From contig OZ037765.1 of NCBI GenBank assembly GCA_964035545.1, positions 10,736,698 through 10,800,697 of the forward strand: a stretch of 64,000 nucleotides of DNA, in the 5' to 3' direction. The stretch comes from Bugula neritina (Eukaryota > Animalia > Bryozoa). The notes beneath the pieces are model-generated. The model was not told the DNA's origin, searched no databases, and was given only the letters and a program-made list of their open reading frames with translations. Made by a program: the position numbers and the translations under genes. This document shows, piece after piece, positions 1 through 64,000 of this stretch (position 1 is the first letter of the stretch; the number at the start of each line of letters is the position of its first letter).

Positions 1-360
1 ACAAGACATAATGGTGATTTTTTATTGTGATTACATGCTACTTACAAAAGAGATACTGGAATTAATCATGTTCCCATGTCTTTTTTCCGTTAATATTAAT
101 AATGCATCATTGTGATAACAGTTTTTATTAAGCCATAACAATAAAATAAGTTTATTTTAAGGTTCTCCTACATTTTGCTTTTTGTATTTTATTTTATAAC
201 CTAGAAAATCTAGTTCAAAGTTTTCTGGTGTTTTTGCCAAAATTGACACAGCTAGAAAAAAAACCCACAATCTTTTGTTAAGAATTACATTCTAAATCAG
301 CTGTGCCACCCTGAGACTTTAACCGAAAATAAACATACATACTATAATTTGATAAACTAT

Positions 361-785
361 TGTGGTGGTTTGTAGAGTTATCCCCTCATTATATATAATT
401 TTATCTTTATTCGCACGCCTGTAATTTATGACTGCTCGCCCTTCAGTTTTGTTTTATTCTTGTTTCACTTATGTGAATCGGTCGCGACTGAAGTTCGGAT
501 TGTCGGTCGCCCGACTGACCGAATGTCAGTCATTCGGAACTCTGACATTCTGAACTTCGGCCGACGATCGGTTGAAAAGCTTCTGGAACAGGCCATGGTA
601 GTAGTATAAAAGGAGGCGAGTTTTAAACAGTAAGTCAGTTAAAGATTAAAGCTCTTACTGGAAGGTACTAATATATTATAATAAATCTCACTTTATTCAT
701 ACTACACAAGATTCTCTCATCTTTTACTACTCACAAGGAGTTATGGTCTCTGCCTGATTTCATTCAAAACCCACAAGTTACTACA
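361..785 (+). mobile_element. Probable solo LTR (Gypsy-like) in IFT20 intron 1
   Basis: Begins TGTGGTGG and ends TTACTACA (TG...CA, imperfect terminal inverted repeat). Flanks CTAT/CTAC resemble a 4-bp TSD with one mismatch. Contains a CpG-rich self-complementary block (~478-570), TATAAAA (~605) and AATAAA (~680) in U3-R-U5 order. Confidence 0.6.
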
Positions 786-1079
786 CTACTAGTCATTTAA
801 GGCCAAAATTAAATGCCTGACCAATCATTTGTTTATATAAATACATAATCATTGGTATGGTCACTATATTTGATTTTTTTTTCCTTTTGGTTTTAGCTCA
901 TTTGCTAACATTAAAAAAAGACATGGGTTTCCTTGGCATTTATATTTTTGATGACTAAAATAATCCTCAATAATAATTGTGATTAGTTTGTCACAGCAAT
1001 AGCAATGATTAAATGAATGATAATCATTGTTAGTATTAGTGCTATTGACTGTGAAAAAATTGAAATACATCAAAATGTT

Positions 1080-1700
1080 ACTCTAATAGTAATATTTATA
1101 GTATCAACGTAATTCAAACATGAAATTAGTCTGATATTTAATCTTATAGGTACAATAATAATATTAGTTATACTTATAACTTCAACTATAAGTTTTAGTT
1201 ATACTTTAGGTTCAGCTGTAATAATATTATTTTTTAGACAGTAACTGAACGTAATACTAAATCTAAGAGCTATAAGTATAGAACTTATCAGCCATAAGTT
1301 ACGACACTAACAGCAACGCAGTATAGTTATATTTATAACTACTAAACTAGGAGTATAAGTTTCCTATACTGAGTATCAGTATAACTATAAATAGGGGATT
1401 AACTCTAAGGCAAATTTAACTTAAAGCAGTGGTAGTACTGAAGTAAAGTGAGTAATTCCAACATAGTTTTATACTTATACTTATAGGTAATCTTATACTT
1501 ACAGTTATAACATTAATAATAATATTAATAATAGTTATAATAATAATATTAATCATATTTATAATAATTTAATATATAACTATTACTAATAGTAATACTA
1601 ATACAGTGAGTAGTACTAATACTAATACTAATACTATTACTAATAGTAATACTAATAGTATTAGTACTACTCACTGTATTAGTATTACTATTAAGTATTA
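1080..1700. repeat. Degenerate 6-bp-periodic AT-rich tract containing a 38-bp perfect inverted repeat
   Basis: Phased hexamers such as agttat/acttat/actaat/agtaat. Inverted arms at 1587-1624 and 1656-1693. Confidence 0.8.
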
Positions 1701-1739
1701 GTGTTTGCAGCCGCAATGTTTCCCATCTAAATCACTTAC

Positions 1740-1866
1740 TTTCTACAAAATCTTTACATTCTTCTTTAAGTTCTGTTGTTTGTTGAAACACCTCTGGTTC
1801 AAGAACCTTTATTGTATTCAACTCATCAAAGTGAAGACCAGCTTGAGCCAAAGCTTCGTCAGCCAT
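1740..1866 (-). CDS. IFT20: Intraflagellar transport protein 20, first coding exon; the rest lies left of the window
   Basis: Reverse strand translates as [42 protein letters not shown], followed by a GTAAGT donor. This matches the recalled IFT20 N-terminus ([27 protein letters not shown]). Missed by the ORF track. Confidence 0.93.
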
Positions 1867-2230
1867 GTTGTTACTAGGAATGCAACAGCTGCAATCTGCA
1901 GTATCCGTTTGAAAATATTTGTAGGCTAGAGTTTTAAATCTGCCAAGTTGTTAGGCTATTTTTCGGGGCGGGGATTTCCTTTTATATAACCAGACTCGGT
2001 CGACCTTTGTTCAACCCTGAGACTGTATTATCTCCGTCTTGCAGGTTTTTGTGGTGCTCTGGGTATACAAAAGTCTATTGCTTTTGCTAATAGAGCCACA
2101 ACACTTCATGACAACTGACTTGCATTTAATCATTCACTAACAACTTTTTTACGGATTTGCAGTTTTATTGGCATAAGGACTTTTTAATCGCTAGTTAAAG
2201 AGAACCAGAAGTAGAAGACGTAACATTCAC
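1867..2230. promoter_or_regulatory. Putative bidirectional promoter region IFT20/ACADSB
   Basis: Lies between divergent genes, with local CpG/GC enrichment (GGGGCGGG at ~1965) and periodic tracts on both sides. TSSs not mapped. Confidence 0.5.
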
Positions 2231-2723
2231 ATTCACATTGGAGTTTGGACTACCTCACGGTCAAGCTGAAGTAATAGTATACATTTTATGCACAGTGACA
2301 GGGACATTTGCATTCACACTGTGTAGTAGTCATGGCTTTAATGAGATCTTTAGTTACTGTAAGTTTTACCTTAATTTAATTGAAAAATCAATCATGCGAA
2401 TATCTTTTTTGTTTCAACTGCAGTTTGAGTTTAACGAACTACTTGAACTCGTAACCAGTTTGAGTTTGAGTTTGAGTCTCAAACAATCGCAATGGCCAAT
2501 GTTTATCATTATTATTAATATTATTATGACTTCCAGATTTGGTCTGAGATCATATGCCTAGCATTAATATGATAATGATATCATAATCAGTGACTTTCAC
2601 CATGACTCACAATTATAATACTAATAGACACGACTGAATGGTTATGTATGTCATTTTCGAACTAAACTTGAAATAAAAGTGATACTACAGCCTTTTGCCT
2701 GTACTATAGGTTACAAATATAAG

Positions 2724-2975
2724 TAGATCCTCGCATGTGCCTTTGTAGTGTAAATGTTATTACATTTACACTACAAAGGCACAAGACAAGTAGAACTAAA
2801 AATATTTGTGATGGTATATGGTGGCACAACTAGGGGCTAAAATAAGTGACTTGTGTGTAGCCTCTTCAGACTAATCGAATCATATCGATAATTAACCATT
2901 GCTATTACTAGTTCAATATCAGACTCAGTATTCATTGTGATGTCAGTCAGATACAAAGGCACATGTAAGGATCTA
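2724..2975. mobile_element. MITE-like element with 24-bp terminal inverted repeats
   Basis: TAGATCCTCGCATGTGCCTTTGTA (2724-2747) versus TACAAAGGCACATGTAAGGATCTA (2952-2975), 22/24 complementary. Internal perfect 22-bp hairpin at 2736-2783. Confidence 0.55.
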
Positions 2976-3361
2976 GCATCACATGTATAATCATACTTCA
3001 ATCTCAGGTGTAGTAACTCAGAATATTTACTAAAATTTAAGGTATAATAAAAACGAATTACTGTTACGATTATTTTATTTATTTAAATTGCTTTAGCTGC
3101 TCATTAGTTAGCTAGTAAGTAATTAACTCATAATCAAGAAAGTTTTAGATATATTTTATCGTTATTTTTACTTGCTGTTGTGTATATTGTGCTAAGGGTT
3201 ATATTGTTGCAAAGTGACTATTTGTTTTATACACTGTAATAGTTTAGTTTGTGGAAGATTTAGTAGGTTTCAACATGATTGGTAAATATGGGACATTGCT
3301 GATTTTTAATGGAAAAGAGATTTTCTAAAAATGGGAGTTGTTGCAGGCTTATATTTATGTA

Positions 3362-6300
3362 ATGTCGTCATTTGCTAAGACAGGTTTATTTACTCTTCGG
3401 TATTAAACATGAAATTGTATTTTTATAAGCTACAGTTTTATTTCATAACTAACTGATATGATAAATATACTAATTAATGGCAATAATTTGTATGTGTGAG
3501 CGTATAATATTTAATGTTAAAAATGCACGCACACTCACACGCATACACATAAGTTACTAATAGCATTAATATTATAGTTGAATTTGCAATTTTTACAATT
3601 TTCATTCTGTGCATATCTATTGTTGGATAATTCAAATAATAGTGTGAATTTTCATTTTTATGGCCTATTATAATGCATATTGAACATTTTCCCTCTATAA
3701 TGTAAAGCTTATATTAAATATTGTTATATTTCATTTTAGAAATTGTCTCCGCTTTGCTTAAAAAACAGCCAAAATGCAAGATTTTTATCAACAACAAAGA
3801 AATTATATTCTAATTCTTTGCTCACACTCAGTGAAGATGAAAAGATGATGCAGAGCACTGGTTAGCATTAATATCTTTTAGGATATCATAAAAAATATTG
3901 TTATTCAATAATGTAGCTGACATTTTTAATTTTATGTTGATTTAGTTTTAAATAGTTAATGTGTATTGCATTGATATATGTGAAAATACATTATTCTAGA
4001 TGTGCATTCTGGTGTACTTAGAGAGTATAAAATTTTTCTTATAGTGGAGAAAATCTGCCTGGATGTTATCGAACCACTTGTTCCAAAGATGGACCAAGAA
4101 GCAATGATGGACCCCACTATCATACAAACACTTTTTGAAAATGGTGTAAGCAATATGCTTTGCATTAAATAGTTTCATTTAAACTATTTTCAAACGCTGT
4201 GAACACACAGGTTTTTAACATAATCCTTATCTTTACCTTATAGTAACTGAGTTATAGTATATACATAACTGCATAGTAGTGCCATCCATATACATTTTAT
4301 GTTTTGTATGTTATTTAGTTGATGGGCGTAGAGGTTCCCACAAAATATGGTGGCGTGGGATCTTCATTCTTCACTTGTTGCCTCGTAATAGAAGAGTTAG
4401 CCAAAGTTGATCCAAGTGTCAGTGTTATGTGTGACGTACAAAACACGCTCCTCAACACACTTCTTTTGAAGTATGGAACAGAGGCTCAAAAACAGAAATA
4501 TCTGCCCAAGACAACTTCAGATACTGTGAGATATTAAACTATAATGTAGAAAACTTAGCCTTTATTCATATAAACATGAAAAGAGCCATGGAGTGATTAA
4601 TTTTTAGTATCATTATGCTAAAAATAGTTAATGCATAATAATTCCTATATATATTACTTACATACAGGTTGGAAGTTTCTGTCTATCTGAGGCCAGCTCT
4701 GGCTCAGATGCCTTTGCGTTAGAGGCATCTGCTGTTAAAGATGGTGATAATTGGATTCTAAATGGTGAGAAGATGTGGATCACCAACTCTGGAGAGGCTG
4801 GTGTGTTCTTAGTGTTTGCTAATGTCAACCCACCAAACAGTTCTCAACCAGTAAGTTATGCCCTGTTACACAATATTAACATATTTTACACTTCGCAACA
4901 AAATTTATCCTACTATTTTTTTATAGGGGTTTTTACTAGTCTTATGTGTACTCATATTAAAATAGTTCTGGTTGTATTTCTGCTGAAATAAATAAATCGT
5001 GGCTGCAGTAACAACTCTATTGTTTTTTCCCTTTTCTGGTGTCATCATTACTAACTAATTATTATTTTAGAGGTATAAAGGCATATAAATTACTTGTTAT
5101 TTTAGAGGCATAAAGGAATTTCTTGTTTTATTGTGGAGAAGGACAACCCTGGTTTGTCTCTGGGAAAGAGAGAGAATAAGCTCGGTATAAGAGCTTCCAG
5201 TACATGTCCTGTAATTCTAGACAATGTCAAGGTTAGCTGTTCTATTCATATACTTATTAAAGTTAATACAGATACAGGTATTGCAAACAGTGGTGTAATG
5301 AGCACCTGTGATCTTCCCTTTTGAGAAAGGAAGGCTATTTGACTGCAGTCACCCTTGTATTACAGTTTATACTATAAGGTTTTTTTTTCAGGTTTAGGAC
5401 TGTAAGCATTAATACAGTTTAATGTTTGCTTGTGTTTGTGTAGCTAACTCAACTTCCTGTGTTGAAGGTATCTTCAGAAGATGTACTTGGTGAGATTGGA
5501 CATGGTTATCGATATAGCATAGAGACTCTAAATGAAGGGAGAATAGCCATAGCTGGTCAGATGTTGGGTCTATCACAGGGTTGTATTGACAGAACCATAC
5601 CATACCTTAAGGAGCGTCACCAATTTGGTCAACCAATATATGGCTTTCAGGTATTTGAGCTTTATTTGTTTTGTATTTTAAATTTGTTTTTACTTTTTTG
5701 CCTTGGTTATAAGGGATGTTGAAAATGCAAAGCATTTTGGGGATAGAAAAAATGGTTTGTTGATCACTGAAATTGAGTAACAGTAATATTACCTAGCTTT
5801 TTGGGGGCATAACTGCAAACATGCCTTTTCAGGTAGCTTTTTTCTTGTGTAGCTGTAACATATGTGAGTTGGACATTTGTTTATGATATACAGTAGATTT
5901 TAGTTATGGTGTACTGTTTTGAAATATTTCACATGTGCTAAATTTCAAGTAAATGAGGTTTTTATTGATATGTTGGCTAATGAACTGAAAGGCCTCCTAT
6001 TCCAGTGACATATAGCTGCCTGTGTTATGTAAACTGCTGTATTCTCATTTACTTGCACAGTAGTCATGTCTATTTAAAATAGTAGTCATTTGCATAATTT
6101 GTGGGTTATCTAAGTAGTCCCTTTAGTGTTGGTTGTAAAGGCTACTGTTAGATCCTAGTCTTTTACAGATTGTAAAGGTAACATGGGTCATGTTGAAAGT
6201 GGGCATATTTTCCAGATTTCTTTTTCAAAATAATTCCCAGAAATTACTATATGCCTAGTTTCAGCGTTTTAATCTAAGGTTTTAAAAAAAATAGTTATTT

Positions 6301-7475
6301 ATTTACAAAAGTGGCTTAAATTTGCTTACTACAATTTGAAGTGGTTTGAGTTGTGTAAAATATTCTAAATTGGCTACTAACTTTCAAGTATATATATAAT
6401 ATATATTTATATAATGTTGGTTCATTGTAGACGGGTGCCTCATTGTCAGTTCAGTAGCTCCGTAGATGTTTACTCAGCTACGAAATAATATTTTATCAGT
6501 CATGGCTCCTTTATCAGAGTCTACACTAGTGTAGCTGATAGGCATTCGTACTGCTAACAACTCATTAACAAGTTTATATTTTGATGCAACATATAAGTGT
6601 TTAATCTAATTGTCAATATTTTGATAGTAAAAATGAAAAAACTTTTAGGTATGATTTATACAACACTATGTATGTTGATGGCATACTATCCTCTCGCATG
6701 CTAGCTTTCCTTAACATTGTCATTATGAACTATGATGATGGTCAGCATTAACAAAATGTTGTATTGTTTTCAACAGTCCATGCAACATCAAGTTGCGCAT
6801 GTCTCCACACAAATCGAGGCGGCAAGACTTCTTGTGTACAACGCTGCCAGAATGAAAGATGCCGGTCAAAATGTTGTAAAGGAGGCAGCAATGGCAAAAT
6901 ATTTCTGTGGAGAAGTACGTTATTTGTTTATACTATTTGAATTAATGAATGAAAATAATCATTGTCAATATTTTTCATTAACAGATGTGAAGTCTTGAAT
7001 GTAGGGAAACTGTCATTTAAATAGTTCAAAACAATTTACTTGTTTTACACAATTAATTTTCTTTTAATGTATCTCATTGATTGTTCTTTAAATGCTATGT
7101 TGGTTGGAAGTTGTCCTATCATTTGATGAAGAGGTACATTAAATAATATATTCATGTTACTAGGTGGCAACCCTAACCACCTCAAAGTGTGTAGAGTGGA
7201 TGGGCGGAGTAGGCTTTACCAAAGATTATCCCATTGAGAAATACTACAGAGACTGTAAGATAGGTTGGTAATACTTTATTACTTGTGTAGAATTTTAATT
7301 GCTTTGATTACTATTGCATTTGTTAAAAATAACTATTGTTGGAGACCTGTGTCTAAATGTTTGGATGAAGTATTTTTAGCTGCAAACCATATGTATTACT
7401 CCCTTTATATTTTCAGGATGCATATATGAAGGTACTACAAACATTCAACTGAATACCATTGCTAAGTACCTGTAA
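3362..7475 (+). CDS. ACADSB: Short/branched-chain acyl-CoA dehydrogenase, mitochondrial (about 10 coding exons)
   Basis: Spliced exons give [138 protein letters not shown], with the stop at 7473-7475. The start is tentative: exon 3362-3399 spliced to 3769 gives a presequence-like [20 protein letters not shown]. Confidence 0.93.
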
Positions 7476-7867
7476 TGGCCAGTAGCCTAGTGTCTATTAT
7501 ATCGAACTATGAAGAAGAGCGGAGTGGAACCCTGACCCACCCCATACTGTAATTGGTCACTCTTTGAAGTAGATAGAAAAATATGACTGATTGCATCTAT
7601 TTAATTCTGTTGATTGTGCTCTATACTCTATAAAATATTTTTAAAATAGCGTCCTGTTCCATTATATAAATAAATTGAAAAGTGATTAAATGCTTTATTT
7701 TAAAATACATTATTCTCTTATATTAATGTACGCACAAAGCAGTATTCCTTGAATCTTCACTGAAATTTATAGAGCACACCAAATCCATATAAGCAAACAG
7801 AACTTTGAGTATGAAACCAGGCAATATGAATTCTTATAATAGTAAGGCAATAGTTAACACAACCTTA

Positions 7868-9196
7868 TCACAGCAATGAGCTGATAGTGGTTAAAACAAG
7901 AGTGGCTGTACAAAGATGCAAGCTTGGACTTGAGTTAAAATAGTCTTCCTTCTTGAATGAGTATCTTAACATCTTAGAGGATTGTTGAAAGAACTTGTAC
8001 ATTGCTGTCAACAAGTCAAAGTTCTTAGCTGGCTACAATAGATATCATTGTGACCGCCTTTGAATTTGAATCTAACATATACAGTAATATCAAAGAGAGA
8101 ATGTCAATCATGAAATAGGCTGATATATTATCAGTAGGTTTTCTGCATTGTAACCTATATATAGCTATGATATGTTATTATAAATTAAAAGTAGGAATTA
8201 CCATCACAATATTGTCTTCTTGTGAAGCGAATTTCTCTTTTTTAAGAACCGTTGGAGGTGATCTTGGGGTAGTGCCGAGCAACTCTTTCGAGTCTTGTTG
8301 AGTTGTGCTGGATGGCTCTACAAAAATGATGTATGCAAGCATTGTACATAACAGTTGTTGGTGCAATTTTGTTGTAGACTTTGACTTTATTTTGGGTAAC
8401 TAACAAGACAAGCTAATATTAGCATGTTAGATGCACACATTTCCACTTACACAGTTATCATCATTGTATGCGAATTTTTAGAGTAATTGAGTTTATTTTG
8501 TAACTAGTATTACTAGAGGCAGATTGTTAAATATAACAAATAGAAAACTTGCTGCATTGAACATCGTAATGCGCTTATAATTTTATTTGCTATATAAATG
8601 CTATATAGAAATAATAGGGCATAGTTAGGTGCTTGAAACATGGCAACAATAAGCAGGCTGGATGTAATATTTTAAAACTTTCTTATAGTTAATGACAGAT
8701 TACCTTCAGTTGAAGTCGTTTTAAGCAACTCAGTGGTTGGAGTTGACTTTGTGGTGGAGAGAGACAAAGTTTTCAGCATTTCTCTGACAGAAACTTGTGA
8801 TGACCTCGTGACTATATGCTCTGTAACGTTGTTTGCTCTTTGTGAAAGCTGTGTGGTTCTGTTGACCAAATCAGTCTTTGCCGGTGCAGTACTCTTTCCT
8901 CTGGTAGTCTTTACAGCACATTTGCAAACTCTAGGGAATATTTTTAACATGGTGTGTGCTGGTGCTAGAGATGTGGTGGTAGTCGAGCTGTTGCTATGCA
9001 GCTCCATCATAGATTTTTTTGCTATGTTATCGGTAACTTTGACAGACTTAGTTGTATTCTCCTGGTTAGTTATAGAATTAAATCCATGGCTGCTGCTTCC
9101 GAGTTTCAAAGAATTTAGTTGTAAGCTACTTGTGTATGAACTTACAAATGCTGAACAAGAAATTAACAACTTTGTAATAATTTTCCACATAGTCAT
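7868..9196 (-). CDS. Orphan Ser/Thr-rich (mucin-like) secreted protein with a probable GPI-anchor signal, ~257 aa, 3 exons
   Basis: Exons 8704-9196, 8202-8317 and 7868-8032 join in phase with GT-AG boundaries. N-terminus MTMWKIITKLLISCSAFVSS is signal-like, the body is S/T-rich, and the C-terminus is ...FNSSPSLHLCTATLVLTTISSLL*. Confidence 0.6.
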
Positions 9197-9407
9197 ATTG
9201 TAATTTAGTTCTTACTATATTTATATAATTTTATTTAATTGGCACAAAATAAAAGAATTCTTACATTTCCCAACATTGGTTAAGGTTAATTGAAAAGCTG
9301 AATCATGCTATTGTATGACATAAAGTTAGAATGCTTGAAATGTTAACAATGGAATAAGTATGAGATGCTGTTTGTAAAGTTTTGCTCAGTTATATTTTCA
9401 TATCAAC

Positions 9408-12400
9408 TTATAAAGACAATTCTGAGGCAACCACAATATCAGGGAGTCTCTGTGTTTCAGTTGTTACTCTGGTTGCATAAGGCTGTTGGTTCATAAGGTC
9501 TAGAGTAAGGCGGTGGACTTTTTGTGGACACCTGTGGCGAATTTTATGTAGCCGACTAACCTGCAAGCAGTATATCATTGGGCTATAACTTTACAATGCT
9601 TGGGATGCATACAATGGCAGTAAATGATGATACAAAGGTTAATGAAGAGGCATGAGTTAGGCTTTATATATCTTTTGTTATGTTTCCGTTTTTATCATAG
9701 AAGTTTCCCCAGAAAATTAAAAAATTAGCTCAAAAGTTTGAAACATATATAGTAAAAGTATTGAAAAGTTGCATTGTATTTGTAATAAAAATGATCGCTA
9801 TGCTCAAGTATTGCTGTTCAATTAAATTTCAATTTGCTAATTAGTTTTTATTGAACACGAAGTTTGTTAATGATGCAACACATCAAACTTTAGTCATGGA
9901 AAAGATGCAGCATATAGCATATCGCACATTAACTAAGCGGATAAGCATTGCTAAAATAATATAATCAATATTTCTGTGTAAAACACTTTCACAGCACAAA
10001 TAAGCTCTTTAGTCACTTCTTTTCCTGAATGCTTCTGAACCGGGTTGCTACACACAGGTTTCATATTTAATTTATAATTGAGTAGTAATAGAGCATTTTA
10101 GACACTTATATTATTGCTCCACTAGTTATAGTAAATTAGTTGACATTTCATGTAAGAGCAGTTTTCACAACTCACATTTTGAATGTCAAAGAAATTTATA
10201 TCCAGTCTTTTAGCTATTTTCATTCCCAGAGTTCTCATAGCAGAATAATTTGTAGAATTTTCTAAACAGACAAAATCATGCATTAGTAGTAACTAGAAAA
10301 CTTATAATTAAGTTAGGTTTTCCAATATATGTTGAGGCCCAAACCTAAATATTATTACAAAAAAAAACAATTTTGTCTAAAGAAAATGATTAATCTATGG
10401 TTAATAGTAGTTATAATAATTATTGTAAAAAAATTTAAAAACTAAGTTTTGAATTATATGAAATAAATGACATAATTAGTTATTGATATGCTGAAATCAT
10501 AAACAGTATTGAAACTCTAAATGACTCTACACAACAGTTCAGCTACTACCTCACTATACACTTGGTTAGAGAATACAATGAGTTTAAATGACTGCTGATA
10601 CAAATGTTTTGCCTGCAGACCAATTTTCACCTCTAGCTTAAAAAATAGGCAGTTTCTTTGCTAGCAGAGTTTATAAAAATCACAAGAGCTGTCATAGGTT
10701 GTCATTGTTATCTCACCGAAAGTCAATATTATTTTTTAAAAAAAATAATTTTTTAAAGATAATATAAAATGAGTTGGTAAAAAAATACATATCCAATTGT
10801 GCATTTTTTGTTTATATTTGGGAAACAATCACAAATATTAATTATAACTGGTACTTACTAGACAAATCATAAGGTTCAATTCCATATCCGTCTAGCACTA
10901 ACTTTACCAGTATTCTATCATCACTGGCGACTTGTTTGGAGAGCCTGATGTAAATGTTATGAAAGTGACTTTCTTTGGCCAACTTGTCTCCAATAAAAAA
11001 CTGATATATTTGCCGATCAGCGATGAGCACGTATGTCCTTTGGTTGTAGTAGTTGCATATTCGGTATATCAGGACAATGTATACAAAGACATTCATCACC
11101 TGTAAATTGCAATTAATTATATTATACATTGGACAGTTGCTTCTTCTTTGTTTATACAAACTCTTGTTAACATTAGATTATGTTTAACTAATTGCAAACA
11201 TTGAAGAAATGCTTTGAAAGATAGAAACCGCTAATTTGATTTAACTTTGTATAATATTGTGCTAGCAATTACTTTTGGATGAAAGATAGCTTATTATAGT
11301 TATTGCCATGCAATTAGTCATATAGATGTATATTTTATTAAAAAAATCTTTACTTGCTGAAAACAGTTATGTCACTTAAAAATCTATGAAAATGGCGTGA
11401 TAAGAAATACAGGTTGGGCTCGAATAATACCACAATAAATTAGTTACTTTCAATTGAATTATTATAATTTTCTAAGCCATTTTTAGTCTTGCGAAATCCA
11501 AATGTATTGCAAGTAAATTAGACTTACTCTAGGCCTAACATGTCAACATTGTAATTTGCATAAACAATTTTATTTGCCAATATCACAATTTTTTACACTT
11601 CTGCCAAAAAACTTACCAAGACATTTTGTTCTTCAGAAACAAAGAGCAGGAAATAGGCGGCAATTAAGGTATTGACGAAAAGTATAGCCAATGCATAATA
11701 GAATTTGACAACTCGAGTTTTGAGCTGGTATACATTGCTCTTCATTTCTTTAAAAGGCCAGAATGGATTCTTTTTAATTTCATTGAGAACCTGTAAATAT
11801 AATGTCAACAAATATATACGATTAGGGCAATAATAAATTCTAGTATAAATGGGAAAATTTTATAAGGCCTGTATAATGAAAGAAGTAAATTACATCTTAT
11901 GGTATTATAATTATTTATAGCAAATACAATATAAGATATTATTTATATAATTTTATTTGAATCAACATAAAAGCAGTTGCATGAAATAATAATGCATAGC
12001 AGTCAAAAATATTTTTTGTAAAACAATGATAGCTGCACAAATACTCTACACAAATCAATGTTGGAAAAGGAATCTATCCTGTTGTTGTTTTGCCTCTTCA
12101 CACTATTTCCACTTTTTCAATGCCTTATCATTTATTAGGCATTGTTTTGTAAGTCTAATTTTTTGCTGAAATTTAGGGAAGGCAAATTTTTGTATTTTGT
12201 ACTCGATAACTAATCAATTTTATAGTTCAAAATATTTTCTTTTTTCTTGTTTTTTGAGTAGTAAAGCAGTTCAAATCAATGATACAACCTTATTTTTTAG
12301 TTTTAGCATTTCAAATTTGCACATATTTAAAAGATAATGTATAATAATAAACTTTATCGTAGCATATTTCAGCTATAGGTAACTAAATTGCTTTCAAATG

Positions 12401-12944
12401 GTTCAGAATTGTCTCCTCATTCCACCAAATGCCCTTCAATAATTGTTATTCCTTTATATACAATGACCATAGTTGTGCTATCAATCGCTGCTTTCCTTTT
12501 TTCAATTTTCTTCTGTGACATGACATGGGCTCAAACTATGATCATGAAGAGCGTCATGTGTTGCCATATACCACTGTCTGGTTAGGCTATATGGCAGCCA
12601 TTGTATTTTTTAAACTATACTTATATGTCTTAGATTTCATTTACTAATGCAGCTGTATTATTTATTTTAAAAACCTTCAAATTTTCAAGCAGGGTTCTCT
12701 TTCAGATGCCCATTTGTGCACAGCATTCATGCTCTTAGACATCTTGAACTTTCACTTGTTAGCCCAAGTGACTTACCTGTATTTCTAAGATGGAAAAACC
12801 CAAAAACATATTCAATTGAATAAGTTATTGCTCTGCTATATATAGCTCTGTTCTATATGATGACCAAGAAAGAGTAGATAGCATAAAAAGTTGTCTTACC
12901 AATTCCTCAGGTTGTCTCCGACCAAGTAATGCCTTGATCCCCAT
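9408..12944 (-). CDS. TMEM249: TMEM249 (CatSper theta subunit) homologue, ~232 aa, 5 coding exons
   Basis: Exons 12900-12944, 11617-11790, 10859-11099, 10176-10261 and 9408-9560 (699 nt, in phase). Motifs KKNPFWPF..NVYQL, two hydrophobic segments, RTYVL..IYQFFI..HNIYIRL..LVLDGYGIEP and LGMKIAKRLDINFFD..SRLHKIRH parallel recalled human TMEM249 motifs (KNNSFYPF..NVFVL; HLVYVRL..LVLGGHRLEP; LGRYIARKLNINYFD..SYRHVVRH). Confidence 0.85.
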
Positions 12945-14006
12945 TCTTTAGACACCTTGTTTAAATCAAAGCTCAATTTATATTGTTTGCCAAAGCAAAG
13001 TTAAGATTCTACAGATTCATTATTTAATGAAGATTTACTTTTAGTTGATTAAAAAAATTGTAATAATCCAGTTTTTCATTATGCTAACAATATCTTTATT
13101 GTTGAATTTTATGAAAAATTTTGTTGGACAAAAAAATAATGTGCTATTGTTGAACGCGAACTCACGAAATTTATGTTAATAATTTCATTATTTAATTTTT
13201 TTGCATTGCGTATTTACATTATATTTACATGCTTTTATGTCCTCCTTATAAAAATATATGAAAATGTATTGTCACGGTGTAGTTTTAAATCTTTCACACA
13301 ATATATACAAAATGTGAACAACTTTCACTTTTTTTATCCTGTATTGCTTATGTACTATAACCTTAATTTATCATGATTTTAATAATAGTTATCTTTAAAA
13401 GTTTAAACTTTTTATGAATGTGTATAAGTTGTATACTTCATTCAAAGTTACAAATGGCATCTTTGCAATTTATATAATAACAGTTACATAAATAATGATA
13501 ACAGAGCTTTTGTGCAAAACATGATTTCAACCAACTATTTTGCAACTTTCTTTTAATATTTGTAGTGCTCATGCCTACACAACTAATAACGCAATAAATA
13601 AAAAGCATTAAACATATTATTGCAGCCCTAATTCAATGTATTGCATTCACAATGACAGCAAATAATAATACAAGGTTTTCAGACAACAGCAATAATTAGC
13701 ATAATTTGAAATTTGTTAAACATCAACAGTGAAAAAATAGGTGAATCTTTGAACGACTTAAAATATTACTTGAAAAGACACATAAGTCATGGAATCCTCA
13801 TATTTTGTGTTGGGTGGAAGACGGGGATATACATCACAATAATTATGGTGTATACTGACACTGGGCCTCAGTCTATATTGAGTATACACTGATGTCAATT
13901 TTATCACTAGCTTGGGTTACTACATCTATGCTGCTTCACTACTAACACAGTCATTATAATGTCAACTTTATAGAGAGTTGCCAGCTAAAGTATAAGCTAT
14001 CGCTAA

Positions 14007-14649
14007 CTAGCTCAATGTTGGGGTGTATTTTCTCATTGGAGCACTGCCCATCCGGTGTCCACTAGCACTGTGAAGTTGTCTTCTTTCTGTCAAATACCAA
14101 AGGTAATACGTTTATGTTACTCTATATTGATGACATAAGCTTAAAGTAAGTTAGCAATTTATTTAAATCAATGATTGCTAGAGTATTTTAGTAGTAGGTA
14201 TTGTTTTAATGTCTAAAACATTGAAAACGTCTAAATAGAACGTGAGCAACATCTATCAAGGCTGAAACAAGAATACTGCGCAAGTTTAAAACTTCAGAGC
14301 AGTAGTAAATTTTTCCTCACCTGTAAATCTTTTGGACATCAAAGATGACTTTGGCCTGATAGCTTTGGCAGCATTGGGCTCAACTTTGGCGCAGTTTCTT
14401 TCATTACTGAAAATCAGTTAGAAATTATTATCGATAGGCAAACAACTATTTGTACCAAATGTTTTCATAATGTGCTGAGATTTAGACAATTCTTTCTTCT
14501 GTTATTAGATAAAAACTGTTAGAGCATTATATGATGGAACAGGTCTACTAAAGTTGCGTTTATACCTCTGCTGAAAAAGTACCGAGTTTAAGTTAATAAT
14601 GCTTGTCCAGGTACCCCTTTATAGTCAAACTGAAACTCCTTGAAATCAT
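14007..14649 (-). CDS. Possible 66-aa basic spliced ORF, or 5'UTR exons of TMEM249
   Basis: Segments 14615-14649, 14321-14406 and 14007-14086 join in phase as MISRSFSLTIKGNERNCAKVEPNAAKAIRPKSSLMSKRFTERRQLHSASGHRMGSAPMRKYTPTLS*. The middle exon has strong TTTCAG/GTGAG signals; the first donor is weak. Confidence 0.3.
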
Positions 14650-15619
14650 ATTGATGCGGCTGCTCACTTTCTGAAATTGAAATTTGACTCGCATAATAGC
14701 TATTTGATGCCCTTTGTAAACGTCGTGAATTAGTGAAGCGGAAAGCATAAAAGCGATAATTGAAAAGGCGTAGGCTATATAATTATAACCGTATAAGTAC
14801 GTTGTCTAATCGCCAAAGTAATAACTAAATAACGATGTTTACAAGGAGTTATTACTCCTATTCTAAAATTGGCCGATTAAGTTATCACAGTACAAAAATT
14901 TCAACGAGTGCCTTTTACAATGCAATGCAACTCGGAGAAATTTCAACCCGGCCAAATTGAATTTTTGACCGAAAATCGTGAAGGTATAAACGCAACTTTA
15001 ATTTTTATAAAAAGAAAAAGAAATTATTTTATAAACTGAATATTTGTACAATATCTTACACCATAATAATATTTTGTTAGTGTAATACAAAAAATTTAAA
15101 CAGTGTAGAACAACAAACAAAACAATATACTAAACTCATAAATAATTGTTTCAATTCTAAACAAGATAACTTATATAACAGCAAAAGAAAAACTATTGCA
15201 TTTAAAATAGCATGAGTTAAACACTTGCTATGTTGAATTTATTGGTGGCAGTTTGTGGGGCGGGCGTGTAGAGATGGAGCGCTTATACTTAACACAATCT
15301 CTCAACCTGGGACACACAAGTACAGCTACATTGTGCATATCAGATGTCATGTTTTGTGTTACTTTTCAACTCTTTTCTTATTTACAACATCACATGCATC
15401 TCTGGCTTTAACACCAGTTTATAATAAGACTTTTAGCTAGAGGCATTTTAAAACCTCCGTTGAAAAGAATAAACTTTTGTTTGCACTAAAAATAGCAATA
15501 GGCAGGGAAAAGTATAACAAAACAATTTCATCAAAGTTCTTTCAAAAATTGTCAATTTATTTTATGAGTGTAAGCTTGATTTTTTTGGATAAAGATATTA
15601 GTAAGACATTAAAGGGAGC

Positions 15620-15765
15620 AGCTGTGATCTATAATCTAGTAATTAGAGCACTGGCTTAGTAGACACAATGTAAGTAGTTTGAATCCAAGTAAAGTCTATT
15701 GGTGATGTTAGAAAGGGCATTCAGTCAAAACTGCTCTTTTTCCACAATAAAAAACAAGTCCCTAG
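15620..15765 (+). mobile_element. Possible decayed tRNA-derived SINE fragment
   Basis: Degenerate A-box (TAGTAATTAGAGC) and B-box-like GTTTGAATCC (~15677), followed by a GAAAGGGCATTCAG motif and an A-rich tail. Confidence 0.3.
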
Positions 15766-15863
15766 CTTGCCTTTAATACCCTTTTCACCAGGGGTTCTAA
15801 CAGAGATATAGACATAAACCCACCTACCCACCCAATCATAAAACATTAGCCTGATTAGATATT

Positions 15864-18800
15864 CTATGTATATAAAGGAAGACCAAAGCGTCTATCATCG
15901 TCATGCCAGCATAAGTTTTGAAGCACTTCAATAATATGCAAAATTTCTAAGAAAAGACTTAGTAAATTTAAATCAAACCTTTTCAGATAGAGTGGATGAG
16001 AGTTCTCAGACTCAGAAACAGCACCTTTGTTAGAATGAGTATGAGACGTACTACCAGGCAGCACTGTAGCATTTATCACCGAAGAACTTGGACTAGAGTC
16101 TTCATACCCAGAGCTGTGTTTGTGTGGAGCATTTATCCAAGCCACAGCCTAAATAAATAAACAGATCTCAGTTAGAGTGAGAGTTTCAAAAGTAATCACA
16201 TTAATGAGGTGGTATGCTTCCAATTGTATGAGGTATCTTTTCATTACCTAATGCATGCCAATATTATATAACAAAGATTTCAGACTAATTGAGAGTTGTC
16301 TACTCAAAATTATGCTAATCCTTGTGGTTTGTTTTATCAACATAACAAAGCTGTCCTAGTGTTAAGTCTCACTTTATGAAAATATTCTCTTGTTGTTTAT
16401 TTTTGTGTTGACTGCTAACATAGAAATTAAAAATAAACTGCTACCTTTTCCTTTCTATTTTTTTATAAAAGAATTAATAAAATCTAAAATCAGCTGATGT
16501 TTTCAAACATGGTACGTTGTGACAGCCGTAAAATTAGTTACTTAAAAACTCACAGAACAAGCTACATTTATCTTGGTAAAAAAATAGCAGTATGGGTTTG
16601 ATTTTTTATTTCGTAGATGGAGCATTTTTCAAAGCAAATGGCTTATGAGTTGCCAGCATCACAAAAAAACTAATTTGCAATTGTTTTCAAATTGCTTTAT
16701 GATAAAAAAAAACAAACACTTGCCTTCCCCTTGGAGTTACACAAGACTGTTGTACACTCTGGCCCAGTGCCCCACCTCTCTTTCTCCGATCTTACAAACT
16801 GGTTTGGTGGTTGGTGTAGCTCGGCAGAACAAAGGCCTGAAAAGACGGTAATGAAAGACCCGGCTCTGAACGTCAACCTGTCAGGAAAGGTGAACTGACT
16901 AACTGGTATTCCTGAAACGTTTTGACGTATCGAGTACTTCCCAAGCTCAATATCCTAAAATATAACAAATTTATAAATGGTGTATTGTTTACTGTCAAAA
17001 CATATTTTTATGTTAGAAAAATAAGGCATGCACATATTATTGTGGATATTTTATATCAACCATTGCCTATTACTTTTAGAATAATTATTTTTCTATGAAA
17101 ATTAGCAATTGGTTAGCAACTTGCTATTTCAAAAATTGTCATGCAAAGTCTTATACACACACGCACACACAAGCACACACATATGCAATACACATATGCA
17201 ATACACATATGCAATACACATATGCAATACACATATGCAATACACATATGCAATACACATATGCAATACACATGCATACACAGACAGACAGATTTTATGT
17301 GTGTGCCTGTGCGTGCCTGTGTGTGCTTGTATGTGCCTGTGTGTGTAACATAGAAATAGTTGCAGTACGTGTATGTTCAACAGCTAGTATAACATGGTGA
17401 TAAAACAATTACCATTGAGCCAGAGCTGTTGTATAGTATAGCATATCTTCCATCAGGACTCACTTCATGAATGGTGAGAGACCCCAAAGAGCTGTCAAAG
17501 AGCATTTCAGATCAATAGAATATTATATTTTCATTTATATTATATAATTATAGAATAGAATAGAACACATTATAATATTATTCATACCATTATAAAATAC
17601 AATACACTATATTATATAATTTATATTATCCTAGCCAACAATATACATGTAACCCCTATTAAATCTTTTATATAATTATATAATAAGAATAGATCAATAT
17701 AGTATATTTTAATTATCTTTTATTATTGTAAAATAGAACACGTTGTTAAAATTATTTGCATTATCGTATAATATAACATGTATATTATTAAAGAATAGAA
17801 TGTGTTATAATCCATACACTGATAAAATCCAATATATTATATTACTACTTATACTATAATAATTATGTATTGAAAGCACAATATTGTCATGATAACACCT
17901 ATAACAAAAGTATTGCAATGGTCATTTCAATGCTTAATGAAGGCATTTCAAATAATTGGAGATGTAATGTTGTATAGTCAAAATGCTATACATATGCATT
18001 GCAGTTTATCCTCAACCAAGCACCCAATTTACTAAAGAAAAAAAAAGTATACGCACCTCTTGGGCATAGAATTTGGCAGCTTTCCTGACAGACAGCTTCT
18101 GGTTCCTGCACGTTGAGATGCAGAATATACTCTTTCATAGCCTGGTTTCTGCTCAAACAGCTCTCTGAAGTAACTCTTCCCTTTACCGAGCTCTTTAGAC
18201 GGCACCCTATGTTGTTTATTGAGTGTAACCTTAGCACTCCGCCCTGCTGCAATAGGCAAACAATATATCTTCAAACTAAATGCTTCATCAGGTGTTAACA
18301 AAATAGTGCATGTTTTACTTAAATAACTAAAATGGTATAACCATTATTACCCTTATAATTTTGTTGAGCGTGTGGTAGCCTATATACTTTACATGAGTTG
18401 CTAAGTATCAAACACCACAAATCAACTAATGGAATTACACTTTAGATTTAAAAAAGATAAATTTAGAGAATCAGCTACAAGTTGTATGTGAAAAGCACTA
18501 ATTATGTTAAACTAAAGTTTGTAATTAGGTTATAAGTGTGTTTTTGTATTTATGAGCAAATGTTAAATTTTATTATTTACTGTGGGATTCTAGTAAAGAA
18601 ATTATCTAAATAACTTAATTTACTGTTAACTGCTAAATTATATAAGTCATGAGCTCAGACCCATTACATAATATTAGCAAATAACCTTCATCAAATGACT
18701 TACTCAATCTTGATTACAATTCACATGATAATAAGTAATAATTTACATAATTTGACAATATTTTGCACAAATACATCAAATATTCATCACAAATTTATAC

Positions 18801-21800
18801 TTTATTCTAGAATGTTTGATGGTGATAGAACTATGTCTACACAAAGCAACATCTGGTGTACAACAGAACTGTATAGGTGAAAGCAGTAGTCACAGCTATA
18901 TGGTAGATCACTAAATACAAACATAATATTTTGTGTTACAAGGTCATGTGATGACATGGTTGTGGGCCACACAAATATGATGATAATATTGGACACATAA
19001 CTCCAATTTTCACAATGCTACGGAAATCTACTGAATTATACTACCTCATCTCTTAACCTGAAATCAAGAAAATGCTGATTAGTAAAACACACATTAATAA
19101 CACAGCTGTTTCTGAGAATATCAATAATAGGTATTAGCATTTGAAAATTACTCGTAATTTTTGTACAGCTATAATATAACTACTGATAATATATGTAAGT
19201 GTGTACAAACAACTAGTTTTATGTGAAGCATTAGATAAGTGCAGCATATGAGAAACCATCTACCAGCTAATTATTGAACCATTTGCAAAATTCAATCAGG
19301 TAATTAGCTGTTTAAGAAGAACAGCATTTCTGCACACAATGTTTATTGCTTGTGGTCATCGAACATCTTGTAATGACAATGTTAAATTAAAATATTGTCA
19401 ATTTAGGCTGTGCAGCGACAACAATATTTTTTAAGGTGCCTTTAGAAAGCATATTAAAGAAAGTAAACAAATTTGCACTAAAATTAGTTGTTAATTATGG
19501 TGAAAATTGTATCAAATAGTTTTGCTTTTCAGTACAAATCAGGTAATGTTTGTAAATGTAACTATTGTAAGCAGAAGAAGTTGCTTAAATAAGCTAAGCT
19601 AAGCTACAGACATGTTGGGTTGTAGACCTACCGGGAGCTGATTGAGCTCTACAGCTCAAGTTTGTATGCTCCTCAGGTATCAGCACCTCGTAACCAGTTG
19701 GTGGTTCATGTTTCTCAGAAGGATTAAACTGAGCATAGTCTATAGCTGGTAGTGGAGAACACAACTCCGAAGACTGAGATGCTTCATCAGAAAAAACTGG
19801 AGCAAATTTGCTGTAATTGCCATTTTGTGTACTTAGGACAGGCTTTCTACAAAGTTATAATTAGCGTATTTCACACAACAAGTGATGCAGATGGTTTCTA
19901 TAAAATGTAATCAGCAAAGATTTAGACACAATAAAATTACAACATACTTCATGTCTTGCTCATACATGTTGTAGTAGGGCAGGTCAATGGTATTAGCAGC
20001 AGGTAGTTGCTCTGAACTTCTCAAATCAGCCACTGTGGTAAATAGTTTATGCTGACAGTCATTTAATTTACTTTTAACTTCTTGTACTTGTTTAGCAATG
20101 CTGTCCTTCACAATGACTAGACTCTCTTCCGCAGCTCGATTAGCTTGTTCTTCCAGTGTCAACTAAAATAAATTCAATATATACATGCACACATATGCGT
20201 GCATGGGTGTGTGCATGGCTGTGTGCATGGGTGTATGCATGTGTGTGTGTGAGTGTAAAGTATCACAGTTTTTCCAAAAGCAATCGCGTGTTTGGTTGAG
20301 TTATGACATGAATGCTGAAACTGATGTGTGTGCATGAGTAGCTCAGATTTTATATTTTAAATGCACAGTAATAAGAAGAATCTATATGTGGTTGTAACAA
20401 TTATTGAACTTTGATTTTAACATTTGTACTACAGAGCCTATTTGTTACTATAAAACTATCTAACTATTGTACATACTACACAGTAATATTATTACTTTCT
20501 CCTGTCATATAGAAAAGTAAATACTAAGCACACGATCAGGAATAATAATTGGTTTTCAAGGGAATTTTTCAATAGTTGGATAATAATTGGATAAATAGTT
20601 AGATAATAATGGTTGTATTGGGTTGTTAAATTGTTTTAGTTTCTGTTTTTCTTAAAAGTTATTTCTGTTATCTAATTATGCAAAGAGATCTCTGCAAGAG
20701 CTGATATTTGATATGTACCCATGCATTATCCTGAGGCTTTATAACAGCAATAGACAGATTAATGACAAATACAAATTAAGTTATAAACTTCACTGCTTAG
20801 TTTAAAAAATATGAAAAATTAATTGACATCACAATAGTAGCCACATGAAATAATGACTTCAAGTAGAATTATGAGCAGCATTATTAAAATAGCAGGCTAC
20901 ACTTTTATTCAGTTTCTTGATAATTAACTTTCAATGTGACACGATGTGTATTTCAACAATGTCAATATCACAAATGAAAGGAACACTTGGATTTAGTTAA
21001 AAGCTAACAAAAATGTCAACAATAGAACAAACAGTGCCATAAATATGAAGGAAACCTTAAAGTAGATTTTTCTAAAATTCAGTTTTCAAGTCTGCTCGTT
21101 TAAGGTAATCGCTGACTAAAATATTTACCATTACAATAAAGACAGTAGGCTATGTGTAAACAGAGTTGTTACAAAGAGAGAGATGCACTAAACAGAGTAG
21201 CAAGCATACATACCTCTCCTTGCAGCTTCCTGATTTCTAGATTGAGCTCTTCGATGCAATCTGTTAGTCGAGTATTCTCAGCCCGAGCTACTTCAAATGA
21301 CTTTCTGTTTTTCTCTATTTTTGTCTTTAATTCTGATAACTTCAAAGTATAGAGCAGTTGAGGTTTGTAAATAAGTCTCACATTAAATTTACTGGGAATC
21401 ATATATAACATAAACTAATTGTTGATAAGATGGCAGAATAAATGCATACTTTAATTGTATTTTAAAGTTGTAAACTTTTTCAACATATCACTGCTATACC
21501 CTGCACTTCAAAATACTGCACTGGCCCCCATTGCACTGCATGCACTTTCCTACAGTACACTGTAATGCACTACACTAGACTACAGTGCACTACACTGCAT
21601 ACCTAACACTACACTACACTACTTCGCCACACACTACACTACATTACACTAACTACGCTCCAATGTACTGCACCACACTGCACTATATACTTTACACTAA
21701 AATACATTTCACTACCCTACACAATACACTAGAATATATTACACTATAGTCTATGCTACAATGCCCTACACTGTACTGCACTGCTCTTTATAACCGCTTT

Positions 21801-24800
21801 TACTTGTGTGTACTAATTTGTTTAGTGTAAAACTGTGGGTGCTACCATCTTCATCAAAACTAATTTTAAAGAAGATAATTTGTATTTATTTGAGTGGTTT
21901 AACCATATCGCACAATTTGAATGAAAAACCAATGAACATTGAGAAACAAAAAACTTAAGCTATTTAGAAAATAGTATCTCCAAACACACGGAGTTGTTTC
22001 ATCCAACATCTAGATTGTGGTAATAAATCACCCAATACAAGAGTGTAGGCTAGAGGAGGAACAACATACTTTGTTATTAGCTGCCAGGTTTGTATTGAAC
22101 TTGCACTCAGTCAGCTGCCTCTCGCAGTCACGAGTAGCAGACGTTAAATCTCTCAGAGCCAGAGCTTTAAGCTCTGTCGACACTGGTGAAGTATTCAATT
22201 CGTTCTCCAACTGAGTGACTGTGTCAGATGCAGTAGCTAAATTCTCCTGCAACACATTCAATGTGATACCAACTATAGCTACTCTATGGGTAACCCAACT
22301 GTTAGATATACTTGCTATGAAACCTTTGTAAAGGTACATTGATGTCAGAGCATGTAGTAACAGCCTATTGTATTAATGTTATGTGATTGAGTGCTAGACA
22401 CTGTGAAGAACAATGATGCCATCTAGTTATATAGCTATACCGAGGTAAATAAACTCCAGATGGCTTCACAGAATGCTCACTGGTGAGTGATAACTTTTCA
22501 ACTCGATACACTACAGGTTACTAATATAACTTTGACAAAGTAGTCACAAACAAGTATGCAATTATATGCAAAACAATAAAACTTATCAAAGTATCTAACT
22601 CAACTGATAAACGTTAAAAATATTTCTTTGTAAGAAGACGATAATTCAGTACCAGCACTTATTAAAATTGTTTGTATTTGTTTATAAAAAAAATTAATTG
22701 CATATTTCAATAAGAACTGTCAAGTTTTTTTTGGTCAATAAGTTAGGGCGTCAATGTGTCAATCAACTTTATAGACTAAAGAGTATAGAATTGTGATAAC
22801 TACCTTTAATAGTGTAACCTGTTGGTTTGCTGTTTGAGTGTTTAGCTCTAACTGATTCTCTAGAAGTCTTATTTTTGATTCAAATTCAGTATTGTGGTGA
22901 GAAATATCTTCCAGTCTAAAATTATAAAACACCAATTAGCGTACACTTGTGACAAAACGCAGATTTAACAACATTAATATTAAAATACTTACCCTTAGTA
23001 TTTAAATATCCTATATAATCAAACCGCATGAAGCAATGGCTATTTGTATGAAATCAAATGTCTAACTGGTGTTCAGAATAACAAATTACATATTATAAGG
23101 TTTGTTACAGTCTACTCATTAAACTTTGAAATAGTTAAACTTACAAATCGAAATTCTTTTCACTACAGAAAATACAAACTTAAAGGGTGTACAAAAGTTC
23201 AATTAAATTAAAGATCAAATAGTTTTTGAGATGGAGCCGGCTTTTTTAGTGTGCCTGGTAATTGCCACCTTGGAGCTTTTATTAGAGAATTTATCTATTC
23301 AGTATGTGTAGCGCAAAGAGCTTTTGTTTCTATTGTCAAACTTCACCTCAAAAGGTATTTGGTCACAAGAGCTTGTAATATTTGTTTGCCTTCATCTCTA
23401 ACCAAGCATGAACAAGATAGATATTTGATAACAATTTATTTACGTAACATATTGTACCACTTGTAAGAATGCAGCACATATTTGCAAAAACATTCAAATG
23501 CATAAAACATTCTGCAGTAGCATTTATGTTACAAGTATACTTGAAGGTGAACATTAGTGCATACATATACATGTAGTCAAAGAAACAATATTTTAATGTA
23601 TAGAAAATTGATGTATGTATGCATGTTTACTAGAGAGCCGAGAGTCTTATTCAAACGTGTAGCTTATATGCACATTTTATTTAAAGCCCATAGACAGCAA
23701 CAATAATATTTATGCCTTACAAAGACAGTCTTTGCATGGTTAGCAGTGCTTTTAAAATACAGGATGGATGCCTAGTATAAATAAAGAGCCTACCTTCTTT
23801 TCATGTCACAGTTTTCATACAGTGCTTTTTTCAGTTGACTAGCACTGGTACACCTGGCCTCTTCTGTTTGCTGTCTTTCCATCTGCAGTTTATTTTGACG
23901 AATGGCATTTTCCTTCCGTTCAATAGCATTCTTCAGCGCAGATTTGTGTTGTTCCACTGCAGTATTTCTATTTGCCTGAAGCTGGATTCTAATAAAACAT
24001 AAATTGAATGTATTATGTGTATAATGACTCCATCTCGATCAATTAACTTACAGATAGGATATTGTTGTATCAACTTATCATATTCTATTTCCAAATTCTA
24101 TTTCCAAGTGTCATAACGTAAGAAATTCATAATTGTGTGCTTAAAAGTTACTTCTCTGACCATAAGAATAAAATTACGTGTTCTCAATACTACCTACTCA
24201 CTACAATACTATGCTATAGTATAGCATGCTATACTCTGCTTTGCTATACTATGCTGTGATATACTGCACTATGTTAAACTATACTATGCTATATGACACT
24301 ATGCTATGCTATACTATGTGATGTACTATAACATACTGTGCTATACTATGCTATTTAATATGCTATAATATATTGTGCTATAATGTACTATGCATGCTAT
24401 ACTGCATTATCCTATACTATAAAAATGCTAGACTATGCTATATTGTCCTATACTATAATTTGTGATATAGCACTTACTGTTGCCGTAGATTATCTATCGA
24501 TCTTGTGATAGACGCCTTATGGAAACCACACTCCGAAATATTCGAGTTGATATCATGCAACTGTGTCTGACATTCTTGAATCTTTCTTTCGTATAAATTT
24601 TTTAAACTTACTATTTCTTTTTCCATCTCATCTGCAGTCTACAGCATTTGATTGTCAAGTATATATGTGTTGGTGACCAGCAGTTTCAATTTATCAAAGA
24701 ATAAAGCAATTATATATAACCAGAGTCGTAACCATTGAACTGTATAAGTTTCAGTTCAGTGGTTGTAACACTATTCTTATGCTAATCTTGCATGCAATGC

Positions 24801-25894
24801 AAAGTATAAGCATAGGAGGAAATTGCTAATGCAAGTTTACTTACATGATTAAAGCCAGCAGTTTCAATGTGTACCCCTCCAGTTTTTATTTCTTTTATTT
24901 TGTGTATGTAAGAAGTTGCCATGGATGACAGATTCCCATCCTCAGGCTTGTAAAAAGGGGCAATCATGTTGCTCTCAGTTTTTCTATGTCACAACCATTC
25001 ACTAGATAATATTTATAAAAGAGTTATGTGTACAGATTATCAATGTTCAATAATTTCACACATTTCTTACATTCACAATAAAACACTATAATGCTATAGT
25101 CTACATAGTCACTTTCTATCTCTTCATTATAATATTGGCTTAAAACTGACTTTCACAAGCATAATGAGCACTATAAGCTAATAATTTACTGCCTTAAAAC
25201 AAAAACACATAAAATCAAACACCAAAGCTGGTCACTTGCATTAGGTTATAGTTTTTATTGCTCTGTTTCCACCAATCACCATAGTGTTACAAGGAGGTTT
25301 TACAAATCACAAATGAAATTGCCATATATATGTTTTGTATTTTAAATATTATACTCAAAAACTTCTAGTGTAAGCGTGAACTTAGTTTTACTAAAAATAT
25401 TTTTGCTCATAATGTGCTTTGTGTCATTATAAAAATCGGAAGTATAGTGATCATTTAAGTAATTATTAGCAGTAGTCAAGTATAACAAAAACCTGGTGTT
25501 CTAGTAATTTAACAAACACCTTAAAAATTATTTAACTTTTTAAAAACTGTTTGGTATTCCATTATAAGAAAATAAAGCATAGCAGCTATTACATAGAAAA
25601 AGTTGAAACAGTATGTGATAGAGCTTTTTATTACTTTGTGAAAGTAGATTTGTGAAAAAGTGTGAAGGCGGAAGAGACTGAGAACAAGTAAGCATAAAAC
25701 ACTAACATTACTATATATGCAAACCAAAACCATATTTTTTAAAACCACTATTATTGATACCCTAAAGTTTAAACCTATATTTATTACACTTTAGTTTAAG
25801 ACAAATATGTATGCAGTTCAGAAATATTTGCTCCTTTGGCACAATAGGGAGAAAGTCCTTGGCTAGCTTACAAAATTTCATCAGGGGTTGTCAT
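15864..25894 (-). CDS. Divergent intermediate-filament-like protein: coiled-coil rod plus LMNTD1/IFLTD1-type lamin tail domain, ~715 aa, 13 coding exons
   Basis: In-phase exons: 25872-25894, 24845-24983, 24478-24638, 23794-23988, 22804-22915, 22070-22246, 21214-21339, 19948-20162, 19632-19846, 18057-18246, 17413-17491, 16724-16954, 15864-16148. The tail domain reads SSLGSLTIHEVSPDGRYAILYNSS..IELGKYSIRQNVSG..FTFP..ITVFS..HQPPNQFV..WGTGPECTTVLCNSKGKAVAW. The exact 3' end is uncertain. Confidence 0.8.
17181..17271. repeat. 13-bp minisatellite (ATATGCAATACAC) x7 between CA-rich and TG-rich tracts
   Basis: Seven exact copies counted. Explains the repetitive ORFs at 17095-17400. Confidence 0.95.
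21520..21790. repeat. Degenerate pentamer repeat (TACAC/TGCAC-type)
   Basis: tacac/tgcac/tacat units in 5-nt phase. Confidence 0.85.
24200..24470. repeat. Degenerate pentamer repeat (ATACT/ATGCT-type)
   Basis: atact/atgct/gtgct units in 5-nt phase, running up to the donor at 24477. Confidence 0.85.
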
Positions 25895-27435
25895 GGGGAT
25901 GGTGACTATAAACCAACGTCATTTCTTTAAAGTAGGCATTATTATTTTTAATGCCAAATTAGGCATTATTATATTATACTAGTTAGTATTATGTTAATTT
26001 TGTATATACTATGAAACCTATTTGAACAGCAATTTAAAAAATCACATAAGTGCCATTAAGGTCATTGAGGTTTTTAAAAATGTGGTTATTTGACATCTTT
26101 TTGTACTTGTACAATAGAAAATCTTTTTCTTTGCATTTTTTAAATGTTTGAATACAAAATACGCCACAAAGCAAAGTCACAAACATGAAAGCCATACATA
26201 TAGAGAAACAGTTATAATATGTCTACTTGAAATGTTGATTTGAGCAAAAGATAAAAAATAATTATGAATTCAAAATATTATGTTTACAAATTAGTTAAAA
26301 AATTTATTTACTAAAATTGATTTCAGTTATTTTTAAAAGAAATTTGATTCAAAATGCTCCTAGGTAGTTTTTTGTATAAGATTATTCAGGTTTGTAATGC
26401 CAATTGTCTTACAACATTTATCACTCCAATTTTTTCTATATTTTTTTTAGCACACAATTCTTGCAATGTTTGTGAAAAAGCTTGAAACAATATTTATTAA
26501 TAATTGTCATACAATAAACTATGTCATTACATTTGATGAAATATGGTGGGCAAAAAACATTACATTTTGAATAAAAATGTAGGATGTAGTTTTTATTAAA
26601 TTTAACTATAATCTTTAATATTTTTACTCATATTAGTTTCCTTATTTAATACCATATTTTTCACTTTCAAAAGTTTGCTGGTAAAACAGTCATTGATGTC
26701 ATAATAGAGTGAACAAAAGTTTCACTTCAACTTGGATATCTTCCAGATATATTGTACATTACTTAAAAGTATCAGTTAATGTTAGTATTACTGCTGTAAT
26801 AGGCTAGTTGTAGAAAAGCCTTACTTAGTTTGCAATAAGTTTCTGGTTTAAATTTTGTTAATAGAAAAAACTATTAGAAATTCACACAATATTATGGTGC
26901 CAAATGCCAACATATTTAAATGAACAATAAAACATCTATAGAAATTCTTTTAAGACAAACTAATATTATATAAAATTTTAATGGTTTTAATATAAATTTA
27001 CACACTTGCAGTTGCAAAACAGTCACATACTTAAATAATCAAATTGAAATTGACTAATTGTGATTGTCTTATAAAAACTTCAACGCTACTCAACAAAATT
27101 TTCACTACTATTGTAGTTTAAATAAATATTATTATGGTTCCAAAGTTAATATTTATTTTGACTTTTTATAATTTGATCATATTCATAATCATAAGAATTA
27201 ATCATATTCATTGGGTTTAAGTTGCACTTGTACTTGTTGCAAATCCAAAAGTAAAAGCAGTTTATTGTATAATAATATTCAATGCTGCCGAAAAAATAGC
27301 TAAATTTGTTAGGAAGCATAAATACTTTCACAATTATATGTTTAAATACTTACCAAAAATTTTTTCAGCAAAACAAATCAGAAATGCACAAATCACGACC
27401 AAATTAACTGGGCACAAAAGCCCTTTTGTTAAGTA

Positions 27436-27448
27436 GTTGCCCGGCAAC
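27436..27448. promoter_or_regulatory. RFX X-box in the bidirectional promoter of the IF-like gene and ZNF236
   Basis: GTTGCCCGGCAAC is a palindromic match to GTNRCC(N0-3)RGYAAC. It lies between a candidate minus-strand non-coding exon donor (~27352) and the ZNF236 ATG (27626). Confidence 0.7.
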
Positions 27449-27625
27449 AGTCGGTGCTATAGAGTATAGTGCGAAATTAGTGCGGAAATAATAGCAAAGA
27501 CTGAAAGAACAAACTGCAAATGGGCTCGCTCATGTTAACTTTGCGAAGAAGACAGGATTGATAACTTACTCTTAACCGCCATGTTAATTCTCAGTATCAA
27601 GTGAGACAGAAGAAAACTTACAAAT

Positions 27626-30600
27626 ATGAATGTATCTGCTATAGGGGATGGTTCAGATACATCATCTGGTAAGTACAGTTTTTATTTAGCATTTGAAACA
27701 ACAGTTGAAGAAAGTCGAAATTGCTGTTAAAAGCTTGCCATGTTCTTTGGAGATGAGTGCTACTTGGCGACATAATCTAAATAAATTAAAAGTTTGCCAC
27801 AGCAGGCGGAATAATACTTTTTTTTAGAAACTAAGGGAAATCCCTAATGTCTACGATCACGCATTTTAAGTTGAAGTTATTTAGATGGTTACAAATTTTT
27901 AAATAATGAAAATTATAATCGTACTACTAGCAGATTCAAATAAAAAATTAAATTACAATAATTTAATTATTATTCAGTATTCACTTGACTTTGTCGTTGA
28001 CTTTAGTGATAGTCAGTAAATCAAAATGTAATTTAGTCTTTAGGTTTCACTTTCAGTTTGTTAACATTAGAATTAATGTCATTATTTAATTTTATTATAT
28101 TTACATGATTATTAATTAGTATTCATTTATTATTATTAGCATAATGATAATGATAATCCCGCCATAATCATTGAATTTGATAGTGACTATCAATATCATA
28201 ATGATAATCATAATGACAAAAAGAATTTAATTTTGTTGGCATAATAAAATTAAAAATAAATATATTCAGTTATTATAGTAATTAAATTGAATAATATTAA
28301 TTATAATTATTTAATAATAATATTATTAATTGTGGTTATAATAAACAATTATAATAAGTAATAACTATGAGTATCAGTATGTCTATAGGTTTAAGTTTGC
28401 GTATCGGCATAAGCTAAAAGTGAACTACAAGTACAGTTGAGTTCAAGTAGTAGTACATAATAATAATAATTCAGGCATAGGGTAATCTAACTTTTTCAAT
28501 ATAATTATATTTATCACTTTTTTCACGATTTTAATTTATTTTACTTTCTACATCTAAGTGAATGTCGTGCAGTCAGTCTATAAGTACAACTTCAACTCAT
28601 AACTGCAAGTATATGTGTAGGCACATGTCGCTGTCAGTATTGCATTTAACTTAGAGTGTTGACTCCAGCTCTAGTTGGAATCTGCCTCGCTTTCACTCTT
28701 GCTCTGATTCCAGTCCTAGACTTGCAATAATACTAATAGTTGATAGTAATACCTGTACTAATAGTAACTGTATAGCCTAGATTAGACTGAACGCTATATA
28801 AACATGACAATTCAGGCCTATCCGCATCTAAAAACCCTGTTACACTTTACAATAACTGTAAAACTATGATTATTGATTATGATTATGATGATTAATAATC
28901 AAAATTATCATGGGAACTTTCACTGTTAATTACAGTCGTTCTAAGCTTTACTTAGATTTGATCTAGAGGTAAATGCTCATATGGTTAACAAATTTGTGGT
29001 TTGAGTTTGATGAGAGTTTATGACTTTCAACTAAGTTGTTCAAGAATTAAGTATGATCTGATACAAATAGATCTAGTATGTAGGTATAACTGTATTATAT
29101 TTATCACATCAATGGTTATTATAATCAAATCATATTTCGAGATTAGTTCATTAGTTGTTATTTTTGTCATCATTATCATGATTGGCTTATTGAATGCTAA
29201 ATAATTTTTATTTGTATATGTATTGCCTGTCTTTGCCTACATGGTGTTGACATAATTATAACACTAATAAAAGTTCAGTGCGTGATTTAATTGTTAGCTT
29301 TGTATCTGAATGTGCCATCAACTAGTTGAACTTTTCTAAATTACATTTCTTCAGTTACAATCCTAATATTGTTCGTGTTCACAGTTCTATATGCCACTTT
29401 GGTTACTTTGGACGGTAGTCAAGATGGCACAGAGCAACATCAGTTGGTTTCAGTACCTGCACATAGTTTGAATCTCGCCAGCCTAGCTGAGTTGACTGGC
29501 CATGGCGCTATTCCTGTTACTGATTTACAAGTGAGTTTTTCTTACCAGTATAAATATTGCGTTATATTTAATTTTGCCTTTTAAAATAATTTTCCAAAGT
29601 GATACATTTTGGTTTAATGATGTAAATTAATTCGTGAGTTTAGTGAAAAATGGTAAATTTTTTCTCTTATGAGTTTTTAAAAATTATTTCAAAAATATCA
29701 TTTCTGTCTTCAGTTATTTGGCAGGTCTCTAGTGTTCTCCCGTTACTTTTATCACTCATTTTCACTCATTGCGGACATTTTTGCATTCATAAATTCAGTA
29801 TATTATTGTTACAGTCTGCAGGAATCACAGCGCAACAGCTGCAAGGTTTTCAAGTGTTCCAAACGGGAGCCGAGGAGTTTACTGTGGTAGATCCGTCTGA
29901 ATTGAATCATGTTAATGCATCTGAGAGTGCCGTCACTGTACAACCTCTGGCACCAGAGCGCCTTGAACCAGAGGAAAATATACAGCCACCAATTCCTAAG
30001 GTATAACTCATTATACAACTTTACTCAAATACATCCTAATCCGGAGAATATTAACCAATTCTAGTGCGTTTGTGTACTCTATTCTACTGAGTCAATGCTT
30101 TTATTACATATGCTCTTCAAGAATAATTGTTAGTGCAATATTCATAAAGTACAACTTGTTTTGTTTCAGGGACCATATGTATGTCAGCATTGTAATAGAA
30201 TATTTCCCAAATGGTCGCAGTTACAGCGCCATAATAAGCGACATGATGATGACCAGCCTTACAAGTGCACTCAGTGTGATGCTAGCTTCAATGTGCAACA
30301 GAATCTAATTCTCCATGAAGCTGTTCACAGGAGCCCCCGTAAGTAGCAGTGGGCATGCGAATTTTACAATTTGATTTTTATTTCCCACATTTTTTTGTAC
30401 TTAAACTGCCACCCATCCCGGATCATGGTGGACTATGTGAGAAAGAAAGGTGATAATTTTTTCTTACTTAGCTTTTAATTAAATCTAGATTCTTCTGTTT
30501 TTAAGTCCTCTTTTATGTACAGTATGATTTTCTCGCTATATCTGTTTCTTTGCCTGTAAATGTGTTGTTTTGACATGCAGCTGAATGTCCGGAGTGTGGT

Positions 30601-33600
30601 AGCACATTCTCTCGAGTAGCCAGTCTCAAGTCACACTTAAAGCTACATGAAAAAGATGAGAGTATTATATGTCCAGAGTGTGGTGACGAATTTGGTGTCA
30701 GGGTAAGTTGCAATCATCAGTTTCCTTTAATGAAATAACTACATTTGCCATACCAGACGTGCATGAGATTAAGCTCAACAATACTTCAGTTTTTCACAAA
30801 CCCTGTGTTATTTCTAGTTTTTGTAGATTTCTAAATTGGCTGATCCAATCTCAGATGGTCAAATTGTCTTTTTTCTTACTTGAACAGCCTTATAAACTAT
30901 CTTAATTTTTAGACATTTTAGACAAAAAATTATCCATACATATGTGTGTATGTTACTTTGTAATAGAGTCAGTTAGAGAGGCATATGAAGGAGCACAACA
31001 ATGATGAAGGGGGGTTGTTTGAGTGCCGCCACTGTCAATTAGAGTTTGGAAATATGATCCTACTTAAAGAGCACATGAAGAAACACGTGAAAGTTAGGTA
31101 AGCTATATCATGTTATATCAGTTGGTTGATTATACAACGTTTTTTGCTATTGATTGCTTTGTAACTGGTTTTGCTGATTTTTAGACACACTCCGTATAAA
31201 AAGTGTAAAGCCGGAAAAGACAAATATCGCCATAGTTACAAATGTGAGTTTTGCTTCAAAAAGTTTGAGAAACCAAGTCAACTTTCACGCCATCAAAGGA
31301 TCCACACAGGAGAACGACCTTTCGAGTGTCTGATTTGTCACAAGACATTCAATCAGAAAGGTGGTTTGCAATTGCACGCCAAAACGCACGAAGAAAACCG
31401 CCCATTCAAATGTGATCACTGTCCAATGAGATTCTCTCAGAAGGGAAACCTAAGAGCTCACATTGCAGTTAGTAGCCCTTAATGTTATAATGTGCAGTGT
31501 GGCTACAATCTTGCCAAATGAATACATTGCTCCTTTCGTATCTCACGAATCCTTTTCTCACAAAATTCCATAGGTCACGAGAAAGGCTATGTGTGTGTAT
31601 ATAGAGACACAATGGCCGAATTCAACCGATCCGTGAGTTAAATCTGGTATTCTGCCATGCCACAAATTGAGGTTTTGGGAGCCGTAGCTTAGTGAGATAT
31701 GGAGGGGGCACTGTATATACACTGTAATCTTGTGAAATTCCTTCTTATTCGCTTATTAGGGTTAAGCAAGATTGAGGTTTCACTGCAATAATTTTCTAAT
31801 TTGTTGAGAGTCTAAAAAATACTGCATTCTAAACAATATGTGACTTTTTCACTTCGAGGTTTTATGTTGAAGTAAATATATTTCTGGAACATATTCTTTG
31901 AATTTAAATGGTCATGGTTCATTTCTTTCAGCGGGCTCATGATAACGCAGACAACGCCTTCAAATGTACAGAGTGTTCCTGTTCGTTCAAGAAGCTGGGA
32001 GCTCTGAATGCTCATATCAGTCGCCTTCATACGACCTCCACCGATGCTTTGCAGGCCTCCGTTGCTATGAGCAGTAAGTTTCAATGCTGCAAAGCACCGA
32101 ATGGTTTGTTATTGAGAATTCATGTACTTGAAAGAATTATTTTTAAAGATGTCAAGCTTTTTCTCTGGTGAGAAATTACATGAAAACAATAAATACTTTC
32201 TGCTGCATATTCGCATGGAATTATTTGCTGATATGACAGGTGAGGCAAGTGGCAGTAAAGGTGTCGCGCAGACGAGTGCTATCGACAGCATAGTTCAGCA
32301 GATACTTGCAGGTGCCACAAGCGTAGATAAAATGGATGACATGAGCAAAGCCAATGAAATGATTGACAAAGCATTAGAGAGGGGAGACAAATTCTGTGAT
32401 GGAGATAATGAGGATCAACACAGGAGAAAAGACCTGAACAAAGTAAACTTACAGTTTACTTTTCTCTCCATCTGTTTATCTAATATACAAATCTTTCCTT
32501 TTTTGTCCTGCAGCTACTTAAATTGGAGCATTTTATTTGTAGAGTGTAATGGAAGCCATTGCTGCGGATAATAGTCTCAACACGGACATTCTATCCCAAG
32601 CCCTGGCCAATAGTGGACTGATAGCTACAGAGGAAACAGACGCTCAGCATTTGAAAGAGAAACTAGTTAATGCCGTGACTCAAGCTTTCAACAGTCTGGA
32701 AAGTGCCGAGGATACTGAGCATGGCACTAGAGTCATTCTGTCAGACTCGGCCTCAGGTCTCAAGAAAAGTCTCCATACAGTGAGGAAGGTAAGAGACTGA
32801 CTCGTAGTATAATGCAGTCTGTTTGTTAATGATTGCTTGAGAAAGTCAATACTGAAATTGCCAATATTATTTTTAAAAGCTGGTGGAGAATTAGCTGTTG
32901 GCCGATGATTGTTTTTTGAGTAAATTCAAAAACAGTGATTTTTGTTCTGGTGATGGTCTTGTATATTTCATGCGGTATTTATTCCTTAACTTGACGCTTC
33001 TTCATATCAACTTTAAATTTGCTGATTCTAATCTCTATTTTACATTTTTAAAACATGAATTTTCGGGGAAAAAGTATTCTTTAGATTCTATTTATTCTTT
33101 CTCACACATTGCACTTATTCACCCATACACATATTTTTATGTTGATTTTGTTCAGTATATAATGATTCTAAGATGGTTGTGAAAAAACTTAAAATTCTAT
33201 CCTTCTAGTATTATTTAGATAGCAGTACTGTATTGAGTTATATTATTTTATTCAAACTTGTATTTTAGTTTTGTATCCTTCATTGTAGGTTATAAAGTAT
33301 TTTCTACTGAGCATGTTTAGGTATTTGTTTAGCTCTTCTTCTATTATTGGCAGGTTGGAGGGGTGAGATGGCATCAGTGCCAATTCTGTACCAAGGAGTT
33401 CAAGAAACCCAGTGACTTGGTGCGTCATGTTAGAACTCACACTAGAGAGAAGCCCTACAAGTGTGACCAATGCTTTAGGTTAGAGTCACTCATTTTATAC
33501 TGAGTACTTGAATGTTGTGTATTTTTAGCCCATTTTCATTTTGCCAATGTGTGACACTATCCTGCCCTATCTAGAACCAGGGCTAAGCTTGATTGATTTT

Positions 33601-36600
33601 TACAAAGCCAATAACTTGTGTGCATCTTGGAAGGTGCATTTCATAATGGGTTGTAATAAACAGAATAGCACTACCGCCATTATTCATTGTGGGTGAAATT
33701 CTCAAATGGCAAGAAAATGATCATTTAGTTAATTGAGTAAAATGTCAATTTCAATTAAATTTTACATCACAGAGATGGTTACTAAGCCATTATCACTAAA
33801 CCGCAAGCAATTTGTTGGAAGTTTACTGCTCTTTTCATATAGATTTAATTATTTAACCCAGCTTTTAACCATTATAAAAGCTGCTGCATTAATGAAACAT
33901 AAAATGGACAAGATGCGCTCTGCTAATTTTGATTACTTCGTTGCAAATACTTGATGGTGTAACTCTTATGGCATACATTTTTAAGCGCATCAACTTTTTA
34001 AGAAAAATTTCAAAATGTGGTGTGTACTAAATAAAGTAAAATAACACACACAAAGCTGTGAAACGGGCCAAGACTGTAAACCATCAGCTAACTTTTGAAT
34101 GCATCTGTTTGCAGGTCGTTCACAGTGCGGAGCACCCTGAAGGCCCATGAAAGGACACACAGCGGTATAAAGAATTACAAGTGTGACATTTGTGAGAAAC
34201 TCTTCTCCACGCAAGGCAGTTTGAAGATTCATATGAGACTTCACACTGGTAAGCATGCAGTCACACTGACTACATAGTAATCTATTTAGTTGACGGCTAC
34301 ACTGCTGCTTTTCACCTACACTCGTTTATGAATAAATCGAGTTTAGATGTGTTTGAGAAGTCTTATCAGATTTCCGAATTGAATATATTCCATAAATTTC
34401 ATTTCTCTGCCCAGTTGAAAACAAGCTGATCATATATTTATTCATCCAGCAGAGATTTTTATTATCAGCTATTTCCCTACCAATTGAGCAATTGCAATAG
34501 TGCATGAAGGAGACCATAGCTATGCACATTGTTCAATAGTGATATAATGTATAGTTGTGATGTGCCCCTAGCTATATGTTTATGTCATGTTCTCTTATAT
34601 GTTGCTAAAACTTGAGAATTTTGGTTTATAACTAAATAGTATGTATTGCAGGGCTGTAATTTTTCTACTGTCTCTAGTATATATTTTACTTCTGACCCCG
34701 TGTATCGGTTTTGTGTCAGTGTCTGGGTGAATGATATACTTTAACTATTAGCCAACTTGGCAACAGGTTTTCAAGTTAATTTACTCTCAAATCGTACCCT
34801 GGAAAAATGGGAAAAATAGAAATTGCATAAGTAAGTAGTAACAATATAAATCAAAAGTCAAAGAAACCCCATGAAAACAGCACAGAACTAAACAAAATGA
34901 CATTAGCTATTATAATTCTAGTAAAACTTAAAATATTGATGCATAGATAAAATTCTTTGCCATCACAATGCCAAAACCGATGGTCTATTCTCACAAAGAG
35001 TGTAAATATTGGAGTCTAACTGTGTGCTCATATAATGTTACAAATGCTCCTCTCTGGCTGTTAGATTATAACACACTGACTTGTGCAGTGCAGTGAATTA
35101 TAGCACTAGCCCTGCCAGCTAATAATAGCTTTTGGTGAATGTGTTAAAGCAAGAAAGCTTTAATGATTGGTGGCATACCAATACACCCTGTGACTGCTGA
35201 GTTTTTTTGTTGTTGATGTTTTTGTTATTTTTGTAACTTTCTTGATTTTTTATTAATAAAATTAATTATTAAAAAATGATTATTTTTTTCTGATTCAACA
35301 TAGAATTCATTTTCTAGGATCAAAACCGTTTGCCTGCAACATATGTAACAAGTCATTCCGTACATCTGGCCATCTGAGAAGTCATGAGATGTCACACTAC
35401 AAGGTCACTGACAAATCTCGCTGCCGAGTCTTAGGAGGTCGTAGTAACAAGGAAGATGAGGTCGATACGTCTCACATCGAGCTCCAGGTGATTCTCCTTC
35501 CTCTTCGTATGAATCAGAGAGTTGGCCGTTCTGGTAGCTAAAGTATTTTAGTGCTGTGTATACTATTTATGGTGATGATTTGATAGAGTAAGCAACTCCT
35601 GCTCCTACCATAATTACACAATGTGTGTCTTAACACCTATTTGTAGTAACTTATGTGTGCTAATTCGATGTGAAATGTAATATTTAAACATTCAGATATT
35701 TTAGATTTATTAGATAATTTTGATTTTAGTCGCCGTGACTATTGTTGCATACTTTCTCACTAGTCTTGGTCTGTGTATGGCATGTGATATTCTCATTTAA
35801 CTAAAGTTATTGCATCACCATTCAGGAACCAATACTCATAACTGAAGCTGGGTACATACAAAGTCAGCCAAGAAGCAGTGCCAGATATCAACTTATGGGC
35901 GAGAACGCTAACGACCGGCCCCACAAGTGTGATTTCTGTCCACAGGCTTTCAAGAAGTCTAGTCATCTCAAACAACATATCCGCTCCCACACAGGTATTA
36001 ATTCAGTACCTCGTTAGTTCGTATATCCATCCAGGTTAGGAGCTGTATGGTGATGGCAGTGTATTGAAATCATTAAATTAAAGAAAATGACCAAGTAAAA
36101 GGAATTGGAAATTCTAATAATAGCTGCTGTGGTGTGTTTAAATGGCTGTAGATTTGTTGAAGTACAAAGTGAAGTTATAAAGTGCTGTTTGTTGGTCAGT
36201 TACTGGTAATATGTTTCTATAATCTGGTGAGAGGTGGTGTAATCTTTGAGAGAGATGCTTGTTTAGTCTGTAAATCCCACCTGGAGATGTTCCAACCATC
36301 AGCACTAAAACTCAGGTATTTGTATTTTTTTGTAGGGGAGAAGCCGTACCAGTGCAACCAGTGCTCTAGAAACTTTGTATCCAGCGGAGTGTTGAAGGCG
36401 CACATGAAGACACACATTGGACTGAAGAACTACAAGTGTATGATCTGTGACCAGGCGTTCACCACTAACGGCAGCATGAAGAGACACATGAGCATACACA
36501 GCGATGCCAGGCCCTTCATGTGCCCGTACTGCCAGAAGACGTTTAAGAGTATCGTCAACTGCAAGAAGCACATGAAGACGCACAAGTTAGTTTATTGTAC

Positions 36601-39600
36601 AGAAAGTATTGGTGTATACAGGAAACTTGAACAGCTGAAAGTTGTTTCGTAATTTAGAATAGATGATAAATTCAGTTTGTGGTATTTTTCAGACATGAAT
36701 TAGCCTTAGAGCTGCACCAGGAGCAGTTAAGACAGCGGGGCGTGCTGAATGACTCCGATGGTACTAGTCTGCAAGCCTTACAGACCCCTCAGCAGCAAAG
36801 GTCACAGGCTGGCCAGCAGCAAAGCTCTCTCATTACTACGATAGCCCCGCAGACAGCGGACCCCCTGGGAGTGGTGGACAGCACTCTGATGACGGGGGTG
36901 AACCAGCAGTATCTCACCTCCACCAGCGACGTACTGGATGAGGGCAGAGCTGACTCTATCATACAAGATGGCCAGTTCACTCTCAACACTCAGGTGTGTC
37001 TCTGCTGCTGTTTTCTTCCTGCTGTTTGCTTGGGGTTCATTTGGCTGTAAATAGTTTCAATACTTCACTCAATCACTACGTTCCCATACTAAGCATTACG
37101 CCAGTATATTCTTCACTTGATGCAAGGGAAAAGTGTCAATCGAATAAAGCCACAACCATAGCTTAATGCAATCCGCAACCACAAATTTATCCATATGAGA
37201 TACTTGTACGGATCCATTCAAGGATGCATGGGAACGTAGTGAATTGATCAGATGTATTTCCTCGTGGTTTCTTTTGAAAAGTAGAGATTCATAAAATGTA
37301 CAGCACACTAGTCTAAGAAAGTGATGGGTCTGTTGTAAATTTGTATTTGCTAGTTTATTATTTTCTTGTTCAACTTTGCTTTTTCAACATGTTTTAGTTT
37401 GTTGGACAAAACCTTACCTTTGGCGATCGTCAGATTTTATCGTCTAGTTTTATTGGAAATAGCAGTCAACCCAGCCTCAACCAACTCAACTACACACTGG
37501 ACCTTGGATCCATGGCTAGCACAAATATTTCAAACATTCTGCAGCCAAGGTAGAGTAAAGAAAATTCTAGAATAAATTTGTCGACTTTTTCTCTCTGATA
37601 GTGTTTGAACTCGTGTCTGCAATTGTAACTTTGCAGGTCATCATCGGAAGTACGCGTTGTCCAAAAGCCATCAGATAAAGTTGGAGAGACAACTCCCACC
37701 CTGTACACTGTGCAAACAGATGGCTCTGTAGGCAACCCGCCAGCAGGCACCATCATCGCAATGCAGAACGTGACGGTTCAGCCTGGGACGGAAGATCAAA
37801 ACCAGCAAATCGTAATGCAGGTCAGTGATGCCAGCATTCTTGGGGGTCAAGGTCAACTAGTACACGACGCTCAACAGCTGCACCACGGCCAGCACGAACA
37901 ACTCTGCAGCGTGCAGGAGTTTCAGGGAGAACACCTGGATGATGTGCACGGCCTGTCAGACCCACAGCTTCGAGTGGAACAAACTGATGAGAATTCTGAA
38001 CGAGCTGCGGAGGAACAGGACGAGATGGCTGAACAGATGGAGGATAACGCCGAGACAGAGGAATCTGTTCATGTGAGTATATATCAACCTGGTTAGGTCA
38101 TGTGATCGATTTCTTTCTGGTGGAGTGCAGCACATGTTTGAGCTTCTCACTGTGATCAGCTGTTGATATTAGACTCGCTTCTGATTGGCTCATTGCTAAG
38201 GACAGATGGTTTACTCCTGCCGCCTTCTTAAGCTTATCCTAAAGTTTATCACAGAGTTCAACCCACCAGCAATACGTTTATTCATTGTATGCTTTCATTC
38301 TTGCAGATGGAAGAGCCACGCAGTCCTGTGAAGGAGATACACGCGACTATTGAAGACGTGACTGAGGTTAGACCGCGGGCACCGAGAGAAATGGGTGTGG
38401 GAAAGCGTCGCTATGATTGTACAAAGTGCGAGAAAACATTCCTCAAATCTAGTCTATTGAAGGAGCATCTTCAAGTGCATGCTGGTGAGTGATGACACTG
38501 TCAACTTGTTTCATCCCATATCCGCTGTTTGTATGTGGTTACGACTTGCCCAATATGCTGCAATTCTTGTATTTCATACAGAACATTGTTTCAGGAGATT
38601 AAATTTTGTAAATTTTTATAGCATTTGAAAATTTTAATATCAGTTTGCATGTGTGGTGGGCCATCACAATACAAATACTCTCCAAGCGCGTACCTCTATA
38701 GTCTATAGTATGATAGGTATTTTTACTTTAATGATATTCTTGCAGCAACAAAGCCATTCCAGTGCAAGAAATGTAAGCGGGCATTTGTTAGCCAGGCTTC
38801 GTTGGATAAGCATGTGAAAACCCATTTGGCAGTTAAGGAATTCACCTGTGAGCTGTGTAACTCCAGTTTCACGAGTCATAGCATGCTCAATGCCCACATG
38901 GTCACACATGCCACTTTCAAGCGTCACAAGTGCCAGTATTGTAACGCTCACTTTAAAAGTATCGAGGAGATGATGGAGCATGTCAAGCAGTCCCATGTTC
39001 CTGGAACCAGTGCTTTACCCAACATCGAAGAAGGTGATATAAGTTGGTTACTTTAGCTTTAATACTTTCGATCATAGAGTTCTACATGGTTTTTACTATT
39101 TTTGGTTGCATTTGAAAATTAAATAGATTTTTCCTGTAACATACAAAATTATGTGTAGTGAGCAGATTGAAGCCTGTGAGGACCAGAGTTTCTCGTCACA
39201 ACGTTGTCATGATTGCCCCAGACGATTACCTGAATTTAACAGCCAATGAGTTTGCAGCTGCCGCCAAGCCATCTGCCGGTGCGAGTGCTAATAAGCAGTA
39301 CGTTGATCCTATCACAGTTAGTCACAAAATTCTGAGAGAAGCAGCTGCTGAGAAAGATAGAGTTAGTGAAGTGGTGGATAAAGAGAAGCTGGTAAGTCAA
39401 GGAGGGCTACCAAAGTTATTCCAGATTTCCAGCTTGTTTAGTCTTCTGCTGAGATCTATAGTCAGCCTGGCAACTTGTAGCCCAAGTGGTTGTTGTATTG
39501 AAAAGATGCTGGTTTGCATTGCAACAATTTTAGCATGATGTAAAACAGAGGTTTACATTGTTAAAACAGGTTTATTTGTTTTATAATATTACTAATAGAT

Positions 39601-42600
39601 GCTAAATGTTTGTCTATCTTCTATTTTGTACTGGGTAACTTCAGTTTCATACAATCCTGGTAATCAATTCAAATCTTTAAAAATATAGGGAAAAACTCAA
39701 ATAATCCGGTGAAATAATTTTTGAATTATTGAGTTGTAGATTGAGAAGTTGGAAAACATGCCTAAACACCCCCATCGGTGTAAAATTTGCCCTCGTAGCT
39801 TTAAGAAACCCAGCGACTTGGCAAGACATTTCAGAATTCACACGGGAGAAAAGCCGTTTGTGTGCGACAAGTGCAATAAGTCCTTCACTGTCAAGTCTAC
39901 CCTCTTGTGTCACTTGAAAACTCACCGAGGCCGTAAGTCGCTTTCATTCATGTTTCCTGTGCTATATATTGCAAAGTACTATGGGTAATTTGTATCACAT
40001 GCTACTAATACCCTCATTCTGTACTTAACGCTTCTAGTTTTGTAGTACTTACAAAAAGTATTTTTGAACTTTAAGCCTATCAACAACGTTTTGGCAGGTC
40101 TTTGAACTACCATAAGGCTCTTGGCATGACACATCTAACATGTTGGTTCAATTGACCTCTCCATGACCTCGTATGTCTCTTTCTGTAGATGAGAAGGTGT
40201 ACCACTGTCATCTGTGTAACTCACCATTCGCAACCAAGGGCACACTGAAAGTGCACATGAGGTTGCACACAGGGGCGAAACCCTTCAAGTGTCCATACTG
40301 CGACGCCACGTTTAGGACCTCCGGGCATAGAAAGAATCACATGAGCACACATGTCAAGTCCACTCAGGAGAAGAAACTTTCTCGGAAATCTTTCTCTAAA
40401 CAGACTGAACAAGACAAAGTTTGCAATACTCAAACGCCGGTTAGTTCATTCCTTATGCATAACTGCTAGGTCTTTGCCCAGGTTGTCTTGTAACTCTATG
40501 ATCACTGTGTGGCTGTCATCTCTCTGCGTCTATTAATGGCACTCTGGTAGTTCTGGTAATTGGTATCGAATTTCTTGTTACACAACTTTGTTACTTTCTG
40601 TATGAATTGAAACTGGAGAAGTTGATTGCTATTGGTTGCAGTTAAGATTATATCAAGCAGTTTCATGGGTTATACATATTTACTCACCATATAATGTATT
40701 CATATAGTATCAGTATAAAGTTTTTTTTGTTTCAAGCCACACTATATAAAGAAGGAAGATCGTACATTTAAAACTTTGATATATAATTCTTTTCTAGCAA
40801 ATGGCTCAGTACATCAATCTGGATGCAATGACTCAGCAGTCGCCTGCCGTGCTGAACATGGACTCAGTTATACAGATTGGTGATATTCCCGCTATAGAAG
40901 GTATGTCGCTACTTTACAACTCAAGTACCACAATTCTTGGAGCAATATTTCATTTTTATTTGATAAATGATGCTATGCAGTCTCTGAAACTATTAATCTT
41001 AGAGCATCTTCCCATGATTTGTATTTATTGTTGTGTGTCTCAATATAAGTTTGGAGCTTAGTTTGTTTCAGTTGTGGTTTTAGTCGTTTCCTAAATATTC
41101 TACGCATTAACTCACTCAGAGTATTGGTATGTAACAGGTCTTCAGCTCCAACTCACAAACTCGTTGTCTGGCCAGCCTGGTTTACAAATCACTGGCATAG
41201 AGCCGGGCATGCAGCCTCTACCCCTTCACATTGACAACAACCTGCTGGCTCAGCTCCAGCAAGGTGGTAATCTCAACATAACTGTCGACACAAATGGCAC
41301 ACTTAGAGCTCAGAGTGTTACAATGGCTGACCCAAACCTTATTCAAGTGAGTGATTTGTTGTAATACAAGGAATTTATTGAATGCGATCTGTAAAATTAA
41401 TTATTACATAATTTAGTTAGTACTTGGCTTAAACATTATGCAAGTTATAAAATTTGATTCAAATTAGTTTTTTTACAGTTGTAGCTCTCGTCGTCCATGT
41501 CTTAATTTTTCTTTTCTTTTTGGCATTTCAATATTGTTTTAATTGGTTTTATTGCGAAGGTTTAACCTGCTGTAGTTGTATGAGAAAGTTGTGCGTTTCA
41601 TGCTGACGGTATTTAGAGGTTTTCTGCTGTGTTAACTTTGGTATCGTTATATAGTTTGAAACTTACTTATTCAAAACAACATAATGAGATAGGTGTCATT
41701 GGCCTTTATATACAGCAATAATTGACAGATTTTGTGCTCTGTTTTTAGGCAAATATTCCTTGCTTCAAAATATATGATAAAAAAATTGGTGTGTGACAAT
41801 AGGTATTGGAGCTTTAAAACTAGTTTTTCATTTTGCAACGAGACTTCTTCATTTATCAACTACTATATGTTGTGGTTTCTAGATTCCCACAGATGGTGAA
41901 TTGCTGCAGACGTCTCAACAGGAAGTAGAGCAGCAGACAATTATACAGGCATCTGCTGATGGTCAGCTGATTGCTTCTGAACAGCAGGTGATTGTTTCTC
42001 CACAATAACATGCTTCTTAGTTTCTGATGTACGGATGTACGCTATCAAGGCCTGATAAATAATAGAGATTAGTTAGATTGGTTAGAAAGATGTTGTGTAT
42101 CAAACTTTTGCATGGTCAGAGTATCATGATTTTTATGTGCTACCTTAAAATAGTCACCAAACTACTTGCTGGCTCTGTTTGGGTCATAGTCTAAACTATT
42201 GACATTAAAGATTTTATAAAGATAGTTGGTTGGTGGATGGTTCTACATAGAATCGCTGAAAATGCCAAAACTTGATATGCTATAATCAAACTGAACCAAA
42301 TTTTTGCAAAATAGGTTGCCTGTCGCCAATGTCAGTCAAACTCACATTTATTTCATGGACTATGTATTGCGCTATCATAATTTTTTATGCGGTGAATTTA
42401 TTTTATTCAAATTATCAAATATTGAAAATAATAACTGTTCACTAGCAGGAAACATTATATTGCGGTGCATTTCTTGCCTGTAACATGTTTGTGTTCAAAT
42501 GCTGTCTGGCATTTTCAGCTCGAAAGTTACAAATGTTTTTAATCTTTTGTATTCCCACAAGTTGAAAGGCATACAAGTGCTTTTCTGAATTATTATTTAA

Positions 42601-44271
42601 TTTTACCAAAGGACACTGTTGTTCTCATTGGAAAACTATTTTATATTTCATCATCACGGTTGTGTCTTAAGTTTGTTACAGCCTGTCCTCTTCATATTGT
42701 ATAATCCGAATGGTTTGCAGATATCGGCTCTCTCAGACTTAAATTCTACAGTAGATGACGGTCCAGGCTCAACCCATGTTGATCTGGTCGGCCATGAAGA
42801 CATACCCGAGACCGAGCTACAAGATATCAACAATTTACCAGATTCTGCTCTTGCTTGTAATGTATGTTTAATACCAAAGCTGGTTGCTTATTCATATGAT
42901 GTGGCCTCTATTGGCAGGTTTGCCAAATATACTTGGTTTATGCATGAAGATGAGAAACGCCCTCTGTTGTATCTACAAATATTTTGCATAGCCTATATGT
43001 ATTTTATTTTTTATTTCCTGATTAATATAAGTGCTTAAATGTCCATACTGTTTCACTAAACAAGCTGATGGACATACAGGTGGTCATTCCGAGATTAGAC
43101 AGTTTTTGAACATAGTATTAGTATTTAGTTATTGTTCTTTTCTCTGTAGATATGTGGTCAAATAACAAAAGATGAGAACGCGTTAGCAGAGCATTTACTC
43201 GCACATGACGAGAATGCTGCTACTGGCCGAGTGAAGAAGATTAACAAGTGCAATACTTGTAATAAAGTTTTTGATAAACCTAGTCAGCTGGCCCGGCACC
43301 TTCGAACTCATACTGGTAAGTTTATTGTCCTCTAACACTTGGTTACATCAGCGTTATAATTGTCACTAGAAATGCATACTTGATGGCGCATCATCACTAG
43401 GTTTTTACGCAATTCTCTACTGCGATGTCTTTTAATGAGAAGGGACACTGCAGCATTTGAAAGAATGATTATTAAAGTTTGATTTGAAGTTATCAATTTC
43501 TGTTCCAATTTGCAATAGATTTGAAGTATGGAAAGCTAGTGAATGATATTATGTCATAATGTGTAGTGTTGGTGTACATGTGTATTTACATAACTTTACA
43601 TTGTAGGTGAGAAGCCCTATGTGTGCCCTACATGTCGAAAGGCTTTCAGTCAGAAAAATACTCTTCAGGTTCATATGGCTAAACACTCTGGTCTCCGTCC
43701 TTTCCAGTGCCCTCACTGTGATCAGAAGTTTACTCAGAAGGGTGAGTTTATACATTATACTCTATACTGGCCAATCAAACTCTATGCTGTCCAGTCAATT
43801 CTATTTTAGCCAACCAAATAATAGATACAAGCCAATCAAACTCTAGATCCTAGCCAATCAAACTATGCTGGCCAATTGAAGTCCTCCAGGTTTTTTTATA
43901 GCTCAAAGTAGACTTTTCAGTGCCCATAACAAGTACCTAATGACAATATTGTACCGCCATCTGGCACTGTGTTAGGATTTCCAATGCATGTGTTGCATAG
44001 TGTTTCTACTCAATGTTATGTAGAGAAATTTTATTGGTTAGGTAACATGAAAACTCACATGAGAAGAGCCCATCCTGATTACACAACAGTACATGAAGAT
44101 GTGATTTACTATGAGCCTACGGCAGATAACATAGACGATGATGTACAATCAGCAGTTGGTGAACATGAGAGTGCTCTAACAACATCTCAAGTGTTGGAAC
44201 CAGTTGTGTCAGATGATAATCAGTATTTGCTCTACAGTGACAGATCGGCCATCGTAAACAATTTGTTATAG
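27626..44271 (+). CDS. ZNF236: Multi-C2H2 zinc finger protein, ZNF236 orthologue
   Basis: 29 C2H2 fingers counted by eye across more than 20 exons. Diagnostic segments recalled from ZNF236: [100 protein letters not shown]. First exon 27626-27668 is in phase with 29385; stop at 44269-44271. Confidence 0.9.
27950..29200. repeat. Degenerate 6-bp-periodic tract in ZNF236 intron 1
   Basis: Examples: actatg agtatc agtatg tctata ggttta agtttg cgtatc ggcata; aatgat aatcat aatgac. Confidence 0.7.
31523..31715. mobile_element. Tc1/mariner-type MITE remnant in a ZNF236 intron
   Basis: Left end TACATTGCTCCTTTCGTATCTCAC versus reverse-complemented right end TACAGTGCCCCCTCCATATCTCAC (TA + CAGTG terminus). 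Confidence 0.55.
43768..43880. repeat. Degenerate ~20-bp repeat with GCCAATCAAACT core
   Basis: Several (G/A)GCCAATCAAACT(CT)A-like units in the last ZNF236 intron. Confidence 0.6.
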
Positions 44272-44707
44272 CCATCTCAACTCAAAATAGTTTGTATAAT
44301 ATATTACCATGTAATATATTGATGCTTGTACATAATTAATAATATAATAATATTTATAATGTACATTTCTTTTGCACTCATGTTCAAACACAACTCAATA
44401 AGGTGTTTTTGTCTATTTTGGTATTATTTATTTAAATAAACTTATATTAATGTGAACAATGCATAAAATAAATTTATTATTTTAATGTTCTAAGTAGCGT
44501 GAACTTGGACTAACTATTAAAATAATTTGGAAGGAAATGCCTGCATTTTAGTACCAATTGTTGATTTATAGAATATAAACTGTAGACAGCTATGCATTAA
44601 GTAGTGAAATTGTAAAAGTAATATCAAACAATCTTTTCAAGATTAGGAATAAAAAACCTGAAGATTTGGGTTAGGTAGGTTACAGCCAAAGTGAACATAT
44701 AAGTCAT

Positions 44708-47700
44708 CTATGTTGTGCCATTTGGAACACTTTGACCCGTCTGTTTAGGCTTGGGAAAGACTCTCGGAGAAGGGTTATCATTTGGTTTAGGAGGTGATTG
44801 CTGAGCTAAGGCCAGTGAAGGTGTAATGCTGTCTGGTTTCTCCGGAGCTGTCTCCACGTACGTTGATTTGGTTTTATCACGTCTCTTAGCAAGAAGAGCA
44901 GCTAACTGATTATCTGCTACAAGGGATGTGTCATTTATATTCTTGGGTTGATGTTCCTTTCTTGTTCTCTTCATTTTCACCTAAAAAGAATTGAATTTGA
45001 ACATCACTAGTCGAAATGTTTTAATAAGATCTGTATTCAAAATTTAGATTAGCATTTCACCTAGTAATAAGAACTATCCATGCATTTTTTCCTTTGCTGT
45101 CGCAAAGTATATCCTCCAGCTACAATGCTCAAGTTGAGGTAGCCGTTAGTTGCCAAAATGTATGTACTAAGTTTTGAGGCAAGAAAATTTAGACAAAAAA
45201 TAAAACTTACTAAGTAGTTGTGCATCTCTTTCATAGCCTCGCCATCTCGCTCTGCGGGATGATGATCATCTGGCTAAAAAATACAAAAAACAAGATCAAA
45301 ATACATAGTGTCATCATACGGTTACTATTAAAACTACTAGATGTTGTTAGGAATCCGGTCCTTGTGGTGTAATGGTTAGCACGCCTGCTTGCAAGCAGAA
45401 GGTCTCAGGTTTGAATCCCCAGTGAAGGCAAAAGTTTTATAACAGAATAAAACATGTTATAAATTGGGGACGTGAATTTATACGGAATTCAATTTCTCAG
45501 CTCTGGTTCTGCTTGTCAGTTGTGATAATTAAGTTTAAATTATACTGGTGATGAACACCATACTATTAAAATCTAACTTAGTAAATCATGAGCTGTAAAA
45601 TGAAAATAACATTCCTTGAAATCTACAAGTACTTCCCATTCTTAATAGTAACTGCAAACTGTTTTTTGGCACAGGGAACACAACTTCAACTTATATAATG
45701 TTATATAATCCATGCTCACGTTGTGCAGATAGTTTACCAACATTTATACTGAAGGATTTGATGCACAAGAAAATGTGTAAAAGCCAAAGTTTAAAAAAAA
45801 TCTGAAATGGAAAAAATTTAAAGATATAATCAAAATATCACAATAAAAGATAATCACGACCACTGTTTTGAACCATTATTTCAAATGATTCAAAATAAAA
45901 CAGATCACATATGAGAGATTGGCAGCATTGAAGGTTATCATGCTGAAAGGACTGTATTGTTACAACCTAAAAGTGAAGGTCATTAATCAATCGACTTAGT
46001 ATGTACAAATCTTTAATGAGTCATTTAGTCCCGAGTTACAGTTAATAGCAGATGTAAAAGACAGCTACCTGACAACAAAGTTATTACCGAGAGTTGTTTC
46101 TAGCAGAAAGTGACAGCTGAAACCTCATCCTACAAGAGTACTACTTTAAACATAAAGATGTTATTTAATGAGTAAACTTTAGAAAAAGTGTTTCGCAACT
46201 TTGAGTCCAAAAATACATTAGAAAAATAAATTTTGGTGACTGCAGTAAAAATACATTCAGATTAGAAAAAGAACACAATTCCACACAACATATTGGTTGT
46301 GGAATATTCTTACCCTGGAGTTCAAGTCGACCTTCTTCAACCCTACGCCTGTCTGAATTCTCTTCATCATTTCAAGCATGGCATCTTGCATTGAATCTTT
46401 ATTTTGGAGCGCCTCTGGATTGTACAAGAAGCAGTGAATAACAAAACATGCAAAACTGTATGTTGGTGCATCACGTTATTAAGCCAAATATTGAGCTACC
46501 ATGGTGTTAATGAGTTACATGTGCAGTATGACCCCCCATACCAAATTTTAAAATATAAAATGATATTCAATTAATAGCTGTTTCTAACAAAATAAAGATA
46601 TAAAAACTCATACTCAGGTTATCCCCAAATCACAAAATTAAGTGAAAATCGAATAGTGGAAAACTAACATCTGCCAGTACAACAGCATGAATGTCTTTGT
46701 CATTATATAGTGAAGCATTTATAGCATTGTAGCAGATATCTTTTCATGATGACGCATATTACAAGCTAGCAGATACTCTTCTTAATCAGACTGTCAAATC
46801 AACTCAAGTTAAACTTTAACTTGATTTTGTTTAGTAACAGCTCCATAGTGACAAATTAACAACAGGATTACCTTTTCCAACTATGTTCTGCAACTGTTGC
46901 TCTTTTCTTTTCTTCTTGTTGATTACAAGTTTACTAAACATAAAAAATAAATGACCACTAGATCTATATACAAATAAAACTTTTCAGGAATTGTATTTAA
47001 TACAAAATTTAGATAGCCTGAAATAGATACAACTGACGAGAAATACTGTAGCAGCTGCTTCTGAATGTCAATGAACAAAATGCTATTGGCTTTTAGGGGT
47101 AGAAAACTTCTATTTGAGACTCACAATTCACTACATACAATAATTAAATTATAAGGAATAACTTGCATGTTTTTAAAAATTAATAAATTAACTTTGAACT
47201 GTGACAATGAAATTAAACGAGAGTAAGAAGGTATATTAGATTCCCATCAGACAAAACAAAATATTTTATTTATCATTTTAATTTACTTCCTTCCCATTTA
47301 GTAGAACAGCTAAAAGTTCAATGCTCAACAAAGATTAATATAATTATATAACCCAGCAAACAGTAAAAAACACAACTAATGATTTGTAAACTTCATATAC
47401 TCTATTACACTCACCTGATGCCTCCAGGAGGACCAGGTGGTGGGGGTGGGGGAGGTGGAGGGGGTGGTGGCGGAGCAGGTGGAGCTACAGGCATACGACT
47501 CAGTGCATCTCCTAAAACGTTGAGTGTAATGTTGAGAAAACAAAATATCCGAAGAACAAAAGCAAATAAAAAATATAAAACAAGAATAACAATGACTCAC
47601 TTTCTTTTTCCAGTTTGGTTACAGTAGCCTTCAGAACTTCAGAATTTTGTTTTTCAGCTTCGAGATTTCCATTGACTCTTTCTAAATCTTCTTTTAATAT

Positions 47701-50700
47701 TTCGATCTTCTCTTCCAAGTTCTCAACTGTGGAGTGTTCTGTGCTGTCTTTCAGCTGCTGCTTTAACTCCTCAATCTGCACATTCAAATATAATGATATT
47801 CATACATCTTCAGATTTATACTTGCATCATTACATCATAGACTATCACATTACATAACAGCGAAACTACATACACAATGTAAAACAATTTTATTAAAAAA
47901 TTATAAAGGTTGAATCACAAATCATAAAATAATAATAATATTTAATGACAGTAAGTAAAACAAACCGCTCCAGTAAAATATATTAAAATAACGCATTAAC
48001 ACATAACTTACACAAACTATAAACTAACTTCAAACACATTAACCACCTCACAACACAAACATATTACCAGGCGAAATTTCTTTCCTGTGTAGCATACCGA
48101 TAATATTATTGAGATAGGATGCTGTAATATTTTTGAAGTCAAAATAGTTGCAAAAAATTATTTTTTGTGCAATAATAAAAACGTAGTTATAATTATTCAA
48201 TAAAGAAAATTGAGTAATATAGCATAGTAGTGTACAAATGACAAAACCTCTGCATAATAATAAACTAACAGGAATTTGATCACAACTGATGTTCTTTATC
48301 TGTGTCTGTATTAGTTCACATGGGAAGAATAACAAAATGATCGATTATAACTTATGATTTCTACCAGATACTAAAAGGTAGAAACAGGTGTAATATATTT
48401 ATATTATAGAGCATATCACGAGGGCAATAAATAATAATATATTAGCAAATAGTGTTTTCCACCGCAAGTACAATCTGTGCATATATATTATTTTCAAACT
48501 AAAAAATTGCAACTTCATTCAGTTTTGATGTTAGCAACTTACTGATGATTTACTCAATTCTTTTAGCATCTTGCATGATGAATATAGATTCAGGCATATA
48601 GGGTGATTAGAACTGCTAGTTGGGCACTAAGCTTTGCTTTAGTGTAGAATATGTTTACAGTGCGTATAACATTATTCCTAACAAAACCAAGGATTTGCCC
48701 TATTTCGGTGTTGATATTTCAAATCTGGCACATGTTATCAACTGAAGTTGACACTTTACAAGACAATGGGGTATAAAACCCCTCATAAACTGGGAATACA
48801 GTTACTTTTACGGCACATAGCGGAAAGCGGTTCGGGTTTGCTCCTTTTAGAAAATACAAACCTGAGCGATGTAGGTGGCTTCTTGCTGAGAGATTTGACC
48901 GTGCAACTTTTCAATTTCTTCAGTTAATTTACTGAGGGATTCATTTTGATTGGCTGAACTAGCATTGGGAGTAACCTGCTCTATTGTGGAATTCCTTTTT
49001 CTCTGAAGCTACAAATATAATATAATACTATTATATTATATATTTTCATACTTTAGGTACATGCAAACTATATTCCAACCTAAATATGCCCCAGAACTCC
49101 ACACATTGCTAACATTACCCTGCCCTATACACATAAGTAATGCAGACACAATAGTATAGCATAGTATCTTATAGCATAGTATCTTATAGCATAGTATCTT
49201 ATAGCATAGTATCTTATAGCATAGTATCTTATAGCATAGTGTCTTATAGCATAGTATCTTATAGCATAGTATCTTATAGCATAGTATCTTATAGCACAAT
49301 ATCTATAGTAAAACTAAAACTATTACAATATCCATCAACTCCAACTTCCTCATACCAATGAGTAATATTTCACTAGTTACAACATAACTAGTAACTAAAC
49401 CAAATTATGCAGTAAAAGTATACGAGGCCCTTGAAATATGCTAATAAAAGTGTTCTTAAATCCTATACGCAAATAAAATGAACAATTTTCTAGTACTATT
49501 TTAAAATCAAATTTTACTCTAAATAAACATCAACTTAATTCTTACAATTTTGAACTGTTGATATATCAGCTTTAAAATCCTTGTAGGACTGACCAATCCA
49601 GCTAGCTCTAGACTAACAAACCTTTTATAATGACGACAACAAGAGTAAATAGGAAACTACTAGCAAAGTAGCAGTCAATGTACATAAAGCATCTACAGCC
49701 ACTAAACCTGAATGACACATCTTACCAGTGCAACATCAACTAAAAATATGTATATAAATAAATATAAAAATCCGCTGATGGGCGGAGTTATCCTCCCAAT
49801 ATTTGGTCTTGGAGCTTACATATTAGTGATTAAAAATACTTTGGAGGAAAGTGAAGTCAAAATGTTCACCTGCACAGTATTTCAAATAGACCTACAAGAA
49901 TTATCATTTTACAGAGCTTTGGACTCCAGAGTCTTTGTGAATAAGAAAGTCATGCATTACCAACGCAATTATGTCTAATATTGCATGATCAGGAAGAAGC
50001 GCATACAATACAAAGAACTATTTCCTTATTTAAATGCAAGACTTATTACAGCATGGCAGCCAGTGTTAGATGTGAATTGACTTTATTCACTAGCATGAAG
50101 CTATCAACTAAATTCTCCATTTTATATTTATTGTAACACCTTTTCATACCCATCCTAAATGAATCAGGGGTTGCTGCTTTCTGATAATATATTTGATTCT
50201 ATTGTTGATTGCTAGTTGTGAAACTGTGTTAAACTCTTTAGTGAAACACTGCTGATTTAGCAGCATTCAATTCCCTTATTTAAAATATAGGTACTAGAAA
50301 AACTAATCAATTTATAAACATTCTACAGATTATTTTTACTTCCTTAAGATAATACAATATTACTCTAGCTTTATCTTTCACTACACAAAGTCTAAAAACA
50401 AACTAAAGAGCTGTTAGGCCATAATATTATTGGTAGGATGTTTGACCTATGTCCTCATGTAGCTTACCTCTCCGGCATATACTTCTGCTTGTAGTCTGAG
50501 GGTCTTTTCTGTGTCATACTGGTCTCTAAGAGATATGTAATCCTGGTAGGCTAGCGAAGACACTACAACACAGTATATTCAATGTGTACATGTTTAAATA
50601 AAATATATATCAAATGTGTACATGCTTGAGCTTGAATAGTTTAGTTTACTAGAAGCAATTCAAATGCAAAATTACAATGTTTTCAAGAGATTCCATCATA

Positions 50701-53700
50701 ATATTGTCTTGCTGCAAGTTTTCAATTACAGTAAAATGAAATCAACTTATCAAACAGGTAAATTAGATTTATCGTTAGTAAGCTAACCTAAGCTGATCCT
50801 AGTTTAGACACATAGTCAAGTAAATCTGCTGTTTGGAAAGTCACGATTTCACCTGAACTTACTTCACCCAAAAGTAAGTGAACACAAACAATATTTAACA
50901 CTAATTTGTAACTTACTAAACTCACTACGAGGTCTTTAAGATTATGCAAATCTCTATTGAAATAATGTTCACTAAAAGTTTGAAAGGACATATTGCTTGA
51001 TTTTACCTCTTTTCAGTGATTTGAGTTCTTTTTCCTGATCCAAGAACTGAGCATTCTGGATATTATATTGCTTTTGCAATGCTTCTTTTTCAGCTAAATA
51101 CGCCTCAGCCTACAATAATATAAGAACTAGATCTTTCAAATTTTCTATGAAACTCATTGACTACACAAAATGGCTACATTTAGAAACGTAACTATCAGAT
51201 ATACTTTTGAGTCATCCTAAATAAACTGTGAGTTTGTCCAGGTTAGCTTCTTACATAACTAAAAATAAGGAAATCCTCAGATAGTACACTTAATCATAAT
51301 GAAAACAATTTGTTAATCAGCTAAGAGTATTATCATAAAGAAAAAAAAACTAAATCAAGGCAGTACAAACAACTTTATCAAAACCAAAATAGCTGAAAGC
51401 TCAAAAATGACAAGTCAATAAATTTCCTATCATTACAATAAAATAAAGCAAAGGTGTCGCTACCGGGGATAATCTTACCTGCCCGGAGAGCACATCATAG
51501 TCCACAGTTTTAGTTGCAAGAGCTTGTTCAACATGAGCCACTTTACTCTGCAAGTCTACATAAACAGGAGTATTATATTACATATCACTTATAAACTACA
51601 GATTTGCTAAATATACAGTATAACATGGCCAAATATAGAGTATAACAGGGCCAAATATAGAGTATAACATGGCTAAATATACAGTATAACATGGCTAAAT
51701 ATACAGTATAACATGGCTAAATATACAGTATAATATGGCTACATATGCAGTATAGTATGACTAAATATACAGTATAGTATGATAGTATAGTATAGAATAT
51801 AAACACAGGTTCGGACACTCACCACTGATGACATCATTGAGCTCTTCAATTCTCTCCTCTAACTCTTTATTTGACTCATCCACATCTATGTCTACTGGAA
51901 GGGGAACAGAGCTGCTCTGCATCTTTGCCAACAGCATAGCACTCTGTCTTTTCATCTTCGTGTTGTCTTTCACCACCTTTGATGAGATGATGTGACAAAT
52001 AAGTCAAAACAATCGAATATCACATAGACTCATATATATACTATAGCGTTTGGTTATGCAGTACTTTTGTACACTCATATAATGAATGCATATAAACATC
52101 ATCCAGTATCTACTGATACTATGGCAGAAAACTACTATTACATGTAGTGTAGAAGACAATAGATAAGACAACTTCAAAATTTAATTAGAATACTTTGTAG
52201 AATAAGAAAGTGCTTCTATATCTTTACATGTCAATATTATTATAACTATTATGTGTATTGAATAAAAAGAAAATCATGCATAATGGGTTGTTATAGTATT
52301 TTACAACTTATACTTGTATGGTTTAAATATTGCTTAATGAGTTTTACTACATACATGTGATCTACTTAAAGTTCTAAAGCTCAACTTATGAATAAATAAA
52401 AATGACTTTAAGCATTCAAAAATAGTATTGCTGACAAATATATATTTATGTAATTAGCTTTAAATCAATCAATTTGCATTATCATGTCCCACACAGGACC
52501 TCCAAAACTTTACAAACAAAAGTGCAACATTCAGATACAATAACGGGTTCAGTTGGAGTTCTAATTTAGTTGTATCTATCACTATCAGTTCAATCAGTCT
52601 AATGCTCCAAACTGATGGTGATAGTTTATCCATACAAGCATGGTTACCAGACTAGTTTGTAGAATATAATATGAATTGCATAGCTTTCACACAAATAATG
52701 CAAAATATTATTGAAAAAAATTAATTGCTATGACAGGACACTGACTGTTAGCTTTGTTTCCTCCTTATGGTTATTCTATTTGACTACTCAGCACACTGAT
52801 TTGTCAGCAGTCGTTGCTGCAGGAAAAGTATGATTGCAGGCAATGTCTGCCAGCAAGCATTACAGTATAGAAGTACCAATACCAATATGTGGTTACAGAG
52901 AAAAAAAGCAGTTTGTCATGAAATGGAATGAAATAGTAACAATATTCAATGCTTTGTGCCAAAAACATGTACTAACTATTATACCAGCTCTCATACTTCA
53001 GTTTATATAATACTAATCATCATTATTCTTTGCTTCTTATGCAATACATACTTTGTTCATGAACTTTTGTTACATCTTTTTGTTTTTTGTTTGTGCAGTT
53101 CTTGTGTATACTTTTTCTCTAATTCTATCTTTGGTGACAAAGTTTTTGCCTTATATATATTATATATAATAATAGTTCTCAAATATAATATTAAAGTCTG
53201 CAACTATACTTGATAGCTATGAGGATATAATATTATTCTATATAGATCATATAATACATCCAGTATAACTGAGCAGCAATACTTAATTCACTGTTTAACC
53301 TGACTAGCATCTTAATCATAATCATTATTGAACCTTATCATCAGATAATTATGCATCAATACAATAAACAGGAAATAGCATTATCTTAACCTTCTTTTCT
53401 ATACTGAATGGCCAATTTCCATATTCACATCTGCAGAGGATGTACAAACTACAAGACAGGCTAATTACTAAGATTTTTGACAGTTTATTGATAAAAACAC
53501 TAGAATACTGGTGTTGTAGACAATTAGCCTGTCATCCAAGAAAACAATATTCTAAATAGAAAATCTGCCCATGTGAATAAAGAAATTTTTCCGAGCCCAA
53601 ACATGAAGGGAGGGTTGCATGAAATCTCATTAGTAAAACTGAAAACAGTTGAATCTTAGCCTACTGTAAGAGAAGCTACAACATTGACAGAATAAGTTGG

Positions 53701-55992
53701 GGTACCACTAGTCAAGCAGTGGTGAGTAATGAGTCAATCGAATGAGTCAGAGTACAACAAAAAAAGTTCACTTTGAATAGAATATAGAATCTTACACAGT
53801 CATGCTTGAGAGAAATGTGAAGTTATGAATCAGGTTCCTGCATTGGTGAATAATATGATTAATTCATTATCCAGAAACGTGATGGAGATTGTATACTGTG
53901 ACTGGCATATTCACAACATTGTTATATGCATGTAGGACTGAAGATTATGCTAAGGAATGGAATAATGAAGGATATTTGAATCACTGAGGAAGTTGAGAAT
54001 ATAAATCTTGCTCTAGCTAGAGAGTTATGGAATAGTCAATAGACTGTATTTAGGAGCTGTGTGCATGTTCGTTGTAGAGGTTTAGCTTGATGCCTTTTCA
54101 ATGGTCAGCTTTAGTGATTTGAACTAGTAGTTGTTGATATGACTGCTGTATATGCACACACACACATGGCCAGCTTAACATACAGTCAGAAGTATAAATC
54201 TTTGGCTAATATTCAATTATGTCACTATTTTAGAGTTTACATGTTTTGCTATAATTGATTTTAATGCTGTACAATACTGTTATTTTTCCTGGTCTGTTTT
54301 AGAGTTTCACTGTTTGTTTGCCTCCCATGCACTGCTACTCAAAAAGCAGCCGTCTTATCTACTATCAGCCGCTGTATTAGCTTGTCATTGTTAAACTTTT
54401 ATATCCCTTGAAATATGAACACATAAGATAATTATACTTAATAGTCTGTGCCTGACCTTCATGGGTCATTTATGGAAGTTAGAGAACACAAACAGCAGGG
54501 CACATGCTGAATACTATCTCAGATAAAATCTTACTTTGGTGGCATAACTCTCGGCAGCATATCGTAATGACTTCTCCAGCTGGTATTGGGTTTGTATTCT
54601 TCCAAACTCATTGTACATTGGCTGAGCCACTGAAAAAGAACAAAGGTATTTATCAACCAAGAATATAGGCCTAACATTCCATGCTTTTGCATCTATATTC
54701 ACATAATTGGTTTTAATTGAGGTTCATCTTGTTTATATCGGCATATATTCAGTGGAATACCATATCCTTAACTCTAGTTCTATAAACTAGTTTTTTGTTT
54801 TCATAAAATCAAGGAAAATATATACATTACTTGCAAATTATCAATTTAAAATGACAGTTATACGTGGAACTGTTTTGGTGTGCCGAGTCAGTAAAACTAG
54901 CCCTAAGCAAACAACAGCAAGACATATGCTAAGATTAACTAATCATTTCTTCATTTTACTGGATAAATTCATCCAGTAAGCTAGTTGTTAGCAGCAACAA
55001 GGAAGTTAAGGATAAGCTGTGTCAATATAACAATGGTAGAACAGTAGTAAGGGACAAGTCTTAGGGTAAGAAGCTGTTAGCTTAGTTAAATATGTTATTA
55101 CAAGATTAACTATCAAATTTATGGGAAGTCCTAGAAACATATGACAATAATTATTATAACTTTTAGTAGAGCACCTAATTATAGAGATCACCGTAGTTTG
55201 AGGGCGTGGCTTATTTATACAAATATCTGCAAGTATGCAAAGCCCTAACTACTGAGTTGAACAGCTTTGAATTCAACTGCTGGCTCTACTATCTGTCAAG
55301 TAGTTCACTTTAAAAGCAAATAACATGAGTAGCTAAAGTAAACAGAATGTTAGAAAGCATAACTGTTTATCAGAAACGATAGCAATTTCAATTATATAGT
55401 TGCACTACTCCTGCAAGATACTATTACTGATCATTTTCTTACTGTCTATAATAGTAGGATATAGTTGCTAGCTTAAGTTACCTGATTGTAGTTCCTGTAA
55501 CTGACTTCTAGTGCTTTCATATTCTTCATAGAGTTGATTGTATTTACTTAGTAAAGTGTCATACTCAGTAACCACTGCAACACAGAAAGTAACAACATGC
55601 AATTTCCTTCAGCACTTGGCTTTACCAACATTGACATATATGCAAGATTTTCCTCAGTCCTTTATAGATAGACCTCAGTAAGTTTATTACCTGAACGCCC
55701 ATTGAAATATATTCTATTCATTCAATCTCAATGAGCTAAGCAAATCTTATTCAGCAAGTTCAATCAAGCTCACTAAAGTATCGCTAACTACATAAGGCAT
55801 TATAATACATAGTAAAACTCAGTGAATATAATATATTCTAACTCCAACAATCAAACTACAAACCTGTCAGCATTTCAGATGCACAGTGTGTCCTAGAGTT
55901 TTAAAATTGTTCTCTGAATTTGATAAATATTGTATCAACTCACCATTCTTGCTGACTTCGGTCAACTGCTCTAACTTCTGTCCTGGGTCCAT
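44708..55992 (-). CDS. SHTN1: Shootin-1-like coiled-coil/polyproline protein
   Basis: MDPGQKLEQLTEVSKNVVTEYDTL; two shootin-like repeats (YQLEKSLRYAAESYATK.VVKDNTKMKRQSAMLLAKM and YDTEKTLRLQAEVYAGE); polyproline exon at ~47415-47510; AMLEMMKRIQTGVGLKKV; AMKEMHNYL; QLAALLAKRR. The order matches recalled shootin-1 architecture. A non-coding first-exon donor probably lies near 57959. Confidence 0.82.
45358..45430 (+). pseudogene. tRNA-like sequence (tRNA pseudogene or SINE head) in a shootin intron
   Basis: A-box TGGTGTAATGG, D-arm end TTAGCAC, CTGC-TTGCAA-GCAG anticodon-like arm and B-box GGTTTGAATCC. The acceptor stem and anticodon loop are imperfect. Confidence 0.55.
49156..49290. repeat. 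15-bp minisatellite (ATAGCATAGTATCTT) x9
   Basis: Nine copies, one with a substitution. Produces the spurious (CYKIL)n ORF. Confidence 0.95.
51606..51781. repeat. 22-bp minisatellite (GCTAAATATACAGTATAACATG) ~x8
   Basis: Tandem copies with increasing divergence, occupying most of a short shootin intron. Confidence 0.9.
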
Positions 55993-57329
55993 TGTGTATT
56001 ATCCACCTGATCTTGCAACTTCTACAATTAAATTCAACTTTAGACCACTTCATAAATAAAAGATCTAAATAATTATACACATAGAAAATGCATTATGGGG
56101 TGAAAATTGTTGGTTGAGATGAAAAACATCCGGCATTCATAGATTAGAAAATCATGCAGCTTCAATGCTGGCAAATATTTTGGAACTTGGGCAAATTTTC
56201 TTAAACAATGCATTGCACTTACAAATTTAATAATGAATTAATAATATCAAAAGTCATATAATAATAATAACGAAATTGATAGAACTCACAAAACATTAGT
56301 ACAAACAAAAAAACAACGATGAAGGTAAATGGTAGTTTACAGCTACAGTGCCACTGTGGGGGGGGGGTTGTGAGTATAACTATAAACATCACTATCACTC
56401 TACCTAGGCCTAACGCAATAAGTTCAAGTCACTCATTATAGCAATATATTGTATAGACTTATTTACTGATTATGATTATCAATTTGATTTATGATAGTCC
56501 AAGTCAAAGATAAGATATTATGATTATTACAATCATCATATGCTAGTTATACTAGATTTTACTAGCATTCGCGTGATTAAACTGATGCTGTCCAAAACAA
56601 ATGGCCCATTGAATGAATGATGCCTTTCAATGAGGCAAAATGTCTTGAATACCAAGGCTGCTACAAGTTTGATATTACACATGTTACAGCACCTAAACTA
56701 TTAGAAAAAACAGAAGCAAGCAAGGTGTTAAGAACATCCATACATATCCTCAATCACATTACAGAAAATACTAGCATACACTAGTACATCATTTTATTAT
56801 GGGAAAGCTAGATCAGAATGGAATCCTGGTGTCCAGAAGCATGTTGAAACATTGTTGAGTTTGTCAAAGAATGTAAACTTGGCTTTTATGGTGAGAACAT
56901 ATATGATTGCGCCTGCACTGATACGACTGTAACCACTCGATTAGCTGCCAAAAGCGAAGTTGTCTCCATAACTCAGTCCAGATACAGTGCATTAAAGCCA
57001 CCAGAGAAAAAAATAGAAATATGGAAGAACCCCAAAAACAATACAGTGAAGTTGACATTGATCCTTAGGAACATGTAGCTGAACCTAGTAACCAAACCCA
57101 GACAGCGATTTGCTGATAGCTTTGAAATCACTCATTGTTGATACTAATCGAGGTGCTTCTTCTTACTACATTCAGTGATCAAGAAAATACAAATGCTTTA
57201 AAAGTGTTGTTATGATTGTATGGATAAGCAAAATGATAAATGATAGTATCAAGTTTAAGATTGTAAAATAAATATCAACATAAATGGTAAATTATTGCTT
57301 GCAAACTTAAAAGGCGTTGTCTCGGTGAG

Positions 57330-57920
57330 TGACTGTAACTATTCATCACAAGTACTATTAGTATTAGTACTGTTGCTGATATTTAATACCATAAGTATAA
57401 TAATAATGTATAACATCAAGTCCTACTATACTAATTACTAATATAAACGTAATTAACATTAAACCTTTTGAGTTTAATTAAAACTCAAACTAAAAGCTGT
57501 AAAACTAAAAGTAAATCTTATTGTAGAACTAAGTCCAGTTCCACTACTGGTGCTACTACTACTACTAGTAGTACTAAGTATCAGTATCAACTGGGGTGAG
57601 ACTGAGAGTAATAATAATAATAATATATTCAATTTTATAGCATTAGGATAACTATTACTATAAGTATAACTATAAGTATGACTAATAGTAATAGTAATAC
57701 TATGAGAAATGAGTACCTGCAAGTGCAAGACTTGGTTTCAGTGTTAGCGTAGCTACTATACTTAAACTTTAACTCACAGTATTGAGTACGCTGTACTGGT
57801 ACAGCTACACTTAGTCTTACTGATAGTGATACTCATACACTTACAGTAAGACTCGAGTTCAACCTGGGTTGCACACTCACACTGATACCGACACTGACAG
57901 TGAGTCACTGAGTGACACAT
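57330..57920. repeat. Degenerate 6-bp-periodic tract at the 5' end of shootin intron 1
   Basis: Examples: aactat tactat aagtat aactat aagtat gactaa tagtaa tagtaa tactat; acactc acactg ataccg acactg acagtg. Confidence 0.75.
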
Positions 57921-57959
57921 GGTGGGCGTGACTGAAGAAACTGAGATGATTTTTCTTAC

Positions 57960-59670
57960 CTTTTTACTAATTGGTTAGTTTTAATAAAGATTCAAGTCTC
58001 AACTTCCCATAGTCATGCGAATAACGTTAATTTCATGGAATTTTTCGACAATGAGGAAGCTTGCAGTTTGAAATGTCCCCCTCATCAAACTGAAACGAGG
58101 TGTTCGGCTTATCGCTAATAGCCTCATTTATGTAGAAACGTATGTAAGCACGTGACAAAATAGACTGGTGCGAGATTTCATTGGGTGACGTTTTGCATGC
58201 ATCAGTCAACTTTTCAAAACATTGACATGTGCATTTGTTACCGCGTGTAAGGCGCAAGATAATAATATTATTATAATTGTTCTAGTTGGTGATCAACTTT
58301 CGTCTAAAAGAAAAATGACAACTCCCCAAACTTGTATATTGAGGCTTTGCGCTAAACAATTTAATCATGAATAATATTGGCATCATAAATCGCCAATAAG
58401 TTTAATGAATTATACACAAATATTTATATTCTAACAAACGTAATTAAGATTGATTTGTCTTAGAACAAAAGTTTTTATAACATTTTTTAGTATTTTAAAG
58501 CTGTATGTTTTAGAGCATATACGTGCAATCAAATATTATATCATGTATACACATAAATACAACATTAGAGAATAGAACATTATGTGATTTTTGTATTGCA
58601 GATAATAACCCAGGTTGACAGTAAACTATTGAACAGTAAAACTAATCATCTTTATTTTACTCCAAATTTATATAGCTTATGGTTATAGCTCAATTGGTTT
58701 GCATTTGTTCAAAGTATAAAGAACTTAAGTTATGATCTGTAGATGTATCACAGCTGTATATAATTACGCTATAATTATATTTGCTCATTTGTAGTTAGCT
58801 GATTATAGAAAGTATGTGAGTCAATTATATATTTTCAGATTAATATGTCATATATCATGCTATAATATAATTTACTTGTACATGCAGATGTATTGATTAT
58901 ATGTCTGCCTGGTCCTTGCCTTTTTGGATAAAATTAATGATGAATCAATTGTTTACATCTCTGCAAGAAGCTAAAAACAGTGTTTCACCCTAAATTTAGT
59001 TGGAGTTACTTTATATTTGCAAAAAACCATGCATGCATGTATAGAAGTCCTCATAATTTTTTTAGCTGCCAACTAAATAGCAGCTTGAAAATCTGCTGCA
59101 AAATTCTTGCAAACTTGGTAGGCTGATTATTTGCAATATAAAATTTTCTTCAAATTGAAATATATGCGTTCAGGATAAATATTAGAAACTACTTGGTAGA
59201 TTGGCCATGCTTTATAAAACTTCAGCTACTGGGCATGTAAAGTGTAAACAGTTGTACCTACTATATAAGAAACAGAGACGTGCACGGGCCACAGAGCATT
59301 AGTAATGATTTTCCCCGCTAAAAAAAATTTGTATTGTAATACCTACACCTCTATACTGATAACTTATTAGTTGACTTTTGATTTTTTGAACCTGAACCGC
59401 TGAACTGGGTATTTTTCAGCTTATTAACCAGACCGTCCGACAAAGGTCTTGTCGGCTAGAAAGCCTGTAGGCTACCCTTTTTTTACAATATTATTACCAT
59501 ACTATTTATGAATTCATAATATTAAGAATCTAAGGCTACAAAAATCACGTGAGAGCAACTGGCGCAATATTCTAATTTTCCTATTTCTTCTTTCGTTCAT
59601 ATTGAAATCGAAGGCTGCCAACACCTCAAAGTCAAGCACATTGACAATGACAATCACAAAGACTCAATGA
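57960..59670. promoter_or_regulatory. Divergent promoter interval SHTN1/MCPH1
   Basis: CpG-enriched patches at ~58000-58260 and ~59280-59620, with CACGTG E-boxes (~58149, 59546). Bounded by outward-facing donor sites and periodic tracts. Confidence 0.45.
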
Positions 59671-59784
59671 GTAAGAAATTAAACATAGAGCGGTCAATAG
59701 ATGAACACTAATAATTTCAAGAAAAGATAGTTCTTTGATATTGAATAGTTATTTATGTATTCCATATTCATTTTGCAGAGGAGT

Positions 59785-60950
59785 GGCTGTAAGTGTAAGT
59801 GTAAGTGTAAGAGTAACTGTAAGACTCTTAGTCTTACACTATGACTAAGAGTAAAAGTAATACTAACTCTAAGTCTAACCAGTAGCACTAACTGTACGAC
59901 TAAGAATAAGAGTAAGACTATCAGTATGAGTATCACTAAGTGTAAAACTGAAAGTTATTGAATTTGACTTGCACTAACTAAGTAACTTAGTTATAGTTAC
60001 ACTTAGTCTTACTCTAACTCTTACTCTTAGTGATAATGATAGTCTTATACTTATAGTTATGCATAGTTACTCTTACTCTTAGTCTTGCTCTTACTCTTAG
60101 AGTTAGTCTCACTCTTACAGTCTTACTCTTAGTCAGTTAGTCGTATACTTATAGACTATAGTTAATGTTATACTTATACTTATAGTATTACTATTAGTAT
60201 TAGTATTAGTAATAGTTGTACTTAGACTAAATATAATACTTATAAGTTATAGTTATTTGTATAGATTATACTATAACTTATAGTTATTAATTTTAAGTTT
60301 AAGTTAAACTTAAAGTTAAAGTTAGTGTTATTGTTTTATCTAAACTTATAGTTATACTATTACTTATTTATATTATGGTTCAAGTTATACTTAATCTTTA
60401 AGTTTATCCTAAAGTTAATAGATCTTTGACTTATAGTTATAGTTACTGTAAGTGTAAGTCTTATACTTAAGCTTATAGTTATACTTAAGTGTAACTATTG
60501 GTATTACTTTAAGTTTAAAACGTTGAACGGTTAAGTCTTAAACTTGGGGTTGGTATGACCTAACTCTTAAGGCTAATCTTATCATACGATTTATCATAAT
60601 GATTATATTGATCATGATATTGATGATCATTATGGTGTGAGCGTGTTACAGCTTACAAAACGAGGTACAACCACAAGCGTTAAACTTAGTTAATACTTAA
60701 AGGTAATGTAAATGTCACACTTACTGAGTGTTAGTGATACTGATAGTATTGGTTACTCTTTGTCATAATCATACTGAAATTTATAGTCCCTATAAATATA
60801 AGACTAACCATAGGTATTATAATCATACTGATACTGATAGTCATACTCTTACTCAGTTATTTTTAGTTTTACTACTGTTAATACTAATACTAATTAATAT
60901 TAGCAATAACTTAGTTTTACTTTTAAAGTGTTAACAATAACTAAAGCTGT
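59785..60950. repeat. Long degenerate 6-bp-periodic tract in the MCPH1 5' intron
   Basis: agTAag acTAtc agTAtg agTAtc acTAag tgTAaa; agtTAt agtTAc actTAg tctTAc; TA held in 6-nt phase while the other positions vary. Confidence 0.85.
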
Positions 60951-62122
60951 GTAACTAAATCTTAAGCTCCTTACATGGTAATGGTGAGCTTAGGTTACAT
61001 ATTGATTTATGGTACTACATATTAAGTAACAATTAATATAGATTGAAATTGGTGGCGGTCAAGAGAATTAAACTGTTTGAATCAGAGTTGGGGTCAACTG
61101 TTTGAATAAAGCCAATGAATCCATAGCTTGAGGTTTAAATTTTTATTTTAAAATAATAATTTCAGTTATATAAATATGTAATAAATAGTGATAGAATTAC
61201 AAGTAATTTAAATTCAATAGAAGCACCCATTAGCTATTACAATATAATCTTATCCCATTGATATTAAGATTATTGTCATTGGCATTTTATTTAGATGCTG
61301 AAATTAGTTTTTCCACCATGATTTCCTTAATCTTTTCGATGATCAAAATGGTTATTGGGATCATTTTTCAAGAACAAGTTCTATTGAATGAGAATTCGCC
61401 ATGTATGACAATTGTGTAATTATGGTTGAAATAAAATTTTATGTGATTGTTTTTTATAACCACAGACTTTGATAAAACAAAAATTAAATGTAAGTAGTAG
61501 ATCAATTTTAACAGTAAAACTGTCAAAAAATGCAATTTGAAATGGCACCTGAATGGTGTCTTGCAGCTTTGGCCTTTCAGTCTAAATCTTAATATTATAG
61601 TGCACATTACTTCATTCTAATGAAAATTGGTTATTCTCAATGTTTTCAAGTTGTTCAATTGATAATGGAAGATCTTTTAGTAAGGACGCGCTTGCTAATG
61701 GTACCAGAAATTTAAATCATGTTTTAATTTATGTTATCATTTTCTCTAAGTTATCAAATAATTTTTGCAAACGTTTTATTGTGTGTGTGATGCTGATATG
61801 CTATTAAAAGCATATTGAAGCTCCATTATATGCTAAATTCATAATTTAGTTATAAGTTAAATAATTTGGTAAAATGGAACATTCACTACTATAAAAAGAG
61901 TGCTTTAATTTGTTATGTTGTATATAAAAATGCATATACAAGTTGAAATTGTTTGAATTTTCTAATATCACTCAAGACATTGTTTAGCTCTAAATTTATA
62001 AATTAGAGTTAGCTAATGTGAATGATCTTTGCCTGCTTAACTCCGTTTATTTATAGTTTTAATTTGCAGGTATAGATGTTTATCGTGGAAAGAGTTAAAC
62101 AAAGGTTTACGCTTCATAAAAC

Positions 62123-64000
62123 ATGTCTGTCAACTTACCTCTGCTTGGTAGGTAGACATTTGGTCTTGACTTTCAAGGTTCACTTATAATAGTCTTTAGC
62201 TATTGACAGCAAACAATGTTTTATAGACTTTGTTGTATCACACTCACAAACAGCAACAAGTTAAAAATATGTTCCAATTATTATACTTTTCAAAATGATG
62301 AGCTTCCTACAGCTGTGTATGTATTTTAGCTCAAGCTAACTAAGCTTGTCACCTAGCATAGTAGGAGTTACGCAGAGTCTGCTCTGCCCCAACTAGCACT
62401 AACTACTGTATACAATAACAGCTTTGTTTTGTTATGAACTTTTTGGAAATTATTCTTAGTGGGATTTGTCGAACAAATTAAATGTAGAATGTAATTGCCA
62501 GAATAGTAGGTAGATGCAAGTAGGATAACATATAAAACAAAGCAACTCCTCAAACATTGTAATAATGCATGTAACCTTTGCTGTTGCTTTCCTTGAAATA
62601 AAACAGAATTTTGCATGAACGTAAAATTTTATAGAAGTGAATATTTTATAGACCTCCCCAGTCTGTAAAGATATGTGGCCCTTACATTGTGTTTTTTTTC
62701 CAATATGGCTAGTCTTATCAAAGAGCTTGCTATTTTGTTTTAATACTTTTATATAGGGGTGAAGGCATTTGTTGATGCAAAATCCGATCACGCAGACACC
62801 AGTGCCGCTGTCTCATCTGTGTTGGAGAAGTTGGGCGCTGTTGTATACGATAAGCTTCTTCCAAACGTTACCCACGTCATCTTTAAAGATGGTAGTAAAA
62901 GCACAGAACTTAAAGCAAGGAAACTTGGGGTTCATTTAGTTAGCGTCAGTTGGGTTGAAAGGTGCATACATACTTATTTGTCAACCGTAATTTTCTATAC
63001 AACAAAAATTATGATGAAAGTTTTAGTTTAATTTAATATTAAAATATTCCAAATGGTTTTGATTGAGAATGATTTACAACGGATGCTTTGTTCGTGCTTT
63101 ATTTTAATGGCTCTTTAATAATATTTATGAGTCATCAGTTTCATTATGAGTCATTCTGGTATTTACAGTTGCCGACAATCTAATCAGAGATCATCTGAAC
63201 ATCAGTTTCGGGTAGATCTGGAAAACAGTACAGGTAAAAGGGTATGTGTCGGATTTTCATAGATTTTACGGTCCATTGCTTGCACCAACTTATAGTTGAC
63301 AGCAGTTCAGCTCTTATGATATTTTATAGTTTCGTTTTGTAGAAAAAGAAATTAATTCAGCCCAAGACTTTTGAAGCAGAGCTTCAAGATGCTGCAATGA
63401 AATTGGCAAAAGAGAAGCAGAAGAAAGAAAAACATGGTATTGAGATTCCCGCTACTCTCAATATTGTAAGTCACACTAAATACTCACTAACTTGCCACTA
63501 ATCACCATTATATTCTAGTAGTGCTGCTCTTATGTAGTTATATAGTTTGATTAGTTTTTGTAGAGAAGAGAATTTTTTAGTGATGTATACATTTACCATC
63601 ACATAACCTAACTTACAGCCTAGTTCTGTCGCCATATTATGCCAATTAGTGTTGTGTCAACCATTCTCATGTAAACTGGTTTTTAATCATTGGATTTAGT
63701 CATTCCAACGTTTTACTTGTTCAGTTGCCATCTAGTGTTCTATTATTACTGGGTCTGCATTATGTTACTTACAACACATCACAAAAAATAACATTAAATG
63801 TTATTGTTTTGAGAAATTGTCAGCAATAAAATATTCGTCAAAGTTGCCCATCGATACTTCACATCTCGTTTCATGCGTCATTTATGCAGATAATTGTGCC
63901 AATCATATCATCATCATATTTTCAACCTAGTATTTTTACCTAGATTGCAGATCGTATGAATTTAGACCGTGTACTCGCTCATTGGACACCCCCGTCCTTA
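62123..64000 (+). CDS. MCPH1: Microcephalin, N-terminal BRCT domain; gene continues beyond the window
   Basis: Exons 62123-62147, 62757-62961, ~63169-63241, ~63342-63465 and ~63944 onward give MSVNLPLLGVKAFVD..LEKLGAVV..VTHVIFKDGSKST..KARKLGVHLVSVSWVESCR..KRKKKLIQPKTF. This matches the recalled MCPH1 BRCT1 (VTHVIFKDG..AQKRGVKLVSVLWVEKCR) and the downstream KKRKCMQPKDF motif. Confidence 0.88.

Follow-up and report, generated by a model that had tools for sequence, protein, structure and literature searches.

The window, i.e., the whole 64,000-nt stretch of Bugula neritina DNA analyzed here, very probably holds a real, single minus-strand gene of 14 exons that encodes a rod and lamin-tail protein of about 719 aa, a fast-evolving bryozoan copy within the nematocilin/cilin/LMNTD1 family. 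The evidence comes from transcript-like contigs of a close relative, from the order in which the exons fall on a family profile, and from comparison with a conserved paralog in the same genome.

A spliced gene of 14 exons

The coding sequence of our model runs from 24967 down to 14007 on the minus strand (719 aa), with an unbroken frame over the 14 exons and introns that are all GT-AG or GC-AG. All searches were performed exon by exon, and frame, length, and split codons were computed from the coordinates. Only one RNA-like run (X1) contains the gene, stored as contigs; its RNA nature is a guess, and its source is a close relative that is 4-8% divergent in exons. A 1713-nt X1 contig carries 21339-21218, 20162-19951, 19846-19634, 18247-18057, 17491-17415, and 16955-16722 with the introns removed and then runs into the exon at 16148, while a second contig joins the exon at 22.9 kb to 22248-22070 and continues to 21339. 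The joints in these contigs link exons 4-5-6 and exons 6 through 12, the last reached by the overhang of the contig; with a contig word depth of 64.7, the gene appears to be transcribed and spliced in the relative. The initial annotation had proposed that short coiled-coil open reading frames and lamin-tail exons splice into one frame. Such minus-strand reading frames and three lamin-tail exons are indeed present, and the X1 contigs, which skip the introns, bear the splicing out. The junction from 19632 to 18246 is exact in the X1 contig once the alignment slack at the splice sites is resolved.

The two ends of the earlier model did not hold. Its 3′ end at 15864 is intron read-through, and the C-terminus read to that point was rejected because conserved exons were found further 3′, at 14406-14321 and 14086-14007, which places the end of the 14-exon model about 1.9 kb beyond the earlier one. 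At the 5′ end, coding sequence within 24968-25894 found no support. An additional 5′ coding exon near 25.8 kb was considered and discarded, as it is without profile support and the heads of family members are short.

Full-length rod, eroded ends, and lamin-tail domain

A family profile was built from 24 full-length relatives, which carry Pfam Filament, and scanned against 2005 six-frame segments of the window. The exons of the model were among the best of these segments, colinear except for exon 5, and their lengths fit the profile spans. In the rod, exons 1-4, 6, and 7 are colinear on family HMM positions 22-361; exons 2, 6, and 7 are significant among the 2005 segments, and none of exons 1, 3, and 5 is significantly similar to the family when taken alone. 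The resulting architecture consists of a very short head, coil 1A, L1, a long 1B, L12, and coil 2.

Exon 1 (24845..24967, minus strand as all exons below; aa 1-41) provides the start codon, with an in-frame stop 21 nt upstream of the ATG, followed by the very short head, an eroded coil 1A (NLSSMATSYIHKIKEI), linker L1, and the donor GTAAGT. It falls on profile positions 22-53 with 0.4 bits only, yet is colinear. NLSSMATSYIHKIKEI occupies the place of coil 1A and, like the family consensus, has 37 residues from Tyr to Tyr, and no conserved IF helix-initiation motif beyond NLSSMATSYIHKIKEI was found in coil 1A. Exon 2 (24478..24638; aa 42-95; AG/GTAAGT sites) opens coil 1B with EKEIVSLKNLYERKIQECQ, matches positions 60-109 (E 1.7e-5, rank 2 of 2005 six-frame segments), and shows a heptad occupancy of 0.80 (p<0.001 versus shuffles); EIVSLKNLYERKIQECQ, described earlier as a lamin-like start of coil 1B, indeed matches the 1B start of the family (E 1.7e-5). 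Coil 1B continues in exon 3 (23794..23988; aa 95-160), which contains no Pro or Gly and matches positions 111-172 weakly (2.7 bits) but colinearly, and in exon 4 (22804..22915; aa 160-197), which matches positions 173-212 (E 0.064). Residues 1-30 of the B. neritina model P0017 match exon 3 and run on into exon 4, where residues 30-67 match at 94.7%. The overhang of an X1 contig at 22248 links the 3′ end of exon 4 to exon 5.

Exon 5 (22070..22246; aa 198-256), covered by the X1 contig over 22070-22248, would comprise the 1B end, linker L12 (NTSPVS), and the start of coil 2. It was assigned to the rod by position and length only: its 59 codons equal the length of the matching exon of the conserved paralog (profile 210-268), while its sequence shows no significant family similarity and its own best profile match falls at 111-173. 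Exon 6 (21214..21339; aa 257-298), where the 1713-nt X1 contig begins, encodes the middle of coil 2B, including the LNLEIRKLQGE of the initial annotation. It matches profile positions 264-313 (E 2.7e-5), is 55% identical to the Watersipora exon, and is hit by tblastn with residues 266-315 of the mollusc relative P0007 (E 6.7e-4). Exon 7 (19948..20162; aa 299-370), also with a joint in the X1 contig, encodes the remainder of coil 2B and matches positions 311-361 (E 1.7e-4).

This arrangement revises the length of the rod. The segment LNLEIRKLQGELTLEE, previously taken for the end of coil 2B, aligns to profile positions 299-316, in mid coil 2B and some 70 residues short of the end. Coil 2B actually terminates at the eroded QLPAANTIDLPYYNMYEQD, in exon 7, the exon following that with LNLEIRKLQGELTLEE. 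The short rod of about 283 aa had resulted from this mistake, and the real span from the 1A Tyr to the 2B end is about 349 aa versus 346 in the family consensus, i.e., full lamin-type length. Rod length and exon lengths are kept to within 3 residues. The claim that the rod-end motifs are eroded was upheld, with 1A reduced to NLSSMATSYIHKIKEI (0.4 bits) and the 2B end off consensus. The family, the conserved paralog, and Watersipora read LPLKAE(I/V)E.L(K/R)AL..EE at the 2B end; in the window gene this end contains a Pro, the helix-termination consensus of the YRKLLEGEE type is absent (LPAANTIDLPYYNMYEQD versus LPLKAEIEALKALLEEEE in the family), and the HMM alignment stops before it. Pfam Filament and LTD profiles applied exon by exon gave no significant match, the single match being Filament to exon 2 (15.1 bits, E 0.018), misplaced at profile 127-178. 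We did not retain this blank as support for a degenerate rod: the conserved paralog scores nearly as poorly, so the exon-wise test has little power and was dropped as evidence.

Behind the rod, exon 8 (19632..19846; aa 370-442) encodes a Pro/Ser-rich linker, with X1 joints at both ends and a 98% match to P0017 residues 140-199. Exon 9 (18057..18246; aa 442-505), also in the X1 contig, carries the family motif LGKGKSYFRELF, which falls on profile positions 489-516 (lGqgkDyfdelF); its earlier likening to vertebrate LMNTD1 is justified, as the motif it matches also occurs there. The lamin-tail domain follows; on the family HMM its core, in exon 11, is preceded by exon 10 and followed by exon 12. 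Exon 10 (17413..17491; aa 505-531; X1 contig) holds the region of the first strand (GSLTIHEVSPDGRYAILYNSS), matches positions 547-571 (E 0.0025), and is 65% identical to the Watersipora exon. Exon 11 (16724..16954; aa 532-608; X1 contig) encodes the Ig-fold core, which matches the lamin A tail 1ufg at E 5.4e-9 and the family profile at E 1e-33; the intron after it is GC-AG (donor GCAAGT). From 16722 the overhang of the X1 contig continues into AVAWINAP of exon 12 (15979..16148; aa 609-665; profile 651-712), which encodes the end of the domain (AVAWINAPH) and a Ser-rich stretch and whose donor after YLK is placed from P0017 and the frame. Exon 13 (14321..14406; aa 665-694) is predicted from P0017 residues 293-329, matched at 78%, with fitting splice sites and phases. 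Exon 14 (14007..14086; aa 694-719 and the stop) carries the conserved C-terminal motif HSASGHRMGSAPMRKY and matches profile positions 774-792, the Watersipora locus (E 6e-9), and, by tblastn, Watersipora P0002 (E 4.7e-6), amphioxus P0034, and nemertean P0015.

The motifs held in common with the family are GxGxxYFxxLF, AVAW, and RMGSA..RKY, the last present as RMGSAPMRKY in exon 14. GxGxxYFxxLF precedes the tail domain in the window gene and in its nearest named relatives, which are LMNTD1 proteins, and G.G..[YF]F..[LIMF]F occurs in 36 of 150 listed relatives, turtle and mammalian LMNTD1 included. The 719-aa model ends in TPTLS, in agreement with the reported lack of a C-terminal CaaX, and pattern matching found no NLS-like basic cluster, the sole K/R cluster being KNRK inside the rod (coil 2B). 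As to the conserved C-terminal 'nematocilin tail domain' (Kollmar 2015), the window gene has RMGSAPMRKY, profile positions 793-853, present in the conserved paralog, have no match in the window, and the Watersipora ortholog ends at the same C-terminal place as the window gene.

Family membership and a duplication within bryozoans

The exon 11 search, run against 1.84 billion proteins, returned 173 relatives with E<=0.001. The named ones include LMNTD1 of turtle, lizard, bird, mammals, Bulinus, Watersipora, and B. neritina, and others, from an annelid, a nemertean, a hemichordate, amphioxus, and a coral, are named 'lamin-like'. Each named match that was looked up is LMNTD1 or a rod-plus-LTD protein without CaaX. 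The best full-length relatives match Pfam Filament (E 1e-11 to 1e-35) and LTD, and full-length relatives from six phyla carry rod and tail in a single protein. With the tail exon, invertebrate family members score 76-85 bits, turtle LMNTD1 64, mammal and bird LMNTD1 50-57, lamin A 39, and lamin B1 25. The colinear profile matches and the LMNTD motifs uphold the proposal of an LMNTD1-family protein that bears an IF-type rod.

Nematocilin/Cilin proteins (Hydra nematocilin, Nematostella cytovec, Mnemiopsis Ml-Cilin, and bilaterian nematocilins) likewise have no NLS, no CaaX, and a very short head, and the closest full-length relatives (mollusc, annelid, nemertean, hemichordate, amphioxus, and coral) have the same architecture. 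The rod of the window gene is nevertheless far more diverged, with the 2B end motif lost and the distal C-terminal end (consensus ...PPVVSSW) missing. Vertebrate LMNTD1 (IFLTD1) has in common with it the lamin-tail domain, the preceding GxGxxYFxxLF, and the following AVAW; the tail-exon identity is only 36-46%, and the window gene is a bryozoan paralog rather than a one-to-one ortholog. The idea that vertebrate LMNTD1 is a tail-only protein is true only for mammals and birds, which differ from the window gene in lacking the rod: turtle and frog LMNTD1 retain a full rod (Kremnyov et al. 2025), and the turtle protein (P0041/P0183) is among our matches. In turtle LMNTD1 (762 aa), as in the window gene, Pfam Filament misses the long helical N-terminal part. 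The suggestion of a distinct cilium-linked IF class, with the full-length form ancestral to LMNTD1, had already been published (Kollmar 2015, nematocilins; Kremnyov et al. 2025 preprint, "Cilin"). Because full-length rod-bearing family members have been described, the window gene is a further, rapidly evolving copy of a known type and does not define a new class of filament.

The conserved paralog lies on another contig of the same genome (C2, about 19465872-19479857; B. neritina KAF6019498.1 'LMNTD1'). It has the same architecture and, through most of the rod and tail, the same intron positions, and its 1A motif (FKELSGRLYAYIKKMRELR), 2B end (LPLKAEVESLRALIAEEERR), and long C-terminal region are all preserved. 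Compared with the annelid protein, the tail exon of the paralog reaches 65% identity and that of the window gene 50%, and the paralog's summed rod score against the family profile is about 210 bits versus about 70. In a tail-domain tree of 77 columns without lamin outgroup, a long stem leads to a clade (SH-aLRT 100) of the window gene, P0001, and Watersipora, and the C2 copy is the sister of this clade (87). The window gene and the C2 copy are products of a duplication within bryozoans, the former fast-evolving and the latter conserved, which overturns the view of the window gene as the ancestral state of LMNTD1: it is the derived copy. A search of the genome with family members found only the window locus and the C2 paralog and did not match an LTD-bearing locus on contig C8. 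The Pfam LTD search of the genome recovered the C2 paralog, a single exon on C8, and nothing else; it missed the window's own tail exon and was set aside as a count of LTD genes, being too insensitive exon-wise. Furthermore, codon changes relative to the X1 transcript (26 synonymous and 9 nonsynonymous) point to purifying selection on the window gene.

Alternative readings and possible role

The locus could instead be divided between two neighboring genes, with exons 1-7 encoding a coiled-coil protein and exons 9-14 a rodless LMNTD1-like one. The NCBI annotation of Watersipora shows such a division, with a 471-aa model that stops shortly ahead of a 245-aa 'LMNTD1-like' one; mammals and birds have a rodless LMNTD1, and an internal promoter could yield a tail-only isoform. 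However, the Met at which the 245-aa model starts lies within the conserved YFDEMF, and the open frame continues on its upstream side, so the division appears to be an artefact of annotation. Moreover, a single X1 contig, with all introns out, spans exon 6 through exon 12 and thereby places rod and lamin-tail domain in one transcript, as had been proposed, and rod and tail form one protein in the full-length relatives of six phyla. We thus regard two genes as highly improbable. That the protein is an ordinary protostome cytoplasmic IF or nuclear lamin outside the LMNTD1 family seems hardly plausible, even though the order of domains, rod then lamin-tail domain, is identical, several relatives are automatically named 'lamin-A-like' or 'lamin-B2-like', and solved lamin tails match at E 5e-9. 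Lamins A/C, B1, and B2 do have a homologous Ig-fold tail, with that E value to lamin A, a lamin-length rod, and a long coil 1B, but they differ by an NLS and a CaaX, both absent from the window gene by pattern match, and they rank far below LMNTD-family proteins as its relatives. The window gene has a 135-residue linker with LMNTD-specific motifs between rod end and tail domain. The best 150 relatives listed include every LMNTD1 looked up and none with a typical lamin C-terminus, and family members recovered the window locus and C2 in the genome, not the C8 LTD locus.

The fast evolution of the window copy could also be read as decay, i.e., a pseudogene in the making whose rod erodes since the conserved C2 copy does the work. 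A rod score about a third of that of the paralog, the loss of the 1A and 2B end motifs, the Pro in the 2B end, and the absence of the distal C-terminal family region fit such a course. Against it stand the intact frame over 14 exons with canonical splice sites, transcription and splicing in the relative (word depth 64.7), the 26 synonymous versus 9 nonsynonymous changes, rod and exon lengths conserved within 3 residues, and the ortholog retained in Watersipora, and we consider it very unlikely. Our preferred reading is that of a functional, fast-evolving copy, in which, after duplication, the 1A and 2B motifs eroded and the distal C-terminal end went missing, while exon structure, rod length, and purifying selection were kept. 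The rod would form a parallel coiled-coil dimer in the cytoplasm, and by analogy with published cilins the protein may act in ciliated cells or sperm. Given its eroded rod ends, it probably co-assembles with or modulates the conserved paralog rather than building filaments alone. There is a modest chance that, freed from assembly constraints, it was neofunctionalized into a coiled-coil protein that forms no filaments itself and serves the conserved cilin as a partner or capping subunit; if so, it would represent an early invertebrate stage of the route by which mammals and birds independently arrived at rodless LMNTD1/2.

This work corrects, with RNA support, the gene model of a locus misannotated in public records, both in the split Watersipora models and in B. 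neritina KAF6037584.1, where six exons are left out and the reading runs on into an intron. No new class is opened: LMNTD1/nematocilin proteins with a complete rod, and their connection to cilia, had been described before. In bryozoans, the cilin/LMNTD1 family is represented by two genes, of which one is conserved and the other evolves fast, and for research on cilium-associated IFs this pair of paralogs constitutes a natural experiment on the rod features needed for assembly.

Gene model and transcript support

On the minus strand between ~25.0 and 14.0 kb, in AT-rich animal DNA (GC ~0.30-0.33 around the gene), lies a series of short open segments, which are Pro/Gly-poor and coiled-coil at first, then lamin-tail-like. 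They form a model of 14 exons (numbered 5′ to 3′) with a coding sequence from 24967 to 14007 (-), encoding 719 aa; sequence searches were run exon by exon, and frame, length and split codons were obtained by coordinate arithmetic. Exons 1-3 were set from their splice consensus, their reading frame and their colinear order along the family profile, and the order of exons 3, 4 and 5 is backed by the public B. neritina model KAF6037584.1 (P0017), which reads through them in that order. An in-frame stop precedes the ATG by 21 nt, no support was found for coding sequence upstream of 24967, and the heads before the Filament domain in relatives span only 10-27 residues. At the other end, exons 13 and 14 were set with P0017 as a guide, together with conserved C-terminal matches in Watersipora, amphioxus and a nemertean, with fitting splice sites and phases. 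The C-terminus of the initial annotation (...RFDLNLLSLF... to 15864) comes from reading on into intron 12, and exons 13 and 14 lie further 3′. KAF6037584.1 itself ('hypothetical protein EB796_004109', 347 aa; window 14010-23882, -) is a faulty model of the same gene. It begins within exon 3 and runs on into intron 5; exons 6, 7, 9 and 10 are missing from it, together with half of exon 11. Compared with the genome exon by exon, it shows 87-100% identity, and a second B. neritina protein, KAF6019498.1 (P0004), 85-98%.

Splicing was read from X1, a public run kept as contigs and labelled metagenomic RNA-Seq, whose RNA nature is only guessed and whose source is a relative 4-8% divergent in exons. 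An intron-free X1 contig of 1713 nt joins 21339-21218, 20162-19951, 19846-19634, 18247-18057, 17491-17415 and 16955-16722, and its loose end continues into AVAWINAP at 16148 (exon 12). A second contig leads from the exon ending ...TANQQVTLLK (22.8 kb) through 22248-22070 to 21339. Small offsets and 'letters between' at the joints are alignment slack, resolved before splice sites were read; with this done, all introns are GT-AG, bar one GC-AG after exon 11 (16724/16723; donor AAG|GCAAGT), confirmed by the spliced contig, and the 19632-to-18246 junction proposed initially is exact. Because intron-free contigs join their exons, the rod together with the lamin-tail domain (LTD) is carried by one mRNA, as read from a library guessed to be RNA and from a relative. 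Direct RNA evidence from these contigs covers exons 4-11.

Low-depth X1 contigs also lie on intron sequence (18876-19531 and 21310-21546; word depth 3-8 versus 65 for the spliced contig), which fits unspliced precursor (pre-mRNA) or DNA carry-over in the library. Introns 10 and 6 (17116-17400 and 20166-20356) both contain an imperfect, CA/TG-rich microsatellite, ACACATAC-like, that yields long His/Thr/Cys-rich pseudo-ORFs on both strands; read mapping left out both as repeats. Intron 2 (24200-24470) consists mostly of tagcatagtatag-like units in an imperfect tandem array.

Family membership and the rod

Among solved structures, the central tail exon matches tails of lamin A (E 5.4e-9); it has 173 relatives at E<=0.001 among 1.84 billion representative proteins. 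Relatives named 'LMNTD1' come from Bulinus, B. neritina and Watersipora, together with vertebrate LMNTD1 of turtle (762 aa), lizard, rhea, beaver and seal; uncharacterised or 'lamin-like' ones come from gastropod, annelid, nemertean, hemichordate, amphioxus and coral. Of the eight best long relatives scanned, six match Pfam Filament across most of the profile or its full length and also have the LTD, and a typical lamin C-terminus is absent from every long match among the relatives listed. The initially noticed LGKGKSYFRELF is the family motif G.G..[YF]F..[LIMF]F, present in 36 of 150 relatives listed, from invertebrates to mammals. A transcript-derived family member of 660 aa (P0035 / P0158 / P0159) has a GKGKDYFEEMF motif and an LTD, and its N-terminal part is unrecognised by Pfam Filament, likewise that of turtle LMNTD1 (P0041). 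Rod divergence past Pfam's reach seems to recur in the cilin/LMNTD1 family.

The window has 2005 six-frame open segments of >=20 aa. When all of them were searched with a family profile built from 24 full-length relatives, exons of this gene made up 8 of the 9 best segments and 10 of the 13 best. Their matches are colinear: exon 1 at profile 22-53 (E not significant), exon 2 at 60-109 (E 1.7e-5), exon 3 at 111-172 (weak), exon 4 at 173-212 (E 0.064), exon 6 at 264-313 (E 2.7e-5), exon 7 at 311-361 (E 1.7e-4), exon 9 at 489-516 (E 0.078), exon 10 at 547-571 (E 0.0025), exon 11 at 574-651 (E 1e-33), exon 12 at 651-712 (E 0.22) and exon 14 at 774-792 (weak). The exception is exon 5 (59 codons), placed by position and length alone, its own best match being at 111-173. 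The exons are as long as the profile spans, and the distance between the 1A Tyr and the 1B-start Tyr is 37 residues, the consensus value. Heptad patterns exceed shuffles in exons 2, 4, 5 and 6, and the 326 residues of exons 2-7 include 3 Pro and 2 Gly. Given the colinear matches, exon lengths, Tyr spacing and heptads, the rod is homologous to those accepted by Pfam as IF rods, a link that is transitive via the family.

The segment initially taken as the 2B end, LNLEIRKLQGE|LTLEE, aligns instead to consensus LTAEITSLEKKLSSLEQQ (profile 299-316), and the family rod end is LPLKAEIEALKALLEEEEKRL (364-384). At this position the better conserved paralog has LPLKAEVESLRALIAEEERR, the Watersipora ortholog LPLKTECAGLRALIDEERER and the window gene LPAANTIDLPYYNMYEQDMKK. 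Since the true end lies beyond that segment, the rod extends through exon 7, and the short rod of the initial annotation gives way to a span of ~349 aa from the 1A Tyr, versus 346 in the consensus. In lamin A it is ~342 aa. The erosion of rod hallmarks stands, with the termination motif lost and the initiation motif badly eroded.

Paralog, ortholog and selection

The gene is duplicated. A genome search with family members found exactly two loci, the window gene and a conserved cilin/LMNTD1-family gene on another contig, C2 (G000:C2:19465872-19479857, +; read as L013:4872-10000 plus L014:1-8857, over 19.5 kb). The C2 gene has the whole architecture, with a full rod (1A FKELSGRLYAYIKKMRELR, 2B end LPLKAEVESLRALIAEEERR), LTD and long conserved C-terminal region, and its public model (KAF6019498.1, 366 aa, 'LMNTD1') is without the whole rod. 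Rod intron positions are the same in both genes, except that window exon 7 is two exons in C2. Against the family profile, the C2 rod exons sum to ~210 bits versus ~70 for the window gene, and the tail exons score 154.6 versus 113.5. In a tail-exon tree, which is indicative only (77 residues, few columns, no outgroup, quick search), the window gene, P0001 and Watersipora 'LMNTD1-like' form a clade (SH-aLRT 100) on a long stem (0.76), with the C2 copy as sister (87).

The rod of the Watersipora ortholog scores 122 bits over profile 174-383 versus ~45 in the window gene, so a large part of the erosion is particular to the Bugula line. At the Watersipora subatra locus (L015:1-18352, OY755158.1) NCBI annotates two genes, a 471-aa model and then the 245-aa 'LMNTD1-like', whose start Met falls within the conserved YFDEMF motif; upstream of this Met the reading frame stays open, and rod exons come immediately before it. 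The two models seem to be a single gene that the annotation has divided, or else to reflect an internal start.

Codon changes between the window gene and the X1 transcript comprise 26 synonymous and 9 nonsynonymous, of which 9 and 4, respectively, fall in rod exons 6 and 7. As synonymous changes outnumber nonsynonymous ones, the window gene is under purifying selection, the direction being clear though the count is partial (40/99 differences covered).

Relation to cilins and possible role

Nematocilins were defined as a rod, an Ig domain plus a C-terminal region that is conserved (Kollmar 2015, PMC4448529). Kremnyov et al. 2025 (bioRxiv 10.1101/2025.08.21.671432) named the group Cilin, recognised LMNTD1 as the human truncated form, described full-length LMNTD1 with a rod unrecognised by InterPro in turtles and frogs, found neither NLS nor CaaX in the group, and reported expression in ciliated cells and spermatids in ctenophore, oyster, sea urchin and human. 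Because these studies already describe the group, the initial proposal of LMNTD1 as a distinct, possibly ciliary, IF class agrees with published work and is a rediscovery.

By analogy with the family, the window protein would form a coiled-coil dimer in the cytoplasm and function in ciliated cells or sperm. Because it has lost the end motifs of 1A and 2B, we also raise, as a rather doubtful proposal, that this copy is unable to assemble by itself and acts on the conserved C2 copy or together with it. What is new here is the corrected model of a divergent bryozoan paralog.
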